Shown here: one piece after another, positions 1-64,000 of the stretch | How positions within the stretch are numbered: position 1 is the first letter of the stretch | Layout of the letters: each line of letters starts with the position of its first letter | Assembly: GCA_965218975.1 (NCBI GenBank) | Contig: OZ244717.1 | Span: 1,600,001 to 1,664,000 of the forward strand | DNA length: 64,000 nucleotides | Direction: 5' to 3' | Source of the DNA: Candidatus Oxydemutatoraceae bacterium | GTDB taxonomy: Bacteria; Pseudomonadota; Gammaproteobacteria; Poriferisulfidales; Oxydemutatoraceae | The notes under the pieces: generated by a model | Databases searched by the model: none | Told to the model about the DNA's origin: nothing | The model's input: only the letters and a program-made list of their open reading frames with translations | Position numbers and translations under genes: made by a program

Positions 1-1462
1 CACGTTGACGTTCATCCAGTTTTAGTTTCAGTTGGCCGATTTTCTCCTTCGGGTGAATTTTTTGATAGAGTGCATCTACTTCTTTGGCAATTTCAAGCAA
101 GATAGTTTCGACATAAGCCTTGCGTTTAACCTCGAATACTTCAACAGCCTGTTCCAGTCGGTTTTGTAGCACTTCTGTCTGCTTAGCTTCAATGGCCTTT
201 TCATCCAAAGTTCGAACCAGTTGCTTGATGGTGGTTAGGGTATTGCTCTGCTTTTGAGTGGTATCCAATTCTGTTTGTAACTTGGGTAAACTCGTAATCA
301 GCTCATTGTGCAAAGCTAATCCGACCTGTATCGCCTGCTCTCGCCTGTCTTCCTCGAAATTTTTAATAGATTCCAGTTGTGGAAAATCCTGGGCAAAGTG
401 TGATTGCGCTGCTTCAGCATTTTCAAACAGCACGTCCTCGGCTCGTTTCAGCAGGGTCTTCTTGTCTTGCAGATTTCTTTCAGCTTTTAACTTCATGTCA
501 CTTGCTCGCTTGATGTTGTCCATACCTGCAATACGCTGATCAATTCTCTGTATCAGTTTAGCTGGCTCTATTTCTGTTTGCTCACAGACAGGGCATAAAG
601 TATCCGGGGTTTCGGTCAAATAGGCTTTAGCATCCTGTAACAAAATCACTAGTTGTGCATTACTCTGGGCTTCATGGAACTCAAGTTCAGCTAAATGTTT
701 CTCTGCTTTATTTAAGCTTTCTTGAGCTCGGGAAAGCTGAGTATTTGCCTGCTCATAGCTTTGAACGCTAGAAGCAAGATTTTCTACCCCCTCAACTTCA
801 GCTTTCAGTTTTTTCAACTCTATTTTCAGCACATCAAGTGATATGTTTGCCTGACTTCTCGCCCAAGCTTCAGCATCCAAATTCTCACCCAACCCGGGAT
901 TACCTTCAGCTTCCCATAAACCTTGTAGAGATTCCAACGCCTGAGTGTTGGCTTTAGCTGCAGACTCGTACTTTTCTCTTGCCTCTTTGTAAGCTTGACG
1001 CAGAGAGGTCTCAGAGGTTTCTATTTGGGGGATATCAAGAAAGCTAGCTACTTCTTTGTACCGTTGTGCAGGGTCCGCATCGATGAACGCCTGTAACAAT
1101 TTTCTGCGCAGCACTTTTGTACTGGGCCTGTCAGGCGAGTTGCAAAGTTTTAAACCTTTGGTGTTGAGGGTAGCACTATAAGTTTGGACTCCAAATACCA
1201 AGTCTATTTTTACATCGGTTAATGACTTCCCAATAGCTGGGATAAAGGCTTCTTTACGCCTACCTTTACCTAGTTTCCAGTCATCCAGAAAAGCTGTGGA
1301 ACCATTCCCTGCACATTCCATAGCATCAACAATGGTAGATTTCCCAGTACCATTTTCACCAAATATCAGTACCAAAGGTTTGCTGACATCAAACGATAAA
1401 TCCAAAGGCTGAGTGGCGCCGCGAAAGTTATGAATGGCCAGACGTTTTATTCTGTCAGTCAT
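1..1462 (-). CDS. SMC/RecF-like AAA ATPase with coiled coil (3' end outside window)
   Basis: Minus strand from ATG 1462 reads MTDRIKRLAIHNFRGATQPLDLSFDVSKPLVLIFGENGTGKSTIVDAME (NFRG + Walker A), then helical sequence running off the window edge; absent from the ORF track because it has no stop here. Confidence 0.85.
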   Translation of the reverse strand, partial: MTDRIKRLAIHNFRGATQPLDLSFDVSKPLVLIFGENGTGKSTIVDAMECAGNGSTAFLDDWKLGKGRRKEAFIPAIGKSLTDVKIDLVFGVQTYSATLNTKGLKLCNSPDRPSTKVLRRKLLQAFIDADPAQRYKEVASFLDIPQIETSETSLRQAYKEAREKYESAAKANTQALESLQGLWEAEGNPGLGENLDAEAWARSQANISLDVLKIELKKLKAEVEGVENLASSVQSYEQANTQLSRAQESLNKAEKHLAELEFHEAQSNAQLVILLQDAKAYLTETPDTLCPVCEQTEIEPAKLIQRIDQRIAGMDNIKRASDMKLKAERNLQDKKTLLKRAEDVLFENAEAAQSHFAQDFPQLESIKNFEEDRREQAIQVGLALHNELITSLPKLQTELDTTQKQSNTLTTIKQLVRTLDEKAIEAKQTEVLQNRLEQAVEVFEVKRKAYVETILLEIAKEVDALYQKIHPKEKIGQLKLKLDERQR

Positions 1463-1465
1463 GGC

Positions 1466-1675
1466 CTACTTCTTTATTTGGTGGTTATTTTGTTCTGCCG
1501 CAATATCAACAAGCAAAGACCAGTCTTCCGGTTTCAGGTTGCCAGCAACTATTTTTTGCTGTAGATGTTTACGCCTGGTTTCACTAATAAGGTTTTTCCC
1601 GACCAGTTCATTGATAATTTCTTCAGCAAGCTTAGTTTGTGGTTGCAGTTTTTCGTTTTGGCTCGACATAGTCAC
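1466..1675 (-). CDS. small hypothetical protein co-transcribed with the AAA ATPase
   Basis: 69-aa ORF with GAGGAG RBS near its start, ending 3 bp before the ATPase start. Confidence 0.65.
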   Translation of the reverse strand: MTMSSQNEKLQPQTKLAEEIINELVGKNLISETRRKHLQQKIVAGNLKPEDWSLLVDIAAEQNNHQIKK

Positions 1676-1693
1676 TCCTCGTCTATCAACCTC

Positions 1694-2605
1694 TTAATAT
1701 GGATTATTGTTAAGCACTTCTACCAGCTTTTGTATCGCTTGTGCGCGTTTGTCCTTATTCATCCTGCCCAAGTTAAGTTGCTTCCATCGAACTGCCGGTA
1801 ATTCCTTAGCACTGGGAAATGGCGATAGATTCCAGTTGGGCTCACCTTCTTTAAAGCCAATAAGAAACGCTTTATCTCGTTCCGTCATAGCACTTAGAAT
1901 TTTGACCGGCAAAGAGGATTGCACTTCACGCAGTCGTTCCAAACTGACATCCTTTTTTGTCATCCCCAGAAACTGATTATTATAGAGATGTCCCATATCC
2001 TGGATGTTAGGAGCCAGCATTTCATGAATCGGTTTGCCTTGGCTGATTAAATAAATTAGAAAAGCATCAAGTACCTCTCTTGTTAGTCCCTCGCCTTCTT
2101 CCAAAAACAGCAAGGTATCGAATAAATCTCGTGGATGTTGCCTTTGCAAAGCTGCACATAGTTTGCCTGCATACAATTCTGTTTTTGCCATGCAGTCTAT
2201 ATTCATGCCCCTATTGAATTCTTGCTCCAATGATGGGCATAAAGGCATCCCAACTGGTGGTAGCAAGGTCTCGCGTATCACATGATTGGGTTCAATTTTT
2301 GTTAATGCCTTTTCGTTCTGCACTAGAGCATTACCGGTCTTTGGATCAATGCTCACTTTTGTATCTGGCAATAACTTTTCAATCTCCGATTTAATGGCTT
2401 CCATATTATCCCGAATATCCTGCAGCGCTTCTTCGCGGCTATTCCGTGGTAAGTAATGCAAGTCAATATCTACAGAAAGTCTGGGGCAATCCAGAACAAA
2501 AAAATTGATGGCCGTGCCTCCTTTCAGTGCAAACACTTCTGTCTGGGCAACGATAGGCAATATGTCCAGCAGCAGGCTGACTTGCCTTTGGTGCTCTTCT
2601 CTCAA
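1694..2605 (-). CDS. abiEii: AbiEii-type nucleotidyltransferase toxin (type IV TA)
   Basis: FALKGGTAINFF..PRLSVDIDL, YAGKLCAALQRQHPRDLFD motifs. Confidence 0.9.
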   Translation of the reverse strand: MREEHQRQVSLLLDILPIVAQTEVFALKGGTAINFFVLDCPRLSVDIDLHYLPRNSREEALQDIRDNMEAIKSEIEKLLPDTKVSIDPKTGNALVQNEKALTKIEPNHVIRETLLPPVGMPLCPSLEQEFNRGMNIDCMAKTELYAGKLCAALQRQHPRDLFDTLLFLEEGEGLTREVLDAFLIYLISQGKPIHEMLAPNIQDMGHLYNNQFLGMTKKDVSLERLREVQSSLPVKILSAMTERDKAFLIGFKEGEPNWNLSPFPSAKELPAVRWKQLNLGRMNKDKRAQAIQKLVEVLNNNPY

Positions 2606-3399
2606 GAACCCACCCGCCAGTTCTCGGGTACTGTTATGCCAAATTCTGGATGCAGCAAGCCCCCGTTAACAATACTACGTTTACCTGTACCAAGATTGAC
2701 AGACTCCAAGTTTAGGTCGTTGTACCATTTGTGGCCGACAGTACTGGCTAACACTAAGAACAGCCGCTTGGCTTTTACCGATCTGCAAGCCTGGAGCGTG
2801 CTTTGCAGAAGCTGAACGCGCAAAGTCGTCAACCCCTCCATCAATTGCCAAGCTTCCTCAAAATCCGCGTATTTTGGCAATAAAAAGCAATACTCCAGCA
2901 TAGCTCGCTCAGGCGAACTAATCTTCAGCAATAATTTTTCAGTATGCCAATTAACCAAACTAGTGAAGGCTGGTCTGAATAACGCACTACCATTAAGTAC
3001 GCGCAGACTTGTGGCAAATGATTGGCGTCTAAACCAAAATGGTAATTTTTTATTTGATTCCACACTTAGCTGTAGAATCGGATTAGCCCCGACTTGCAGG
3101 TAATGCGCGCGCCCTTGGAGTTCTAATGCCGTCCGTGCCGCGGGGTAGACCATCAACTGCCGTTGCTGCAGAGCATAGATGGAACCTGCCAAAGTAGCCT
3201 CTGTACCAGCCCGTATCCAAGCTCCCCTACCCAAAGGCTCCAACCAACCGCTATTTTTATAGCGTTGTAGCAATTGGGGAGAAACATGCTGTGAATTAAG
3301 CCATCCACTGGTCATCGGTACCCCAGTAGGACATTTTGTCAGCAAACGGTTAATTTTGGTTACCGACAGCCTTTTATCCTGTGTTCGTGCAAAACTCAT
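2602..3399 (-). CDS. abiEi: AbiEi-type antitoxin / transcriptional regulator
   Basis: YKNSGWLEPLGRGAW, TALELQGRAHYL, SSPERAMLE, CRSVKAKRLFL motifs; 4-bp overlap with abiEii. Confidence 0.9.
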   Translation of the reverse strand: MSFARTQDKRLSVTKINRLLTKCPTGVPMTSGWLNSQHVSPQLLQRYKNSGWLEPLGRGAWIRAGTEATLAGSIYALQQRQLMVYPAARTALELQGRAHYLQVGANPILQLSVESNKKLPFWFRRQSFATSLRVLNGSALFRPAFTSLVNWHTEKLLLKISSPERAMLEYCFLLPKYADFEEAWQLMEGLTTLRVQLLQSTLQACRSVKAKRLFLVLASTVGHKWYNDLNLESVNLGTGKRSIVNGGLLHPEFGITVPENWRVGS

Positions 3400-3528
3400 T
3401 TCAAATTGCCCAGGTTCACATATAACGTAACTATCTAGTTTGAAATCTTAATAGCAGATAAATAAATAGTATATCTATAGGTGATACCAGGCAACTAATT
3501 ATTTAATTATTTTCTCATAAATAAATAT

Positions 3529-3560
3529 ATAGTTTATTTATTATATATTATTTAAACTAT
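3529..3560. promoter_or_regulatory. inverted repeat in AT-rich abiE promoter region, possible AbiEi operator
   Basis: ATAGTTTA-N16-TAAACTAT; AbiEi proteins are known to autorepress via inverted repeats; AT-richness makes a chance match possible. Confidence 0.3.
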
Positions 3561-3566
3561 CAAAAA

Positions 3567-6401
3567 TCAGGCAACTTCCCAAAATATGTTAAATAGCTGT
3601 TCTTCATTGACTTTTTGCTCTAGTTTGGCTTCAAGGTCACTAATCAATTCCTCACGGGAACTATCTACTGCATCTTGTTTATCAAACAGTTCGTGACGCT
3701 TTCTACTACGCAGTTTCTCAAGCTCGCGCTGCTGTTTCTGCCATTGCAGTTTTTCATTCAGCCCTGGAGCCGCCTTAGCAGTACGGCGGATTTCTCTTAT
3801 TTCTTTATCTAGCTCTTTAATTTCCTGTTCAAGCCCTACTTTTAAGTCATCTGCCCACGCATCGATCTTTTCAACCTCTGTCTCAAAATATTTAAGATTG
3901 CGCTCATTTATCTCTTTTAGTATGCCGGTTTTCCGATGGCCTAATTCATCAACTAAAGCTGGTAGATAGTTGACTTGAGTTTTGTTACTCCAGAAAACAG
4001 GAAAGCCTAGCATCTTTTCCAATACCTCCTGAGGGAGTAATTCACCTTTATCTGTCTGACCGCAGAGCACAACATAGTCTTCTGCTCGCTCAAGAGACTC
4101 TACGGTTATCAGGTGCGCAGCCAATTGACCAGATTGTCCCCGTAATTTCTTGATGACTGCCGCTTGAGTGTCTGTCGCACTGTAGTCAAAAGTTAGCTTT
4201 GCAGTGGAAAGCTCCCTCTCCTTTGCTTGCTGAATCAACCATTGTGCCAAAGGATGGCCTAGTCGATAGATATGGGTTTCTCCTTCCCGCCGTGGCAACT
4301 CATACTCACCTAGCGATATATCTGCTGGTGCATTTACAGGCAGGCTTCCAAGAACAAAGCCACCATTTACCTCTGTAATTGAATCATCAAGCTCACCCTT
4401 AGTTAGCTTTAGAAGCATTTTTTCATAGCGGTCCAATGAGGCGGTGCTGTCTATCTTGATTTTCTGCAGTACATCTTCATCAAAATGTTCAAACAGTCGC
4501 TTTTGTGTATTAACCATCTGCGCACTAACTTTGTGGGCCAACTCGAGTTGTAATTGCTCAAAAGCCATGATGATTTGTTTGGGTTTCCGGCAGGTCTGAT
4601 AAATGTCCTTAATGCGCTTTTCAAAGTTGACCCCACTTTCAATAGCACCTAGCACTTCATCCGATGCGCCAAATACCCCGTCAAACAGTCTGAATTTTTG
4701 CTCTAACAGCTCATAAACTCTTCGGTCTGCTTCATTAGTCAGGTCAATAAAGTTGAGCACGACAACATCGTGCTTTTGCCCGTAGCGGTGACACCGACCA
4801 ATGCGCTGTTCAATCCGTTGTGGATTCCAAGGCAAGTCATAGTTAATCACTAGTGAGCAAAATTGTAGATTGACTCCCTCAGCGGCAGCCTCTGTGGCTA
4901 TCATGATTCGCCCATAATCGCGGAAATACTCAACCAAAGCAGCGCGAGTATCCGCTGTTTGGGAACCAGTGACTTTGTCTGAGTCTTGATGGTGAGTCAG
5001 CCAGTCTTTGTATATTTGTTTTGCTAACTGATCACTATTCGTTCCATTAAACAGTACAATACCGTCTCGATATTCGCTATCACTCAACAGCCGCAATAAA
5101 TAATCTTGGGTTTTACGGGATTCGGTAAAAATAATAGCTTTCTCATTAGCATTTAGCTCTTCCAGTTTCTCAAAGCCGATTTTTAATGCCTTGAATAAAG
5201 CATTGCCTTTACTGTTATGGCGAATATTTTCAGCTAACTCCTTGAAGCCTTTAAGTTCTTCAATTTCTGCCTGTATAGATTCACGTTTTTGTTGTGAGAT
5301 AGCAGGCTGCTCTTCCCATTCCTCAGACGTTTCACTCAAGGCTTCATAGTCCGCCTGAATTTCATCAATAGTTTGTCGATCGTCCAAATCCTGATCTTCG
5401 AGGCTACGCTCTAACCTTGTGATAATTGACCCTAGTGCACCTGCAATAGCAAAAGACGACGACGCCAAAAGCTTCCACATTACCATTGAAATCAGTTGGC
5501 GTTGCCCGGCAGGCAAAGCATTGAGTTCCGGACGACGAAGGTAATCTGATACCAAACTGTAAAGTCGCTGCTCGTCGCTGTTTGGAGTAAATTTTTGCAC
5601 CAATGGAATACGCTTGGTATAGGAAACATAAGCCTGCACCTGTTCCCTTAAAGTACGTTTGCACACTGGAGCAATTCTGTGCTTTAATCTAGCAAAGGAG
5701 TAAGTCTCGTTGACTCGCCCATACTGTATCCTGAAACTATTTATATCACCAAAAATTTTATTATCGAGAACACTGACTAAGCCATATAGTTCCAACAATG
5801 TGTTCTGTAACGGTGTGGCAGTTAGTAAAATCTTATCTACGGCTGATAACGCTTCCTTGATTGCCTTGGCGATCTTGTTACTTTTTTTATACACATTACG
5901 TAACCGATGCGCTTCGTCAATCACTGCTAAATCCCAAGGTACCATTTTCACATCATTTGCCTTAGTTTTAGCAAATTGGTAAGAGCAGATAATCAGCCCT
6001 TCACCAACATCAAAGGGGGTTCTTATTCCCTCTTTCTTGGCTTTGTTATAATTTGCGGACTCAAGAACCCTACCATCAATACCAAACTTATCCTGCATCT
6101 CCTGATGCCACTGTTTTCTAAGATTAGCTGGTACGATTACTAAAATGCGGCGTTTATACTCAGCCCACTTTTGAGCAATAACTAAACCAGCTTCAATTGT
6201 CTTACCCAAACCAACTTCGTCGGCAAGCAACACCCCTTTGTTTAGAGGACTTTTGAAGGCGAATAGTGCCGCATCAACCTGGTGAGGATTAAGATCAATT
6301 TGAGCGTCCATAATCGCACCAGTCAGCTTGTCCTGATCGTCAGATGAAAGACGGCGAGTGAGTTGCCATGCAAAATATTGTGTTTGGTAATGCGTATACA
6401 A
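3567..6401 (-). CDS. SNF2-family helicase of the type often linked to restriction-modification loci
   Basis: LLADEVGLGKT, DEAH, LTATPLQN, EGVNLQ, YDLPWNPQRIEQRIGRCHRYGQ; C-terminal coiled coil. Confidence 0.9.
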   Translation of the reverse strand: MYTHYQTQYFAWQLTRRLSSDDQDKLTGAIMDAQIDLNPHQVDAALFAFKSPLNKGVLLADEVGLGKTIEAGLVIAQKWAEYKRRILVIVPANLRKQWHQEMQDKFGIDGRVLESANYNKAKKEGIRTPFDVGEGLIICSYQFAKTKANDVKMVPWDLAVIDEAHRLRNVYKKSNKIAKAIKEALSAVDKILLTATPLQNTLLELYGLVSVLDNKIFGDINSFRIQYGRVNETYSFARLKHRIAPVCKRTLREQVQAYVSYTKRIPLVQKFTPNSDEQRLYSLVSDYLRRPELNALPAGQRQLISMVMWKLLASSSFAIAGALGSIITRLERSLEDQDLDDRQTIDEIQADYEALSETSEEWEEQPAISQQKRESIQAEIEELKGFKELAENIRHNSKGNALFKALKIGFEKLEELNANEKAIIFTESRKTQDYLLRLLSDSEYRDGIVLFNGTNSDQLAKQIYKDWLTHHQDSDKVTGSQTADTRAALVEYFRDYGRIMIATEAAAEGVNLQFCSLVINYDLPWNPQRIEQRIGRCHRYGQKHDVVVLNFIDLTNEADRRVYELLEQKFRLFDGVFGASDEVLGAIESGVNFEKRIKDIYQTCRKPKQIIMAFEQLQLELAHKVSAQMVNTQKRLFEHFDEDVLQKIKIDSTASLDRYEKMLLKLTKGELDDSITEVNGGFVLGSLPVNAPADISLGEYELPRREGETHIYRLGHPLAQWLIQQAKERELSTAKLTFDYSATDTQAAVIKKLRGQSGQLAAHLITVESLERAEDYVVLCGQTDKGELLPQEVLEKMLGFPVFWSNKTQVNYLPALVDELGHRKTGILKEINERNLKYFETEVEKIDAWADDLKVGLEQEIKELDKEIREIRRTAKAAPGLNEKLQWQKQQRELEKLRSRKRHELFDKQDAVDSSREELISDLEAKLEQKVNEEQLFNIFWEVA

Positions 6402-6534
6402 TTTATTTACTTTGTTAGTCGTTATACCGCTTTGTCTTGTAGCTATCTGTTGAAATTAGCTGAGTCAGCTTAATACGGACAAGAAGCCTTTCTCTCCTAA
6501 CCTGCTGTTAGCGCCTTGATACCTATCAGTTTTC

Positions 6535-6687
6535 TCAAATATTCTGATGCTGCTTGTCGTCTAGCAGCTTGGTTGGTGTAGTCTTTAGCGGATTGAAAAT
6601 TTCAACAAATTTGAGTACAAATTCAGACTGGTCAAACGGCTTGTTTACCAGATCACTTAACTTTATTTCAATTACAGCAATATTCAT
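6535..6687 (-). pseudogene. N-terminal remnant resembling MmeI/YeeA-like DNA methyltransferases
   Basis: MNIAVIEIKLSDLVNKPFDQSEFVLKFVEIF.. recalls N-termini of this family; stops after 50 aa. Confidence 0.45.
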
Positions 6688-6744
6688 TTTAAAACTTACG
6701 GCCCTGCCTAATACTTAACTTCATCAAAAAACCACTACCTATAA

Positions 6745-7348
6745 TCACGAAAACACCAACGGATGCTGCTTATACTCTATGCTGTCTTTTAGTGATATTG
6801 GTGTAGATTTCCTCCTGTAGCCACCCGATACAGTTCGAACTACAATTTCCCCACTGTTCATTGACTTTTGAAGAGCTGACTTAATTTGAGCTTCTGATGC
6901 AGGTGTAAAGCTACCAATAAGGTCTGTCAATTCAGAAAAAGTGACTGGGCTATCATACTCACAAAGCAGCTTCGGAATATCTTCTGACAATTGATTAATA
7001 CAGTGAACCTGAGCATCCTTACCAAAATCAAAACTCTCAGTGAAATCAAGGCTGAATTGCCCGGGAGTCTCTACAGCCTTATAACCCAATGCAAAAATAC
7101 CTTTATCTAGATGATGGGAAAGGAGAACCTTTCACTTCAGTGCCGGTTATAATATTGTTATAGCAGCCACCACCAGCAAAACCATTGACTATCGTCAATG
7201 GGAGCGACTCAACAGTCGCCTTACTCATATAAACCTCTATATAACATTTAATATAGTCTGTTATAAGTGAATGCTTAATTTGACTATGCTCGTCCAGATC
7301 AGGAAGTGAACGACCAATTTCCCATTGATATTTATCTTTCTTAGACAC
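6745..7348 (-). pseudogene. tcmP: three-Cys-motif partner TcmP, internally deleted (fragments 7103-7348 and 6745-7089)
   Basis: HSQIKHSLITDYI..VNGFAGGG..GSP N-terminus directly downstream of DUF5131; ends abruptly and a C-terminal-like fragment follows in another frame. Confidence 0.7.
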
Positions 7349-7374
7349 AAAACAACCTTATTGCTTCAGCACGC

Positions 7375-8115
7375 TTAAACGGCAACAACTGGAATCATAT
7401 CCCAGGTCTTTCCTTGAAGTTCTCTGCCATTTGCGACTTTGGACCTTCTCTTGCCATCGGCCCCCCATGTCCCCCATTGTTTAAAGAAAAAATCGACACC
7501 TGCTGAATGACATTGATCACGTATCGACAAAGCCCATTTTTCTTCCATGGGCCTCGCTCTTGAACCAGATTCCCCGCCAACGATTACCCAATGTATTCCT
7601 TTCAGCCGTACCCGACCAATGTCTTCAAGTAAAGGTTCAATTGATAAAAATCGCGTTTTAGCTTTTATCGCCTGCAAATGAATGATTCTTGGCTTGCCGT
7701 ACTTTTTATCTTCCACAGAAACACCCAGCCATGCATTATCCGGCACCCTTCTTTCTATGAAATATTCGCGCATCCTTTCAGCGCGCTTCGTCAAAATCTG
7801 GTAACTATGCCGAGGTGTGGCTCGTATGGTTTCCATTATGCGGTCTATAAAGCTAAATGGAACCTTTTCGTGAAACAAATCACTCATTGAATTAACGAAA
7901 TACATCGTCGGTTTTTTTCTATGTATTGGTTGCTGCAACCGTTCGGGCAATAGAGTCAGCTTAAAACCGTTTTCATAGCCCATCACACCCATAGCTTGAA
8001 GCCTTTTAGCCATAGTTTCGGCATAACAATGCTTACAACCAGACGAAACCTTTGTACAGCCGGTAATAGGATTCCAAGTTTGTTCTGTCCATTCTATTTT
8101 GCTATTCGTTGCCAT
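7375..8115 (-). CDS. DUF5131 (phage Gp37/Gp68-like) protein
   Basis: IEWTEQTWNPITGCTKVSSGCKHCYAE, FVNSMSDLFHE, WVIVGGESG, FFFKQWG. Confidence 0.92.
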   Translation of the reverse strand: MATNSKIEWTEQTWNPITGCTKVSSGCKHCYAETMAKRLQAMGVMGYENGFKLTLLPERLQQPIHRKKPTMYFVNSMSDLFHEKVPFSFIDRIMETIRATPRHSYQILTKRAERMREYFIERRVPDNAWLGVSVEDKKYGKPRIIHLQAIKAKTRFLSIEPLLEDIGRVRLKGIHWVIVGGESGSRARPMEEKWALSIRDQCHSAGVDFFFKQWGTWGADGKRRSKVANGRELQGKTWDMIPVVAV

Positions 8116-8262
8116 ATTCGTACCCCAGCATTTTTTTTAAATCTAACTAAGCGCCAAAATCATAGCTCCAACACCCCATTCTACTGAATGTATCTCATCC
8201 GATTTCCATTTGTGTATCTCTTTAATCTTAAAATTAGATTTTACTTTTAATCTTATTCAGTC

Positions 8263-8288
8263 TGAAGCGGGTCCCATCAATTGGACAG
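8263..8288 (+). mobile_element. possible isolated IS3-family terminal repeat
   Basis: TGAAGCGGGTCCCATCAATTGGACAG resembles IS3-type ends; no transposase found. Confidence 0.25.
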
Positions 8289-8573
8289 TAAAATCCGTTT
8301 CTTAAATGAACTCCACTGCCATCGGTTACGCCATCAAGGAAAGTCCTGATAGTAGATTGTAGTAAACTTAGTCTAGTGTCCTTCGGTCAAGACTGGTATG
8401 ACGTCGGCGTCGGTTAAAAATCTTCATAACTTGGCAAAACGCCAATTTGCGGACAACATACTAAGGCGATGACCAAGTAGTGCATAATTTACCGAAACAA
8501 CTAATAGAGGGAAGTTAATCGATGTCTTCTAAAAAAATGTTCCAAAAAAACTAAATCACCCTATTTTTTGTTC

Positions 8574-8936
8574 CTATTGCGTTTGTAGCCGCGGCTTTCT
8601 TTTCTTGAGGATATCAGGCTGGATCCCTATATCTAATCGGATCCCTAATATAAACATTCTCTGTCGGGCCTGAGGTACACCATATTTCCCTGCTTTTACA
8701 ATAAAAGATTTTAGATCAATACTTTCTCTAATTTCTCCTGAACAAGAAAGCGAATGTAATTGGTACTTCAAACCATTATTGTTTCTTTTAATCGCCCAGA
8801 TTGGCTTGGAAAGATCTTTAACCATTTTGTCGATTACCGGCTCACCATCTACCTGAGTCAACAGTAGCCCTTTGACATTTTCCATAACGAATACAGGTGG
8901 CCTACTTCCAAGACGAAGACACTCTTCATGAAGCAT
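8574..8936 (-). pseudogene. C5 cytosine DNA methyltransferase fragment
   Basis: Motif VI (FVMENVKGLL) and motif VIII (YGVPQARQRMFILG) present; motifs I/IV and the C-terminus missing. Confidence 0.8.
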
Positions 8937-8938
8937 TA

Positions 8939-9154
8939 CGAATAAAAGAGGCTTACTGGAAGTATTAGCAAGAGTGGCGTTTAACCTTAGAATTGAGAAA
9001 TACCGTTGGTACAGGGCAAATTGATCAAACTGAACATTCGATCAACTTATGTCCAATTCCAAACGAAGCAGTGAAAGAAGTATATTACACGGAGCGAACA
9101 GCATCGCTGGATCTAGAAATAATAGAAGAAAGATTGAGTAATCCAAGCAATTGA
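8939..9154 (+). pseudogene. DUF2971-like C-terminal remnant
   Basis: RIKEAYWKY*QEWRL matches K-x3-W-x-Y-E-x-E-W-R with a TAG at the Glu position. Confidence 0.55.
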
Positions 9155-9274
9155 TTTAGAGCAAAAACACCCCTGAAGTTAGCTCCAGCGTCGGACGAAT
9201 ACGGATACGAAATTATGAAGACCCAGATTAACCTTAGCTAGCGAATAATCCAAAGTGATCAAGGAGAAACCAAC

Positions 9275-9520
9275 ATGACAAACGAAGAAATTGCAGCATT
9301 CGTGCTCGTGGTACACGTGCGCAACGTGGCACTAGAGAAGGTGCCGGATGAAGCAGTTGATCTGAACGATTGTTTAAGTGACAACCTCCCGGTTAAGGAA
9401 TGGCAAGAACTATACGCCGTAGCACTGAAAAATGCTGAGCGCTTTAATGAAGACGCCTATTCTGCTTCAGTCCTACGAGTGCATAAGGTACAGCCCCATA
9501 TTGCTTCTGCTGCACTCTGA
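9275..9520 (+). CDS. hypothetical protein
   Basis: 81-aa ORF with AAGGAG RBS. Confidence 0.5.
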   Translation: MTNEEIAAFVLVVHVRNVALEKVPDEAVDLNDCLSDNLPVKEWQELYAVALKNAERFNEDAYSASVLRVHKVQPHIASAAL

Positions 9521-9710
9521 AGCTGTATTGAGTAAGCAAACTGGTAACAAATGAAGGCAACCCTGATGAACTGCTCACCTGACCAGCCAAGATGCCGGTT
9601 CGATTGAGGATAAATGGTAAATACTTTCCCTGTTCTTAGTAATACAGAAAGTAATACTTTGCTATCTTTAAAACTTTGAATATTCCCCTAAATCAAGTAG
9701 ATAGACTACA

Positions 9711-9730
9711 GGTTCGATTCCCGCCGCCCC
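9711..9730 (+). mobile_element. putative att site: displaced tmRNA/tRNA 3'-end fragment bounding the defence island
   Basis: GGTTCGATTCCCGCCGCCCC = T-loop plus 3' strand with no upstream tRNA body. Confidence 0.55.
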
Positions 9731-9997
9731 TTCCTATAAAGTCCGATAGCGTTTAAACCACACATCAAGCGACTTCACAATATTGCTTCGTGTGTAACCA
9801 AACCATCCTTCAATCTCGCCTCCTGCACAACCAAGTATCGCCAAATTTTGCTTCTCCTTAAAAAATTATTCCACATCAAAATTGGTGAGCGAAACGGTTT
9901 AAAGGCTTGTCTTTCTCAGAAGAGAATTTTCACAACCCCGTATAAATTTCATCAAAAGTATTATCACCACATTCTAGAATAGCCATGAATCAATGCT

Positions 9998-10732
9998 TCA
10001 TAAACGCTTTATATGAAATAACAATTTTCTTATCCAAATACTTACATACATTCTTTTAATCAAACGAATTTTTTCAAAAATAGTTTGCGCAGGACGCTTT
10101 GCACTGACAGGAACATACCAGCAATTCTGCCTTGTACGTTTTACTAAAACATAACCGTGCTTTTTTAAATACCTATGCTTAGTCAAATGTAAATGTTTAT
10201 CCTCTAACAAAATCAACTTCGGCTTATAGTGTTCTAAATCAAATCCTCGCAGTACCTCTAGCTCAGCCCCTTCCACATCTATAGAGAGTAAATCAATCTG
10301 TTCAATATTGGCATCTAGCAAAATTGAGTTCAGTGTTCTGGCCCTTACAGTGATCTTTTTATGAAAACGAAAGTGCCCATCATCAATATTTTTCCTAATC
10401 GCGGATCTGGAGAAAAGATCAACTCCTTCTTTAGAGTTTCTAGGTATGAACAATGAAACTGTGCCGGTGTCCTCCGAGTCTATACATGTGCATTCGAAAA
10501 CCTTTGAGCCGGGTCTGTACCTCCTGCACCTTGCTGCCATTTCAGGAATAGGTTCAATCAACACACCGCGCCAACCCAAGCCATTTTCTAAGTACCAAGA
10601 CTGGGAACCAAAGCTAATCGGATCATTAGCTCCAACCTCTACAAAATAACCATTTCTTTTAAAATCAAAGTACTCTTGAATAAAAGCATTCTCGGCACTT
10701 GCCTGTAGGGATTTATCACGAATCCTAGCCAT
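9998..10732 (-). CDS. FkbM-family methyltransferase
   Basis: FVEVGANDP, GWRGVLIEP, IDLLSIDVEGAELEVLRG. Confidence 0.9.
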   Translation of the reverse strand: MARIRDKSLQASAENAFIQEYFDFKRNGYFVEVGANDPISFGSQSWYLENGLGWRGVLIEPIPEMAARCRRYRPGSKVFECTCIDSEDTGTVSLFIPRNSKEGVDLFSRSAIRKNIDDGHFRFHKKITVRARTLNSILLDANIEQIDLLSIDVEGAELEVLRGFDLEHYKPKLILLEDKHLHLTKHRYLKKHGYVLVKRTRQNCWYVPVSAKRPAQTIFEKIRLIKRMYVSIWIRKLLFHIKRL

Positions 10733-10895
10733 TGTTGATAAAAATATTAATTATGACTTTCAACAAAATATAAAAAAATACACACTGCATTCAATGTTTT
10801 TTTCATCCAAGCATTGATAATTCCGGTAACGCTTTTGTTTTAGAAAGGGTGCTGAAAGCCTCTTTCCGAGCCAATATACTATATAATGCTGCGAT

Positions 10896-11741
10896 ATGCC
10901 TATTTCTGTATCGGTAATCGTTACCACTTATAATCAGCCCCACTATCTTGAGTTGGTACTATGCGGGCTGAGTCTGCAAAAATCTCCCCCCTTAGAAATT
11001 CTTATCGCAGATGACGGATCAAACCAAGACACTGCAATTCTCGTAGAGAAGTGGCGAAAAAAAACTACCCTCTCAATCAATCATATTTGGCATGAAGATA
11101 TCGGAAACCGAAAATTAGAAATTTGCAACAAAGCTGTCGCAGAGGCAGCTGGCAATTATTTGCTATTTTTAGACGGTGACTCAATTCCGCATCCTTTTTG
11201 GGTAAACGATCACTTAAAAGCGGCAAAAAAAGGTTTTGTGCTATGCGGAAGAAGAGTAAGGCTAGGGCCGAAGATTTCTAAAGTAATTGATATCCCGTTT
11301 ATTGAGTCCGGAAAGTTGGAAAAAATTATCGGTCCGATCTTGCTGAGCGCGCTCAGCAAAGATACCAAGCGCTTTCTACTTGGGATGCGTCTGCCAAGAT
11401 GGTTGGCTAGATGTTTTCATCCGACCGAACGACGTCTTATGGGAATAAACTTTAGTTTGCATAAAAGCTTATTTGAAAGTGTTGGCGGATACTTTGGCTA
11501 TGATAAAGATTTTTATAAGTTAAAAGGGAGACCGCGGGAAGATGCACAGCTTGAAATACAGCTTCTAAAGGCAGGGGCTCGCCGGTATCCTCTCATCAAT
11601 CGGGCAGTTGTGTATCACCTATTTCACCCTGAAAGACTAGTCAATAAAGACCTTAATGAGTCAATCGAAAAAACCTACAAGTCAACTTTGCATAATAGAA
11701 AACTGAAGAAAAGCCGATCATTATTTCAACCCGAATGTTGA
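10896..11741 (+). CDS. glycosyltransferase family 2
   Basis: SVIVTTYN, EILIADDGS, YLLFLDGD, RED motif. Confidence 0.9.
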   Translation: MPISVSVIVTTYNQPHYLELVLCGLSLQKSPPLEILIADDGSNQDTAILVEKWRKKTTLSINHIWHEDIGNRKLEICNKAVAEAAGNYLLFLDGDSIPHPFWVNDHLKAAKKGFVLCGRRVRLGPKISKVIDIPFIESGKLEKIIGPILLSALSKDTKRFLLGMRLPRWLARCFHPTERRLMGINFSLHKSLFESVGGYFGYDKDFYKLKGRPREDAQLEIQLLKAGARRYPLINRAVVYHLFHPERLVNKDLNESIEKTYKSTLHNRKLKKSRSLFQPEC

Positions 11742-11933
11742 AGCAGACGCAACCTAGCCTGTCAATGAAACGAGACTCTATAAAAGAGGACAGCTTAAGC
11801 AGGTTTGTCACACCCGCACGGCTTCCTCTCCCTTGATTGTAAAAATACTATGCTTTAACACAGCCCTCTCTAATCCGGAGATAAACTCGAGAATCAAAGG
11901 TATTAACATGATTCGCCGCTACAGCATAAATAG

Positions 11934-12623
11934 TGTACGATGCCACCCTAAATGGGATTTTTGAAGAGCTTCGAGGGAAGCATTCGGCAGTAACATTCGG
12001 ATCGGTGCTTTCTGTTGCCCGTTGTCGGCATGAGGACGGTGCGGTTGAAGCGCTTGATGTGCGCGTTCATTTTCGGACACTTGGGATAGGTCAGCCGCTG
12101 CTCAATCACGGGTGATTCCCGGATGAACCGGGCAAACTGTCCTTGAAACTCACTCCCGCCGTCCGTCAGGGTGAGACGCGCCCGGAAAACCGATCGGTTT
12201 TCAGCGGCGAACGACCCGACAAGGACGTCGGGGCTGGCGCTCATTGACAGAACCAAGTCTCGTCATGGACGAGCAGGGTGAGACGCGCCCGGAAAACCGA
12301 TCGGTTTTCAGCGGCGAACGACCCGACAAGGATGTCGGGCTGGCGCTCATTGACAGAACCAAGTCTCGTCATGGACGAGCAGGGTGAGACGCGCCCGGAA
12401 AACCGATCGGTTTTCAGCGGCGAACGACCCGACAAGGATGTCGGGGCTGGCGCTCATTGACAGAACCAAGTCTCGTCATGGACGACAGGCACTTTGCTGA
12501 GCATTCACCAACAAACACAAAACGGTTCCATAACCGGTCATTGAATGCTTCCGTATCGATGAATAGCAGGTCTTCCGCATGATCGATACAATCTTCTTGT
12601 CCGGAATATATTGGACACGTACA
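11934..12623 (-). mobile_element. non-autonomous IS481-derived element 1
   Basis: Ends TGTACGATGCC.. and ..GGACACGTACA; transposase pieces LTDGGSEF..YPKCPKMNAHIKRFNRTV and QEDCIDHAEDLLF..FNDRL. Confidence 0.85.
12167..12486. repeat. tandem array of 3 x ~107-bp hairpin-rich units
   Basis: CAGGGTGAGACGCGCCCGGAAAACCGATCGGTTTTC.. starts at 12167, 12274 and 12380. Confidence 0.95.
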
Positions 12624-12712
12624 ACTTAATGCTCTCCGGACGATTCGATTTACAATGACCACCCGCCGCATACGCTCAATTATGCTATTGATTCGTGTTA
12701 TTTATCGTCGGT

Positions 12713-14344
12713 TTAAACGGTCTTTTGAATCGGCGTAGTTTTCCGCAGCGGATGAGGATATAGCGATTCATCCAGTCCGTTAAAATATTCATCAAGCGCA
12801 CGGAAAGACTGTCGGATATGAGTGAAATCGTCTTTTTGTAACACCAATACACGACTATCTTCAACCGCTTTCAACCAACTCATTGTCTTATGAGAAGTGC
12901 TTAGAGTACGCTCGCCCCAATGATCGCCCGGCTTAAGTATCCGGCGACACTCCTCGCCATTGCTCGGATCAACAAACCAAGACTCCAATGCGCCCGAAAC
13001 CACCATATAGAATCCATCGTTGATTTCACCCGGTTGAAAAATAATGTCGCCTTCGGCAAAACGTTGAAATTTGCAAGCATTGGTTGGCCGTTGCGAAATC
13101 TGTACGATGCTGCGCGGTAAAAAATAATCTAGAAACCAATCTATTGCGATTCGAATCCGCGTTGTTAGATTTGGTATCATCATCAAATAAAAACCACGCC
13201 AAAGAAGCCATACATGAAACCCGGAGAAACGCATTCCAAAAAACTCGGCGACGGCACGGTAATATCCCACCGATGCCATCATTCCTCGCGGCTTTAAATA
13301 AAACGGCTGCATATTCGTCTCGCGAATTTGCGCTGCAATATTTTCCGCCAGCTGTTTAGCTTCTCGCACTGCAAACTGCGCCGTCGGCGGTGCATACCCT
13401 GCGGATGCATCATCGCCAAGCGGAACCATCGCAGCATCACCTAAAGCCCAAACGTTCCGCAATGACTTCACTCGCAGATATTGATCGGCCGGTATACGCT
13501 CATGCTGTAATTCAACCGGCAAAGTACGTGCGATTGATGAGGCTTCCGTGCCTATCGTTAATATCAACGTCGCTGTCGGAACGGAGTGACCATCTTCTAA
13601 ATAAACGGCATTTGCAGTAGCCGACATTGCTGTTGTATTAAGTAGCAACTCTGTTCCGTACTTCTCCAACTTATTCTGAGCATACTTGCCAAGCGAAGCC
13701 GGTAACTCGGGCAACAATCTCGAACCTTTATGAATTAATAGAAGACGCACTTCTTTCTTGCGAATTCCCGGGTAATGCTTAAGTGTTTTGTGCAGCATTT
13801 CCAACACTTCGCCAGCAGTTTCAACACCGGAAAAACCACCGCCAACAACAACGAAGTTTAGCAAAATTTCTTTGAGCTTAGGGTCGTCGCACATATCCGC
13901 ATATTCCAGACATTGAATAATATGATTACGTAAAGTGTACGCATCGGATAAGTCTTTCATCATGAACCCGTGTTCGACGATTCCCGGCATTAAAGACAAA
14001 TTAGTGCGTAATCCGCATGCAATAACCAGATGGTCATAAGAAACTTTCACCAAGTGGTGCTTGTCCGCTTGAACAACATGAACACATTGACGATCCGTAT
14101 CTATATGCTGAATTCCTGCCATACGGAACTTTACGCCTTTCAACAGAGAACGTAGCGGCGTCACAGCATCGCGTGCGGTAATTGTGCCGCTTGCAACTTC
14201 CGGCAGCAACGGCTGAAACACAAAATAATTGGTCAGATTAATTAGTTCTATGTCAGCCTCAGGCAATATATGGCGTAGCCGCCTCGCGGTAAAGACGCCG
14301 GCAAAACCACCGCCAAGGATAAGAACATGAAGCGGGGTTTCCAT
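12713..14344 (-). CDS. NDH-2-like FAD-dependent oxidoreductase with C-terminal cyclic-nucleotide-binding domain
   Basis: GGGFAG, FQPLLPEVASG, VVVGGGFSGVE, WALGD, APPTAQFA; C-terminal IIFQPGE..FYMVVSG..PGDHWGE. Confidence 0.85.
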   Translation of the reverse strand: METPLHVLILGGGFAGVFTARRLRHILPEADIELINLTNYFVFQPLLPEVASGTITARDAVTPLRSLLKGVKFRMAGIQHIDTDRQCVHVVQADKHHLVKVSYDHLVIACGLRTNLSLMPGIVEHGFMMKDLSDAYTLRNHIIQCLEYADMCDDPKLKEILLNFVVVGGGFSGVETAGEVLEMLHKTLKHYPGIRKKEVRLLLIHKGSRLLPELPASLGKYAQNKLEKYGTELLLNTTAMSATANAVYLEDGHSVPTATLILTIGTEASSIARTLPVELQHERIPADQYLRVKSLRNVWALGDAAMVPLGDDASAGYAPPTAQFAVREAKQLAENIAAQIRETNMQPFYLKPRGMMASVGYYRAVAEFFGMRFSGFHVWLLWRGFYLMMIPNLTTRIRIAIDWFLDYFLPRSIVQISQRPTNACKFQRFAEGDIIFQPGEINDGFYMVVSGALESWFVDPSNGEECRRILKPGDHWGERTLSTSHKTMSWLKAVEDSRVLVLQKDDFTHIRQSFRALDEYFNGLDESLYPHPLRKTTPIQKTV

Positions 14345-14454
14345 TATTTAACGCACTTGGAAGCAGGAGTTTTTAAATTAGCCATATATAATATCCAACA
14401 CATTACGGATCAGTCAGCACATTCCTCTGTGTGGTTCGTATTCCCTACCGCTTA

Positions 14455-15234
14455 TTAAAACCAAAACTTCAAACCGACTAATACTCCAACGTCGGCGGTC
14501 CGCTTTTTTTTATTGCGCGCCAAGCTTGCGGTTTCACCGAATAATTTTTTCCAGTTCGCTCCGAAATACGGCGCTAGCCGTCTGGTAAACAAATAATGCC
14601 AACGCACTCCTAAATCAAGATCGGATAAACCGGAACCAATCCCTGTCGATACGTCGTTGAAACTATGAAAATTAATTTCAATATCGGGAATTAAAATTGA
14701 CCGTTCACTTAATGCCCATTCATATTCAGTTTCAAGGCGCAACCCCCAATCGCTATTTTCGCCGATGAAAAGTGTAATTTCCGTATCAATAAAGTACGGT
14801 GCGAGGCCTTCAACTCCGACTACCAACCAATCGCGGTCGGATTCAGGCTTAACATCATTACGCCAACCAAATTGAAAATCCCAATAAGGAGTGACGGCAT
14901 GTGAATATAACAATTGCCACTCTGTCTTTTCAGTCACACCTGAAGCACGCTTGCCTTCCGACTTCAAAGTAAGTTTGTGCCTATCTTTACCTACCCATGC
15001 GTTGATATCCCAAGTAATTGTAGAATCACCATCGTTGTGACTGATTCCAAATTCGGTAAACTCCACTTTCCACAACAAAGGATCATCCTCCATGTCTGCC
15101 GCCGCTTCATTCAAACCCCAAGTCGCGATGACAAACAGTGTTGCCGCTTGGAATCTACACACGATACTTAACTCACGTATACTTCGCGAAACATGCCTGC
15201 CATATGATAGAGAAGGTGGCAATGATATGCCCAA
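14455..15234 (-). CDS. copB: copper resistance protein B (true start probably near 15160)
   Basis: WDINAWVG, LLYSHAVTPYWDFQFG, VEGLAPYF, terminal GLKFWF; follows copA. Confidence 0.9.
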   Translation of the reverse strand: MGISLPPSLSYGRHVSRSIRELSIVCRFQAATLFVIATWGLNEAAADMEDDPLLWKVEFTEFGISHNDGDSTITWDINAWVGKDRHKLTLKSEGKRASGVTEKTEWQLLYSHAVTPYWDFQFGWRNDVKPESDRDWLVVGVEGLAPYFIDTEITLFIGENSDWGLRLETEYEWALSERSILIPDIEINFHSFNDVSTGIGSGLSDLDLGVRWHYLFTRRLAPYFGANWKKLFGETASLARNKKKRTADVGVLVGLKFWF

Positions 15235-16973
15235 CGCCCTTTGGCGGATGCGGTGACGAGGTAGCTGATTTTTGATCCCGGTTGCACAACGACAGTATGC
15301 TTTCGCGGAATACGGACGTTATCGCCCGTTTCCAATTCACTCCACATACCGTGCAAATGAATCGGGTGGTTCATCATGGTATCGTTAACAAGCACAAAAC
15401 GCACCCGTTCACCATATTGCAAAGTTATTGGTTTGGCATCGGCATAACGGACACCATCAAACGACCACATATACCGATACATATTGCCCATTAAATGCAA
15501 CTCTATTTCGCGCTTGGGTTCGCGTTGATCAACCATCGGACTTAAATTGCGCAGGTCGGCATACGTCAAAACTCTACGTCCATATTTTGTCCGATGATCA
15601 CGCAATCCGACGCCGGGATCATCCAAGCGATATTGCGGATCTTCAGCGCGCATATCCACTTGCAAACCAAAACCATTTGAAGGCGTCGTTATCAGTCTGG
15701 CACTGCCATAGCCCGCTTTGCCTGATCCGATAAAGTCTTCGGTGCGCGACATACCCTGATGCTCAACATGGCGCCGGCTATGGCCTTTGTCCATCGCTTG
15801 AGGATGCTCAGCATGGTGTCGATCATCATCGTTTACGTGACCATTATGACTGCCATGCGCTACTCCCATATCTTGATGTGTCAGCACCGGCGTCGGGTCC
15901 ATCATCGGTACTTCTGCTTGCAGTTGCGGATCAGGAGTTAAAATTCCGCGAGCAAAACCGGAGCGATCAATTGCTTGCGCGAAAATTGTGTAGGCAGAAT
16001 CCGCCTTCGGCTCAACGATAACATCGTACGTTTCCGCAGCGCCTATTCTAAGATCGTCTACCAAAATAGGTTCGATATATTGGCCGTCAGCAGCGACCAC
16101 AGCCATCTTCAACCCCGGAATACGCACGTCAAAAAAGGTCATTGCTCCCGCATTGATAAAACGTAAGCGTATTTTTTCACCTTTCTTAAACAAACCCACC
16201 CAGCCATCTGTCGGCGATTTTCCATTCATTAGAAACGTATAAGTATGGCCAGTTACATCGGAGATATCATAATCAGACATCCGCATCCGGCTCCACATGC
16301 GACGGTCGGAAAATGTCTGCGCAACACCTTTTTCTTTGACCTCAGCGAACAAATCTTTTGCCGTGCGTTTTTTTATCCGATAGTACTCGCTTGATTTCTT
16401 AAGTGTCGCAAAAATTTTGTATGGCGACTCATCCGTCCATTCAGACAGGACAACGACATAATCACGGTCGTAACGAAAAGGTTCCGATTGTTTAGGTCGA
16501 ATAATAATCGCGCCATACAAGCCGGTTTGTTCTTGAAATCCCGAGTGGCTGTGATACCAATAGGTGCCACTTTGCCGCACATCAAATTGATAACGAAAAG
16601 TCTGATTGGGGTGAATGCCACCGAAGCTAAGCCCCGGCACGCCGTCCATATCGCTTGGAAGCAGAATGCCGTGCCAGTGAATTGCGCTGTCATGTGCCAG
16701 ATGATTGGTAACCGACAAAGTAACTCGATCACCTTCGTTCCAAAGCAATGTCGGTGCAGGCAAGCTATTGTTGATGGTCGTTGCAAATCGCTCCGCACCG
16801 GTGTAATTAACTTTTTGGTAAGCAAGATTTAAATTGAATTGGCTGCCGCTTAGAATCGGTACGGCGGTGTTTTGAAAAGCCGTCCGCACCGGATGGGAAC
16901 TCATCAGAGGAAGCGATGTCGCTAATGTACCGACTCCAACCACGAAACGCCGCCGCGACAATGAAAATGCCAT
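15168..16973 (-). CDS. copA: CopA-type multicopper oxidase with Tat signal
   Basis: SRRRFV, IHWHG, YWYHSH, HPIHLHG, WAYHCHLLYHM. Confidence 0.95.
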   Translation of the reverse strand: MAFSLSRRRFVVGVGTLATSLPLMSSHPVRTAFQNTAVPILSGSQFNLNLAYQKVNYTGAERFATTINNSLPAPTLLWNEGDRVTLSVTNHLAHDSAIHWHGILLPSDMDGVPGLSFGGIHPNQTFRYQFDVRQSGTYWYHSHSGFQEQTGLYGAIIIRPKQSEPFRYDRDYVVVLSEWTDESPYKIFATLKKSSEYYRIKKRTAKDLFAEVKEKGVAQTFSDRRMWSRMRMSDYDISDVTGHTYTFLMNGKSPTDGWVGLFKKGEKIRLRFINAGAMTFFDVRIPGLKMAVVAADGQYIEPILVDDLRIGAAETYDVIVEPKADSAYTIFAQAIDRSGFARGILTPDPQLQAEVPMMDPTPVLTHQDMGVAHGSHNGHVNDDDRHHAEHPQAMDKGHSRRHVEHQGMSRTEDFIGSGKAGYGSARLITTPSNGFGLQVDMRAEDPQYRLDDPGVGLRDHRTKYGRRVLTYADLRNLSPMVDQREPKREIELHLMGNMYRYMWSFDGVRYADAKPITLQYGERVRFVLVNDTMMNHPIHLHGMWSELETGDNVRIPRKHTVVVQPGSKISYLVTASAKGRWAYHCHLLYHMAGMFREVYVS

Positions 16974-17070
16974 TTGGTCCTCTCCTACGTATATGACTCA
17001 CAAACTCACAAATACAAATTAATAACTTCTTGCCTATTACTATACAGTACTTAAAACGCAGGCTTTATCG

Positions 17071-17098
17071 CCCGATAAGAATATCCCGATAAGAATAT
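17071..17098. repeat. 14-bp tandem duplication
   Basis: CCCGATAAGAATAT x2 between copA and tRNA-Met. Confidence 0.8.
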
Positions 17099-17150
17099 AC
17101 TGTTACAGCTATTAAACCGATGCCGACAAATGCTTTTGGCTAGCAACCGG

Positions 17151-17224
17151 TGGCTATGGTTGGACTTGAACCAACGACCTCAGCATTATGAATGCCGCGC
17201 TCTAACCAGCTGAGCTACATAGCC
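17151..17224 (-). tRNA. tRNA-Met(CAT)
   Basis: GGCTATGTAGCTCAGCTGGTTAGAGC..TTCATAA..GGTTCAAGTCC..CATAGCCA cloverleaf; followed by CCG rather than CCA. Confidence 0.92.
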
Positions 17225-17249
17225 AAAGCCAACTGTGCAGATTATACCG

Positions 17250-18341
17250 TCAAACGTTAAAACGAAAATGTATGATATCGCCGGGTTGAACAACATAATC
17301 CTTGCCTTCGATTCTCAATCTTCCCGCTTCTTTCGCACCATGCTCTCCTTGATAAGTAATATAGTCATCATAGGAGATAACTTCGGCGCGAATGAAACCT
17401 TTTTCAAAATCACTATGAATACAAGCGGCCGCACACGGTGCGAGAGCATTTTTTTTTACTGTCCAAGCGCGAGTTTCTTTCTCTCCGGTGGTAAAGAACG
17501 TCAATAAATCAAGCAGGCGATAACCCGTTTCAATAATGTTTTCAAGGCCCGAATGTTCAATACCCCAATCATGCAAAAAGCGGCTGTGTTCGTTGGCCGG
17601 CAGACCGATTAATTCCGATTCAAAAGCGGCACAAATTGGTAGAACGCTCCATTGGTGCAATGCCGCATATTCTTGCAATTGCTCAACCAATTCACTTTCT
17701 TTTAAGCCGCCTTCGTCAGTATTGGCAATTAACATCATTGGTTTAGCGGTGATCAAATTCATTTCATCCGACACACGTGTTTCTTTTTTATCAAGCGTTA
17801 AATTGCGCACGTTATTTCCGTCGGCCAAATGATGGTATATTTTCTCCAAAGCTTGTAGTTTTATCAGATTGTCTTTATCGCCGGCTTTGGCAGATTTTTT
17901 GGTTTGATCAAGTGCCGCTTCGACAATTGCAAAATCGGCAAGCAGCAATTCGGTTTGAATCGTTTCAACGTCCGAAACTGTATCAATACGTCCTGCCACA
18001 TGAGTAATTTCATCATCTTCAAAGCAACGTACTACCTGCGCAATCGCATGAGTGCGTCGAATATGTTCAAGAAATTGATTGCCTAAACCCTCTCCTTTCG
18101 CCGCACCGTCAACCAAACCGGCAATATCAACAAACTCCAAAGTCGTCGGAATAACTTGCTTGGAATTCGCAATCGCGGCAATCCTGTCAAGCCGTTCATC
18201 GGGCACGGTGACCGTGCCGATATTGGGCTCTATGGTACAAAAAGGATAATTTTCCGCTGGCGCTGCTGCGGAAGTCAATGCATTAAATAAAGTTGACTTG
18301 CCGACATTAGGCAAGCCGACAATACCGCACTTAAAACCCAT
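17250..18341 (-). CDS. ychF: redox-regulated ATPase YchF
   Basis: GIVGLPNVGKSTLFN, NYPFCTIEPN, DIAGLV, C-terminal HFRFNV. Confidence 0.97.
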   Translation of the reverse strand: MGFKCGIVGLPNVGKSTLFNALTSAAAPAENYPFCTIEPNIGTVTVPDERLDRIAAIANSKQVIPTTLEFVDIAGLVDGAAKGEGLGNQFLEHIRRTHAIAQVVRCFEDDEITHVAGRIDTVSDVETIQTELLLADFAIVEAALDQTKKSAKAGDKDNLIKLQALEKIYHHLADGNNVRNLTLDKKETRVSDEMNLITAKPMMLIANTDEGGLKESELVEQLQEYAALHQWSVLPICAAFESELIGLPANEHSRFLHDWGIEHSGLENIIETGYRLLDLLTFFTTGEKETRAWTVKKNALAPCAAACIHSDFEKGFIRAEVISYDDYITYQGEHGAKEAGRLRIEGKDYVVQPGDIIHFRFNV

Positions 18342-18350
18342 AAATTATCC

Positions 18351-18929
18351 CTATCGTACATGAAATTTGTTCATCACCGCGCTAAAATTTCCAGCACATA
18401 GCTCCGGCAGCAAAGGAATGATCGGTTGCAATGCACCCTTAATTTCAGTTTGCTCATCGGTGCTCGCGTCGCTTAATACATGCTTATCTACGAGCTCCTT
18501 TTTACCCGGATGACCAACGCCGATACGTAATCTCCAAAAATCAGGTCCTAGATGCGCAATAATATCGCGCAATCCGTTATGCCCGCCATGTCCACCACCT
18601 TGCTTTAGCCGTGCTTTTGCCAGCATAAAATCAATCTCGTCGTGCACCACTAAAATATTTTCCGGCAATATACGGTAAAAGCTGCTAACCGCCTGTAATG
18701 CCCTGCCACTTTGATTGATATACACATTATCCGCTCGAAATAACATAAGCGATGCTCCTCCTTCCAAATACGCCTTGCAAAGACTACCGAACAGCTTGTT
18801 ATTTTTATTCAACGGCCCAGCGTACTTCTGCGCCAACATTTCAATAAACCAATAGCCGACATTGTGCCGATGCTGCGCATATCGATCGCCCGGATTCCCC
18901 AGTCCGGCAATCAAAGAGATACCTTCCAT
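18351..18929 (-). CDS. pth: peptidyl-tRNA hydrolase
   Basis: GLGNPG..RHNVG, VVHDE, GHGGHNGLR. Confidence 0.97.
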   Translation of the reverse strand: MEGISLIAGLGNPGDRYAQHRHNVGYWFIEMLAQKYAGPLNKNNKLFGSLCKAYLEGGASLMLFRADNVYINQSGRALQAVSSFYRILPENILVVHDEIDFMLAKARLKQGGGHGGHNGLRDIIAHLGPDFWRLRIGVGHPGKKELVDKHVLSDASTDEQTEIKGALQPIIPLLPELCAGNFSAVMNKFHVR

Positions 18930-18986
18930 GTCATTGGCGAAGTTAGTGTAATTACTACGATGGCAGAAGTTAAGAATTTACCCCTT

Positions 18987-19667
18987 TTATTCTTTATTTT
19001 CTTGTTTGCCGCCTTCAACCGCTCCCACTGTCTCAGTATCAACCGCAGCTTCCTCTCCTAAGACCTCTTTCTCTTCTTCAATTGCAGTGACCCGCGGAAT
19101 ATTCACACTAACAATTGCATTATCGCTTGCTTCACCATGTATTAGTGCAACGATTTCAACATGTTTGGGCAGCCGTATATCAGACAAATGCAGAGAATGT
19201 CCCAATTCAATATTAGCAACATCCACCTCAATAAATTCAGGTAAATACCTAGGCAAACACGAAACTTCAACATCACTTTGTAAATGACTAATCACGCCGC
19301 CCTGCTGCTTGACACCGATACAGGTTTCTTCATTCAGAAAATGTAAAGGTACATGTACTCGGATAGCTTGGCTTTCACTAACACGTAATAAATCAAGATG
19401 CATCACTCGTTCTTCGCTAGGATGACGTTGCAATCCGCGTAAAATTACAGGTTCTTCTTTGCCGTCAAGTTTTAGGGTCAAAATATGGGAATAAAATGCT
19501 TCGTTTTTTAGATGATTCGCAAGCTCATTCGCTTTGATTGAGATGGCAACAGACTCGCCACTTCCATACACGACGGCAGGTACCCAATTATTACGTCGCA
19601 AACGGCGATTAGCGCTCGTTCCAAGCGTATCGCGTCGCTGTGCCTTGATTTCAAATTCGTCTGTCAC
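18987..19667 (-). CDS. rplY: 50S ribosomal protein L25/Ctc
   Basis: RRLRR..VPAVVYG, QRHP..HLDL; rplY-pth-ychF order. Confidence 0.95.
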   Translation of the reverse strand: MTDEFEIKAQRRDTLGTSANRRLRRNNWVPAVVYGSGESVAISIKANELANHLKNEAFYSHILTLKLDGKEEPVILRGLQRHPSEERVMHLDLLRVSESQAIRVHVPLHFLNEETCIGVKQQGGVISHLQSDVEVSCLPRYLPEFIEVDVANIELGHSLHLSDIRLPKHVEIVALIHGEASDNAIVSVNIPRVTAIEEEKEVLGEEAAVDTETVGAVEGGKQENKE

Positions 19668-19738
19668 ATCTGCTGCCTATTGTCCAAAGAGCGATTTAGC
19701 GGGGAATTATAACAAAGCCTATTATGGAATCAAGAAAT

Positions 19739-21121
19739 TGTACGATGCCACCCTAAATGGGATTTTTGAAGGGCTTCGGGGGAAGCGTTCGGCAGTAACA
19801 TTCGGATCGGTGCTTTCTGTCCGTTGCCGGCATAAGGACGGTGCAGGGTGAGACGCGCCCGGAAAACCGATCGGTTTTCGGTGGCGAACGACCCGACAAG
19901 GACGTCGGGGCTGGCGCTCATTGACAGAACCAAGTCTCGTCATGGGTGAGACGCGCCCGGAAAACCGATCGGTTTTCAGCGACGAACGACCCGACAAGGA
20001 CGTCGGGGCTGGGGTTCATTCGCAGAACCAAGTTTCGTCACAGACGACAGACACTTTACTGACAACACGGCAACAAACACAAAACGGTTTCATAACCGGT
20101 CATTGAATGCTTCCGTATCGGCGAATAGCAGATCTTCTGCATGATCGATACAATCTTCTTGGACGGTGCGGTTGAAGCGCTTGATGTGCGCGTTCATTTT
20201 TGGACACTTGGGATAGGTCAGCCACTGCTCAATCACGGGTGATTCCCGAATGAGCCGGCAAACTGTCCTTGAAACTCACTCCCGCCGTCCGTCAGGGTGA
20301 GACACGCCCGGAAAACCGATCGGTTTTCAGCGGCGAACGACTCGACAAGGACGTCGGGGCTGGCGTTCATTGGCAAAACCAAGTCTCGTCATAGACGACA
20401 GGGTGAGACGCGCCCGGAAAACCGATCGGTTTTCAGCGGCGAACGACCCGACAAGGATGTCGAGGTTGAGGTTCATTCGCAGAACTAAGTCTTGTCACGG
20501 ACGAGCAGGGTGAGACGCGCCCGGGAAACCGATCGGTTTTCAGCGGCGAACGACTCGACAAGGACGTCGGGGCTGGCGCTCATTGACAGAACCAAGTCTT
20601 GTCACGGACGACAGACACTTTACTGACAACACGGCAACAAACACAAAATGGTTTCATCAGCTCAAAGACTTTACTGCTGCCGAAATTCTGCCCGGCGCGG
20701 GCGACGCAACCTGTTGATCCGACGGTACGGTCGGCGCCGACCGCGGGCATCGAGGCGCTGCGGGATACGGCGCATCTTATCGAGGGCTGCGGCGATGATG
20801 CGCCCGATAGTCGAGACGCTGGGTGTGGCCAGGCCGTGGCGCTCGCACCACGGCTCAAGGTGTCCGGCTTCCCTCAAGGTCTGCCGCCACCGATACAAGG
20901 TACGGCGACTGACCTTGAATGCATCGCAGGCAGCGGCCATGCCATGGTTTTCCTGGAAGGTGAGAATTTTGAGTCGTTGTTTTGCATCGTAAGTCATAGT
21001 ATCCTAACTATGCCCAATTTTAGCGACCCGGTAAAACCCCCGGATTCGATAGCCTATATGTTGGATTTGCAAGGCTTCTCCTCCTGTCGGCAGGAGTGCC
21101 AAATGTTTCTGAGCTTATGCA
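19739..21121 (-). mobile_element. decayed IS481-family element 2
   Basis: End TGTACGATGCC at 19739 and TGCATAAGCTCAG (minus) at 21121; HTH piece AFKVSRRTLYRW (20671-20997), core LTDGGSEF..FNRTVQED, C-terminal QKSHLGWHRT. Confidence 0.85.
19844..20613. repeat. five ~107-bp units in two blocks (2 at 19844-20048; 3 at 20293-20613)
   Basis: Same unit as at 12167; blocks separated by transposase core sequence. Confidence 0.92.
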
Positions 21122-21230
21122 ATACCCTCATTGAACTAGCAACTTTTAACTAGTGTACGATGGCAACCGAATCGCTAAAGCTAATCAATTCTCCCACTAC
21201 TGCCGATAAGTTCTGGACGGATGTTGATCT

Positions 21231-23252
21231 TCAATTCGACGCGATAAAAACCTGTTCTTTAATCGCTTGGATTTCATCACGCAATACAGCGGCTTCTTCA
21301 AACTCTAAGTTGCGCGCATGACGGCGCATTTTTTCTTCGATTTTGCGCATTTGCTTCGCTGCTTCACTCGGACTCATCATCTGATAATCGTGGATTATCT
21401 TTTCCGCGACTCGGCGTTGCTTTTTCTTTCCTCGTTTGCCGACGCCAGCATAAGCTCCTTCCATAATATCGGCAACCGATTTGCGTATACCCATCGGCGT
21501 GATTTTATGTTTGCGGTTATAGCCAAGCTGCTTTTCGCGGCGGCGATTAGTTTCATCAATCGCACGGCGCATAGAACCGGTCATGGTATCGGCGTATAAA
21601 ATCGCGCAGCCGTGCAAATGTCGTGCCGCACGGCCGATAGTTTGAATCAATGAAATCTCCGAACGCAAAAACCCTTCCTTGTCGGCATCGAATATCGCAA
21701 CTAATGAAACTTCCGGAATGTCCAAACCCTCGCGCAGAAGATTAATGCCGACCAACACATCAAACACTCCTATCCTGAGATCGCGAATAATCTCAGTACG
21801 CTCAATCGTATCAATATCCGAATGCAGGTAGCGTACACGCACATCCTGCTCCAACAAGTAGTCGGTCAAATCCTCCGCCATTCGTTTGGTCAATGTCGTA
21901 ATTAATACTCGTTCTTCAATCTCCGCTCGACAATTAATTTCAGATAAAACATCATCCACCTGTGTGATTGCCGGACGCACTTTCACCCCCGGGTCCACTA
22001 GACCGGTGGGGCGCACCACTTGATCCGCTATTACTCCGCTACGCTTTTTTTCGTATGGCCCCGGCGTTGCTGAAACAAAAATTGTCTGCGGCGATAACTG
22101 TTCGAATTCCTCAAACATTAATGGCCGATTATCAAGCGCCGACGGCAAGCGAAAGCCATGCTCAACCAGCGTTTCCTTGCGCGAGCGGTCGCCGCGAAAC
22201 ATACCGCCGAACTGTGGAATCGAAGCATGACTTTCATCAATCACCATCAACGCATTTTTCGGGAGATAATCTAACAAGCAATGCGGCGGCTCTCCCGGTT
22301 CCCTGCCACTAAAGTAACGTGAGTAATTTTCAATCCCGTTGCAGTAACCGAGCTCGCTCATCATCTCGAGATCATATATGGTTCTTTGTTCAAGCCTTTG
22401 CGCTTCAAGCAATTTATTTTCTCGGCGCAAAAATTGCAGATGCTTTTCCAATTCAAGTTTAATTTGTTCAATCGCGTATAACACAGTTTCTCGCGGCATC
22501 ACATAATGCGATTTCGGGTAAATTGTCAAACGCGGAACGTAGCGAATAATCTCGCCGTTTAACGGATCAAAATAACTTAACCGCTCGACTTGATCGTCAA
22601 ACAACTCAATGCGCACTGCTTCCTTATCCGACTCCGCCGGATGAACATCAATCACATCGCCGCGGACGCGAAACGTTCCTCGAGTTAATTCGACATCATT
22701 GCGTTGATATTGCAGCTCGGCAAGACGCCACAGGAGCCTGCGCTGCCCCATATCGTCACCGCGGTCCAAGTGAATAATCATGTTCATATACTTGCGCGGG
22801 TCACCTAAACCATAAATCGCCGAAACCGTCGCAACAATAACCACCGCTTGATGCTCAAGCAATGCTTTTGTCGCCGACAAGCGCATCTGTTCAATATGAT
22901 CATTGACGGAAGCATCCTTCTCGATAAAAGTGTCACTACTCGGTACGTATGCTTCGGGCTGATAATAATCATAATAAGATACAAAATATTCCACTGCAGC
23001 ATCGGGAAAAAACTCCCGCATCTCGCCATAAAGTTGCGCTGCCAAAGTTTTATTGTGTGCCATGATAATCGTCGGGCGTTGAACCGCTTCCACCACATTA
23101 GCAATCGTAAACGTCTTGCCTGAACCGGTTACGCCGAGCAGAGTCAAGTATGACAAACCATCGTTCAGTCCCTCCACCAACTGCCGAATCGCAGCGGGCT
23201 GACCTCCCGCCGGTTGGTAATCAGTTTTTAATTTAAAAACTCTTTTCTTCAT
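21231..23252 (-). CDS. uvrB: excinuclease ABC subunit B
   Basis: [36 protein letters not shown]-terminal UVR domain. Confidence 0.98.
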
Positions 23253-23648
23253 TTTTGTGTAATACCGGATACATACTAGGCAAACACTTTATTAATAAAC
23301 AACCGGTATGTAATATAACGATGGCGATTTTTATGTACTCCTTTTTGCTGCAAAATGGAAGCGATGACAAGTATATTTATCAATAGTAACCTCGGCCATG
23401 CGTGACTTAGGGCACTTTTAAGGCCAATCGCAATGCCATATATATAAGCAAGTGAACCGGGCTGCATAATAGAAACAAAGCATCGCACCTACCTGCAGAT
23501 GCATGCTAAAATGCCCATAATGGACATTATATGGTAGACTTGTATAATATTTTCTATTCTTAGCCTATTTGGCGGGTATTCTTAGCAAACTTACATTTCA
23601 AGCTTTAGTATCCCAATTTGCAACCCAGACAATCGAGAGAATTGGACC

Positions 23649-24839
23649 TTGCCTATACATTTGTCCAAATGTGTTATTAATGCGACACCGTCGCAAACAA
23701 TGAGCATCAGCGCGATTGCAAACCAGCTGCGCAAACAGGGGAAAAACGTCATTAACCTAGCCGCCGGCGAACCTGCTTATGACACGCCTGACATTGTTAA
23801 AAAGGCAGGCATGCACGCAATTCAAAGCGGCAAAACACGCTATACGGCGGTTGACGGCATTCAATCTTTAAAGGATGAAATTTGCGAGAAATTTAGGCGT
23901 GAAAACCATTTGGAGTATACGCCGGAACAGATATTGGTCTCTTGCGGTGCCAAACATTCGTTATATAACTTGTTTCAAGCGCTATTAAACGATGGCGATG
24001 AAGTCATCATTCCGATACCTTATTGGGTTTCCTACCCCGAGATAGTAAAACTTGCAGGCGGAGTTCCGATTGAAGCGCAATGCGATGAAACACTGAAGTT
24101 GACACCGCAAACTTTCTCACAGGCAATCACTTCACGTACCCGTGCGGTGATTTTAAATAGCCCGAACAATCCGAGCGGCGCAGTGTACAGTCATGATGAA
24201 CTAAAAGCGCTTGCTGAAGTATTCCTGAAAAATCCGCAGCTCGTGATTGTCAGCGACGATATTTATGAGCATCTTATCTTCAATAAGAAGTTTGAAAATA
24301 TTGTTAATGTTTGCCCTGAACTATATGAGCGTACAGTTGTAATTAACGGTGTGTCAAAATCTTATGCGATGACCGGTTGGCGAATCGGCTATGCGGCAGG
24401 TGATAAAGAATTGATTAAAGGAATGAAAATTGTGCAATCGCAAAGCACTTCGAACCCCAATTCCATAGCGCAATATGCGGCGGTCTGCGCATTACAAAGC
24501 GCCGGTGATTTCATCGTCGGTCTGCGTGAGCGATCCGAAAAAAGGTGCGACATTGCATACGAAACGCTTACCAAAATTCATCATACCAGTTGTGTAAAAC
24601 CTGAAGGAAGCTTTTATATTTTCCCGAACGTTTCTAAAGCGATCGCTGCTTTGCCAGACTTTAATAGCGACTTAGATTTGTCTGAACACTTGTTAATCAA
24701 CTCGCTGGTTGCAACCGTGCCCGGCATCGCTTTCGGTGCCCCCGGGCATATTCGCATCTCATGCAGTGTTGATACCGAGTTATTGAAAGAAGGCATGCGA
24801 CGAATTCGGCAAGTACTAACTAGCAATGTGAAACAATAA
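23649..24839 (+). CDS. class I PLP-dependent (aspartate-type) aminotransferase
   Basis: LNSPNNPSG, SDDIYEH, GVSKSYAMTGWRIG. Confidence 0.93.
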   Translation: MPIHLSKCVINATPSQTMSISAIANQLRKQGKNVINLAAGEPAYDTPDIVKKAGMHAIQSGKTRYTAVDGIQSLKDEICEKFRRENHLEYTPEQILVSCGAKHSLYNLFQALLNDGDEVIIPIPYWVSYPEIVKLAGGVPIEAQCDETLKLTPQTFSQAITSRTRAVILNSPNNPSGAVYSHDELKALAEVFLKNPQLVIVSDDIYEHLIFNKKFENIVNVCPELYERTVVINGVSKSYAMTGWRIGYAAGDKELIKGMKIVQSQSTSNPNSIAQYAAVCALQSAGDFIVGLRERSEKRCDIAYETLTKIHHTSCVKPEGSFYIFPNVSKAIAALPDFNSDLDLSEHLLINSLVATVPGIAFGAPGHIRISCSVDTELLKEGMRRIRQVLTSNVKQ

Positions 24840-25073
24840 CCGCATTTCCGCTCCCGACATAGTTTTTTGAACGTCTCTACTTGTGCAGCGCTTTTTTTCG
24901 CCGCAAATACTTAATTCTTCACGGTAGCTATACCAACTTTCGTCACATGAGAGTACGGCAATCTTACATTGGCCATAACAGTCATTATTACCCGGCCAGC
25001 CAAATTAATCGTACCCCAACGCATTCTCGCCACCGGCTTTCCGCTTGAAACCATAGCGTCGTGCACATGACTG

Positions 25074-26219
25074 TTACTGTTCATTGTTATCATTCCTCGA
25101 AATTAGTCTTTCAGAGAATTTCCATCCGGTGTTGATCGCTCGATAATGATAGAAATACTCTCGGCTGGATAAATGTCTTCTCATCTTTTTCTCCAGCCAA
25201 TTTTGCGCACGAGTCAGTCCGAGTTCATAAAGTACTTTGAGAGGTATTTTAGGAAGTATGTACATTATGTGGTCATATAAATTTGGCATTATATGCGCTC
25301 TATGCAAATCTAAAAATAAAGTTTTTCCCATTGCAACGATATACTTACAATCATCCTCTTTCAGATCGGCATATCTGTGAGTAAAGTGCTTGAACGAATA
25401 GCTTTCAGGCAACTTTTTATTTGTTTTTGTTCCAATCCAATAAGAATAAAAATAGACCAGTCGGCATCGCTTGTACCTTTTCAAGTCATGCGTTTGCAGC
25501 AGTTCATCAATATCGAAGTTCAACAGATGCCCGCTGCGGTACTTGTAACTGCATATCGTCAACAAACTTCTTTGCAGAAACATAACCTCCCACATATAGC
25601 ATCCATATACCTGAAAGTGCCTCTCTAAACCGAATTTGCAAGGTGCCGGAATGACAATGGCGTCGACTTTGGGTAACTGTCGGCTGTTGTTGTCATAGAT
25701 GATAACCCGGTCCACACCCAGCCTCTTGTAATGTTCAATCCAGTCTTTTATCCAATGTTCCCGGTTGTTTTTGTTTATCGCACATAACGTAAACCTGCTC
25801 TTAGTGCCGGTATTGTTGATCGGCACTTTCAACTCCCAGTGCTGACGACTTCCCATCCCCGCTACTTTGATCAAAACTTCATTCAGCGGTTTGACGTTGC
25901 GCACACATCCTTTGACCAAATACATTAAAGACAAAGAAGGAGGCGTGACCGTACGTAGCTTGATCGGTTTTCCGTTGACATAGATTTCCACGTCCAACTG
26001 CAAATTGCCCAAAGGCGGACCAGCCGCTATTATCCACTTGTTGGTGGAATCAAAGAATACGTCGTAGAACAGCGTGTCGAAATCGAAACACTCCTCCATA
26101 TGCCTCTTATCTATCTTAGCGGCAAGTTCTTTTCCCAGAAAATATGCCGGGTCCCGCCGCATCTCCCGCAACTTAATGCCTCTGAGCTGATGCACGTCGT
26201 GTTTCATAACCATCGGCAC
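25074..26219 (-). CDS. GT92/GT2-like glycosyltransferase paralogue E
   Basis: WIEHY..LGVDRVIIYDNNS and FDIDE (DxD) motifs. Confidence 0.75.
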   Translation of the reverse strand: MPMVMKHDVHQLRGIKLREMRRDPAYFLGKELAAKIDKRHMEECFDFDTLFYDVFFDSTNKWIIAAGPPLGNLQLDVEIYVNGKPIKLRTVTPPSLSLMYLVKGCVRNVKPLNEVLIKVAGMGSRQHWELKVPINNTGTKSRFTLCAINKNNREHWIKDWIEHYKRLGVDRVIIYDNNSRQLPKVDAIVIPAPCKFGLERHFQVYGCYMWEVMFLQRSLLTICSYKYRSGHLLNFDIDELLQTHDLKRYKRCRLVYFYSYWIGTKTNKKLPESYSFKHFTHRYADLKEDDCKYIVAMGKTLFLDLHRAHIMPNLYDHIMYILPKIPLKVLYELGLTRAQNWLEKKMRRHLSSREYFYHYRAINTGWKFSERLISRNDNNEQ

Positions 26220-26351
26220 AGGATGACTTGCGTCGCGCCTGCAAGCAATGCAGAACCTGAACCGTCAAGGTATGAAGGGCCGGGTTCACCAAGCTTTTTA
26301 CGAACGTTTTCTATGAGTAGAAAAAACAATACTATTAAATTGAAAGTTTTA

Positions 26352-27482
26352 TTATTGTTTACTGTTGCCATTCATCGATATTGACCTTTTAGAGTGTTTC
26401 CACTCGGTATTGATCGCTCGATAATGATAATAGTAATCTTGGCTGTAATTTCCTTTCCCCATTATCTTGTTTTTCAGCCTTTGTCCGGTACGAATCAGCC
26501 CGAGCTTATAAAGCGCTTTAAGCACTACACGGACATACAACTTTTGTACCAAAGTACATTGGTGCGGCTTCAAGAATAAAGCCTCTTTCATGGCAATTAT
26601 ATATTTATAACTACAATTCCGCAAAGAGATATCTCTGCAAGTAAAATGTTTGAACGAATAGTTTTCAGGCAACTTTCCATCTGCTTTTGCTTTAATCCAA
26701 TAAGAATCAAAATAGACCTGTTTGTGTCGCTTGTACCTTCCCAAATTGCTCGTCTGCAACAGTTCATCAATATCAAAGTTCAACAGATACCCGCTGCGGT
26801 ACTTGTAGCTACATATCGTTAATAAACTTCTCTGAAGAAACCCTGCCCTCCACATCAAACTGCTTTTATACACCCGAATATATTTATTTAAGCCGTATTT
26901 GTAGGGTGCCGGAATGACAATGGCGTCGACTTCGGGTAACTGTCGGCTGTCGTTATCATAGATTATAACTCGATCTACGCCCAGCTTCCTATAATGTTCA
27001 ATCCAGTCTTTTATCCAATGCTCCCGGTTGTCTTTGTTTAAAGCACATAACGTAAATCTACTCTTGGCGCCGGTATTGTTAATCGGTATTTTCAACTCCC
27101 ACTGCTGCCGGCCTCTTATCCATCCCACTTTGATCAAAACTTCATTCAGCGGTTTGACGTTGCGCACACGTCCTTTGACCAAATACATTAAAGACAAAGA
27201 AGGAGGCGTGACCGTACGCAGCTTGACCGATTTTTCGTTGACATAGATTTCCACGTCCAACTGCAAATTGCCCAAAGGCGGACCAGCCGCTATTATCCAC
27301 TTGTTGGTGGGATCAAAGAATACGTCGTAGAACAGCGTGTCGAAATCGAAACACTCCTCCATATGCCTCTTATCTATCTTAGCGGCAAGTTCTTTTCCCA
27401 GAAAATATGTCGGGTCCCGCCGCATCTCCCGCAACTTAATGCCTCTGAGCTGATGCACGTCGTGTTTCATAACCATCGGCAC
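26352..27482 (-). CDS. GT92/GT2-like glycosyltransferase paralogue D
   Basis: Same motifs; tandem paralogue. Confidence 0.75.
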   Translation of the reverse strand: MPMVMKHDVHQLRGIKLREMRRDPTYFLGKELAAKIDKRHMEECFDFDTLFYDVFFDPTNKWIIAAGPPLGNLQLDVEIYVNEKSVKLRTVTPPSLSLMYLVKGRVRNVKPLNEVLIKVGWIRGRQQWELKIPINNTGAKSRFTLCALNKDNREHWIKDWIEHYRKLGVDRVIIYDNDSRQLPEVDAIVIPAPYKYGLNKYIRVYKSSLMWRAGFLQRSLLTICSYKYRSGYLLNFDIDELLQTSNLGRYKRHKQVYFDSYWIKAKADGKLPENYSFKHFTCRDISLRNCSYKYIIAMKEALFLKPHQCTLVQKLYVRVVLKALYKLGLIRTGQRLKNKIMGKGNYSQDYYYHYRAINTEWKHSKRSISMNGNSKQ

Positions 27483-27613
27483 AGGATGACTTGCACCGCG
27501 TCTGCAAGCAATGCAGAACTTAAACCGTCAAGGTATGAAGGCCTTGACTCGCCAAGCTTTTTACGAACGTTTTCTATGAGTAGAAAAAACATACTATTAA
27601 ATTGAAAATTTTA

Positions 27614-28753
27614 TTATTGTTTACTGTCGTTATTCGCAGAAATTGATCTTTCAGGAAATTTCCACCCGGTATTGATCGCTCGATAATGGTAGAAACACTC
27701 TCGGCTGTGGCTTCCTTTCTCTTTTACTTCTAGCCATTTCTTTACCCATTTCCTCGTACGGTGCAGCCCGAGCTTATAAAGCACTTCGCACACCACACGG
27801 ACATATAACTTTTGTACCAAAGTACATCTGTGCATCTTCAAGAATAAAACCTCTTTCATTGCAACGATATACTTAATATCATAAGGTGTATAAGTTTGCC
27901 GATCGGTATGTCTGTGAGTAAAGGACTTGAACGAATAGTTTTCAGGCAACTTTTTATTTGTTTTTGCTCCAATCCAATAAGGACGAAAATAGACCGTCTT
28001 GCATCGCTTGTACCTTTCCAAGTCATTCGTCTGTAGCAGTTCATCGATATCAAAGTTCAACAAATGCCCGCTGCGGTACTTGTAGCTACATATCGTCAAT
28101 AAACTTCTCTGAAGAAATCCTACTCTCCATATCAAACTGCTTTTATACACCCGAATATATTTATTTAAGCCGTATTTGTAGGGTGCCGGAATGACAATGG
28201 CGTCGACTTCGGGTAACTGTCGGCTGTCGTTATCATAGATTATAACTCGGTCTACGCCCAGCTTCCTATAATGTTCAATCCAGTCTTTTATCCAATGCTC
28301 CCGGTTGTCTTTGTTTAAAGCACATAACGTAAATCTACTCTTGGCGCCGGTATTGTTGATCGGCACTTTCAACTCCCACTGCTGCCGGCCTCTTATCCAT
28401 TCCACTTTGATCAAAACTTCATTCGGCGGTTTGACGTTGCGCACACGTCCTTTGACCAAATACATTGAATACAAAGAAGGAGGCGTGACCGTACGTAGCT
28501 TGATCGGTTTTCCGTTGACATAGATTTCCACGTCCAACTGCAAATTGCCCAAAGGCGGACCAGCCGCTATTATCCACTTGTTGGTGGAATCAAAGAATAC
28601 GTCGTAGAACAACGTGTCGAAATCGAAACACTCCTCCATATGCCTCTTATCTATCTTAGCGGCAAGTTCTTTTCCCAGAAAATATACCGGATCCCGCCGC
28701 ATCTCCCGCAACTTAATGCCTCTGAGCTGATGCACGTCGTGTTTCATAACCAT
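27614..28753 (-). CDS. GT92/GT2-like glycosyltransferase paralogue C
   Basis: Same motifs; upstream region shorter than in B, D, E. Confidence 0.75.
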   Translation of the reverse strand: MVMKHDVHQLRGIKLREMRRDPVYFLGKELAAKIDKRHMEECFDFDTLFYDVFFDSTNKWIIAAGPPLGNLQLDVEIYVNGKPIKLRTVTPPSLYSMYLVKGRVRNVKPPNEVLIKVEWIRGRQQWELKVPINNTGAKSRFTLCALNKDNREHWIKDWIEHYRKLGVDRVIIYDNDSRQLPEVDAIVIPAPYKYGLNKYIRVYKSSLIWRVGFLQRSLLTICSYKYRSGHLLNFDIDELLQTNDLERYKRCKTVYFRPYWIGAKTNKKLPENYSFKSFTHRHTDRQTYTPYDIKYIVAMKEVLFLKMHRCTLVQKLYVRVVCEVLYKLGLHRTRKWVKKWLEVKEKGSHSRECFYHYRAINTGWKFPERSISANNDSKQ

Positions 28754-28846
28754 TCAAGGTATGAAGGTTCGGTTTCACCGAATCTTTTACCCCCTCCACT
28801 ACGGGCAAAAAGCAGAAAGAATATGCTGTCAAAATCAGAAGTTTTA

Positions 28847-30016
28847 TTACTGTTCACTGTTACTACTCATCGAAATTGACCTTTGAGGATGTTTCCACCC
28901 GGTATTGATCCCTCGGTAATGATAGAAATACTCTCGGCTGAATAAATCTCTTCTCATCTTTTCCTCCAGCCATTTTTGCGCACGGCGCAGCCCGAGTTCA
29001 TAAAGCACTTTGAGAAGTATTTTGGGAAGTAATTCGTACGATATCATGCGTTCATATAAGCGCTCATATAATAAATTTTGCACCAAATACGCCCTATGCA
29101 AATCCAAGCATAAAACTTTTCCCATTGCAACGACATACTTCACATTCGCATAATCTAATCTGGTATCTCTGTAAATAAAATGCTTGAACGAGTAGTTTTC
29201 AGGCAACTTTCCATCCACCTCTGCTTCTACCCAATGAGAACGAAAATAGAGTATCTTACGTCGCTTGCACTTTTTCAAATCATTCGTTTGCAGCAATTCA
29301 TCGATATCAAAGTTCAACAAATGCCCGCTGCGGTACTTGTAACTACATATCGTCAATAAACTTCTCTGAAGAAATCCTACTCTCCATATCAAACTGCTTT
29401 TATACACCCGAATGTATTTATTTAAGCCGTATTTGTAGGGTGCCGGAATGACAATGGCGTTGACTTTGGGTAACTGTCGGCTGTTGTTGTCATAGAGGAT
29501 AACCCGGTCTACGCCCAGCCTCTTGTAATGTTCAATCCAGTCTTTTATCCAATGTTCCCGGTTGTTTTTGTTTATCGCACATAACGTAAACCTGCTCTTA
29601 GTGCCGGTATTGTTGATCGGCACTTTCAACTCCCAGTGCTGACGACTTCCTATCCCCGCTACTTTGATCAAAACTTCATTCAGCGGTTTGACGTTGCGCA
29701 CACATCCTTTGACCAAATACATTAAATACAAAGAAGGAGGCGTGACCGTACGTAGCTTGATCGGTTTTCCGTTGACATAGATTTCCACGTCCAACTGCAA
29801 ATTGCCCAAAGGCGGACCAACCGCTATTATCCACTTGTTGGTGGAATCAAAGAATACGTCGTAGAACAACGTGTCGAAATCGAAACACTCCTCCATATGC
29901 CTCTTATCTATCTTAGCGGCAAGTTCTTTTCCCAGAAAATATACCGGATCCCGCCGCATCTCCCGCAACTTAATGCCTCTGAGCTGATGCACGTCGTGTT
30001 TCATAACCATCGGCAC
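28847..30016 (-). CDS. GT92/GT2-like glycosyltransferase paralogue B
   Basis: Same motifs. Confidence 0.75.
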   Translation of the reverse strand: MPMVMKHDVHQLRGIKLREMRRDPVYFLGKELAAKIDKRHMEECFDFDTLFYDVFFDSTNKWIIAVGPPLGNLQLDVEIYVNGKPIKLRTVTPPSLYLMYLVKGCVRNVKPLNEVLIKVAGIGSRQHWELKVPINNTGTKSRFTLCAINKNNREHWIKDWIEHYKRLGVDRVILYDNNSRQLPKVNAIVIPAPYKYGLNKYIRVYKSSLIWRVGFLQRSLLTICSYKYRSGHLLNFDIDELLQTNDLKKCKRRKILYFRSHWVEAEVDGKLPENYSFKHFIYRDTRLDYANVKYVVAMGKVLCLDLHRAYLVQNLLYERLYERMISYELLPKILLKVLYELGLRRAQKWLEEKMRRDLFSREYFYHYRGINTGWKHPQRSISMSSNSEQ

Positions 30017-30147
30017 AGGATGACTTGCACCGCGTCTGCAAGCAATGCAGAACTTAAACCGTCAAGGTATGAAGGCCTTGACTCGCCAAGCTTTTTACGA
30101 ACGTTTTCTATGAGTAGAAAAAACATACTATTAAATTTAAAATTTTA

Positions 30148-31308
30148 TTATTGTTTACTGTCGTTATTCGCAGAAATTGATCTTTCAGGAAATTTCCACC
30201 CGGTATTGATCCCTCGGTAATGATAGAAATACTCTCGGCTGAATAAATCTCTTCTCATCTTTTCCTCCAGCCATTTTTGCGCACGGCGCAGCCCGAGTTC
30301 ATAAAGCACTTTGAGAAGTATTTTGGGAAGTAATTCGTACGATATCATGCGTTCATATAAGCGCTCATATAATAAATTTTGCACCAAATACGCCCTATGC
30401 AAATCCAAGCATAAAACTTTTCCCATTGCAACGACATACTTCACATTCGCATAATCTAATCTGGTATCTCTGTAAATAAAATGCTTGAACGAGTAGTTTT
30501 CAGGCAACTTTCCATCCACCTCTGCTTCTACCCAATGAGAACGAAAATAGAGTATCTTACGTCGCTTGCACTTTTTCAAATCATTCGTTTGCAGCAATTC
30601 ATCGATATCAAAATTCAGCAGATGTCCGCTGCGATACTTGTAACTACATATCGTCAGCAAGCTTCTTTGTAGAAACATAGTCTCCCACATATAACATCCA
30701 TATACTAAATAGTATTTATTTAAGCCGTATTTGTAGGGTGCCGGAATGACAATGGCGTTGACTTTGGGTAACTGTCGGCTGTTGTTGTCATAGAGGATAA
30801 CCCGGTCTACGCCCAGCCTCTTGTAATGTTCAATCCAGTCTTTTATCCAATGTTCCCGGTTGTTTTTGTTTATCGCACATAACGTAAACCTGCTCTTAGT
30901 GCCGGTATTGTTGATCGGCACTTTCAACTCCCAGTGCTGACGACTTCCCATCCCCGCTACTTTGATCAAAACTTCATTCAGCGGTTTGACGTTGCGCACA
31001 CGTCCTTTGACCAAATACATTAAACATGAAAAAGGAAGTTTGGCCGTACGCAGCTTGAGCGGTTTTCCGTTGACATAGATCTCCACATCCAGCCGTAAGT
31101 TACCCAAAGACGGACCGGCCGCTATTATCCACTTGTTAGTGGGATCAAAGAATACGTCGTAGAACAATGTGTCGAAATCGAAACATTCCTCCATATGTCT
31201 GTTATCTATCTTAGCAGCAAGTTCTTTTCCCAGAAAATATGTCGGGTCCCGCCGCATCCCTTTCAGGCGAATACCTCTGAGCTGATGCACGTCGTGTTTC
31301 ATGGGCAT
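30148..31308 (-). CDS. GT92/GT2-like glycosyltransferase paralogue A
   Basis: Same motifs; start placed at MPMKH (31308) because the longer ORF extends into the IS end. Confidence 0.75.
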   Translation of the reverse strand: MPMKHDVHQLRGIRLKGMRRDPTYFLGKELAAKIDNRHMEECFDFDTLFYDVFFDPTNKWIIAAGPSLGNLRLDVEIYVNGKPLKLRTAKLPFSCLMYLVKGRVRNVKPLNEVLIKVAGMGSRQHWELKVPINNTGTKSRFTLCAINKNNREHWIKDWIEHYKRLGVDRVILYDNNSRQLPKVNAIVIPAPYKYGLNKYYLVYGCYMWETMFLQRSLLTICSYKYRSGHLLNFDIDELLQTNDLKKCKRRKILYFRSHWVEAEVDGKLPENYSFKHFIYRDTRLDYANVKYVVAMGKVLCLDLHRAYLVQNLLYERLYERMISYELLPKILLKVLYELGLRRAQKWLEEKMRRDLFSREYFYHYRGINTGWKFPERSISANNDSKQ

Positions 31309-31320
31309 TAACAATAAATT

Positions 31321-32586
31321 TGTACGTGTCCAGATACATACTGGATTCTTGAATGTCAATAAAAAGGCGACCGACATGCAATATCAGCACATCGGCCACC
31401 GCATCAAAGGTTTCTATAAAATAGCCAATTTTACTTTAAAAATAGAGGCTCATGAACACAACGGCTCAACAGAAACACGATGCCCTGTTATTTTGGGAGG
31501 ATTGTAACCCCAAACGCATTCAAGGTCGGTCGCAGCACTTTGTACCGCTGGCGCCGGCGTTATCGCCGCACTGGCCTCAGCGCCTTACATGATCGCGGCA
31601 AAGCGCCGCGTAAGAGGCGCCAGCGGGTTGTCAGCAAAGTGCCTATCGTCCATGACGAGACTTGGTTCTGTCAATGAACGCCAGCCCCGACGTCCTTGTC
31701 GAGTCGTTCGCCGCTGAAAACCGATCGGTTTTCCGGGCGCGTCTCACCCTGCGCCAAGATTATCCGAATCTCGGCAGCAGTAAAAGCTTTGAACTGATGA
31801 AACCGTTTTGTGTTTGTTGCCGTGTTGTCAGTAAAGTGTCTGTCGTCCGTGACGAAACTTGGTTCTGCGAATGAACCCCAGCCCCGACATCCTTGTCGGG
31901 TCGTTCGCCGCTGAAAACCGATTGGTTTTCCGGGCGCGTCTCACCCTGCTCGTCCATGACGAGACTTGGTTCTGTTAATGAACCCAGCCCCGACGTCCTT
32001 GTCGGGTCGTTCGCCGCTGAAAACCGATTGGTTTTCCGGGCGCGTCTCACCCTGCTCGTCCATGACGAGACCTGGTTCTGTCAATGAGCACCAGCCCCGA
32101 CGTCCTTGTCGGGTCGTTCGCCGCTGAAAACCGATTGGTTTTCCGGGCGCGTCTCACCCTGCTCATCCATGACGAGACTTGGTTCTGTCAATGAGCGCCA
32201 GCCCCGACGTCCTTGTCGGGTCGTTTGCCGCTGAAAACCGATCGGTTTTCCAGGCGCGTCTCACCCTGCTCGTCCATGACGAGACTTGGTTCTGTTAATG
32301 AACCCAGCCCCGACGTCCTTGTCGGGTCGTTCGCCACTGAAAACCAATCGGTTTTCCGGGCGCGTCTCACCCTGCTCGTCCATGACGAGACTTGGTTCTG
32401 TCAATGAGCACCAGCCCCGACGTCCTTGTCGGGTCGTTCGCCGCTGAAAACCGATCGGTTTTCCGAGCGCGTCTCACCCTGCACCGTTCTCATGCCGGTA
32501 ACAGACAGAAAGCACCGATCCGAATGTTACTGCCGAATGCTTCCCCCGAAGCCCTTCAAAAATCCCATTTAGAGTGGCATCGTACA
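31321..32586 (+). mobile_element. non-autonomous IS481-derived element 3
   Basis: TGTACGTGTCCA..GGCATCGTACA ends; MQYQHIGHRIKGFY, AFKVGRSTLYRW and QKSHLEWHRT fragments. Confidence 0.87.
31646..32481. repeat. seven ~107-bp units (1 isolated + 6 contiguous, 31844-32481), opposite orientation to arrays 1 and 2
   Basis: Units end ..GTCTCACCCTG at 31751, 31948, 32054, 32161, 32268, 32374 and 32481. Confidence 0.95.
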
Positions 32587-32591
32587 AATCA

Positions 32592-32620
32592 TTGACCGTT
32601 CACAATCGTATCGTTAGAAT
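32592..32620 (+). promoter_or_regulatory. sigma70 promoter of tRNA-Asn
   Basis: TTGACC-N17-TAGAAT. Confidence 0.7.
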
Positions 32621-32632
32621 GCAATACCCTAT

Positions 32633-32708
32633 TCCCCGGTAGCTCAGTCGGTAGAGCGGGTGACTGTTAATCACTAGGTCGGCGGTTCGAGCCCGTCCCG
32701 GGGAGCCA
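32633..32708 (+). tRNA. tRNA-Asn(GTT)
   Basis: TCCCCGGTAGCTCAGTCGGTAGAGC..CTGTTAA..GGTTCGAGCCC..CCGGGGAGCCA, 76 nt. Confidence 0.96.
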
Positions 32709-32959
32709 GATTTAAAATTGGGAGAGGTCAGTCTCTTTGTCGTCTGCAATTCTCGGGAAACGTCAACAATAGCAAGCTGTTGCTTATCAGTAAATTCTTG
32801 CAATCCCATCTCTTACGCGCCAAACGGCAAATCTTGCTTGTTGCTCTTGTCCATTGATTTTTTAATGTGAGGAAAATAAAAAGGGAATCTGCAAACGAAT
32901 TTTTCTTGAAAAAGTAACGACCGAATATTTTGCTCTTTACTTAATCTTTACTTAATAAA

Positions 32960-33952
32960 TTAATAAACCCACACAATCTGCTTGAGGAGTTGATGTGCGG
33001 CAGCATACGGCAGAGTTCTACCATAGGAACGGGCTGGATGTACGGTGATTAGGGTCTCTGTGCCTCTATCGAGCAGATGTAATTGCATGAATTCCGCATC
33101 AGTATCTTCAAACTGAGCAATGCTATCGGTAGCATAGCGCACCATGTAAATGCCGCGGCTACGGTCGCTATCATAAACGTCTACTTCGGAACGCTCCAGT
33201 GCAACGCCGAGCTTGCGCCATACATCGCTATACGTGCTGCCAATAGTTAACACCGGCACTCCTTCCATATCAATAATCTCCAAAGGATGGGTGAGGTCTT
33301 CCAATTCGATCGCTGAGCCAGGCTCTGCTGTTGTTTGCAACTGAGCAAAGTAATCACGCAAGTCATACAACACATCCAACTCAGTTTCGATATCCGAAAA
33401 GCTCAATTGCCACTCTCCGTCACGGTATTGATTCCTACGATTCACGATATAAATATTTGTCAGTGCGTTCGCATCACGCTCAAGGCGTATACGAAACTTA
33501 TCCCGAATCTGCACACCATCCAACCGCTTGACAACACGCTCCAACCAATCTGTCTCCATCACTCCCGCCGCAGGATTCTGGCCGATAATTCTAAATCCGT
33601 ACCCTTCAAAGAAAGTGCGCACATATTCCCACACATCTGCCGGGCTTAAACCAATCAGCAGCCAAGCAGTATCACCCTCGCGAAATAATCGCATATCCAA
33701 TCGTTCAGGCAAGACGAAACTCGTCATCACTGCCGAACGCATGCTCATCTTAGAACCGGGAATAATATAGTCATCTTTCACTTTCGGAGTAACCAAACCG
33801 GGAGGAACCTCCAACTCCTCTCCTTCATCACCTTCACCTAAAATCGGCAATTCGAATTCTTCCAAAAAAGAATCACTGGTGGTTGTACAAGCAACCATTA
33901 GATATATTGCCATAACTGCAATTAAACATAACCGCCCAAACTTAATCATCAC
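32960..33952 (-). CDS. bamC: outer membrane assembly lipoprotein BamC
   Basis: Lipobox MVAC, LEVPPGL, GVMETDW, DRSRGIY; directly downstream of dapA. Confidence 0.85.
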   Translation of the reverse strand: MMIKFGRLCLIAVMAIYLMVACTTTSDSFLEEFELPILGEGDEGEELEVPPGLVTPKVKDDYIIPGSKMSMRSAVMTSFVLPERLDMRLFREGDTAWLLIGLSPADVWEYVRTFFEGYGFRIIGQNPAAGVMETDWLERVVKRLDGVQIRDKFRIRLERDANALTNIYIVNRRNQYRDGEWQLSFSDIETELDVLYDLRDYFAQLQTTAEPGSAIELEDLTHPLEIIDMEGVPVLTIGSTYSDVWRKLGVALERSEVDVYDSDRSRGIYMVRYATDSIAQFEDTDAEFMQLHLLDRGTETLITVHPARSYGRTLPYAAAHQLLKQIVWVY

Positions 33953-34826
33953 AAATTACTCCGGCTTGTTTCATGGCTTGAGCGACTTTAGCATGATGGG
34001 AGTCGGACAGCGCTACCAGTGGCAAGCGCAAACCCGGAGGAATCTTACCCATTTGATATAGCGCCCATTTCACCGGAATGGGGTTGGACTCAATAAACAA
34101 CATTTCATGCAAACCGCACAGCTCTTTATCAATCCGCATCGTAGCAATGCGATCGCCCGCCAGCGCCGCAACCGTCATTTCATGCATCTTCTTCGGCGTA
34201 ATATTGCCGGTTACCGATATTACGCCCCTTCCGCCTCGCAAAATCATTTCTGCCGCGGCGGTATCCTCACCGCTGACCACAGCAAAGTCATCACCGCAAC
34301 GGCGCATAATCTCAAGACTACGTTGCAACGACCCGGTAGCTTCTTTTACGCCGATAATTTCCGGAATAACGCTTAATCGTTCAATTGTCTCCGGCAACAT
34401 ATCGCACGCAGTACGCCCCGGCACATTATATAAAATCTGTGGAATGGAAACTGCCTCGGCAATAGTTTTGTAGTGTTGGTACAAGCCTTCTTGCGGTGGC
34501 TTATTATAGTAAGGCGTGACTAATAAGCATGCGTCAGCACCTGCCTTAGCGGCATCACGCGTTAATTCTAATGCTTCCTGTGTTGAGTTAGCTCCCGTTC
34601 CGGCAATAACCGGAACGCGCCTCTTCACTTGTTTGACTACGAAACGCACCACATCGCAGTGCTCTTGAAAAGTCAACGTCGCCGACTCACCAGTTGTCCC
34701 GGCGGGTACAATCGCGTCACTACCCTCTTGAATATGAAACTCAATCAAGTCGGCGAACGTGTCGTAAGCAATTGAACCATCAATTTGCATCGGAGTCACA
34801 ATCGCAACCATACTGCCTTGAAACAT
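33942..34826 (-). CDS. dapA: 4-hydroxy-tetrahydrodipicolinate synthase
   Basis: GTTGES, TPYYNKP, LYNVPGRT, GVKEATG. Confidence 0.97.
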   Translation of the reverse strand: MFQGSMVAIVTPMQIDGSIAYDTFADLIEFHIQEGSDAIVPAGTTGESATLTFQEHCDVVRFVVKQVKRRVPVIAGTGANSTQEALELTRDAAKAGADACLLVTPYYNKPPQEGLYQHYKTIAEAVSIPQILYNVPGRTACDMLPETIERLSVIPEIIGVKEATGSLQRSLEIMRRCGDDFAVVSGEDTAAAEMILRGGRGVISVTGNITPKKMHEMTVAALAGDRIATMRIDKELCGLHEMLFIESNPIPVKWALYQMGKIPPGLRLPLVALSDSHHAKVAQAMKQAGVICDD

Positions 34827-34986
34827 TATTTCCCCTGTCGTGATAAATTCCTTAGACTAAAATAACTTGTCATACAGTTTTACACACTCGTTGACACACT
34901 AGGTTTTTGCGGTCGACAGAAACTGAATTTACGTTTCAGGGTCTAGCGCATATTGTAAGGTCTATCGGTCAGATACCACAAGTCTT

Positions 34987-35327
34987 TGTACGTGTCCAAT
35001 ACATACTGGATTCTTGGATCTCAATAAAAAGGTGACCGATATGCAATATCAGCACATCGGCCACCGCATCAAAGGTTTCTATAGAGTCCCTTTCAATTTC
35101 AAAAATGGAGGCGTATGAGCACAACAGTTCAGCAAAAATATGATTCGCTAGTATTTTGGGAGGGGTATAATTCCCGAAAGAATTCGGATGAATTCAACGA
35201 GCGTTTACGGTCATATTCGGGGTGGTACAATATGCGCCGACCGCATGCCGGTTTAGATCAACAGCCGCCATTCCGAATGTTGATCCCAAACAACCCAAAA
35301 AGATCCGGAATGTATTGGACACGCACA
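34987..35327 (+). mobile_element. 341-bp IS481-derived miniature element with matching terminal inverted repeats
   Basis: TGTACGTGTCCAATACAT / ATGTATTGGACACGCACA; keeps only the transposase start (MQYQHIGHRIKGFY) and end (WYNMRRPHAGL..MYWTRT). Confidence 0.88.
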
Positions 35328-35398
35328 AACATTGTCATTTTCCCCCATTCTCTGTTAAAATATCAGCTAAAGTTTGGCTTTTATCAAAGGTGATTAAT

Positions 35399-36055
35399 AT
35401 GCAACAACGAACTTCAATAATTTCACAACCCATTCTGGCGACCAACAAGCTTATTCGCAATACTTATATGCTTTTGACGCTAACTTTGCTCACCAGCGCT
35501 ATTGCCGCAGGTGTCGCGATGATAAATCGAGTTGGTTTTGTCAATCCTATTTTGATGCTAGTTATTTTCATCGGGATGCCGTTTGTCATCCACCGCATTC
35601 GTAACAGCGCGTGGGCACTGCCGGTCACATTTTTATTCACTGCATTTATGGGCTATGTCCTTGGCCCCATCTTGAGCGCTTATCTCGGCTTGCCCAACGG
35701 GCCTCAAATTGTGATGGGTGCGTTCTCAACGACAGCAGCAATGTTCCTCGGATTGTCCGGTTACGCTTTAGTGACACGCCACAACTTTAGTTTCATGCGT
35801 GGATTTTTGATGGTTGGGCTAGTGGTAACGCTTGGCGCAATCATCGTTAATTTATTTATGCAACTTCCCGCACTTTCACTCACTATTTCCACAATTGCCG
35901 TAATACTGATGAGCGGGATGATTCTGTATGACACCAGTCGCATGGTGCATGGCGGTGAAAATAATTATATCATGATGACGGTTTCTCTCTACGCCAATAT
36001 TTACGTATTGTTCGTGCATCTGCTAAACCTGTTTTCTCTTACTAGCAGCGATTAA
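35399..36055 (+). CDS. yccA: Bax inhibitor-1/YccA-family membrane protein
   Basis: NKLIRNTYMLL, MILYDTSRM..GGENNYI; start placed at MQQRTS. Confidence 0.9.
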   Translation: MQQRTSIISQPILATNKLIRNTYMLLTLTLLTSAIAAGVAMINRVGFVNPILMLVIFIGMPFVIHRIRNSAWALPVTFLFTAFMGYVLGPILSAYLGLPNGPQIVMGAFSTTAAMFLGLSGYALVTRHNFSFMRGFLMVGLVVTLGAIIVNLFMQLPALSLTISTIAVILMSGMILYDTSRMVHGGENNYIMMTVSLYANIYVLFVHLLNLFSLTSSD

Positions 36056-36282
36056 TTGCTGACGTTGAATTATTAGTTGTATCGGAACCCGCCGGTTGCG
36101 CTTTGCCATTGAGTTAATGACACCGAATCGTTCATGCGGGTTCCTTTGATGCCGTCCTTGATTATAAGTACGCTATTATTTAGCAACGGTCTTAGCTTAT
36201 CCTCTACCTCTCCTAAAGTATTCTTTTCGTACCTCGGCCGGGCTACATTTGCCGTTGCCACGATTATCGATAGCCGGAATTC

Positions 36283-36618
36283 ATGACAAAAACTTCATTC
36301 TTATTACGAGCGTCGCAAGTAATCGAGTCGGTCTTTGATCAAATCAGCGAACAAGAATCCTTGGAAGACTTTGACGTTGACCGAGTTGGTGACGTGCTCA
36401 CGATGGATTTCGGCGATGGAAAAAAAATGATCTTAAACATTCAGGCTGCCGCCAACCAATTGTGGCTGGCATCACCCGAAGGCCCCGCTCATTTTAATTA
36501 CGATGAAACAGACGGACAATGGTGCAACGATAGAACCGGTGAGACGCTTGATGATGTAATCAGTCGTGTGCTCAGCGCCGAATCCGGTAAGAATATTATC
36601 ATTACTCCGGATGAATAA
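36283..36618 (+). CDS. cyaY: iron donor CyaY (frataxin family)
   Basis: DVLTMDF..ILNIQ..QLWLASPEGPAHF. Confidence 0.9.
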   Translation: MTKTSFLLRASQVIESVFDQISEQESLEDFDVDRVGDVLTMDFGDGKKMILNIQAAANQLWLASPEGPAHFNYDETDGQWCNDRTGETLDDVISRVLSAESGKNIIITPDE

Positions 36619-37102
36619 CCGCACCGGTAGTCACAGCAGAACCGATAGTAACTTCACCACCCTCACATACAATTGCATTAATCCCTCCGTAACCGCGCAT
36701 TGCGTTATACCAACCCTCGCCTAGCGCTTCCGCCATACGCGCACAAGGATGACAATCTCCGCTACCTTGCAGAACCACGTTGTCGATTTGAAAATATCTG
36801 CCGATTAGCGCGCATAAGTTGATGCCGCTGACTACAAAGTTACGTCTTAAAGCGTCGGGAACAACTTGATCAATGCCTGCAAGTTTTGCGATCGTCGGTA
36901 AATTTTCCTGCTGTATCAGCGTCACCTGACGTTTCCCACCGCCTTTAACTGCCCGGTGGTCACCTTCAATACCGCGGCCCGCGATTAAACGCGCCGATTG
37001 CACAATAGTCATAGGCGCACGGTGTGCGGAACGAAAACCGATCCACTCAACTTTACCCGAAGCAGCAAAGCAATCTTTAATGTTACGAATCAATACATTC
37101 AT
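36602..37102 (-). CDS. MOSC domain protein
   Basis: GIEGD, RQVTLI, LRRNFVVSG, CHPCARM. Confidence 0.9.
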   Translation of the reverse strand: MNVLIRNIKDCFAASGKVEWIGFRSAHRAPMTIVQSARLIAGRGIEGDHRAVKGGGKRQVTLIQQENLPTIAKLAGIDQVVPDALRRNFVVSGINLCALIGRYFQIDNVVLQGSGDCHPCARMAEALGEGWYNAMRGYGGINAIVCEGGEVTIGSAVTTGAVIHPE

Positions 37103-38391
37103 TAAAAGCCTATTTTGTCAGCTTTAATCAAAGCCTTCCCTTCCATGTAAAGAAGCAACGCTTCCGGAATACGAATAGAACCGTCTTCGGTTTGATAATT
37201 TTCAAGCAATGCGGCCAACGTGCGTCCCGCCGCCAAACCCGACCCATTCAAAGTATGCACAAGCTTTGGCTTGGAAACGGAAGGATAACGCACGCGCGCC
37301 TGCATTCGGCGTGCTTGGAAATCTGTCATATTACTGCATGATGATACCTCAAAATATCTCTTCTGACCCGGCAACCATACTTCAATGTCGTATGTTTTTG
37401 CGGAGGAAAATCCTAAATCACGACTGCATAACTCAACGACCCGGTACGGCAATTCCAGTAGTTGTAAAATCTTTTCGGCGTGTCCGGTTAGCTCTTCTAG
37501 TGCCGCCGGTGAATCTTTTGCTTCGACAATTTGCACTAATTCAACTTTTTCAAACTGATGTTGCCGCAAGATTCCGCGAGTATCTTTACCGTAGCTCCCC
37601 GCCTCGGAGCGAAAACATGGCGTATGCGCGGCGAATTTTAGCGGTAAGTCATTGGCATCGATAATCTTATCTCGGCATATATTAGTCAACGGTACTTCTG
37701 CCGTCGGAATTAAATAGAAATCGCTGTTGCTAATTTCAAACAAATCTTTGCTAAATTTCGGTAATTGCCCGGTACCCCGCAAACTAACGTGATTGGCAAG
37801 ATAAGGCACATACACTTCGCGGTAGCCATGTTGCCGAACATGTGTATCAAGCATTAAACGGATTAACGCTCGATGCAACAAAGCCAAATCGTCAAAAAAA
37901 ACCGCGAATCTTGTACCGGCAAGTTTCGCCGCGATTGACGTACTCATCATCGCTAAACCTTCAGCCAAATCAACATGATCCTTTGCAATAAATTGAAAGT
38001 TAGGCGCTAAACTCCAACGACGAATTTCAATATTATCACTCTCATCTTTGCCGTCGGGTACGGAATCATCAGGAATGTTCGGCAATTCTAAAAGAATCGC
38101 TTCCAATTTTTCCCGCACCTCATGCAGTTTCTTCTCACATCCTTCAATTTGCTGCTTTATACCTGCCGCACGTTCTAATAAAACGCTGGCGCCATCCGCT
38201 TCGCGTTTGGCAGTCGCAATTTCTTTCGCCAATTTCTTGCTACTTGATTGCAATGTTTCAACTTCAATTTGCAAAGACTTGCGCTTGGTTTCCAATGTTT
38301 GATACTTTGCTTGATCAAACATGCTGCCGCGCCTATGTAATGCGGCAGCAATTGTTTCCGTTTCGTTGCGTAGTCGCTTAGGGTCAAGCAT
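37102..38391 (-). CDS. serS: serine--tRNA ligase
   Basis: LIPTAEVP, CFRSEAGSYGKDTRG..RQHQF, HTLNGSGLA. Confidence 0.98.
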   Translation of the reverse strand: MLDPKRLRNETETIAAALHRRGSMFDQAKYQTLETKRKSLQIEVETLQSSSKKLAKEIATAKREADGASVLLERAAGIKQQIEGCEKKLHEVREKLEAILLELPNIPDDSVPDGKDESDNIEIRRWSLAPNFQFIAKDHVDLAEGLAMMSTSIAAKLAGTRFAVFFDDLALLHRALIRLMLDTHVRQHGYREVYVPYLANHVSLRGTGQLPKFSKDLFEISNSDFYLIPTAEVPLTNICRDKIIDANDLPLKFAAHTPCFRSEAGSYGKDTRGILRQHQFEKVELVQIVEAKDSPAALEELTGHAEKILQLLELPYRVVELCSRDLGFSSAKTYDIEVWLPGQKRYFEVSSCSNMTDFQARRMQARVRYPSVSKPKLVHTLNGSGLAAGRTLAALLENYQTEDGSIRIPEALLLYMEGKALIKADKIGF

Positions 38392-38697
38392 TAAGTTGCC
38401 GACCCGCTGAAATTAAACCCGATGCAACTGAAAATGCACACAACGCTAAGTAGAATATTAGTAAGTACGCCGAAAGCGATGAACTACCGATAATGGGAAT
38501 TAATGCCACATAAGGAGACTTGATCAGGAACAAAACACGAACACGCATGACGCTACAATGAAGCATAGCGCCGACACTGCTTCCCATCACGGCTGACAAT
38601 AATTTCATAATCTATAAACAAAGCGGCTATTCTAGCAAATATTAGGCATACAAGCAGACAACGCTTCAGATGCTTTGGTTATAAGTTGGCGGACCTA

Positions 38698-38810
38698 ATT
38701 AAATGAGGTGCCCCATTGAGAGGCACCAAAGATTAGTCATAAAAGACGTATCCTGCTGATAATTTTGTTGTAAAAAACGAGCAGGCTCAGTTCAGGTACA
38801 ATCTGCAGTG
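38698..38810 (-). ncRNA. predicted tracrRNA
   Basis: 36-nt anti-repeat 38767-38802 with G-U-compatible stem substitutions and an internal loop; 3' hairpin GGTGCCTC-TCAAT-GGGGCACC (38707-38727); own promoter. Confidence 0.8.
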
Positions 38811-38816
38811 CCTCTT

Positions 38817-38845
38817 AGTATAAAAGAAGCGAGCGGTTAATGCAA
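38817..38845 (-). promoter_or_regulatory. sigma70 promoter for tracrRNA
   Basis: TTGCAT-N17-TATACT on the minus strand. Confidence 0.7.
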
Positions 38846-38850
38846 ATCAA

Positions 38851-39047
38851 TGTATAGGTCTATAACATTTGGCACTCCGGGGGTGGTGAGTCAGGAGCGA
38901 TCAATGACCGGTTATGGGAGTATTTGGTGTGGTATAACCTGCATCGTCCTCATGCCGGCAAATAGACAGAAAGCACCGATTCGAATGTTACTGCCAAACA
39001 CTTCTCCTGAGGCTCGGCAAAAATTCCATTTAGGGTAGCATCGCACA
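38851..39047 (+). mobile_element. 197-bp IS481-derived miniature element
   Basis: Left end TGTATAGG..AACATTTGGCACTCC (like 21121), right end ..GGGTAGCATCGCACA; internal NDRLWEYLVWYNLHRPHAG. Confidence 0.8.
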
Positions 39048-39098
39048 GAAACTGTTTTAGTTATAGCATATAATCTGAAACAAACGTAGGAGGTAATT

Positions 39099-39390
39099 AT
39101 GAAAAAACATTATATCTGCGTAATAATTTTACTATTAGCGCCAACTATTTACGGACAATCATAACGAACAACCGTCAGTGCCGGAAAACCAATATCTGAC
39201 GTGGCCTTATGTTATTGTAGATTGCGGGCAGGTTCAGTTCAGGTACAATCAAGTTTACCAACTACACGACAAAGATCACTGGTCGCCATATGCGGCTTTA
39301 ATCGATTTGCGGTCGGAGGATGTAAATAGCCCGGCCGAATGGACTTTACAGATAATATTAGCACCTTTGCACGGACATGAAGAAGAATAA
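39099..39390 (+). pseudogene. small putatively secreted protein gene (1-nt frameshift) containing an in-frame CRISPR repeat
   Basis: AGGAGG RBS; MKKHYICVIILLLAPTIYG signal-like start; +1 frame continues DNHNEQPSVPENQYLTWPYV-[repeat]-QVYQLHDK..EEE*. Confidence 0.45.
39214..39249 (+). CRISPR. orphan perfect CRISPR repeat
   Basis: ATTGTAGATTGCGGGCAGGTTCAGTTCAGGTACAAT, identical to the array consensus, 644 bp from the array. Confidence 0.95.
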
Positions 39391-39415
39391 AATGGAACTA
39401 AGGAAGTAAAAAATT

Positions 39416-39706
39416 ATGATATCTAAAAAACTTAAACTACTGTTTGGCGTTGCAATTATCGGTGTCTCAACGATTGGTATTTGCGAGGAACCAATCATCG
39501 CAACGCAAACTAAAATCTTAGAGACATATGAAACCGGTGTAACTATCTTAGCTTACGATGGTTTATGCGAAGCTATAGGAGAATGCAAAGGTATTGAATT
39601 GGATGACGATATTATCATTCTACGTGCGGATAATTACTGTAGTCTTTTCGGCAAAATAGCTTATCTAGTGCAATCGGATTGTCTTGTGAGATACAAAGAC
39701 ATTTAG
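39416..39706 (+). CDS. small Cys-containing putative secreted protein
   Basis: 96 aa, basic + hydrophobic N-terminus, AAGGA RBS, 5 Cys. Confidence 0.6.
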   Translation: MISKKLKLLFGVAIIGVSTIGICEEPIIATQTKILETYETGVTILAYDGLCEAIGECKGIELDDDIIILRADNYCSLFGKIAYLVQSDCLVRYKDI

Positions 39707-39893
39707 GTTTGTCATAAGAAAAAACTAATTTATGTTTGTGTGTATGAATAATGTTTGAATTCCTTACGAATGACTTTTATAGAGGGATCTTATGGATATT
39801 ACTTATATTCTTTGTGTTATGGCTGTGGGTGATAGCTGTTATGAAGAATTGGGACGAATAGATACACTATGAGTATAGTTATGGTTCTAATAA

Positions 39894-40326
39894 ATTGTAG
39901 ATTGCGGGCAGGTTCAGTTCAGGTACAATTGCTGCACTAAATAGGATAATCTTCGGACTATTGTAGATTGCGGGCAGGTTCAGTTCAGGTACAATCCTGA
40001 ATATGCTATATCTGATGACTATTCCATTGTAGATTGCGGGCAGGTTCAGTTCAGGTACAATAAAAAATATCAGATAGAAACAGGACCAGGAATTGTAGAT
40101 TGCGGGCAGGTTCAGTTCAGGTACAATTCGACTTCAGGTGAAACTTTACTAACCTATATTGTAGATTGCGGGCAGGTTCAGTTCAGGTACAATTGGTGGC
40201 TAATTCGCGTTGGCTCGTCAGTGCATTGTAGATTGCGGGCAGGTTCAGTTCAGGTACAATTGTGAAATACATAGACACTTGGGTGTGTCAATTGTAGATT
40301 GCGGGCAGGCTCAGTTCAGGTACAAT
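39894..40326 (+). CRISPR. type II-C CRISPR array, 7 repeats (36 bp) and 6 spacers (30-31 bp)
   Basis: Repeats at 39894, 39960, 40026, 40092, 40158, 40225, 40291 (last has one T>C change); strand inferred from tracrRNA pairing. Confidence 0.97.
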
Positions 40327-40337
40327 CAATACTTGCC

Positions 40338-40350
40338 TAAGCAATTGATA
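40338..40350. promoter_or_regulatory. IHF-like site in the short cas2-proximal leader
   Basis: TAAGCAATTGATA matches YAANNNNTTGATW, 11 bp from the last repeat. Confidence 0.5.
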
Positions 40351-40364
40351 TAAAGCGCTTTAAT

Positions 40365-40705
40365 TCAGAGTATGGAGAGCTGTTTGGGTGCGCTTTCTGT
40401 TGGAATGCGTTTTGAACCATAGTAAACACGCATACGCTCAAATTGCTTCTCGGTTATTTTCAGGATACGCACTTCTCCTTTAGGGGGAAGTATTCGCATG
40501 ATTCGTTTACAGTGCACTTCGGCGCTTTCGTCGCTAGCGCAGTGTCGAGTGTAAACCGAATATTGCAACATCACGAAGCCATCTTTGATTAGTTTTTTAC
40601 GAAATTGCGTATATTGGCGGAGGTCGGTCTTAGTTTCTGTCGGCAGATCAAAAAGTACCATTGTCCACAAGCTGCGAAACCCCCCAAAAGTAATGTTTCT
40701 TTCAT
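40365..40705 (-). CDS. cas2: CRISPR-associated Cas2 (start uncertain)
   Basis: WTMVLFDLPT, FRKKLIKDGFVMLQYSVY, LPPKGEVRIL.ITEKQF. Confidence 0.93.
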
Positions 40706-40708
40706 TCC

Positions 40709-41596
40709 TCACGCAGAAACTGGAATGATGAGCTTGCCTTTGCGTGTTTCCAGTATTTCGCGCAGACTCGAACAATACGTTGCCAGTGCGCTCATAAGAG
40801 GCATTTTACGTTTTTTTACCAAAACCTGGGTGCTGAGTATTTCCAGTAAACTATTTTTTGCATTGCGGTCAAGCCCGTTAAATATCTCGGCTTGTAACAA
40901 TTCTGCAGCACATTGATCAACCAATGGCCGCAGGGGCTCCATAATGTCGTCCGCCAAGCAAAAAACATTGTATTGATTATGGTGGTGTACCCCAAAAGCG
41001 GGGTGCAGACCTGCTCCCATAAGCGCACGGGAACATGCAGTGCGAATTAAACTATAGCCATAGTTTAACAATACATTGATATCGCCTGAGCCATCTTGGT
41101 CGCATCTGAATCTTTTGCCGAAAAGCAACTTGAAATAGATACGGGTGGCTTGTGCCTCATGGTTGTTAATATCATTAGGCTGAACAGTTTTTGCCAGCCG
41201 CGCTAACGGGACGCTCTCTATACCGCGCATGAGCGCTAATGTCGTTGCCTGCGCATTGATTTTAGCCCGAATGATCTGTTGCCAAACGACATGCCGTGTT
41301 TCTTCCGGGGCGGAAGCCTGCATCCGCATAATTTTACCTTGGGTGCTATGGGCATCAAGCGCAAGCAACATGGAAGTCGGCAAATGACTCTCGTCGGTGA
41401 TAATGAGCGCGACATTCTGCTTTGCGCAATGTCGAAACACGCTTTGGCTGCAAGTAATTTGCGGATTATCCAGTATTAGAAAACCAATATCTTCAAAAGA
41501 AATACTATGCCTACCCTCGTTATTCTGAATGATCAGTTGGTTTAGGTTCACGCGAAGGCGTGCCGCAGAAGCAACCTCTATAATTCTACGAATCAT
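40709..41596 (-). CDS. cas1: type II Cas1
   Basis: NHEAQA..YF, LNYGYS, GVHHHN..FCLADDIMEPLRP. Confidence 0.96.
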   Translation of the reverse strand: MIRRIIEVASAARLRVNLNQLIIQNNEGRHSISFEDIGFLILDNPQITCSQSVFRHCAKQNVALIITDESHLPTSMLLALDAHSTQGKIMRMQASAPEETRHVVWQQIIRAKINAQATTLALMRGIESVPLARLAKTVQPNDINNHEAQATRIYFKLLFGKRFRCDQDGSGDINVLLNYGYSLIRTACSRALMGAGLHPAFGVHHHNQYNVFCLADDIMEPLRPLVDQCAAELLQAEIFNGLDRNAKNSLLEILSTQVLVKKRKMPLMSALATYCSSLREILETRKGKLIIPVSA

Positions 41597-42911
41597 CCGG
41601 CAACCGACCTAAATTACCTAGTTGCGCTTTGCTAAAATTTATTTCGGACAATGATGATATGTTCCATAATCCCCAATCAGTATCGGTTCCGGAAACACTA
41701 TGGTGGCGCAGATAAAGCTTTAACTGATTTCCTGATTTGCTCATTTTTTGCACCCTGAAATAGGGGGTTGCTCTATGTTCGGGGGCAAAGTTATCCTTAT
41801 CCTTCTCAAAGGCGCCTGAGTCATCGCATCGCACCATGTCGTTATTGCACAGATGCAATTCGTAATACCATTCGCCTTCCCACTCTTCAGGTGGCATCTT
41901 ATTGATAATGGGCTGTCTGGTGCTTGCGCGTCTTACCGCCTCCAACATAGTGACCATGAGAAACTTTCTTTTTCTTTTCTTTCCTTCCTCACCGTTATGA
42001 AAAAGCGCAAAATGGTGGTTACTACCAGTCTGAACATAAGAATTCGCTATTTTTAGATAGGATTTCGTTTTGGTTTGAGCGCGACGCACACGTCGAATCG
42101 GTGTACTGAGCTCGCCTTTTTTGTTGATTACCCGTGGCGGTGTGTTGCTTAAAACTTTTTGTATTTCTCCAGATTTTTTTCCGACCAGATTATGCTCATC
42201 CAACCATTGATAAAGAACCTTGTGAATAGACTCTTCGGCAATCCATGTTTGCCCGGTGTGATTATGCCAGTCCCTGTCTTTAATTTTTTTCAGCAGCGCA
42301 CCATCTAATTCTTTGCGAGAAACCACCCATTCATTTCCATCACGTAATTTGACGCCGAATAGCGTCTCTTCGTGTAACGCGCCCCATATTTTTCGTTTTG
42401 TCATATGAGATACAACAGTCCTGTTCAGTCGGTCACGCAGAATATTGCGTACATCACCATCAGCTTGCCAGCTTTCGGGCAGTATAAGACGTCTTTCCTT
42501 AATCCATTCCTGTTTGGTTTTTCGACGCGACGGATTTTTATCATCTTGCTCTTGTTTATGCACTTCTATCATCGCTTTGAGCATGGCGCGATCGGTAATA
42601 GCGACAACAAAGGCATCCACCGCATGATGGCGGTGGTCCCGACGTGACTTTTCGGCTCGGATTGCCCTATATTGCAAGACCGTTTCACCGTCGTCATTAT
42701 CGCCATCTAACTGTTCGTATGCTCCGGAATCAGGTTGCTTAGGCAAAATATCATTCAGTCCCAACCGACGGCGTAATTCAGCAGTTGCCGCCCCAATGCC
42801 TATATCAACAGGCACGCCGTATTTTTCCAGCATCTTTTTGGAGGCAGTTGCGATATCATGTCCCTTCAATACATTCTCGTAAAATAGGATTTTTTGCATT
42901 CCTGAATTATC

Positions 42912-42927
42912 ATCTTACCGGTAAGAT
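42912..42927. promoter_or_regulatory. perfect 16-bp palindrome, probable operator carried by the insert
   Basis: ATCTTACCGGTAAGAT upstream of the DUF2306 gene. Confidence 0.5.
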
Positions 42928-42992
42928 ACAATACTAACAGAGATCTGGGCACCATCGGTTGACCCAGCCATAGCCCCGCAAGGACCACTGCC

Positions 42993-43400
42993 ATGACCCT
43001 CGCCCCCCTGCTCAACGCGGCCCAGCCCATCCCTCCCCACACCATCCTGGCCTTTGCCGCAGTCGTCGTCGGCGGCCTCCAGCTCCTAATGCCCAAGGGC
43101 ACCCGCAGGCACCTGCTGATGGGATACAGCTGGGTCGGTTTGCTGGCCTTTGTCGCCATCAGCGGCTTTTTCATTCATGAACTCAGGCTCTGGGGGCCAT
43201 TCAGCCCGGTCCACATCCTCAGTGCCTTCACCCTCTTGTCCATCTGGTGGGCAGTCTCGGCCGCGCGATCGGGCAACATCAGAAGGCATCAGCGCCTTAT
43301 GACGATTTTGTACGGCCTCGCGCTGATCCTGACCGGTGCCTTCACCTTCCTCCCCGGGCGCATCATGCATGAGGTCATAACAGGAACGGGTGCCATTTAA
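42993..43400 (+). CDS. DUF2306-like membrane protein inserted antisense within cas9
   Basis: KGTRRH..GYSWV, SGFFIH, GPFSPVHILS, FTFLPGRIMH; AAGGA RBS; visibly more GC-rich than cas9. Confidence 0.85.
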   Translation: MTLAPLLNAAQPIPPHTILAFAAVVVGGLQLLMPKGTRRHLLMGYSWVGLLAFVAISGFFIHELRLWGPFSPVHILSAFTLLSIWWAVSAARSGNIRRHQRLMTILYGLALILTGAFTFLPGRIMHEVITGTGAI

Positions 43401-45749
43401 TTGACGTTCAACAAACTCGCCCTCACCCTCGGGGTTGTGTTGTGTTTTAAGGATATTTCGTTTTTTGGGCTGCAAAGGGCCTTTGTAATGCTCTTTAGCA
43501 AACTGTTATATGCTAAGCCAACGATCCTGATCATGACCCCACGCTTCATAAGAAGTACGTTGCCCCTTTTCCGCATTGCAGCTGTAACAGCTGACAACCG
43601 TATTCATATAGTTTTGACTGAATCCGGTATATGGCAAGATATGCTCTATTTCCGCGTTGCCGGAAAATAAGTCGTTAATACTGATCGGCTTACCGCAATA
43701 AAGGCATTTCTCTTCTTGTTCATTTTTCCACATTTTGTACTTGTTTCTATCGTCAGGATTGACGCGACGTACTCCGCTGCGCATCTCTTCCAAAGAAATG
43801 TTGGGGTTTCCTTCGTTATAAAACTTTAAGATTTCTTCTTCTGCGGTTTCATTCAGCTTTCTGTTTTCTCTTTGCCGGCTTGCTATTTTCTTGCGGTGTT
43901 CTTTGGAAGATTTCATTTCACGTGCCATCTCCACCCGGATAATGGCAGGCTTGCCGTAGCACCTAATAATGGAGTTAATTACGCGGCGTATCTCATATAA
44001 AGCCTTTTGCACAATGGGGTTGGCAATGTTAGGAACATCTTGAACACTTAATAAAAAGTCTTCTTCAGTTTCTTTGATAGGTTTGGTTATGCTTTCGCGT
44101 TGGCCTATTTCCTCCACCGCCCGGTAATAATCAAGACCTCTACGGAGATGCGGCAAAAGCGCGTTAATTGCCTTGAGGCTATGTTTCCCATAATCGCTTT
44201 CTATACCCTCGTTCATCGCAAGCCCCAAAGCGCCTTCCGTGAGGCTGCCTCCGGCTTGGTAGCACGGAAACTTCCAATGCCTAATCAGTCTGTCGTATAA
44301 GGCTTTTTTGTTATGCATGGTGATTAGATCTTCGACCAGCTCAGTTTGTTCTTTCTCACTCAACTGTTCCCATTCACTTGTACCGATGGAACGACTGATT
44401 GCCTGCATGGTTTTATTTCCCGGTACTCCGGTTTTGCCTCCGTCATCACTTTCTCGATTGTAATTTATAGCTTTTCGTTTCACGCCCAACGCATCGGCAA
44501 TTTTTTTCCAGGAAATGCGCCCGTGATTATTTAACTCATCAGGATTATTAGACAAATCCAAAAGCTGCTGTCGTTGTGCCGAATCGAGTCGGGTTCCGTC
44601 AATTCTAATATTATTAATCATCTGTAAAGTGCGGAATTCTTGAAACTCCAACCGCGCCATAGCTGCACGTTTTTTATGCGGGAAGATATTACAGTTACCG
44701 ACTTTGTTCTTTTGTAGTTGTAAGGGACGCTGGTCAAAAATCTTTTCTTTTACGGATCGCGCTTCTTCGTCCGACAACTTATAAAAAGTATTTTGTTTCT
44801 GCCAAATCGCATCAAATTCTTTTTCGTGCATTTCACGTTCAGCACGTAACTGTAACCGTTTACCTCCCGGTGCCTGTTCATCTTCCGGCACATCGAAAAG
44901 CGTGACGCGCTGGGGCGGCATCCGTCTGCGCTGAGATTCTTCCCAGATGAATTGTCCGATGGTTCTATTGCCTAATTTTTTTCTTAATTTTTTGATGCCC
45001 GACAATACCGGCGATACACGGCGTCTATCTTCCTTGTCTGCCATAGTGGACGTATCGTCTTTCAGGGTCGCAATATAAAATTCAGGCTTTGCAAAATTCA
45101 AGGATTTTATGAGATCGATATACTTTGCGCCGCGATTGCTGAAGTAGCCGCGTCTGCGCTGCAGATGTAGTAATAATCTCCCGAATTCATACGGTTCCAG
45201 TTTTTCCTCAAGAGAAAAATTGCGCATGGCGTACGAGGAGCAATAGAATTTTTCCGTCACAAGCCATTTATTAGACCACTTCTTTCCAAGCTTGCGTTCA
45301 GCGTACTTGCGGTCAATCTCATTGAGTATTTTTTCCGGATTCTGTGAATAATCATCAGGCAACAAACCTTTATTGACAAGTATTTCCAAAAGCTTTCTGC
45401 GTCTTCTTTTGTAATATGCGCGGCGATTACACGCACCGCGAGCCATGCGCCGTTTCTGGTTTTTAGGTACTTCGTTTTTTGCTTCGACCATCTCCAAAAA
45501 AATACGGGAATTCAAGGCACGTAAAGAGGTGGACTTGTACCCGGCATAAATTCCTTGATGCTCCCCTTGTTCTTTTTCACAATCCACCACGGCCCAACCG
45601 ATAGAGTTAGTACCGACGTCTAAACCTAAGATGTAAGGGTTGGAATTCATATACTCAAAAATAAGCTACGATCTGTTCGTTAATAATCAGCATTCACATT
45701 GCAAAGCCTGAATTTTATATAGTATATTACTAGATATATATAGTAGGAC

Positions 45750-46011
45750 AAATATCGGATCGGCCACCTTTTTTATTGACAGCCAAGAGTCTGGTTTATT
45801 TCTAAACACGTATAGATTGTATCAATCATAAAGAAAACCTATTATTCGCCGATATGGAAATATTCAATGATCGGGTATCAAGGTATTTAAAATGGGGTAT
45901 AAGCCGCACTGTCTTTATGCTGATAGCGAACAGAAAGCATTGATCCGAATCCTGCTGCCGAATACTTTCTCCGAAGCTTTTCAAAAATCTCATTTAAAGT
46001 GGCATCGTACA
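45750..46011. mobile_element. two degenerate IS481 end remnants upstream of cas9
   Basis: 45750-45813 is a reverse copy of the 31321-type end; ~45830-46011 resembles the C-terminal segment ending GTGGCATCGTACA. Confidence 0.7.
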
Positions 46012-46055
46012 TACACCGGCACCAATACAACACCGGGCTGCTTGACTAAATTGAT

Positions 46056-47234
46056 ATGCACGGCGATTTGACTTTTACAGTTTTCTTAATTTTTACCGGC
46101 GCCGCCATCGTTACGACGTTAGCGCTATACCTACGACAAATGATGATTGTCGCTTATATTGCCGTCGGTATACTGCTCGGTCCCGCAGGCTACGGAGTAG
46201 TCGAAGATACCGAGCGCATCAGCCAAATTTCGCATATAGGCATTACTTTTTTGCTGTTCCTACTCGGCACGGATATGTCACCGGTCAAACTATTGAAGCT
46301 ATTGCGCTCGACTACTTTGATCACCGGCATTAGTTCAGTGATATTCGGCACTGTTGGCTATACTTTCGGGCAAATTTTCGGATTAAATCAAATCGACAGT
46401 ATCATTTTAGGCGTTACTCTAATGTTCTCAAGCACGATCATCGGGCTAAAACTGCTGCCGACAACTGTGCTGCATCATAAATTGACCGGTGAAGTCATCA
46501 TCAGCATCCTCTTGCTCCAAGATATGTTGGCAATCATCACTTTGCTCTTGCTACAAACTTTCTCCGCCGAGCCTAAGATGGGACACAGCGTCATTTGGGC
46601 CGCAACGCTGACAATAGTTTACTTGCCGTTGTTAATATCGGTTGCTTGGTTGCTTCACCGTTTCGTCATCATAAAATTAATGATGCGTTTCGACCAATTG
46701 CGTGAATATATTTTCTTACTCGCCATCGGTTGGTGCCTTGGAATCGCAGAATTGGCGCGTTATTTGGGTCTTTCAAGTGAAATCGGCGCCTTCATTGCCG
46801 GAATTATTCTCGCAGCAAACCCGATCGCGCTTTATATTACCGAATCGCTCAAGCCGATTCGCGATTTTTTTCTAATCATCTTCTTTTTCTCTCTCGGCGC
46901 AAGCGTTGAATTGGATGCCCTGCAAGCAGCAATTGTTCCCGCAATGATTTTAGCGGCAATCATTCTGGCAACTAAGCCGTATACCTTGCACAAATTGGTG
47001 CGAATATTCGGTGCAGATAAAGAGCGATCAATGGAAGTCGGAGTTCGGCTCGGGCAAGGCAGCGAATTCTCTTTATTAATTGCGACACTTGCACTGCAGC
47101 TAGGAATTATTTCTGCATTCGCTTCTTACTTAATTCAAATCGTTACGCTATTGACATTTATCATATCGCCTTACTTTATCGTTTTGAAATATCCGAATCC
47201 ATTGGCGTTAAACGATCGGCTAAGACGCGACTAA
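46056..47234 (+). CDS. CPA2-family cation:proton antiporter
   Basis: AYIAVGILLGP, FSSTII, LLLQD, GAFIAG, LGQGSEFS. Confidence 0.9.
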   Translation: MHGDLTFTVFLIFTGAAIVTTLALYLRQMMIVAYIAVGILLGPAGYGVVEDTERISQISHIGITFLLFLLGTDMSPVKLLKLLRSTTLITGISSVIFGTVGYTFGQIFGLNQIDSIILGVTLMFSSTIIGLKLLPTTVLHHKLTGEVIISILLLQDMLAIITLLLLQTFSAEPKMGHSVIWAATLTIVYLPLLISVAWLLHRFVIIKLMMRFDQLREYIFLLAIGWCLGIAELARYLGLSSEIGAFIAGIILAANPIALYITESLKPIRDFFLIIFFFSLGASVELDALQAAIVPAMILAAIILATKPYTLHKLVRIFGADKERSMEVGVRLGQGSEFSLLIATLALQLGIISAFASYLIQIVTLLTFIISPYFIVLKYPNPLALNDRLRRD

Positions 47235-47331
47235 AACAAGCGGAGTCATCGTTTTGATTTACTTCGGGACGGCGTAAACATCTGCCACCTCTCCTTTACA
47301 ATAAAAAAACCATAATGAAATGATGGCGCAT

Positions 47332-48741
47332 TCAATCTTTTTGTTTCATCTGAGGAAACAAGATAACATCGCGGATTGATTCTGCCCCTGTTATCAACAT
47401 CACCATACGATCAATCCCGATGCCGGCACCGGCAGTCGGTGGCATCCCATATTCCAGCGCAGCGATATAATCTTCATCGTAGTCCATCGCTTCCTCATCG
47501 CCTGCCGCTTTTTCTTGTATTTGTTGCTCAAAGCGTTTTTTTTGTTCTTCGGGATCATTCAGCTCAGAAAATCCGTTAGCAATCTCTTTGCCATCAACAA
47601 ACAATTCAAAGCGATCAACATAATTCGGGTTTTCATCATTACATCGCGCAAGCGGCGAGACCGAAACCGGATAATGTGTGATAAAAGTGGGACGCTTTAA
47701 TTGTTTTTCAACCGTTTTCTCGAAAATCTCTACCAGCAATTTTCCTGCGTCATCCTGAGCTTGAACCGTCATGCCTAATTTATTTTTAATATAATCGGCA
47801 AGCACGATTTGATCTTCCAAATCTTCTCCGCGCAAATCATCGCAGTGTTTAACGACGGCATCAACCATTCGCATTTTTTGAAACGGCGCGGAAAAACAGA
47901 TGGCAGATGATTTCGAATTATAAAATTTCCCGGCAATCTCTCGTAAAAATGTTTCAATGAACGACATTAAACCCACATAGTCGTTATACGCTTCATAAAA
48001 TTCCAGCATTGTAAACTCGGGATTATGCTGTGCCGAGATACCTTCATTACGGAAACTACGATTGATTTCGTATACTTTTTCAATGCCGCCGACAATTAAC
48101 CGTTTCAGATACAGCTCCGGAGCGACTCGCAAATATAAATCCATCGCAAGCGCATTGTGATATGTTTGAAATGGCTTGGCTCTTGCTCCCCCTGCCAGCG
48201 GATGCATCATCGGTGTTTCCACTTCGCAAAAACCATGATCATTAAAGTAACGGCGCGTATAGGCAATCATCTCGGAACGTTTATTAAAGACCGTACGTAC
48301 CGCTTTATTGGTAATCAAATCAAGATGGCGCTTACGATAACGCTGTTCAATGTCCCGCAAGCCGTGAAATTTTTCCGGTAAAACCCGTCGCACTTTCACT
48401 AACAAAGATATTTCATTGACTCGAACGCTAATCACACCGATTTTTGTCTTCATCAGCACCCCTTTGACGCCGATGATGTCCCCTCGCCGACATTGCTTAA
48501 ATTTAGCAAAAGCATGCTCACTGACACCGCCGCTTACCGTGCTATTCGCTACTCTGACAAGCAGTTGAATTGTGCCGCTCATATCCTGCAAGTCGGCAAA
48601 AATACTTTTACCCATATCATTAACTCGCATGATGCGGCCCGCAACTGAAATTTTCTCATGCTCAAACTCGGCAGCATGATTATTTAAGTCATAGGCGAAA
48701 TGTTGACGGCGGAAATGATTCGGATAACGCTGCTGAGTCAC
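47332..48741 (-). CDS. lysS: lysine--tRNA ligase
   Basis: LPEKFHGL, LRVAPELYLKRL, HNPEFT, YGMPPTAG.GIGIDR. Confidence 0.98.
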   Translation of the reverse strand: MTQQRYPNHFRRQHFAYDLNNHAAEFEHEKISVAGRIMRVNDMGKSIFADLQDMSGTIQLLVRVANSTVSGGVSEHAFAKFKQCRRGDIIGVKGVLMKTKIGVISVRVNEISLLVKVRRVLPEKFHGLRDIEQRYRKRHLDLITNKAVRTVFNKRSEMIAYTRRYFNDHGFCEVETPMMHPLAGGARAKPFQTYHNALAMDLYLRVAPELYLKRLIVGGIEKVYEINRSFRNEGISAQHNPEFTMLEFYEAYNDYVGLMSFIETFLREIAGKFYNSKSSAICFSAPFQKMRMVDAVVKHCDDLRGEDLEDQIVLADYIKNKLGMTVQAQDDAGKLLVEIFEKTVEKQLKRPTFITHYPVSVSPLARCNDENPNYVDRFELFVDGKEIANGFSELNDPEEQKKRFEQQIQEKAAGDEEAMDYDEDYIAALEYGMPPTAGAGIGIDRMVMLITGAESIRDVILFPQMKQKD

Positions 48742-48745
48742 GCTC

Positions 48746-49844
48746 TTAAAATCCTTGTTTTAAGCTTTCTTCAATAAAAGAATCTAGTTTGCCATCCAAT
48801 ATTGCCTGTACGTTGCCGGTTTCATATCGGGTACGTAAATCTTTAATCCGCGATTGGTCCAATACATACGACCGAATTTGACTCCCCCAGCCAATATCCG
48901 ACTTTGAATCTTCAATCTTCTTCTGCTCGCTCTGCCGTTTGCGCATTTCCATTTCATACAATTTTGCTTTCAGCTGTTTCATCGCCATATCACGATTTTT
49001 ATGCTGCGATCTTTCATTTTGGCACTGGGTGACAATATTGGTCGGTAAATGTGTCAATCGTACCGCGGATTCCGTTTTGTTCACGTGCTGACCGCCTGCT
49101 CCGCTCGCACGGTAAACATCTGTGCGGACATCCTCCGGCTTGATTTCAACTTCAATGCTGTCATCCACTTCGGGAGAAACAAATATCGCGGCAAAAGAAG
49201 TATGTCGGCGATTGCCGGAATCAAAAGGTGATTTTCTAACCAAGCGATGCACTCCGGTTTCGGTTCTTAACCAACCATAAGCAAACTCTCCGGACACTTT
49301 GACTGCCGCACTTTTAATACCGGCGACCTCGCCGGGAGACACTTCGATCATCTCGGTTGCAAAGTTATGACTTTCCGCCCAGCGCAAATACATTCGCAAT
49401 AGCATCTCCGCCCAATCTTGCGCTTCGGTGCCGCCTGAACCCGCATTGACATCCAAAAACGCATGATTGGCATCCATCTCTCCGGAGAACATACGTTGAA
49501 ATTCCAGTTGATCAACTTTCTCCGTCAATACATGCAGATCGTTGAATATCGACTCAACAGTTTCAACATCGCCTTCATCTTCCGCCAGCATGATTAACTC
49601 TGCGGTTGCTTTTAAATCCCTTTGCAGTTTATCCAGATTTTCAACAACACGCCCCACCGCCGCTTTTTCCCGACCCAATCTCAGCACTGCATCATGTTGC
49701 TTCCAGATCTCGGGGTTTTCTAACTCTTGAGTCAGCGCTCGATAGCGCACATATTTGGCATCATAGTCAAAGGTACCCCCTCAGCGCATCGGCGCGGATT
49801 TCAAGCTCTTTTTGGAGTTGTTTAACTAAACTAATTTCTGCCAT
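48746..49844 (-). CDS. prfB: peptide chain release factor 2 with programmed +1 frameshift
   Basis: ATG 49844 [14 protein letters not shown] then CTT TGA C; SPF and GGQ motifs. Confidence 0.97.
49766..49781 (-). promoter_or_regulatory. RF2 autoregulatory frameshift cassette
   Basis: AGGGGG-TAC-CTTTGAC. Confidence 0.95.
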
Positions 49845-49851
49845 AACGATC

Positions 49852-51606
49852 CTATTCGTTAACAATTTCTATGTATTGAATATTTAAAATTACCGATTGT
49901 CGCCCATTGTACTCATCCGTATCTAACTGATAAACAATTCGCACTTTGGCGCAGTCTTTTTCAATATCGTAATCTCCACGCACTCCTATCTTATTACCAA
50001 CCGGATTATGGTAGTTAAACATGATTGCACGCAACGGCGATTCGGATTTCTGAACGTTACATAATAGCAGTTTTAAGTGTTTATCAGCGACAATTTTCTT
50101 TTCAATAATTACAAAAATGCCATCAAACAATGGTTGGGGGAAATCTTTGCCCCAAGGCGCTGCCATACGAATCTGCTCCGCCGTTCCATAACAAATATCA
50201 TCGGAGCGCAACGCACCGTCGCTGAGTAAGCGATGCTGTAAGATATTCTTCTTGAGGCAATGATTCACTTGTTCAAAAAACTTCTGCTTGAATCTCGCGA
50301 AATGCGCTTGTGATAAAACTAAGCCGGCAGCCATCGCATGACCACCGAATTGAACAATTAAGTTTCGTTCTGCAACGGCAATTTTTTCAATCAAGTCGCG
50401 GATATGCACTCCATCTATGGAACGCGCCGAACCTTTTAACAAACCGTTGCCGGATTTTGCGAAAATGATTGCCGGACGGTAAAAATAATCTTTTAGCCGC
50501 GATGCGACGATCCCAATTACACCCTCATGCCAAGACGGATGAAACAAGCAAATCCCGGATTGCATACCTAATTCAGTAAGCTCATCAAGAATCAACCATG
50601 CATCTTCCTGCATTTTTTGCTCAATTTTTTTACGCGAAATATTATATTGATTTAGCTGCGTTGCTAGCGCGTATGCTTCGCCATCGTCTTCCGTCAATAA
50701 GCAGGCGATCCCGGTCGCGGTATTTTCCAAACGCCCGGCAGCATTTAACCTTGGGCCCACTCCAAAAGCCAAATCGGCCGAGACTACTTTATTCGGATTA
50801 CGTTTGGCGATGCGTAAAATTGCTCGAATACCCACTGCACATTTCCCGCTGCGGATACGCCGCAAACCTTGTTCAACCAAAATGCGATTGTCTTTATCCA
50901 AAGCGACCATATCGGCAATCGTTCCGACTGCAACTAAATCAAGCAAATCACCCAAACATACTTGCGTCGTATCCACCAAGCCTTGTGCCGCAAGATGACG
51001 ACGTAGAGCAATCATCAAATAAAATGCCACTCCGACACCGGCAAGCGACTTACATGGAAATTTTGAGCCCTCCAAACACGGATTGACGATCGCATCGGCG
51101 ATCGGCAACTCCACACCGGGTAAGTGATGATCGGTAATAACAACATTTAGCCCAGCAGATTTTGCTGCCGCAACACCTTCCACGCTAGCAATTCCATTGT
51201 CCACTGTAATTAGTAAATCGGGAGATTTCTCGACAATTGCAGCTTCAACAATCGGCACGGATAATCCGTAACCGAAACGAAACCGATCAGGCACCATATA
51301 AGCAATATTTCGATAACCGAGCAGGCGTAAAGATTTCATCAAAACGGCAATGCCGGCAGTACCGTCGGCATCATAGTCACCGATAATCAGGATACGCGAT
51401 TGAATGCGGTGCGCTCGCTCAAGCACTGTCACTGCTTCTTTCGCCCCCGGCAACAATTCATCGAATGAAAGACGTCGCAAACTATAATCAACCTCCTCCA
51501 TCGAGTTAATCCCGCGCGCCTCATATAGCCGCCGCAAAATTGCCGGTAACGCAGCATCGTCGGGTAATCGTCCGCATGCTTTACGTTGCGCAATTTGTAT
51601 GCGCAT
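49852..51606 (-). CDS. recJ: ssDNA exonuclease RecJ
   Basis: GDYDADG, ITVDNG, ITDHH, GPRLNAAGRL, GGHAMAAG. Confidence 0.97.
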   Translation of the reverse strand: MRIQIAQRKACGRLPDDAALPAILRRLYEARGINSMEEVDYSLRRLSFDELLPGAKEAVTVLERAHRIQSRILIIGDYDADGTAGIAVLMKSLRLLGYRNIAYMVPDRFRFGYGLSVPIVEAAIVEKSPDLLITVDNGIASVEGVAAAKSAGLNVVITDHHLPGVELPIADAIVNPCLEGSKFPCKSLAGVGVAFYLMIALRRHLAAQGLVDTTQVCLGDLLDLVAVGTIADMVALDKDNRILVEQGLRRIRSGKCAVGIRAILRIAKRNPNKVVSADLAFGVGPRLNAAGRLENTATGIACLLTEDDGEAYALATQLNQYNISRKKIEQKMQEDAWLILDELTELGMQSGICLFHPSWHEGVIGIVASRLKDYFYRPAIIFAKSGNGLLKGSARSIDGVHIRDLIEKIAVAERNLIVQFGGHAMAAGLVLSQAHFARFKQKFFEQVNHCLKKNILQHRLLSDGALRSDDICYGTAEQIRMAAPWGKDFPQPLFDGIFVIIEKKIVADKHLKLLLCNVQKSESPLRAIMFNYHNPVGNKIGVRGDYDIEKDCAKVRIVYQLDTDEYNGRQSVILNIQYIEIVNE

Positions 51607-52127
51607 CAGAATACTCCCTGCAGAAGCATACTTGTCACCTCACGCCACTGCAACGGGTTGTGTAATCGGGTATCGCCCATTTCCATTACTTGAATTGTAT
51701 TGATTTGAAAATCCTTGGTAGATAAAACAATCTCCCCGATCATTTCGCGCTTACTCTTTTTGGGGAAATTTCCATATATCAAACTGATATGCGGCATATA
51801 ATGTGTCGCGGTCTGCGACAACAACTCGCAGGACAGATTATAAACTCCAGCCAAAGGTGATTGTAATTTAAGTTCAATGAATACACATTGGAAAAATTTC
51901 TTTCCTGATCTCAGTCGTTTGAACTTAGCCGAAAAAGGTGACGTTCGTTCGGCAATATCCCTTGCCGCATCACATACGACCGTTTCAATAGCGGATTTAC
52001 AACAATTTAAAGTAATATGCGGCGGAAAAACCGGTGTATCGTATCGTTCGGCGCAACGGATAATCCAAGCATTGATTTCGCGTCGCGTCTCCTTTGCCAG
52101 CCCTAGCCATAAGCAATAAGTATTCAT
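51606..52127 (-). CDS. 2H phosphoesterase (cyclic phosphodiesterase-like)
   Basis: Two HxT/S motifs: FPPHITL and YMPHISL. Confidence 0.8.
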   Translation of the reverse strand: MNTYCLWLGLAKETRREINAWIIRCAERYDTPVFPPHITLNCCKSAIETVVCDAARDIAERTSPFSAKFKRLRSGKKFFQCVFIELKLQSPLAGVYNLSCELLSQTATHYMPHISLIYGNFPKKSKREMIGEIVLSTKDFQINTIQVMEMGDTRLHNPLQWREVTSMLLQGVF

Positions 52128-52137
52128 TTAAAATCGC

Positions 52138-53535
52138 GTGTCCATGAACCAACATTTATTATTTCTAACCGGCAAACTTGCCAAACCTAGTTTGGAGAAA
52201 GTGCTTGCCGAATTAAAAACAGATTTTCAATACACTGTGCACGAACTGGGCTTAAGTGTCGCGGCGTTAATGACCACACAGATCATTATACGCCGTCTCA
52301 AAGAAACTTTCGGAGCGGACCGCATCATCTTACCGGGCAGATTTCGCGGTGATTTGGCGGTGCTGAGCGCACACTTCAATGTTCCTTTTGAACGAGGTCC
52401 CGAAGAGCTTAAGGATCTACCTGAATTTTTCGGCAAACAAAAAAAACAAATTGATTTAAGCAACTATGATCTTAAAATCTTCGGCGAAATTACCGAAGCG
52501 CCAAATATGACGCCCGAGCAAATTCTTACTCAAGCCCAAACATTTGCGGCGGACGGAGCGGATGTGATTGATCTCGGTTTTTTACCCGATACATCTTTTA
52601 ATCATCTGAAGGAAACAATTACGCTGTTAAAAGAACAAAATTTTCTGGTCAGCGTCGATACTCCCAATACCGATATACTTTTACAAGCGGGGCATTGGGG
52701 GGCGGATTATTTGTTGAGTCTCAACAGGCAAAATCTATGGATCGCCGATGAAGTGCCGGCAATTCCTATCTTAATTCCCGATTCGCCGGATAATAAATCG
52801 AGCTTATATCGCTGTATCGATCAATTATTGGAAAAACGACGCCCCTTTATTGCCGACCCCTTGCTCAGTCCGATACACCACGGTTTTACCGAGTCTATCG
52901 TCTCTTATCACCAACTCAGGCAACGCTATCCTGATATAGAAATGATGCTAGGCGTCGGCAACGTTACCGAGTTGACTCATGCCGACACCATAGGAATGAA
53001 CGCATTGTTACTTGGTATCGCTTCAGAAATCGGCATAAGGCATATCTTGACCACTCAAGTCAGCGAGCATTGCCGTAAAGCGATTAAAGAAGCTGATATT
53101 GCCAGACGGATTTTCTTTGCCGCCCGCCAAACCAATGCGACTCCCACCGGCATTGATAATCGCCTGATGGCAGTGCATGAAAGAAAGCCTTTTATTTATA
53201 GCGCCAAAGAAATCGCTTGTTTTGCCGAGCAAATTAAAGATCCCGGATTTCGTATCCAATTGAGCGCCAATGGAATCCATATTTACAATCGCGATATTCA
53301 TCAAGTCACAACCGACCCTTTTGACGCTTACCCTGATCTCGATGTATCCGCAGACGGCGGGCATGCTTTTTATTTAGGAGTTGAACTCGCGCGGGCGCAA
53401 ATTGCTTGGCAATTGGGTAAACGATATAATCAAGATGAAGAGCTGGCATGGGGATGCGCGCTAGAGAAAGAAGAAGAGGATATAACTCGCTTCAAAGAAG
53501 CAGGCACTACGCTTTTAGAAAAACGAAAAAGGTAA
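52138..53535 (+). CDS. dihydropteroate synthase-like protein of H4MPT biosynthesis (Orf20/DUF6513 type)
   Basis: LFLTGKLA, GADVIDLG, GVGNVTELT.AD, HAFYLGVELARA. Confidence 0.85.
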   Translation: MSMNQHLLFLTGKLAKPSLEKVLAELKTDFQYTVHELGLSVAALMTTQIIIRRLKETFGADRIILPGRFRGDLAVLSAHFNVPFERGPEELKDLPEFFGKQKKQIDLSNYDLKIFGEITEAPNMTPEQILTQAQTFAADGADVIDLGFLPDTSFNHLKETITLLKEQNFLVSVDTPNTDILLQAGHWGADYLLSLNRQNLWIADEVPAIPILIPDSPDNKSSLYRCIDQLLEKRRPFIADPLLSPIHHGFTESIVSYHQLRQRYPDIEMMLGVGNVTELTHADTIGMNALLLGIASEIGIRHILTTQVSEHCRKAIKEADIARRIFFAARQTNATPTGIDNRLMAVHERKPFIYSAKEIACFAEQIKDPGFRIQLSANGIHIYNRDIHQVTTDPFDAYPDLDVSADGGHAFYLGVELARAQIAWQLGKRYNQDEELAWGCALEKEEEDITRFKEAGTTLLEKRKR

Positions 53536-53589
53536 AAACAGTTTCATTAGAAAATAAATAGCAGCGAACGCGCATTATCTTCACAAGTT

Positions 53590-54150
53590 ATGATTCGGGA
53601 AACCATCGTTACCACACAAAATGAAAACGGCAGCACGCATATCGCTCCTATGGGCGTACATGTGCGCAAAGACAGTCTGATTCTCGCGCCTTTCAAACCT
53701 TCGACGACATTAAATAACCTTATACGCGAACGTGCCGCTGTAATCAATTACACCGCCGATGTACGTGTTTTTGCCGGATGTTTTACGGGTCGCCATCACT
53801 GGAAAATGATGCCGGCGAAAAAAATTTCCGGGGAACGGCTTGCTTCCACGCTCGCGCATAAAGAAGTCAACATCACATACATCGAACAAGATGAAATGCG
53901 CCCGCGCTTTCATTGTCAAACTATCCATAGCGAAATACACGCTCCTTTTGAAGGATTCAATCGCGCGCAAGCGGCAGTCATTGAACTCGCCATATTGGTC
54001 AGTCGATTAAATCGTCTGCCGCAAGAAAAAGTGGATCAAGAAATCGCTTATTTAAAGATTGCGCTTGATAAGACGGCCGGAGAAAATGAGCATACCGCAT
54101 GGCAATGGCTGATGAATAAAGTGGAACAATTCAAGCAATCAACGACATGA
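53590..54150 (+). CDS. DUF447 family protein (Orf19 type)
   Basis: MIRETIVTT..HIAPMG, GFNRAQAAVIE. Confidence 0.85.
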   Translation: MIRETIVTTQNENGSTHIAPMGVHVRKDSLILAPFKPSTTLNNLIRERAAVINYTADVRVFAGCFTGRHHWKMMPAKKISGERLASTLAHKEVNITYIEQDEMRPRFHCQTIHSEIHAPFEGFNRAQAAVIELAILVSRLNRLPQEKVDQEIAYLKIALDKTAGENEHTAWQWLMNKVEQFKQSTT

Positions 54151-54851
54151 CTCATTTACTCGCTAGCGTTCGCGACGCGGAAGAAGCACGCATCGCGCTA
54201 AAAGCTTCCATCGGTTTGTTGGATTTGAAAAATCCGGAAAATGGCGCATTAGGAGCGGTTGATATTGAAATTGTGCGTGAATGCGTCCCATTGACAAAAG
54301 GTATTTGCCCTATCAGTGCCACTATTGGCGATCTACCGCTTAATCCGGCTATGGCATTAGAAAAAATCGCAGCATTGGCAAAATGCGGTGTAGATTATAT
54401 TAAAGTCGGAATGTTCAACCCTGAGTATTTAACGACCTACCCGGCGGCATGTAAAAACTGTGCGGACAAAACCGCTTTAGTCGCGGTCTTATTTGCGGAT
54501 CGTTTCCCGGTATTCGAAGGGCCGGTGCGCTTGCTCGCACGAGCAGGCTTTACTGGCGTAATGTTGGATACCGCAGACAAAAAATCCGGAACGTTGTGTG
54601 ATTGTGTCTCTATCGAGCAACTGCAAGCTTTCGTCGAGCAAACCCGGCAACTATCATTACTTTGCGGTCTTGCCGGCTCATTGCGACAAGAAGACATCTC
54701 CAAACTGACGGCGCTCAAACCCGACTACCTCGGTTTCAGAACGGCTTTATGTAAAAACGAACAGCGTAACGGTAAACTGTCATTAACGGCGCTACAAACG
54801 TTGCTTAACCTGATGCCATCGGCGACCTGCCCGATAAAAGCGGCGTCATAG
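54147..54851 (+). CDS. mfnB: (5-formylfuran-3-yl)methyl phosphate synthase
   Basis: LLASV, DLKNP..GALGA, SATIGD, DYIKVG, MLDTADK, GLAGSL. Confidence 0.87.
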   Translation: MTHLLASVRDAEEARIALKASIGLLDLKNPENGALGAVDIEIVRECVPLTKGICPISATIGDLPLNPAMALEKIAALAKCGVDYIKVGMFNPEYLTTYPAACKNCADKTALVAVLFADRFPVFEGPVRLLARAGFTGVMLDTADKKSGTLCDCVSIEQLQAFVEQTRQLSLLCGLAGSLRQEDISKLTALKPDYLGFRTALCKNEQRNGKLSLTALQTLLNLMPSATCPIKAAS

Positions 54852-54869
54852 CAAAGCAACAATATTCAA

Positions 54870-56273
54870 TCACGCAACCCAATGTTTGTACGGAGCTGTA
54901 GATTGATGGTTTAATAATAGAAATAGGGACGAAACTTTATCTAACGTTTCCTGATATTCATCTAAACCGTCAGAATCTGCCACAATCCCACCGCCACCAT
55001 AAAAGCTAAACCGATCGCCCTGACGTACCGCGGTGCGGATTGCGACATTCAAATCCATATCTCCATGCCGACTTAAATAACCAATTGCGCCACAGTAAAC
55101 ATTGCGCCGGTCTGGTTCCAATTCTTCAATAATCTGCATCGCCCGCACTTTAGGCGCTCCGGTAATCGACCCGCCCGGAAAGCAACCTTCAAGTAAATCT
55201 AACGCATCCTTATCGGCACGTAAATCGCCTTCAATTGTGCTGACCAAATGATGCACATTAGCGAATGTTTCAACGTCAAAAAGATTGCTTACATGTACCG
55301 ATGAAAAACGACAATTTTTACTGATATCATTCCGAATCAAGTCGACAATCATCAGATTTTCGGCACGGTCTTTATGACTATTTTTTAATTCCACAATTTG
55401 TTGATAATCGGAGTCGAAGTTCTGTAAACGCGGACGCGTTCCTTTGATCGGTTTGGTAATGATATGCCCGGCTTTGATTTGTAAAAACCTTTCGGGAGAA
55501 ATACTCAACACCTGAAAATCATCGAAATTGATATAGGCTGAAAACGGCGCGGCATTCAGCTGTCGAAGGCGCCGATATGCTTGCCAAGAATCCCCTTCCA
55601 CCAGTACTGAAAACTTCTGAGCAAGATTTACTTGATAACAATCGCCGGCATATATGTAGTCGATCACTTGATTAAATTTGTCCAAATAAGCTTGCTTACT
55701 CATATTACAAACCGGTTTGCTTATCACTCGAAACGGATGCACGCTACGTTTAGTTCGATGATTAACAAGCATCTCATAAACGGCATTAAAATCTATATTT
55801 TTATCGTGCACGTCACGCAAGCCGATAAATGTGGTTTGTCGCGCGGCATGATCTACGATAACCGCCCAATCATAAATCCCTAATTGCATCTCCGGAAGTA
55901 AATCCCCACTATGCTTGCTATCAGGCAAGTCTTCAAATCGCCGCCCGAGATCATAGCCAAAATAGCCGATTGCACCGGTTAAAAACGGATAAGTTTCAAG
56001 AGTTTTCAGCGGCGTAAGATAAGCTCTAACCACATGTAAAGGGTTGCCTGTGTATCGTTCTTCCGAACCTGCCGCACCTCGTACTGTCGTCCTACCGTAT
56101 TGACTGCTAATAATTACCCGCGGCAATGCCGCCAAAATGTCGAACCGCCCGCAGCTGCCGCCCAAACAATTACTATCTAAAAAAACCGCTCCCGACAAAT
56201 TCGCGATACGATCAAACAGTTGAGCGCTATCTTGTTCATATCGCAATCGTTTGATGAATACTTTCTGTTCCAT
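54870..56273 (-). CDS. pabB: aminodeoxychorismate synthase component I
   Basis: GDCYQVNL, SPERFL, KPIKGTRPR, AENLMIVDL, FPGGSITGAPK. Confidence 0.93.
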   Translation of the reverse strand: MEQKVFIKRLRYEQDSAQLFDRIANLSGAVFLDSNCLGGSCGRFDILAALPRVIISSQYGRTTVRGAAGSEERYTGNPLHVVRAYLTPLKTLETYPFLTGAIGYFGYDLGRRFEDLPDSKHSGDLLPEMQLGIYDWAVIVDHAARQTTFIGLRDVHDKNIDFNAVYEMLVNHRTKRSVHPFRVISKPVCNMSKQAYLDKFNQVIDYIYAGDCYQVNLAQKFSVLVEGDSWQAYRRLRQLNAAPFSAYINFDDFQVLSISPERFLQIKAGHIITKPIKGTRPRLQNFDSDYQQIVELKNSHKDRAENLMIVDLIRNDISKNCRFSSVHVSNLFDVETFANVHHLVSTIEGDLRADKDALDLLEGCFPGGSITGAPKVRAMQIIEELEPDRRNVYCGAIGYLSRHGDMDLNVAIRTAVRQGDRFSFYGGGGIVADSDGLDEYQETLDKVSSLFLLLNHQSTAPYKHWVA

Positions 56274-56391
56274 AGCCCTTATTTATCACCTATAACACTA
56301 TGATTAGTAACAATATATCATTACTTGCAGTCCGATTCTTATACTCTCTATCGTCATTTTTCTTCAAGGAAAAGTATTGACTGATGTATGC

Positions 56392-57459
56392 CTATAAGAT
56401 GCGTTTCAAACGATCATTGCAGTATTTCCGGTATAACATCCAAGCGAGTGCAAGCGCCGATGCATAGTCGGTCGCATGATGATCCTTTGCCGCATACAAC
56501 GTGGCAAAATCAAGATATGGCGCTGCCGAAATTGATGCAATTTCCTTGACTAAAAAATTACCGACGCCCGCGCCTACTAGCGTTGTATGATTTAAACGAT
56601 ATTTGGCGCATAGATCGCGATAAGCATGCACGATCTTTATTTGTTGTTGATTGGCAATATGCTCTGCCAAGCGCAACCATATATCCGGACTTCCTGAGAA
56701 ATCATCACCAAACATCCGCGCAAAGCGCGAGATACTTTCAGTGATATTCTTACCTTTTCCATCACAACTCGGATATTGATCCGCATCCGCGGGCAACTTT
56801 TTAAGCAAACGGTACATATCTGCGGCATTAGCAAAATGTTCGGCGACAATCGGAAACTGTCGTCCGTTGATTTCAGCAGCTGAAGCAATCGCCATAATCG
56901 GAGTGCGTACAACACCGGTATATACCAATGTGCCCGACATTAGCCTTGCTCTATCATTCCAATCTTTTGTGCTCGCCACCTCCAATACTTTGCCATCGGA
57001 AAACGGCGCAAGGTCGGTGGTAGTACTGCCGATATCAATCAAAACGCCTTGAGCAAGATATGCCGCGGCGCATGTTGCGGTCGCATGCCAATTACTTGAA
57101 GCAACCGCCATTGGCATTTTTCGCGCAACCACGTTATCCACTAGTCCTTGATTTCCGGCATATACCCAAAACGGTTGCTGCAACAAATTACCGATGATTG
57201 TTAGAATCTTTGTTACCCCTTCATAACGACTATCGAAACAATCTGCCATCTCTCCGGTCATTGTCACTGCATGATAAATTGTATGATTCGTCGGAACATT
57301 CATTGCAGTATATGCTTGAGGAAATGCGGTGATTAATTTATCTACTCCGCGCCAAAGAGGACATGGGCATTGAATGCTTGCGACCATTTTTCCCGCACCA
57401 TTCAAACATGCTGCTTTGAGGTGCGCGCCACCGATATCCCAACCGATATAATTGTTCAC
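56392..57459 (-). CDS. hydantoinase/oxoprolinase-like C1 pathway protein (MfnF/Orf9 type)
   Basis: GWDIGGAHLK, VTMTGEMADCF, SNWHA, IDIGSTTTD, YTGVVRTP. Confidence 0.85.
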   Translation of the reverse strand: MNNYIGWDIGGAHLKAACLNGAGKMVASIQCPCPLWRGVDKLITAFPQAYTAMNVPTNHTIYHAVTMTGEMADCFDSRYEGVTKILTIIGNLLQQPFWVYAGNQGLVDNVVARKMPMAVASSNWHATATCAAAYLAQGVLIDIGSTTTDLAPFSDGKVLEVASTKDWNDRARLMSGTLVYTGVVRTPIMAIASAAEINGRQFPIVAEHFANAADMYRLLKKLPADADQYPSCDGKGKNITESISRFARMFGDDFSGSPDIWLRLAEHIANQQQIKIVHAYRDLCAKYRLNHTTLVGAGVGNFLVKEIASISAAPYLDFATLYAAKDHHATDYASALALAWMLYRKYCNDRLKRIL

Positions 57460-58445
57460 GATGCCGGCGTTATTTGTTGAGCGAGCGAGAAAATTAACTT
57501 TGCCGGATTAATGTTAATTGCATCCGATAATCCGATATAGGACAACGTCAAACGTGGATTGATTTCTAAGACCGATAGTGACCCCCGATGCACCAAAAAA
57601 TCAATTCCAACATAACCTGCAAGCCCGGGAATTGCGTAACTAATGTCTTGGGAGAGTTGTTCAAGATACAACCCGTCCCGATCTAGTTCATTTGCTTTGC
57701 AGCCACGTAACAATATCGTGCTTTCTTTGCGCTCGATACATTGTATGTTCGCCGATAATAGATGCGCCTGCGATGGATGGTACACGACACTTAAGCTTGC
57801 CGCTTGTCCGGATAAATAAGGTTGTACAACATAACGTGCCATTCCTTGTGACGAATCGGACAACCACACTGAGCGATTATTTATTCTTTCTGCGGTCAAG
57901 CGCGCCAATTGCTGCGGCGTTTCAATGATATATTGCCCTTCACAACCGATTCCATCGTCCGGTTTCAATATGATTGGAAATGAAAAAGGAATATCTTCCG
58001 CGGACATTTCTTGCTCCCATAGCCGGGTTTCAACACAGCGAATTCCGGCTTGTTGCAAAGCTTTCACGGTTAGCAGCTTGCTTGAGGCAATTGAAACCGC
58101 ACTTGAACCGCTGCTCAGCAGAGTACAAGCTTTCCGTTCGGATAGCTGGCATAGACGTAGAAGCTCGCCATTCGTTTCCGGAGCGATAGGTATGAATGCA
58201 TCGCAACGCACCAACAATTCTTCTAATACCGAAAAATAATCATCCGTTTGTACCGGCACAACCGTTGCCGCAAAATCTACCGGCGCTAAGCGCCGATCGC
58301 GTATCAATATCAACTCTGCTTGCGGAATTTCCTGCAAATCTCTACCCAGCGCGTTCAGCATCCGATCTCCTTCTTTACGTAAACTAACGGGTGGTAGTAC
58401 TTCCGGCGCACTGCCGGTAAAATACTCAAATAACAGAATCTTCAT
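57456..58445 (-). CDS. ATP-grasp ligase (MfnD-like)
   Basis: EG..ML.AL, IAPETNG.L, KPDDGIGC, GYVGIDF, EINPRLT. Confidence 0.83.
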   Translation of the reverse strand: MKILLFEYFTGSAPEVLPPVSLRKEGDRMLNALGRDLQEIPQAELILIRDRRLAPVDFAATVVPVQTDDYFSVLEELLVRCDAFIPIAPETNGELLRLCQLSERKACTLLSSGSSAVSIASSKLLTVKALQQAGIRCVETRLWEQEMSAEDIPFSFPIILKPDDGIGCEGQYIIETPQQLARLTAERINNRSVWLSDSSQGMARYVVQPYLSGQAASLSVVYHPSQAHLLSANIQCIERKESTILLRGCKANELDRDGLYLEQLSQDISYAIPGLAGYVGIDFLVHRGSLSVLEINPRLTLSYIGLSDAININPAKLIFSLAQQITPAS

Positions 58446-58456
58446 TTGAACGTTTT

Positions 58457-59152
58457 ATGCTAAAGCTAATACCTGCAATTGATCTTAAAAATGGTTGGGT
58501 CGTCCGCGCTAACGCCGGCGAGCGAAAAAGCTATCGCCCGTTAGCGACACCCCTGTTTCCTTCCGCTATTCCAAAAAAAGTATTGGAATTCTTATACCGG
58601 CGCTTGCAATTTCGCACATTTTATTTTGCTGACCTAGACGCCATTATGCAGACAGGAAACAATCAAAAAATCATACTTAAATTTCTCGAAACTCACACGG
58701 ATACTGTCTGTTGGGTAGATGCGGGGGTCCGCCGACAACACGACTACCTGCAATTAAAGAAATTGCATCCCAATATAATACCAATTATACCGACAGAAAC
58801 ATTGTGCGACATCGCTTTGTTAAAAACAGCTGCCGGCGACAATTATATTTTGTCACTTGATTTCAGAAATCATCGCTTACTAGGCATAAGAGAAATTTTA
58901 GAACAATACGATGATTGGCCAAAGACAGTTATCGCGCTATCACTAGATGCGATCGGCAGCAATACGCCTGACTTTACAGTACTCAATCAAGCACTCCGGC
59001 ATCAACGGCAAAACCGCCGCAAAAACGAGCTAAAACGGCAAGTATTTTTTGGCGGCGGAGTACGCAATGGCGAGGACTTGCGAACCATCCGCAAAGCAGG
59101 CGCTGCCGGCGTGCTAATTGCGGCTGCGTTGTACGACGGTGTACTGCCCTAA
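58457..59152 (+). CDS. HisA/HisF-like TIM barrel protein (Orf17 type)
   Basis: IPAIDLKNG.VV, YFADLDAI, WVDAG, GGGVR. Confidence 0.85.
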   Translation: MLKLIPAIDLKNGWVVRANAGERKSYRPLATPLFPSAIPKKVLEFLYRRLQFRTFYFADLDAIMQTGNNQKIILKFLETHTDTVCWVDAGVRRQHDYLQLKKLHPNIIPIIPTETLCDIALLKTAAGDNYILSLDFRNHRLLGIREILEQYDDWPKTVIALSLDAIGSNTPDFTVLNQALRHQRQNRRKNELKRQVFFGGGVRNGEDLRTIRKAGAAGVLIAAALYDGVLP

Positions 59153-59183
59153 AAGGTCGCCAATAAAGCAAAGCGGAGAGAAT

Positions 59184-60449
59184 TTACGAGCGCCGCTCGC
59201 CACCTCGCACGATGCGCAACGGCAGACTTTGCTCTCCTTGACGAATTTGCCGCCGCCATCGCGATTGGCCTAGCTGCCGATTCTGAAAGTGAGAAGGTTT
59301 AATTTTGTCACCACTCTCCTGTAGCTCGTCCAGTGACGGACCTGCGAAGCAACAATAGGATTGCGCGGTTTCATAAATCTGCAACTCATTCAGATTCGGC
59401 AAATAATGAATGAGCCGCTCCCAAATAAACAAACTAATGTGTTCCGTACTCGAACGCCATGCTAAGGACGGGTCTGCAAGATTTAGGCTCTGATGGTCCA
59501 ACTGTTTAATAACCTCTCGCTCCACCACTGATTTCAGATAGCCATAATCAACGACAAATCCGGTTTGCGGATCAATTCGATCATGTACTTTGACAATCAA
59601 ATCGTATCGCCCGCCATGTAGATTGGAACATTTGCCGGGGTGGTCGGTAATAAAGTGTGCGCAATCAAATGTCAACTGTTTCGCGACTGTTGCTTGCGGT
59701 TGAGGGGAATAATAACGCTCCGACACGCCCGGAATATCTTCAATCTGAGGCTTTAAAATATTCAATAGCGTCCTTGAATCATTACGCATCAAAGTCCGCA
59801 GTATATATTGCCTGCCTTGTCCGTTCAGCAACCGGAATCGGATACCGAAATACCGCTCGAAAATTTCTTGCAGACGCTCGGCAATAGTTTGATCATTGAC
59901 TGTGAAAAAAACATAACCGCCGTAAAAAGCGCTGCTTGCCGCAAGCAGAATTGCGCTAAAAAGCAACCATTCGCTCACACTCCAATCTTGAGTAATCGAT
60001 TCGCTCTCGGCTGTGGCATTTTGCCGCCTTGCTTTTAGATGGTTCAATGCAACGACTCGATGCGTCGTGCGATTGAATATGTATTCCTGCCGAAATTGAA
60101 ATCCGAACGGCTGCAAACGTTCCTTCAAATAGAGCAGTTGGTCCAATTGTCGAACTTCCCCCGCAATATAACAAAACAAATCATCGTGTTTCAATTTCCC
60201 GGCGAATTGTAAAGCGGTGAAAATAATCCTCGCCTCACGTGTGACGGCGCCACAGTGAGCATAACCGTCTATCGATTCCTGTTGGTTGATTAGTTCATGC
60301 GCAACAAGCACGTCAAGCGACAAACTATAACGCAACGCATATTCCTGCAGGGTCAAACCCGAACACCGAAGCAAATGTTTGTTGTCAAGCGGTTTCACCG
60401 ATTGACCGCATTCCAAACACTGCATAGAAACCTCCCAAAGTTCCGGCAC
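59184..60449 (-). CDS. fusion: Zn-finger + LAGLIDADG-like region + QueD/PTPS domain
   Basis: N-terminal CLECG..HL..LTLQEY; C-terminal FDCAHF..CSNLHGG, GFVVDY, LDHQSLN, STEH, YETAQS. Confidence 0.75.
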   Translation of the reverse strand: MPELWEVSMQCLECGQSVKPLDNKHLLRCSGLTLQEYALRYSLSLDVLVAHELINQQESIDGYAHCGAVTREARIIFTALQFAGKLKHDDLFCYIAGEVRQLDQLLYLKERLQPFGFQFRQEYIFNRTTHRVVALNHLKARRQNATAESESITQDWSVSEWLLFSAILLAASSAFYGGYVFFTVNDQTIAERLQEIFERYFGIRFRLLNGQGRQYILRTLMRNDSRTLLNILKPQIEDIPGVSERYYSPQPQATVAKQLTFDCAHFITDHPGKCSNLHGGRYDLIVKVHDRIDPQTGFVVDYGYLKSVVEREVIKQLDHQSLNLADPSLAWRSSTEHISLFIWERLIHYLPNLNELQIYETAQSYCCFAGPSLDELQESGDKIKPSHFQNRQLGQSRWRRQIRQGEQSLPLRIVRGGERRS

Positions 60450-60612
60450 AAGCTGCTATTTTACCGCATCCTGAGAAAAGCCAACCTCTATCATAGTCCC
60501 ACCGCAAGCAGAATTTACCCCATTGCGCTCTAAAGAACCTAACTGCCGAACACAAAATGCATCAAATCAAAAGATCCATGCTAAAGTATACCCATAAAGC
60601 ACTTTTAACAAA

Positions 60613-61692
60613 GTGCTGCAACCGAACCGGAATACCGATGCGCCATGCTTCGGTGGAGCAACCGTGCCCACGGTTGCTTTTATCTTTGAGGCCAAACAAA
60701 TACAAATGAAAAGATACCTTGTATATCATTCCACCATCCGACGGTCCAACGGTTTAGACCATGAAATCGCCAACTTAATGTGTTTTCTGAGAGAGGCATT
60801 TCTTTTAAATAGAATTCCTGTAATTACAAAACCAAACCTTCATAAAAGAAATAATCTTGACTATTCCACCGAACATATGGACTGGGATATGTTTATTGAT
60901 TTAGATTATGAAAAGAAAATAATTAAACTAAAACGCAAAGAAATGGAAATAATCGGATTAAAAGAATTCGGAGGACTAAAGTTTAAAAAAGAGCAAATAG
61001 CTAAAGTGGGACCTAAACAAAAAGTGCCCGAAGAAGTTAAAGATAAACCTTTAGTTATTCGTTATGTTAACACTTCGCTATGGAAAAAGTCTCAATACCG
61101 CAATCTGCACACCATTCAACTTGGCGATGCAGAGCCTTCTGCTTATGTTCAAAAAATTGGCAATACTGTGGTTGAAAATCTACCACAAGATTTTGTATAT
61201 CTGCATATAAGAAGAGAAGACCGGCTTTATAAGAATAACAAACCACATCTCAAAATTTTTACATCGCCCTTTTATGTCAAAATCTTCCTAAATTCATATA
61301 TCGGCAAAGGCCGGGATATATATTTAGGCACAGACGAAAAAGATCGCAACTTCTTTGATAATTTAAACAAGGATTATCAAATAATCACTTATAGAAATTA
61401 TCCTCAACTTAAAAAACTTATCAGCGCGGAAGATAATAATAAACCAAACAATTACTTGCTTTATACTATAGAAAGGTATATTGGTAAGAAGAGTTCCCTC
61501 AAAATAGAAACCACCAAAAAACTTGCAATCAAAAACGGCATTGAACTTGAACTTTGTCCCGAATACATGAGAAAAATATTTCCTTTCCTTCGAAACAACA
61601 GATTGGGGGAAATAATCATTGCAACCTTGGGTTATGTACACCTATTATTCCTTTTACTAAAATATCCATTTCGTCAAAAACCTAAAGTTTGA
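60613..61692 (+). CDS. putative fucosyltransferase-like glycosyltransferase (start probably MKRYLV, ~60706)
   Basis: NGLDH, FVYLHIRRED, IYLGTDE resemble O-fucosyltransferase/NodZ motifs; AT-rich. Confidence 0.55.
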   Translation: MLQPNRNTDAPCFGGATVPTVAFIFEAKQIQMKRYLVYHSTIRRSNGLDHEIANLMCFLREAFLLNRIPVITKPNLHKRNNLDYSTEHMDWDMFIDLDYEKKIIKLKRKEMEIIGLKEFGGLKFKKEQIAKVGPKQKVPEEVKDKPLVIRYVNTSLWKKSQYRNLHTIQLGDAEPSAYVQKIGNTVVENLPQDFVYLHIRREDRLYKNNKPHLKIFTSPFYVKIFLNSYIGKGRDIYLGTDEKDRNFFDNLNKDYQIITYRNYPQLKKLISAEDNNKPNNYLLYTIERYIGKKSSLKIETTKKLAIKNGIELELCPEYMRKIFPFLRNNRLGEIIIATLGYVHLLFLLLKYPFRQKPKV

Positions 61693-61767
61693 CATCCTTT
61701 ACCGGAAATTGCCATCACAATGCAGCCATTAGAAAAACTGTAACTTTTTAATCAATCCCAACTTCTC

Positions 61768-62733
61768 TTATATATTCATCCTTCTCAAAATAGACTCCAA
61801 TATGCCCCTGCCCCCTTTTTTCTTCAGAATGCTAGCCAGCCTCCTCCTCCTTGTAAGGTATCTTATAAATTTAAATTTTATTTTTAATATAACTCTTAAT
61901 GTAGAAAAAACCTCTAAACCTTTCCCTTTGATTAAAATTTTACTCAATAAGAAAACAGTTTCGGTTAAAACAAACTTCTTCTTCCTGGTGTGGTTTAAGA
62001 ATATCTTACTTTCTTTATCAAAAAACAGGCCATACCATTTCTTAATGGTCGTAACTTTATTGGATACTTTTATATATGTATAAATCCTATTCTCATAACT
62101 TTTTATTTGGTGTTTTTTAGTTAAAAGACTAAATATACTTTGGTCGTGTCTATTCGCAACAAACCCTGGATAATTAGGTAATCCGCATTGGTTTGGGTTG
62201 TCTGTTATTATTCTTTCGTCTTGAGAGTAGTACAACCATTCTTCAGCCAAGTTTATAGTTTTTTTCGACTTCCTTAAAACAAAAGAAGCTGCGTATACCT
62301 GAGGAGAATCCGTATATTCGTAAGAATCAACATCCATCAATATAAAAGCATCTCTTTTGGTCCAAACTTTTTCTCGATCACGACGACGACGTGAAGCCGA
62401 CCAACAAAAAACATCGCTATTATCACGTTTCATCGTTCTGATAACACTCTCAACGTCTTTGACAAAGTAAGCGCCCGAATCACAGTAGAACAGATAATCT
62501 TCACTGCCTATCTCCAATAACGTGTTTCTGACTATGTAAGACTTCCAAAGCCAGTATCCTCCGCCTTTTATATATTCCAGAATATGTTTATTCTTATTGT
62601 AAAACTCTGAATCAATATTTTCCGGCGAAAAAGAAATGACTTTATCAAAGCCTCCGATCAGCAGGCCCATCTTACTATTTAAGATTTGCCTTTGTTTGAA
62701 TACATTATTAGAGTAATTTATTAGTATCTTCAT
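61768..62733 (-). CDS. putative glycosyltransferase-like protein
   Basis: GYWLWK, LFYCDSG, WTKRD, NRHDQSIFSLL; AT-rich. Confidence 0.55.
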   Translation of the reverse strand: MKILINYSNNVFKQRQILNSKMGLLIGGFDKVISFSPENIDSEFYNKNKHILEYIKGGGYWLWKSYIVRNTLLEIGSEDYLFYCDSGAYFVKDVESVIRTMKRDNSDVFCWSASRRRRDREKVWTKRDAFILMDVDSYEYTDSPQVYAASFVLRKSKKTINLAEEWLYYSQDERIITDNPNQCGLPNYPGFVANRHDQSIFSLLTKKHQIKSYENRIYTYIKVSNKVTTIKKWYGLFFDKESKIFLNHTRKKKFVLTETVFLLSKILIKGKGLEVFSTLRVILKIKFKFIRYLTRRRRLASILKKKGGRGILESILRRMNI

Positions 62734-62802
62734 AATGCTTTATACTTTAATTAGTCGGAACTAACCAGTCTGAACCCACTCGCCAACAACAATTTTCATC
62801 AT

Positions 62803-63147
62803 TGTAAACGTCTCTCTAAACGGAGCAGTCTGTCGAACTTCACCTTCAACATGACAAGATAAATCATCGTATTTCAATTTCCCAGCAAATTATAAAGCGG
62901 TAAAAATAATTTTCCACGTACGATGACGCCACAGTTAAGCATAACTGCCTGTTAGTTTCCGTTGATTGATTAGTTCATGTGTAACCAGCACATCAAGCGA
63001 TAAACCATGGCATAACGCATATTCCCCGCGGACCGAACCCCACCTCATAGTCTCATCGCAAGCAGAATTTACCTCATTACACTCCAAAGAAATTTAACTG
63101 CCGAACATAAAATGCGTAAAAAACCTATAATAAACTATGCCCATAAA
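62803..63147 (-). pseudogene. degenerate direct copy of the QueD-fusion 5' end and upstream region (~60111-60598)
   Basis: Shared blocks TGTCGAACTTC, AAATCATCGT.TTTCAATTTCCC, TTGATTAGTTCATG, GCAAGCAGAATTTACC, AACTGCCGAACA. Confidence 0.85.
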
Positions 63148-63161
63148 TAATTTTAAACTAC

Positions 63162-63968
63162 ATGGAACTTTTTATAAATTTTCTTGCTTTCGCTTTGTAT
63201 TTAACCGTTGCAGCGCTTGTCCGATCATACAGCGGAACCGATACCAAAAAAGTATCCCTTATTGTTATTAAGACCGTTTGGTTCGGCGCATTAGTCAGCC
63301 ACTCTATGGCAATCGCACCGTTCATTTTCATTGACGGACGGTGGAACTTAACCTTTTTTAATGCTGCTTCCGTAACCGCCTTATTGATTGCAACGACGCT
63401 CTTTTTTAGCTGTCTAAGGCAAAGACTTGAAATATTGGCAATATTCATTTTACCGTTCGTTGCCTTCATCTTGCTATTTGGTTTTTTCACAAGCGAGAAA
63501 ATTGCTTTGACCAGTCCCAATCTTAACTTTGGTGTGCAAACACATATCATTACCTCCTTGATTGCTTATGGCGTGTTGATCCTGACTGCTGCAACCGCTA
63601 CTCTACTGCGCATACAAGACACATATCTACATCGGGGAGATACTCATAGACTGCTTACAACATTACCTTCGTTGGAACGCAGTGAAATTTTTTTGTTTCA
63701 CCTTCTTAGCCTTGGGCTCAGCCTGCTAACCTTAAGCTTGATTAGCGGTTGGATTTATTTAGAAGATTTATTTGCCCAGCACATGGTTCATAAAACGATA
63801 TTATCCGTTGTCGCTTGGTTCATATTAATTAGTTTGCTTGTCGGTCATCTATTATTCGGTTGGCGAGGTAATAAATTTCTAAGATTTCTGCTCAGTGGTA
63901 CCGGGCTTTTGATCATCGCTTACTTCGGTAGTAAAGTTGTTCTTGAATTCATTCTACACCGCGCATAA
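63162..63968 (+). CDS. CcsA/YpjD-family inner membrane protein
   Basis: HIITSLIAYG, LPSL..E, DLFAQHMVHKTILS, GWRG, AYFGSK.VLE. Confidence 0.9.
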   Translation: MELFINFLAFALYLTVAALVRSYSGTDTKKVSLIVIKTVWFGALVSHSMAIAPFIFIDGRWNLTFFNAASVTALLIATTLFFSCLRQRLEILAIFILPFVAFILLFGFFTSEKIALTSPNLNFGVQTHIITSLIAYGVLILTAATATLLRIQDTYLHRGDTHRLLTTLPSLERSEIFLFHLLSLGLSLLTLSLISGWIYLEDLFAQHMVHKTILSVVAWFILISLLVGHLLFGWRGNKFLRFLLSGTGLLIIAYFGSKVVLEFILHRA

Positions 63969-64000
63969 GTAATCGGCGCGACCTTACATGCTTGAAAATA

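Follow-up and report, generated by a model that had tools for sequence, protein, structure and literature searches.

Why should a perfect CRISPR repeat stand alone, inside an open reading frame, 644 bp away from its array? The question is raised by the repeat R0 (39214-39249, +) in the 64,000-nucleotide stretch of DNA analysed here (the window). A search of the whole genome with the 36-nt repeat pattern returned eight matches, all on the + strand, while the reversed control returned none. Seven of the eight copies, R0 among them, are exact, and the only inexact one is R7 (40291-40326), which adjoins cas2 and carries a single T>C change. The array proper (39894..40326, +) comprises the seven repeats R1 to R7 and six spacers of 30-31 nt. 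R0 is in line with the array, is identical to its repeat, lies 1.1 kb from cas2, and is not a chance copy (E 3.9e-16, blastn-short); the gap of 644 bp to R1, which begins at 39894, is confirmed as it had been read from the sequence alone. By its position the short stretch between R7 and cas2 (40327..40364, +) is presumed to be the leader (the related locus L022 has 50 bp there), and R0 would be the leader-distal, oldest repeat of the array. The terminal old repeat is usually degenerate, as described in 10.1101/2020.10.09.333658. The sequence-only reading was right that R0 shows no decay at this end, and the other array repeats except R7 are equally perfect. The sequences beside R0 resemble neither those beside R1 or R7 nor L022, and the repeat core has no match in either the metagenome or the viral contig collections.

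The locus is a decaying type II-C system of the Neisseria/Campylobacter kind, with a repeat that ends in TACAAT. It encodes cas9, cas1, and cas2 without csn2 or cas4, the array follows 38 bp after cas2, and there is no other cas ORF between cas9 and the array. Both cas2 (40365-40775, -; Pfam CRISPR_Cas2, 1.4e-18) and cas1 (40709-41596, -; Pfam Cas_Cas1, 3.6e-29) are open frames. In contrast, cas9 (41589..45650, -) is a pseudogene, which can be read in one frame throughout and matches Pfam Cas9 domains but contains three in-frame stops (TAA 43506-43508, TAG 43086-43088, and TAA 42915-42917). Two of these are located in a GC-rich insert of 531 bp (42855-43385). An intact orthologue of 1260 aa aligns by tblastn with its residues 7-769 to 45656-43386 and with residues 771-1256 to 42854-41589, leaving the 531 bases in between unmatched; a cas9 stop falls where the orthologue has E. 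These two segments are the sole tblastn matches of the orthologue, and no second cas9 turned up in the genome. Given the three stops, the insert, and the missing second copy, an intact Cas9 effector is not encoded. The gene of RNase III is intact.

The putative tracrRNA (about 38697..38808, -) would be transcribed from a promoter-like TTTGCA-18-TATACT (38846->38817). Apart from its anti-repeat (38802->38767), nothing outside the array resembles the repeat, and a terminator stem (38727-38707) is followed by a T-rich tail. The computed duplex of the anti-repeat with the + strand repeat is considerably more stable than that in the opposite orientation (-54.5 vs -41.1 kcal/mol). When aligned by eye with the tracrRNA region of L022, the anti-repeat, a common TCAGCAGG motif, and the terminal hairpin correspond. 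Judged in silico, a tracrRNA with anti-repeat and terminator, as expected for type II-C, therefore seems to be present, and the anatomy is as the sequence-only reading had described it, with R0 and the small ORFs on the crRNA strand between tracrRNA and array. Next to the tracrRNA there are two abutting IS end fragments, of which one (38851-38900, +) has more than ten related copies in the genome (blastn, own genome), and the other (38901-39051, +), the 3' end of an rve-type transposase gene, has dozens. The translation of the latter, WYNLHRPH, compares to ...WYKLHRPHVG... in a genomic copy. A further IS remnant is found upstream of cas9 (45864-46011).

R0 lies within a stop-to-stop frame of 83 codons (39139-39387, stop 39388-39390, +), in which it is read as IVDCGQVQFRYN. 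The frame does not contain an ATG, and the ORF listing begins at GTG 39178, resulting in 70 aa. Upstream are a TATAAT (39069-39074, present as noted earlier and not called a promoter by the consensus scan), an AGGAGG (39088-39093), and a signal-like ORF of 21 codons (39099-39164, +), which reads MKKHYICVIILLLAPTIYGQS from ATG 39099 and stops at 39162-39164. A shift of one base between 39139 and 39162 would fuse this ORF with the 83-codon frame, so that the earlier description of an in-frame repeat one frameshift away from an AGGAGG-led start is accurate. Two of the three reading frames of the repeat are free of stops, and 3000 dinucleotide shuffles of 39052-39893 yielded open frames of at least 83 codons at 0.28 per shuffle and of at least 96 codons at 0.11 per shuffle. 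Open frames are weak evidence here. With respect to codon use, the 83-codon frame scores 0.044, where real genes reach 0.094 +/- 0.080 and shuffled frames -0.128 +/- 0.079 (P = 0.019 against the latter; P = 0.004 for the 96-aa ORF between R0 and R1), and against open non-coding frames P is 0.03-0.09 (0.08 for the 96-aa ORF). Both flanks of R0 and the 96-aa ORF have gene-like scores, although this test is weak because two overlapping ORFs of 36 and 26 aa in different frames also pass it as coding-like. The gene-like codon use of the flanks fits a real or recently real gene through R0 and, together with that of the 96-aa ORF, counts against a relic. Homologues of the 83-codon frame were found neither with nor without the 12 repeat-encoded residues, a comparison that the sequence-only reading had suggested. 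Only the own genome matched among 53 genomes of the order, no candidate appeared among 5.8e9 proteins, and the ESM Atlas returned just unnamed clusters of 29-35 aa at 0.89-0.90. The single-sequence fold (mean pLDDT 47.1) is too poor for searching. The frame is probably not a working gene; it either continues by chance or is what is left of a wrecked gene for a small secreted protein.

The DNA between R0 and R1 (39250..39893, +) comprises 644 bp that are unique in the genome and AT-rich (GC 0.30-0.44, compared to 47.7% for the genome). It has no similarity to the IS copies of the genome (blastn, own genome), and contains neither terminal inverted repeats nor a direct repeat joining its ends that could represent a target duplication. 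The lack of such insertion hallmarks and the completeness and perfection of both flanking repeats count against a relic. Compared to phages and plasmids, the region 39052-39893 gave no match at E <= 0.01, and a search with 39150-40330 at E <= 10 returned only chance-level similarities (best E = 4 in 10 phage records and E = 1 in 28 plasmid records). None of the ORFs in the 644 bp belongs to a Pfam family, and none encodes an integrase or another mobile-element gene. Among 41 genomes (the own and 40 relatives), the region 38600-39900 matched nothing but the own genome and two 31-nt stretches in G008, the latter to the IS part.

The largest ORF in this stretch, the 96-aa ORFan (39416..39706, +), begins 160 nt downstream of R0 and 25 nt after the stop of the 83-codon frame, which is an operon-like spacing. 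It has a hydrophobic N-terminus, five Cys, an AAGGAAG 9 nt upstream, and a promoter-like TTTGCA-16-TAAAAT at 39366-39393. Homologues are restricted to the own genome among the 53 genomes of the order and to the ORF itself among 5.8e9 proteins. An exhaustive phmmer search of 1.8e9 representatives returned the ORF itself and, weakly, P0002 (E 6.6e-5), which is uninformative since this repetitive protein of 891 aa matches the same 31-59 residues five times at 34-39% identity. No usable match came from the ESM Atlas, and the single-sequence fold (mean pLDDT 35.8) is too poor for searching. It is followed by a very hydrophobic 36-aa ORF without SD (39751-39861, +) and the overlapping 26-aa ORF (39792-39872, +), which is preceded by AGAGGG at 39781-39786; the 96-aa and 26-aa ORFs had both been listed correctly in the sequence-only reading. 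No terminator-like site is predicted on the + strand in 38600-40450.

Could the CRISPR machinery regulate these ORFs, or derive a guide from them, as had been proposed? The candidate guides are 39184-39213 for R0 and 39864-39893 for R1. Their PAM-proximal 11-12 nt have no match in the genome. With 9-10 nt the window contains no match to the R0 guide and, for the R1 guide, one chance-level match at 38172 inside serS. Against phage and plasmid collections nothing better than E = 1 was obtained with either guide. Partial complementarity to an own promoter or 5' UTR, by which a self-regulating guide would be recognised, was not found. With cas9 a pseudogene, no second cas9, and no targets for the guides, control by Cas9 is not supported. 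Of the two alternatives offered from the sequence alone, only the gene-sized old spacer is a reasonable description in structural terms, because 644 bp are located between two complete and perfect repeats.

The repeat contains the layout TTGCGG-16 nt-TACAAT, and a corresponding TTGnGG-16-TACAAT is present in the repeat of L022. Promoters embedded in the repeats have been shown for type II-C systems (PMC12477760, PMC5965381), and in Neisseria there are a leader-adjacent repeat and repeat-embedded promoters with starts at the sixth nucleotide of each spacer, as reported in PMC12477760. The consensus promoter scan did not call the repeat promoter because its -35 element matches at only three of six positions. 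By analogy, R0, like every repeat of this array's family, would carry its own promoter, which probably still reads into the adjoining non-CRISPR DNA. Transcription would start near 39255 if Neisseria is taken as guide, and the transcript would run through the 96-aa ORF into R1, because no + strand terminator is predicted in between. At R1 the RNA could pair with the tracrRNA, but there would be no Cas9 to stabilise or use it.

Relatives offer one locus for comparison. A search of the species genomes for Cas9 identified L022, whose Cas9 is 61% identical, whose array is located straight after cas2, and whose far end carries a carbonic anhydrase gene. In this only related locus found there is neither a lone repeat nor matching small ORFs; a comparison of related genomes for retention of both beside cas9 had been suggested in the sequence-only reading. 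Three further loci from a metagenome search with Cas1 (35-42% identity, on contigs of 1.4-4.6 kb) are too distant and too short to be compared.

The pieces themselves are reproduced in short-read data. Contigs of run X1 match 38700-39243 without differences, contigs of X1 and X2, which belong to one study, match 39220/39221-39923 without differences, and the same is true for runs of two other studies (X6, 39049-39199; X5, 39478-39789). For the order of the pieces the finished assembly has to be relied on, because contigs built with k=31 cannot span a whole 36-nt repeat. The depth of the contig 39220-39923 is 32.3 compared to 13.2-17.8 for single-copy flanks in one of X1 and X2, and 268.2 compared to 94.9-133.3 in the other. 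The increase of about 2-3x in both runs extends over roughly 39052-40260, including the array up to R6, whereas the depth in X5 is not raised (2.8 vs 2.7-4.7). A simple relic does not predict this increase.

Taken together, a remnant of a rearranged and dying immune locus is the most likely explanation for R0, not a new kind of gene control. We assign a probability of about 0.5 to the reading that R0 is the oldest, leader-distal repeat of the type II-C array and has been split from the other seven by 644 bp of non-CRISPR DNA with an orphan small gene, in a decaying locus with a dead cas9 and IS remnants by the tracrRNA and upstream of cas9. The 644 bp could have arrived by capture into the oldest spacer or by recombination at the repeats. 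It is possible, if unlikely, that R0 has instead been kept since its built-in promoter, perhaps together with tracrRNA-guided cutting by RNase III at R1, now serves to express the product of the 96-aa ORF as a small secreted or membrane protein, in which case the repeat would be domesticated as a signal of a host gene. Repeats usually decay at this end of an array and R0 is perfect, its promoter layout is kept in L022, repeat-embedded promoters are known in type II-C (PMC12477760, PMC5965381), RNase III is intact, and the ORF with its SD and gene-like codons (P 0.004; 0.08) follows with no terminator in between. However, this ORF has a promoter-like site of its own, no homologue in the searches, and a poor fold, and the other array repeats are equally perfect without such a role, so that perfection may just mean that the decay is recent. 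We consider it very unlikely that, as in the second alternative of the sequence-only reading, the frame through R0 was a real gene for a small secreted protein, now frameshifted, in which the repeat had landed or been built, and whose mRNA would therefore have offered the tracrRNA a pairing site as long as Cas9 still worked. In its favour, non-canonical crRNAs derived from mRNAs are known. Against it, no mechanism is known to us by which a single bare repeat would enter a gene. The frameshift has to be assumed for a frame without ATG, homologues are missing, shuffles often yield frames of such length, cas9 is dead, and there is no target for the would-be guide. These points have to be set against the AGGAGG, the ATG, and the signal-like peptide as strong signals of a start, the two R0 flanks, which share one open frame and whose codon use falls midway in the range of real genes, the operon-like stop before the next ORF, and the precedents of scaRNA and tracr-L (PMC12477760, PMC13431127).

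A different origin of the insert has also to be considered. A mobile element carrying its own copy of the repeat, as the RNA anti-CRISPRs (Racr) of phages and plasmids do, might have entered the array by recombination at a repeat, whereby a single crossover would leave it between two full repeats, and a later deletion would leave the 644 bp with small cargo ORFs. Two complete and identical repeats are what a single crossover predicts, the insert is AT-rich and made of ORFans, and the roughly twofold depth of the repeat-bounded segment in two runs would be in keeping with its being excised or amplified by way of the repeats. Documented precedents are solitary repeat units carried by mobile elements (PMC10651486) and the entry of a prophage into type II repeats (10.1101/2020.10.09.333658). 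The phage described in the latter work splits the S. pyogenes repeat at an 8-bp core, however, while both repeats are whole here, and neither phage or plasmid similarity, nor matches of the repeat core in the viral and metagenome contigs, nor a gene for an integrase or another mobile-element function within the 644 bp support such an element, which makes this origin quite unlikely. The raised depth would also be explained by amplification or excision if the 644 bp genuinely belonged to the array as a spacer of gene size between full repeats. Such a unit would contain a small-protein gene that is transcribed from the R0 promoter, obtains its 3' end by tracrRNA pairing at R1, and amplifies or excises by recombination at the repeats, which we regard as highly improbable. 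Equally improbable is an artefact of the assembly or the population, in which the repeat-bounded pieces would in truth have another order or copy number than in the finished sequence, for example by a collapsed tandem duplication. The k=31 contigs stop within repeats and give no order for the pieces, and about 39052 to R6 is over-represented 2-3x in X1 and X2. Nevertheless, the genome is a single contig of 2.08 Mb despite dozens of IS copies, all junctions (those of the flank with the repeat and of the 644 bp with the repeats on either side) are reproduced with no differences in X1 and X2, X5 shows normal depth, and a 644-bp piece bounded by two repeats exists in whatever order.

If the leftover of a dying locus is the correct explanation, the region is a snapshot of a Cas9 locus that falls apart in an IS-rich, shrinking genome, in which the effector was lost first, with array, tracrRNA, cas1, and cas2 pristine so far. 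For annotation it is a warning that a perfect lone repeat in an open frame need not signal a new function. The case would gain importance if the R0 promoter drives the orphan gene, because a CRISPR repeat would then be reused as a plain gene-expression signal, or if the raised depth reflects repeat-mediated amplification. If the 644 bp are a gene-sized spacer, the repeats would be a cassette for expression and recombination of a host or cargo gene that has outlasted Cas9.

How does the locus compare to known systems? CreTA is a Cas-linked regulatory RNA, and a repeat-bearing RNA beside a cas locus, as here, could in principle guide an effector to a host target. Similar comparisons can be drawn to scaRNA in Francisella and N. 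meningitidis (PMC13431127) and to tracr-L (PMC12477760), both Cas9-linked regulatory RNAs. Unlike in these systems, there is no partial guide target, the effector gene is broken, and the repeat is perfect instead of degenerate. Solitary repeat units, the RNA anti-CRISPRs (Racr), are documented on mobile elements and share with R0 the single repeat copy, a -10-like box within 250 bp upstream, and adjoining small ORFs of unknown function (PMC10651486). R0, however, is chromosomal, located close to cas2, and identical to and in line with the array, without a recognisable virus, plasmid, or prophage. Interrupted arrays are known from IS elements and from Tn7-like transposons that target repeats (PMC11837452), and from the prophage PhiAP1.1, which enters type II-A repeats of S. 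pyogenes and splits the repeat at an 8-bp core (10.1101/2020.10.09.333658). They resemble the present case in having non-CRISPR DNA inside the array and a detached part, but recognisable mobile genes or ends are missing from 39250-39893 (no transposase, integrase, phage gene, or IS similarity), and the repeats are whole and not split at an att core. The locus also resembles the type II-C systems of N. meningitidis and C. jejuni, which likewise have only cas9-cas1-cas2, 36-nt repeats ending in a -10-like TACAAT, 30-nt spacers, a crRNA strand convergent with the cas genes, and a tracrRNA with terminator hairpin (PMC12477760, PMC5965381). The tracrRNA is found beyond the far end of the array here and upstream of cas9 in L022. 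What distinguishes the locus from the N. meningitidis and C. jejuni systems is its cas9 pseudogene and the one repeat set 644 bp apart.

The 36-nt repeat ATTGTAGATTGCGGGCAGGTTCAGTTCAGGTACAAT is present in eight copies in the 2.08-Mb genome, all on the plus strand of the window, and the reversed control pattern gave no matches in the same whole-genome pattern search. Seven of these copies (R1-R7, 39894-40326) form an array with spacers of 30-31 nt, whose last repeat, R7 (40291-40326), adjoins cas2 and differs by a single T>C change. The remaining copy, R0, matches exactly; it is found at 39214-39249 on the same strand, 644 bp ahead of the array. The 3' end of the repeat is TACAAT with TTGCGG 16 nt upstream, and TTGAGG-16-TACAAT is retained in the repeat of L022, the sole related CRISPR-Cas locus found. 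According to two reports (PMC12477760, PMC5965381), repeats of such layout are their own promoters in N. meningitidis and C. jejuni, where transcription starts at the sixth nucleotide of each spacer. By analogy with this Neisseria/Campylobacter organisation, R0 would be located at the old, leader-distal end of the array, in agreement with its placement in the sequence-only reading. Array content seems to differ between strains: in the short-read run X6, which belongs to another study than runs X1 and X2 considered below, one read aligned at 39894-39932 contains the repeat (three differences over the 39 bases aligned) and then continues into a spacer unlike the one here. The flanks are reproduced without difference by further X6 reads.

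In its make-up the system is type II-C, as judged from gene content (cas2, cas1, and cas9, all on the minus strand to the right of the array), repeat, and tracrRNA, while the effector failed the test because cas9 is a pseudogene. The cas1 and cas2 frames are open and RNase III is present in the genome. Beyond the eight copies, the window contains a single further repeat-like stretch, an anti-repeat at 38767-38802 read on the minus strand; TTTGCA-18-TATACT lies ahead of it, and after it comes a hairpin (GGTGCC...GGCACC) with a T-rich tail. The duplex of the anti-repeat with the plus strand repeat has an energy of -54.5 kcal/mol, compared to -41.1 for the opposite assignment. When the sequences are compared by eye, the window and L022 have a common layout of anti-repeat, shared TCAGCAGG motif, and terminator. 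Based on the duplex energy, the promoter-like and terminator signals around the anti-repeat, and the L022 layout, the crRNAs are therefore probably read on the plus strand, towards cas2, and the putative tracrRNA would span about 38808-38697 on the minus strand. Elsewhere in the genome, a gene for a 573-aa Cas4-Cas1 fusion (C1:346868-348589; L027:781-2502; Cas_Cas1 3e-84, Cas_Cas4 1.2e-20) suggests that the genome has another CRISPR-Cas system of a different kind.

The type II-C locus is decaying. The cas9 frame is unbroken from 45650 to 41589 except for three stops (TAA 43506-43508, TAG 43086-43088, and TAA 42915-42917). Over the N-terminal part, the intact Cas9 of L022 (1260 aa) shares 60% identity with this frame, the best segment reaching 61%. 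Residues 7-769 of this orthologue correspond to 45656-43386 and residues 771-1256 to 42854-41589, and a search with it against the whole genome gave no Cas9 matches beyond these two. Thus, the first stop stands where the orthologue has a glutamate, and the 531 bases in between (42855-43385) are an insertion between neighbouring Cas9 residues. This insert is in frame, has a GC content of 0.60-0.65, and on the opposite strand encodes part of a DUF2306 membrane protein (ORF 42993-43400, 3.4e-14). The genome contains no second copy of it, but in X1 and X2, two short-read runs of one study, its depth is about 10x and its flanks are different, with breaks of the contigs (k=31) at 42885 and 43356/43385. 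Its sequence must therefore also be present in other DNA of these samples, and the insert seems to be shared with a different source of higher abundance. In addition, the tracrRNA of L022 is located just upstream of cas9 whereas in the window the array separates the tracrRNA from the cas genes, which means that the locus has been rearranged. End fragments of two IS are found between the tracrRNA and the R0 region (38851-38900 and 38901-39051), and another fragment of the second of them lies upstream of cas9 (45864-46011). The fragments at 38901-39051 and 45864-46011 are 3'-end remnants of one IS family (rve-type transposase, dozens of genomic copies) in the same orientation, and they bracket the whole CRISPR-Cas unit with the tracrRNA outside.

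The sequence-only reading had offered two explanations for the lone repeat, an old gene-sized spacer or an mRNA processed by the CRISPR machinery, which would regulate the genes or derive a guide from them. Its observation stands, and its interpretation is supported in part. R0 would yield a guide from 39184-39213 and R1 one from 39864-39893. Neither has a second match in the genome, and their PAM-proximal ends have no 11-12-nt match anywhere in it. Within the window, the R0 candidate has no match of at least 9 nt and the R1 candidate one chance-level match of 10 nt, at 38172 inside serS. Compared to phages and plasmids, the six true spacers and these two pseudo-guides gave nothing above chance. 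The search of genome and phages that had been proposed for 39184-39213 thus returned no target. Given the dead cas9 and guides lacking targets, regulation or use of guides by Cas9 finds no support in this genome as it now stands.

The ORFs, RBS motifs, and TATAAT listed earlier were all recovered from the sequence and the ORF listing at the same positions. The 83-codon frame through R0 (39139-39387) has no ATG. A shift of one base sets it apart from the signal-like start at 39099, which an AGGAGG precedes and whose own frame closes after 21 codons; the 83-codon frame is at best a broken gene. The 96-aa ORF (39416-39706) could plausibly be a real orphan gene because of its SD, its own promoter-like site (39366-39393), and its hydrophobic N-terminus. 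Both lack relatives in 53 genomes of the order, where only their own genome matches; a collection of 5.8e9 proteins returned self only or no candidate, the Atlas nothing useful, and single-sequence folds were of low confidence. One weak match of the 96-aa ORF to a repetitive protein, from an exhaustive search of 1.8e9 representatives, was not trusted. Chance alone can be expected to yield open frames this long; a shuffle contains on average 0.28 frames of at least 83 codons and 0.11 of at least 96. Codon use is the sole point favouring coding for these frames. The score is 0.094 +/- 0.080 for real genes and -0.128 +/- 0.079 for open frames in shuffled sequence; the 83-codon frame scores 0.044 (P 0.019 against shuffled frames, 0.089 against the open but non-coding frames of real genes) and the 96-aa ORF 0.084 (P 0.004 and 0.080). 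Against the non-coding frames, the 25 codons before R0 (0.095) and the 46 codons after it (0.066) have P values of 0.031 and 0.040. A 36-aa ORF (39751-39861) and a 26-aa ORF (39792-39872) overlap yet both pass this test (P 0.044 and 0.032) though not both can be real, so that the test has little power here. The 36-aa product, MFEFLTNDFYRGILWILLIFFVLWLWVIAVMKNWDE, is strongly hydrophobic; its ORF lies just before R1, in another frame than the 26-aa ORF, and may be due to chance because it has no SD and is located in T-rich DNA. At about 31760-32600, the same set of ORFs recurs at 320-bp spacing (e.g. 31893-32087 and 32213-32407), suggesting that the DNA immediately ahead of the tRNA (32633-32705) was duplicated in tandem.

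The DNA on both sides of R0 (39052-39213 and 39250-39893) is unique in the genome and AT-rich (GC 0.30-0.44, compared to 0.477 for the genome). Searches of phage records, plasmid records, and 40 relatives gave no match to it; the two hits of 31 nt in one relative (G008) concern the IS part only. L022 does not contain a lone repeat, and its array abuts a carbonic anhydrase gene. Most likely, the lone repeat is an ordinary product of locus decay. R0 would have been the first repeat of the array in the direction of transcription and the promoter of the oldest crRNA, and the roughly 0.6 kb of non-CRISPR DNA now between R0 and R1 could have been captured into the oldest spacer or have entered through recombination at repeats. 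Judged from its sequence, a residual promoter function of R0 is plausible; the RNA would start near 39255, carry the 96-aa ORF, and run into R1, and no terminator-like site is predicted on the plus strand in 38600-40450.

Two observations do not fit this mechanism. The 644 bp bear no mark of arrival, having no IS similarity, terminal inverted repeats, or direct repeat joining their ends, and both flanking repeats are whole. Also, a segment of about 39052-40260, with the IS end as its left and R6 as its right boundary, is raised to about 2-3x its flanks in X1 and X2. The contig 39220-39923 has depths of 32.3 and 268.2, compared to 13.2-17.8 and 94.9-133.3 for single-copy flanking contigs; the array unit 39967-40055 reaches 52.8 in X1 and has no contig listed in X2. 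The bins imply that 39053-39243 is raised as well, and depth falls back to 1x in contigs starting in R6. The finished genome contains the segment in a single copy, and X5, a run of another study, has no rise over it. The rise may stem from tandem duplication via the repeats, from a co-resident variant in which the segment has a second context, or from copies that were excised.

Compared to known systems, the lone repeat can be classed neither as a solitary repeat unit (Racr) nor as a self-guide like scaRNA or CreTA. Our narrow keyword queries of the literature returned no description of two intact type II-C repeats with an insert the size of a gene between them, which does not deny that such a description exists. 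The lone repeat resembles arrays split by foreign DNA such as IS elements, repeat-targeting Tn7-like elements (PMC11837452), and the prophage PhiAP1.1 (10.1101/2020.10.09.333658). It differs from these cases in that the intervening DNA contains no mobile-element gene and is flanked by two whole repeats.
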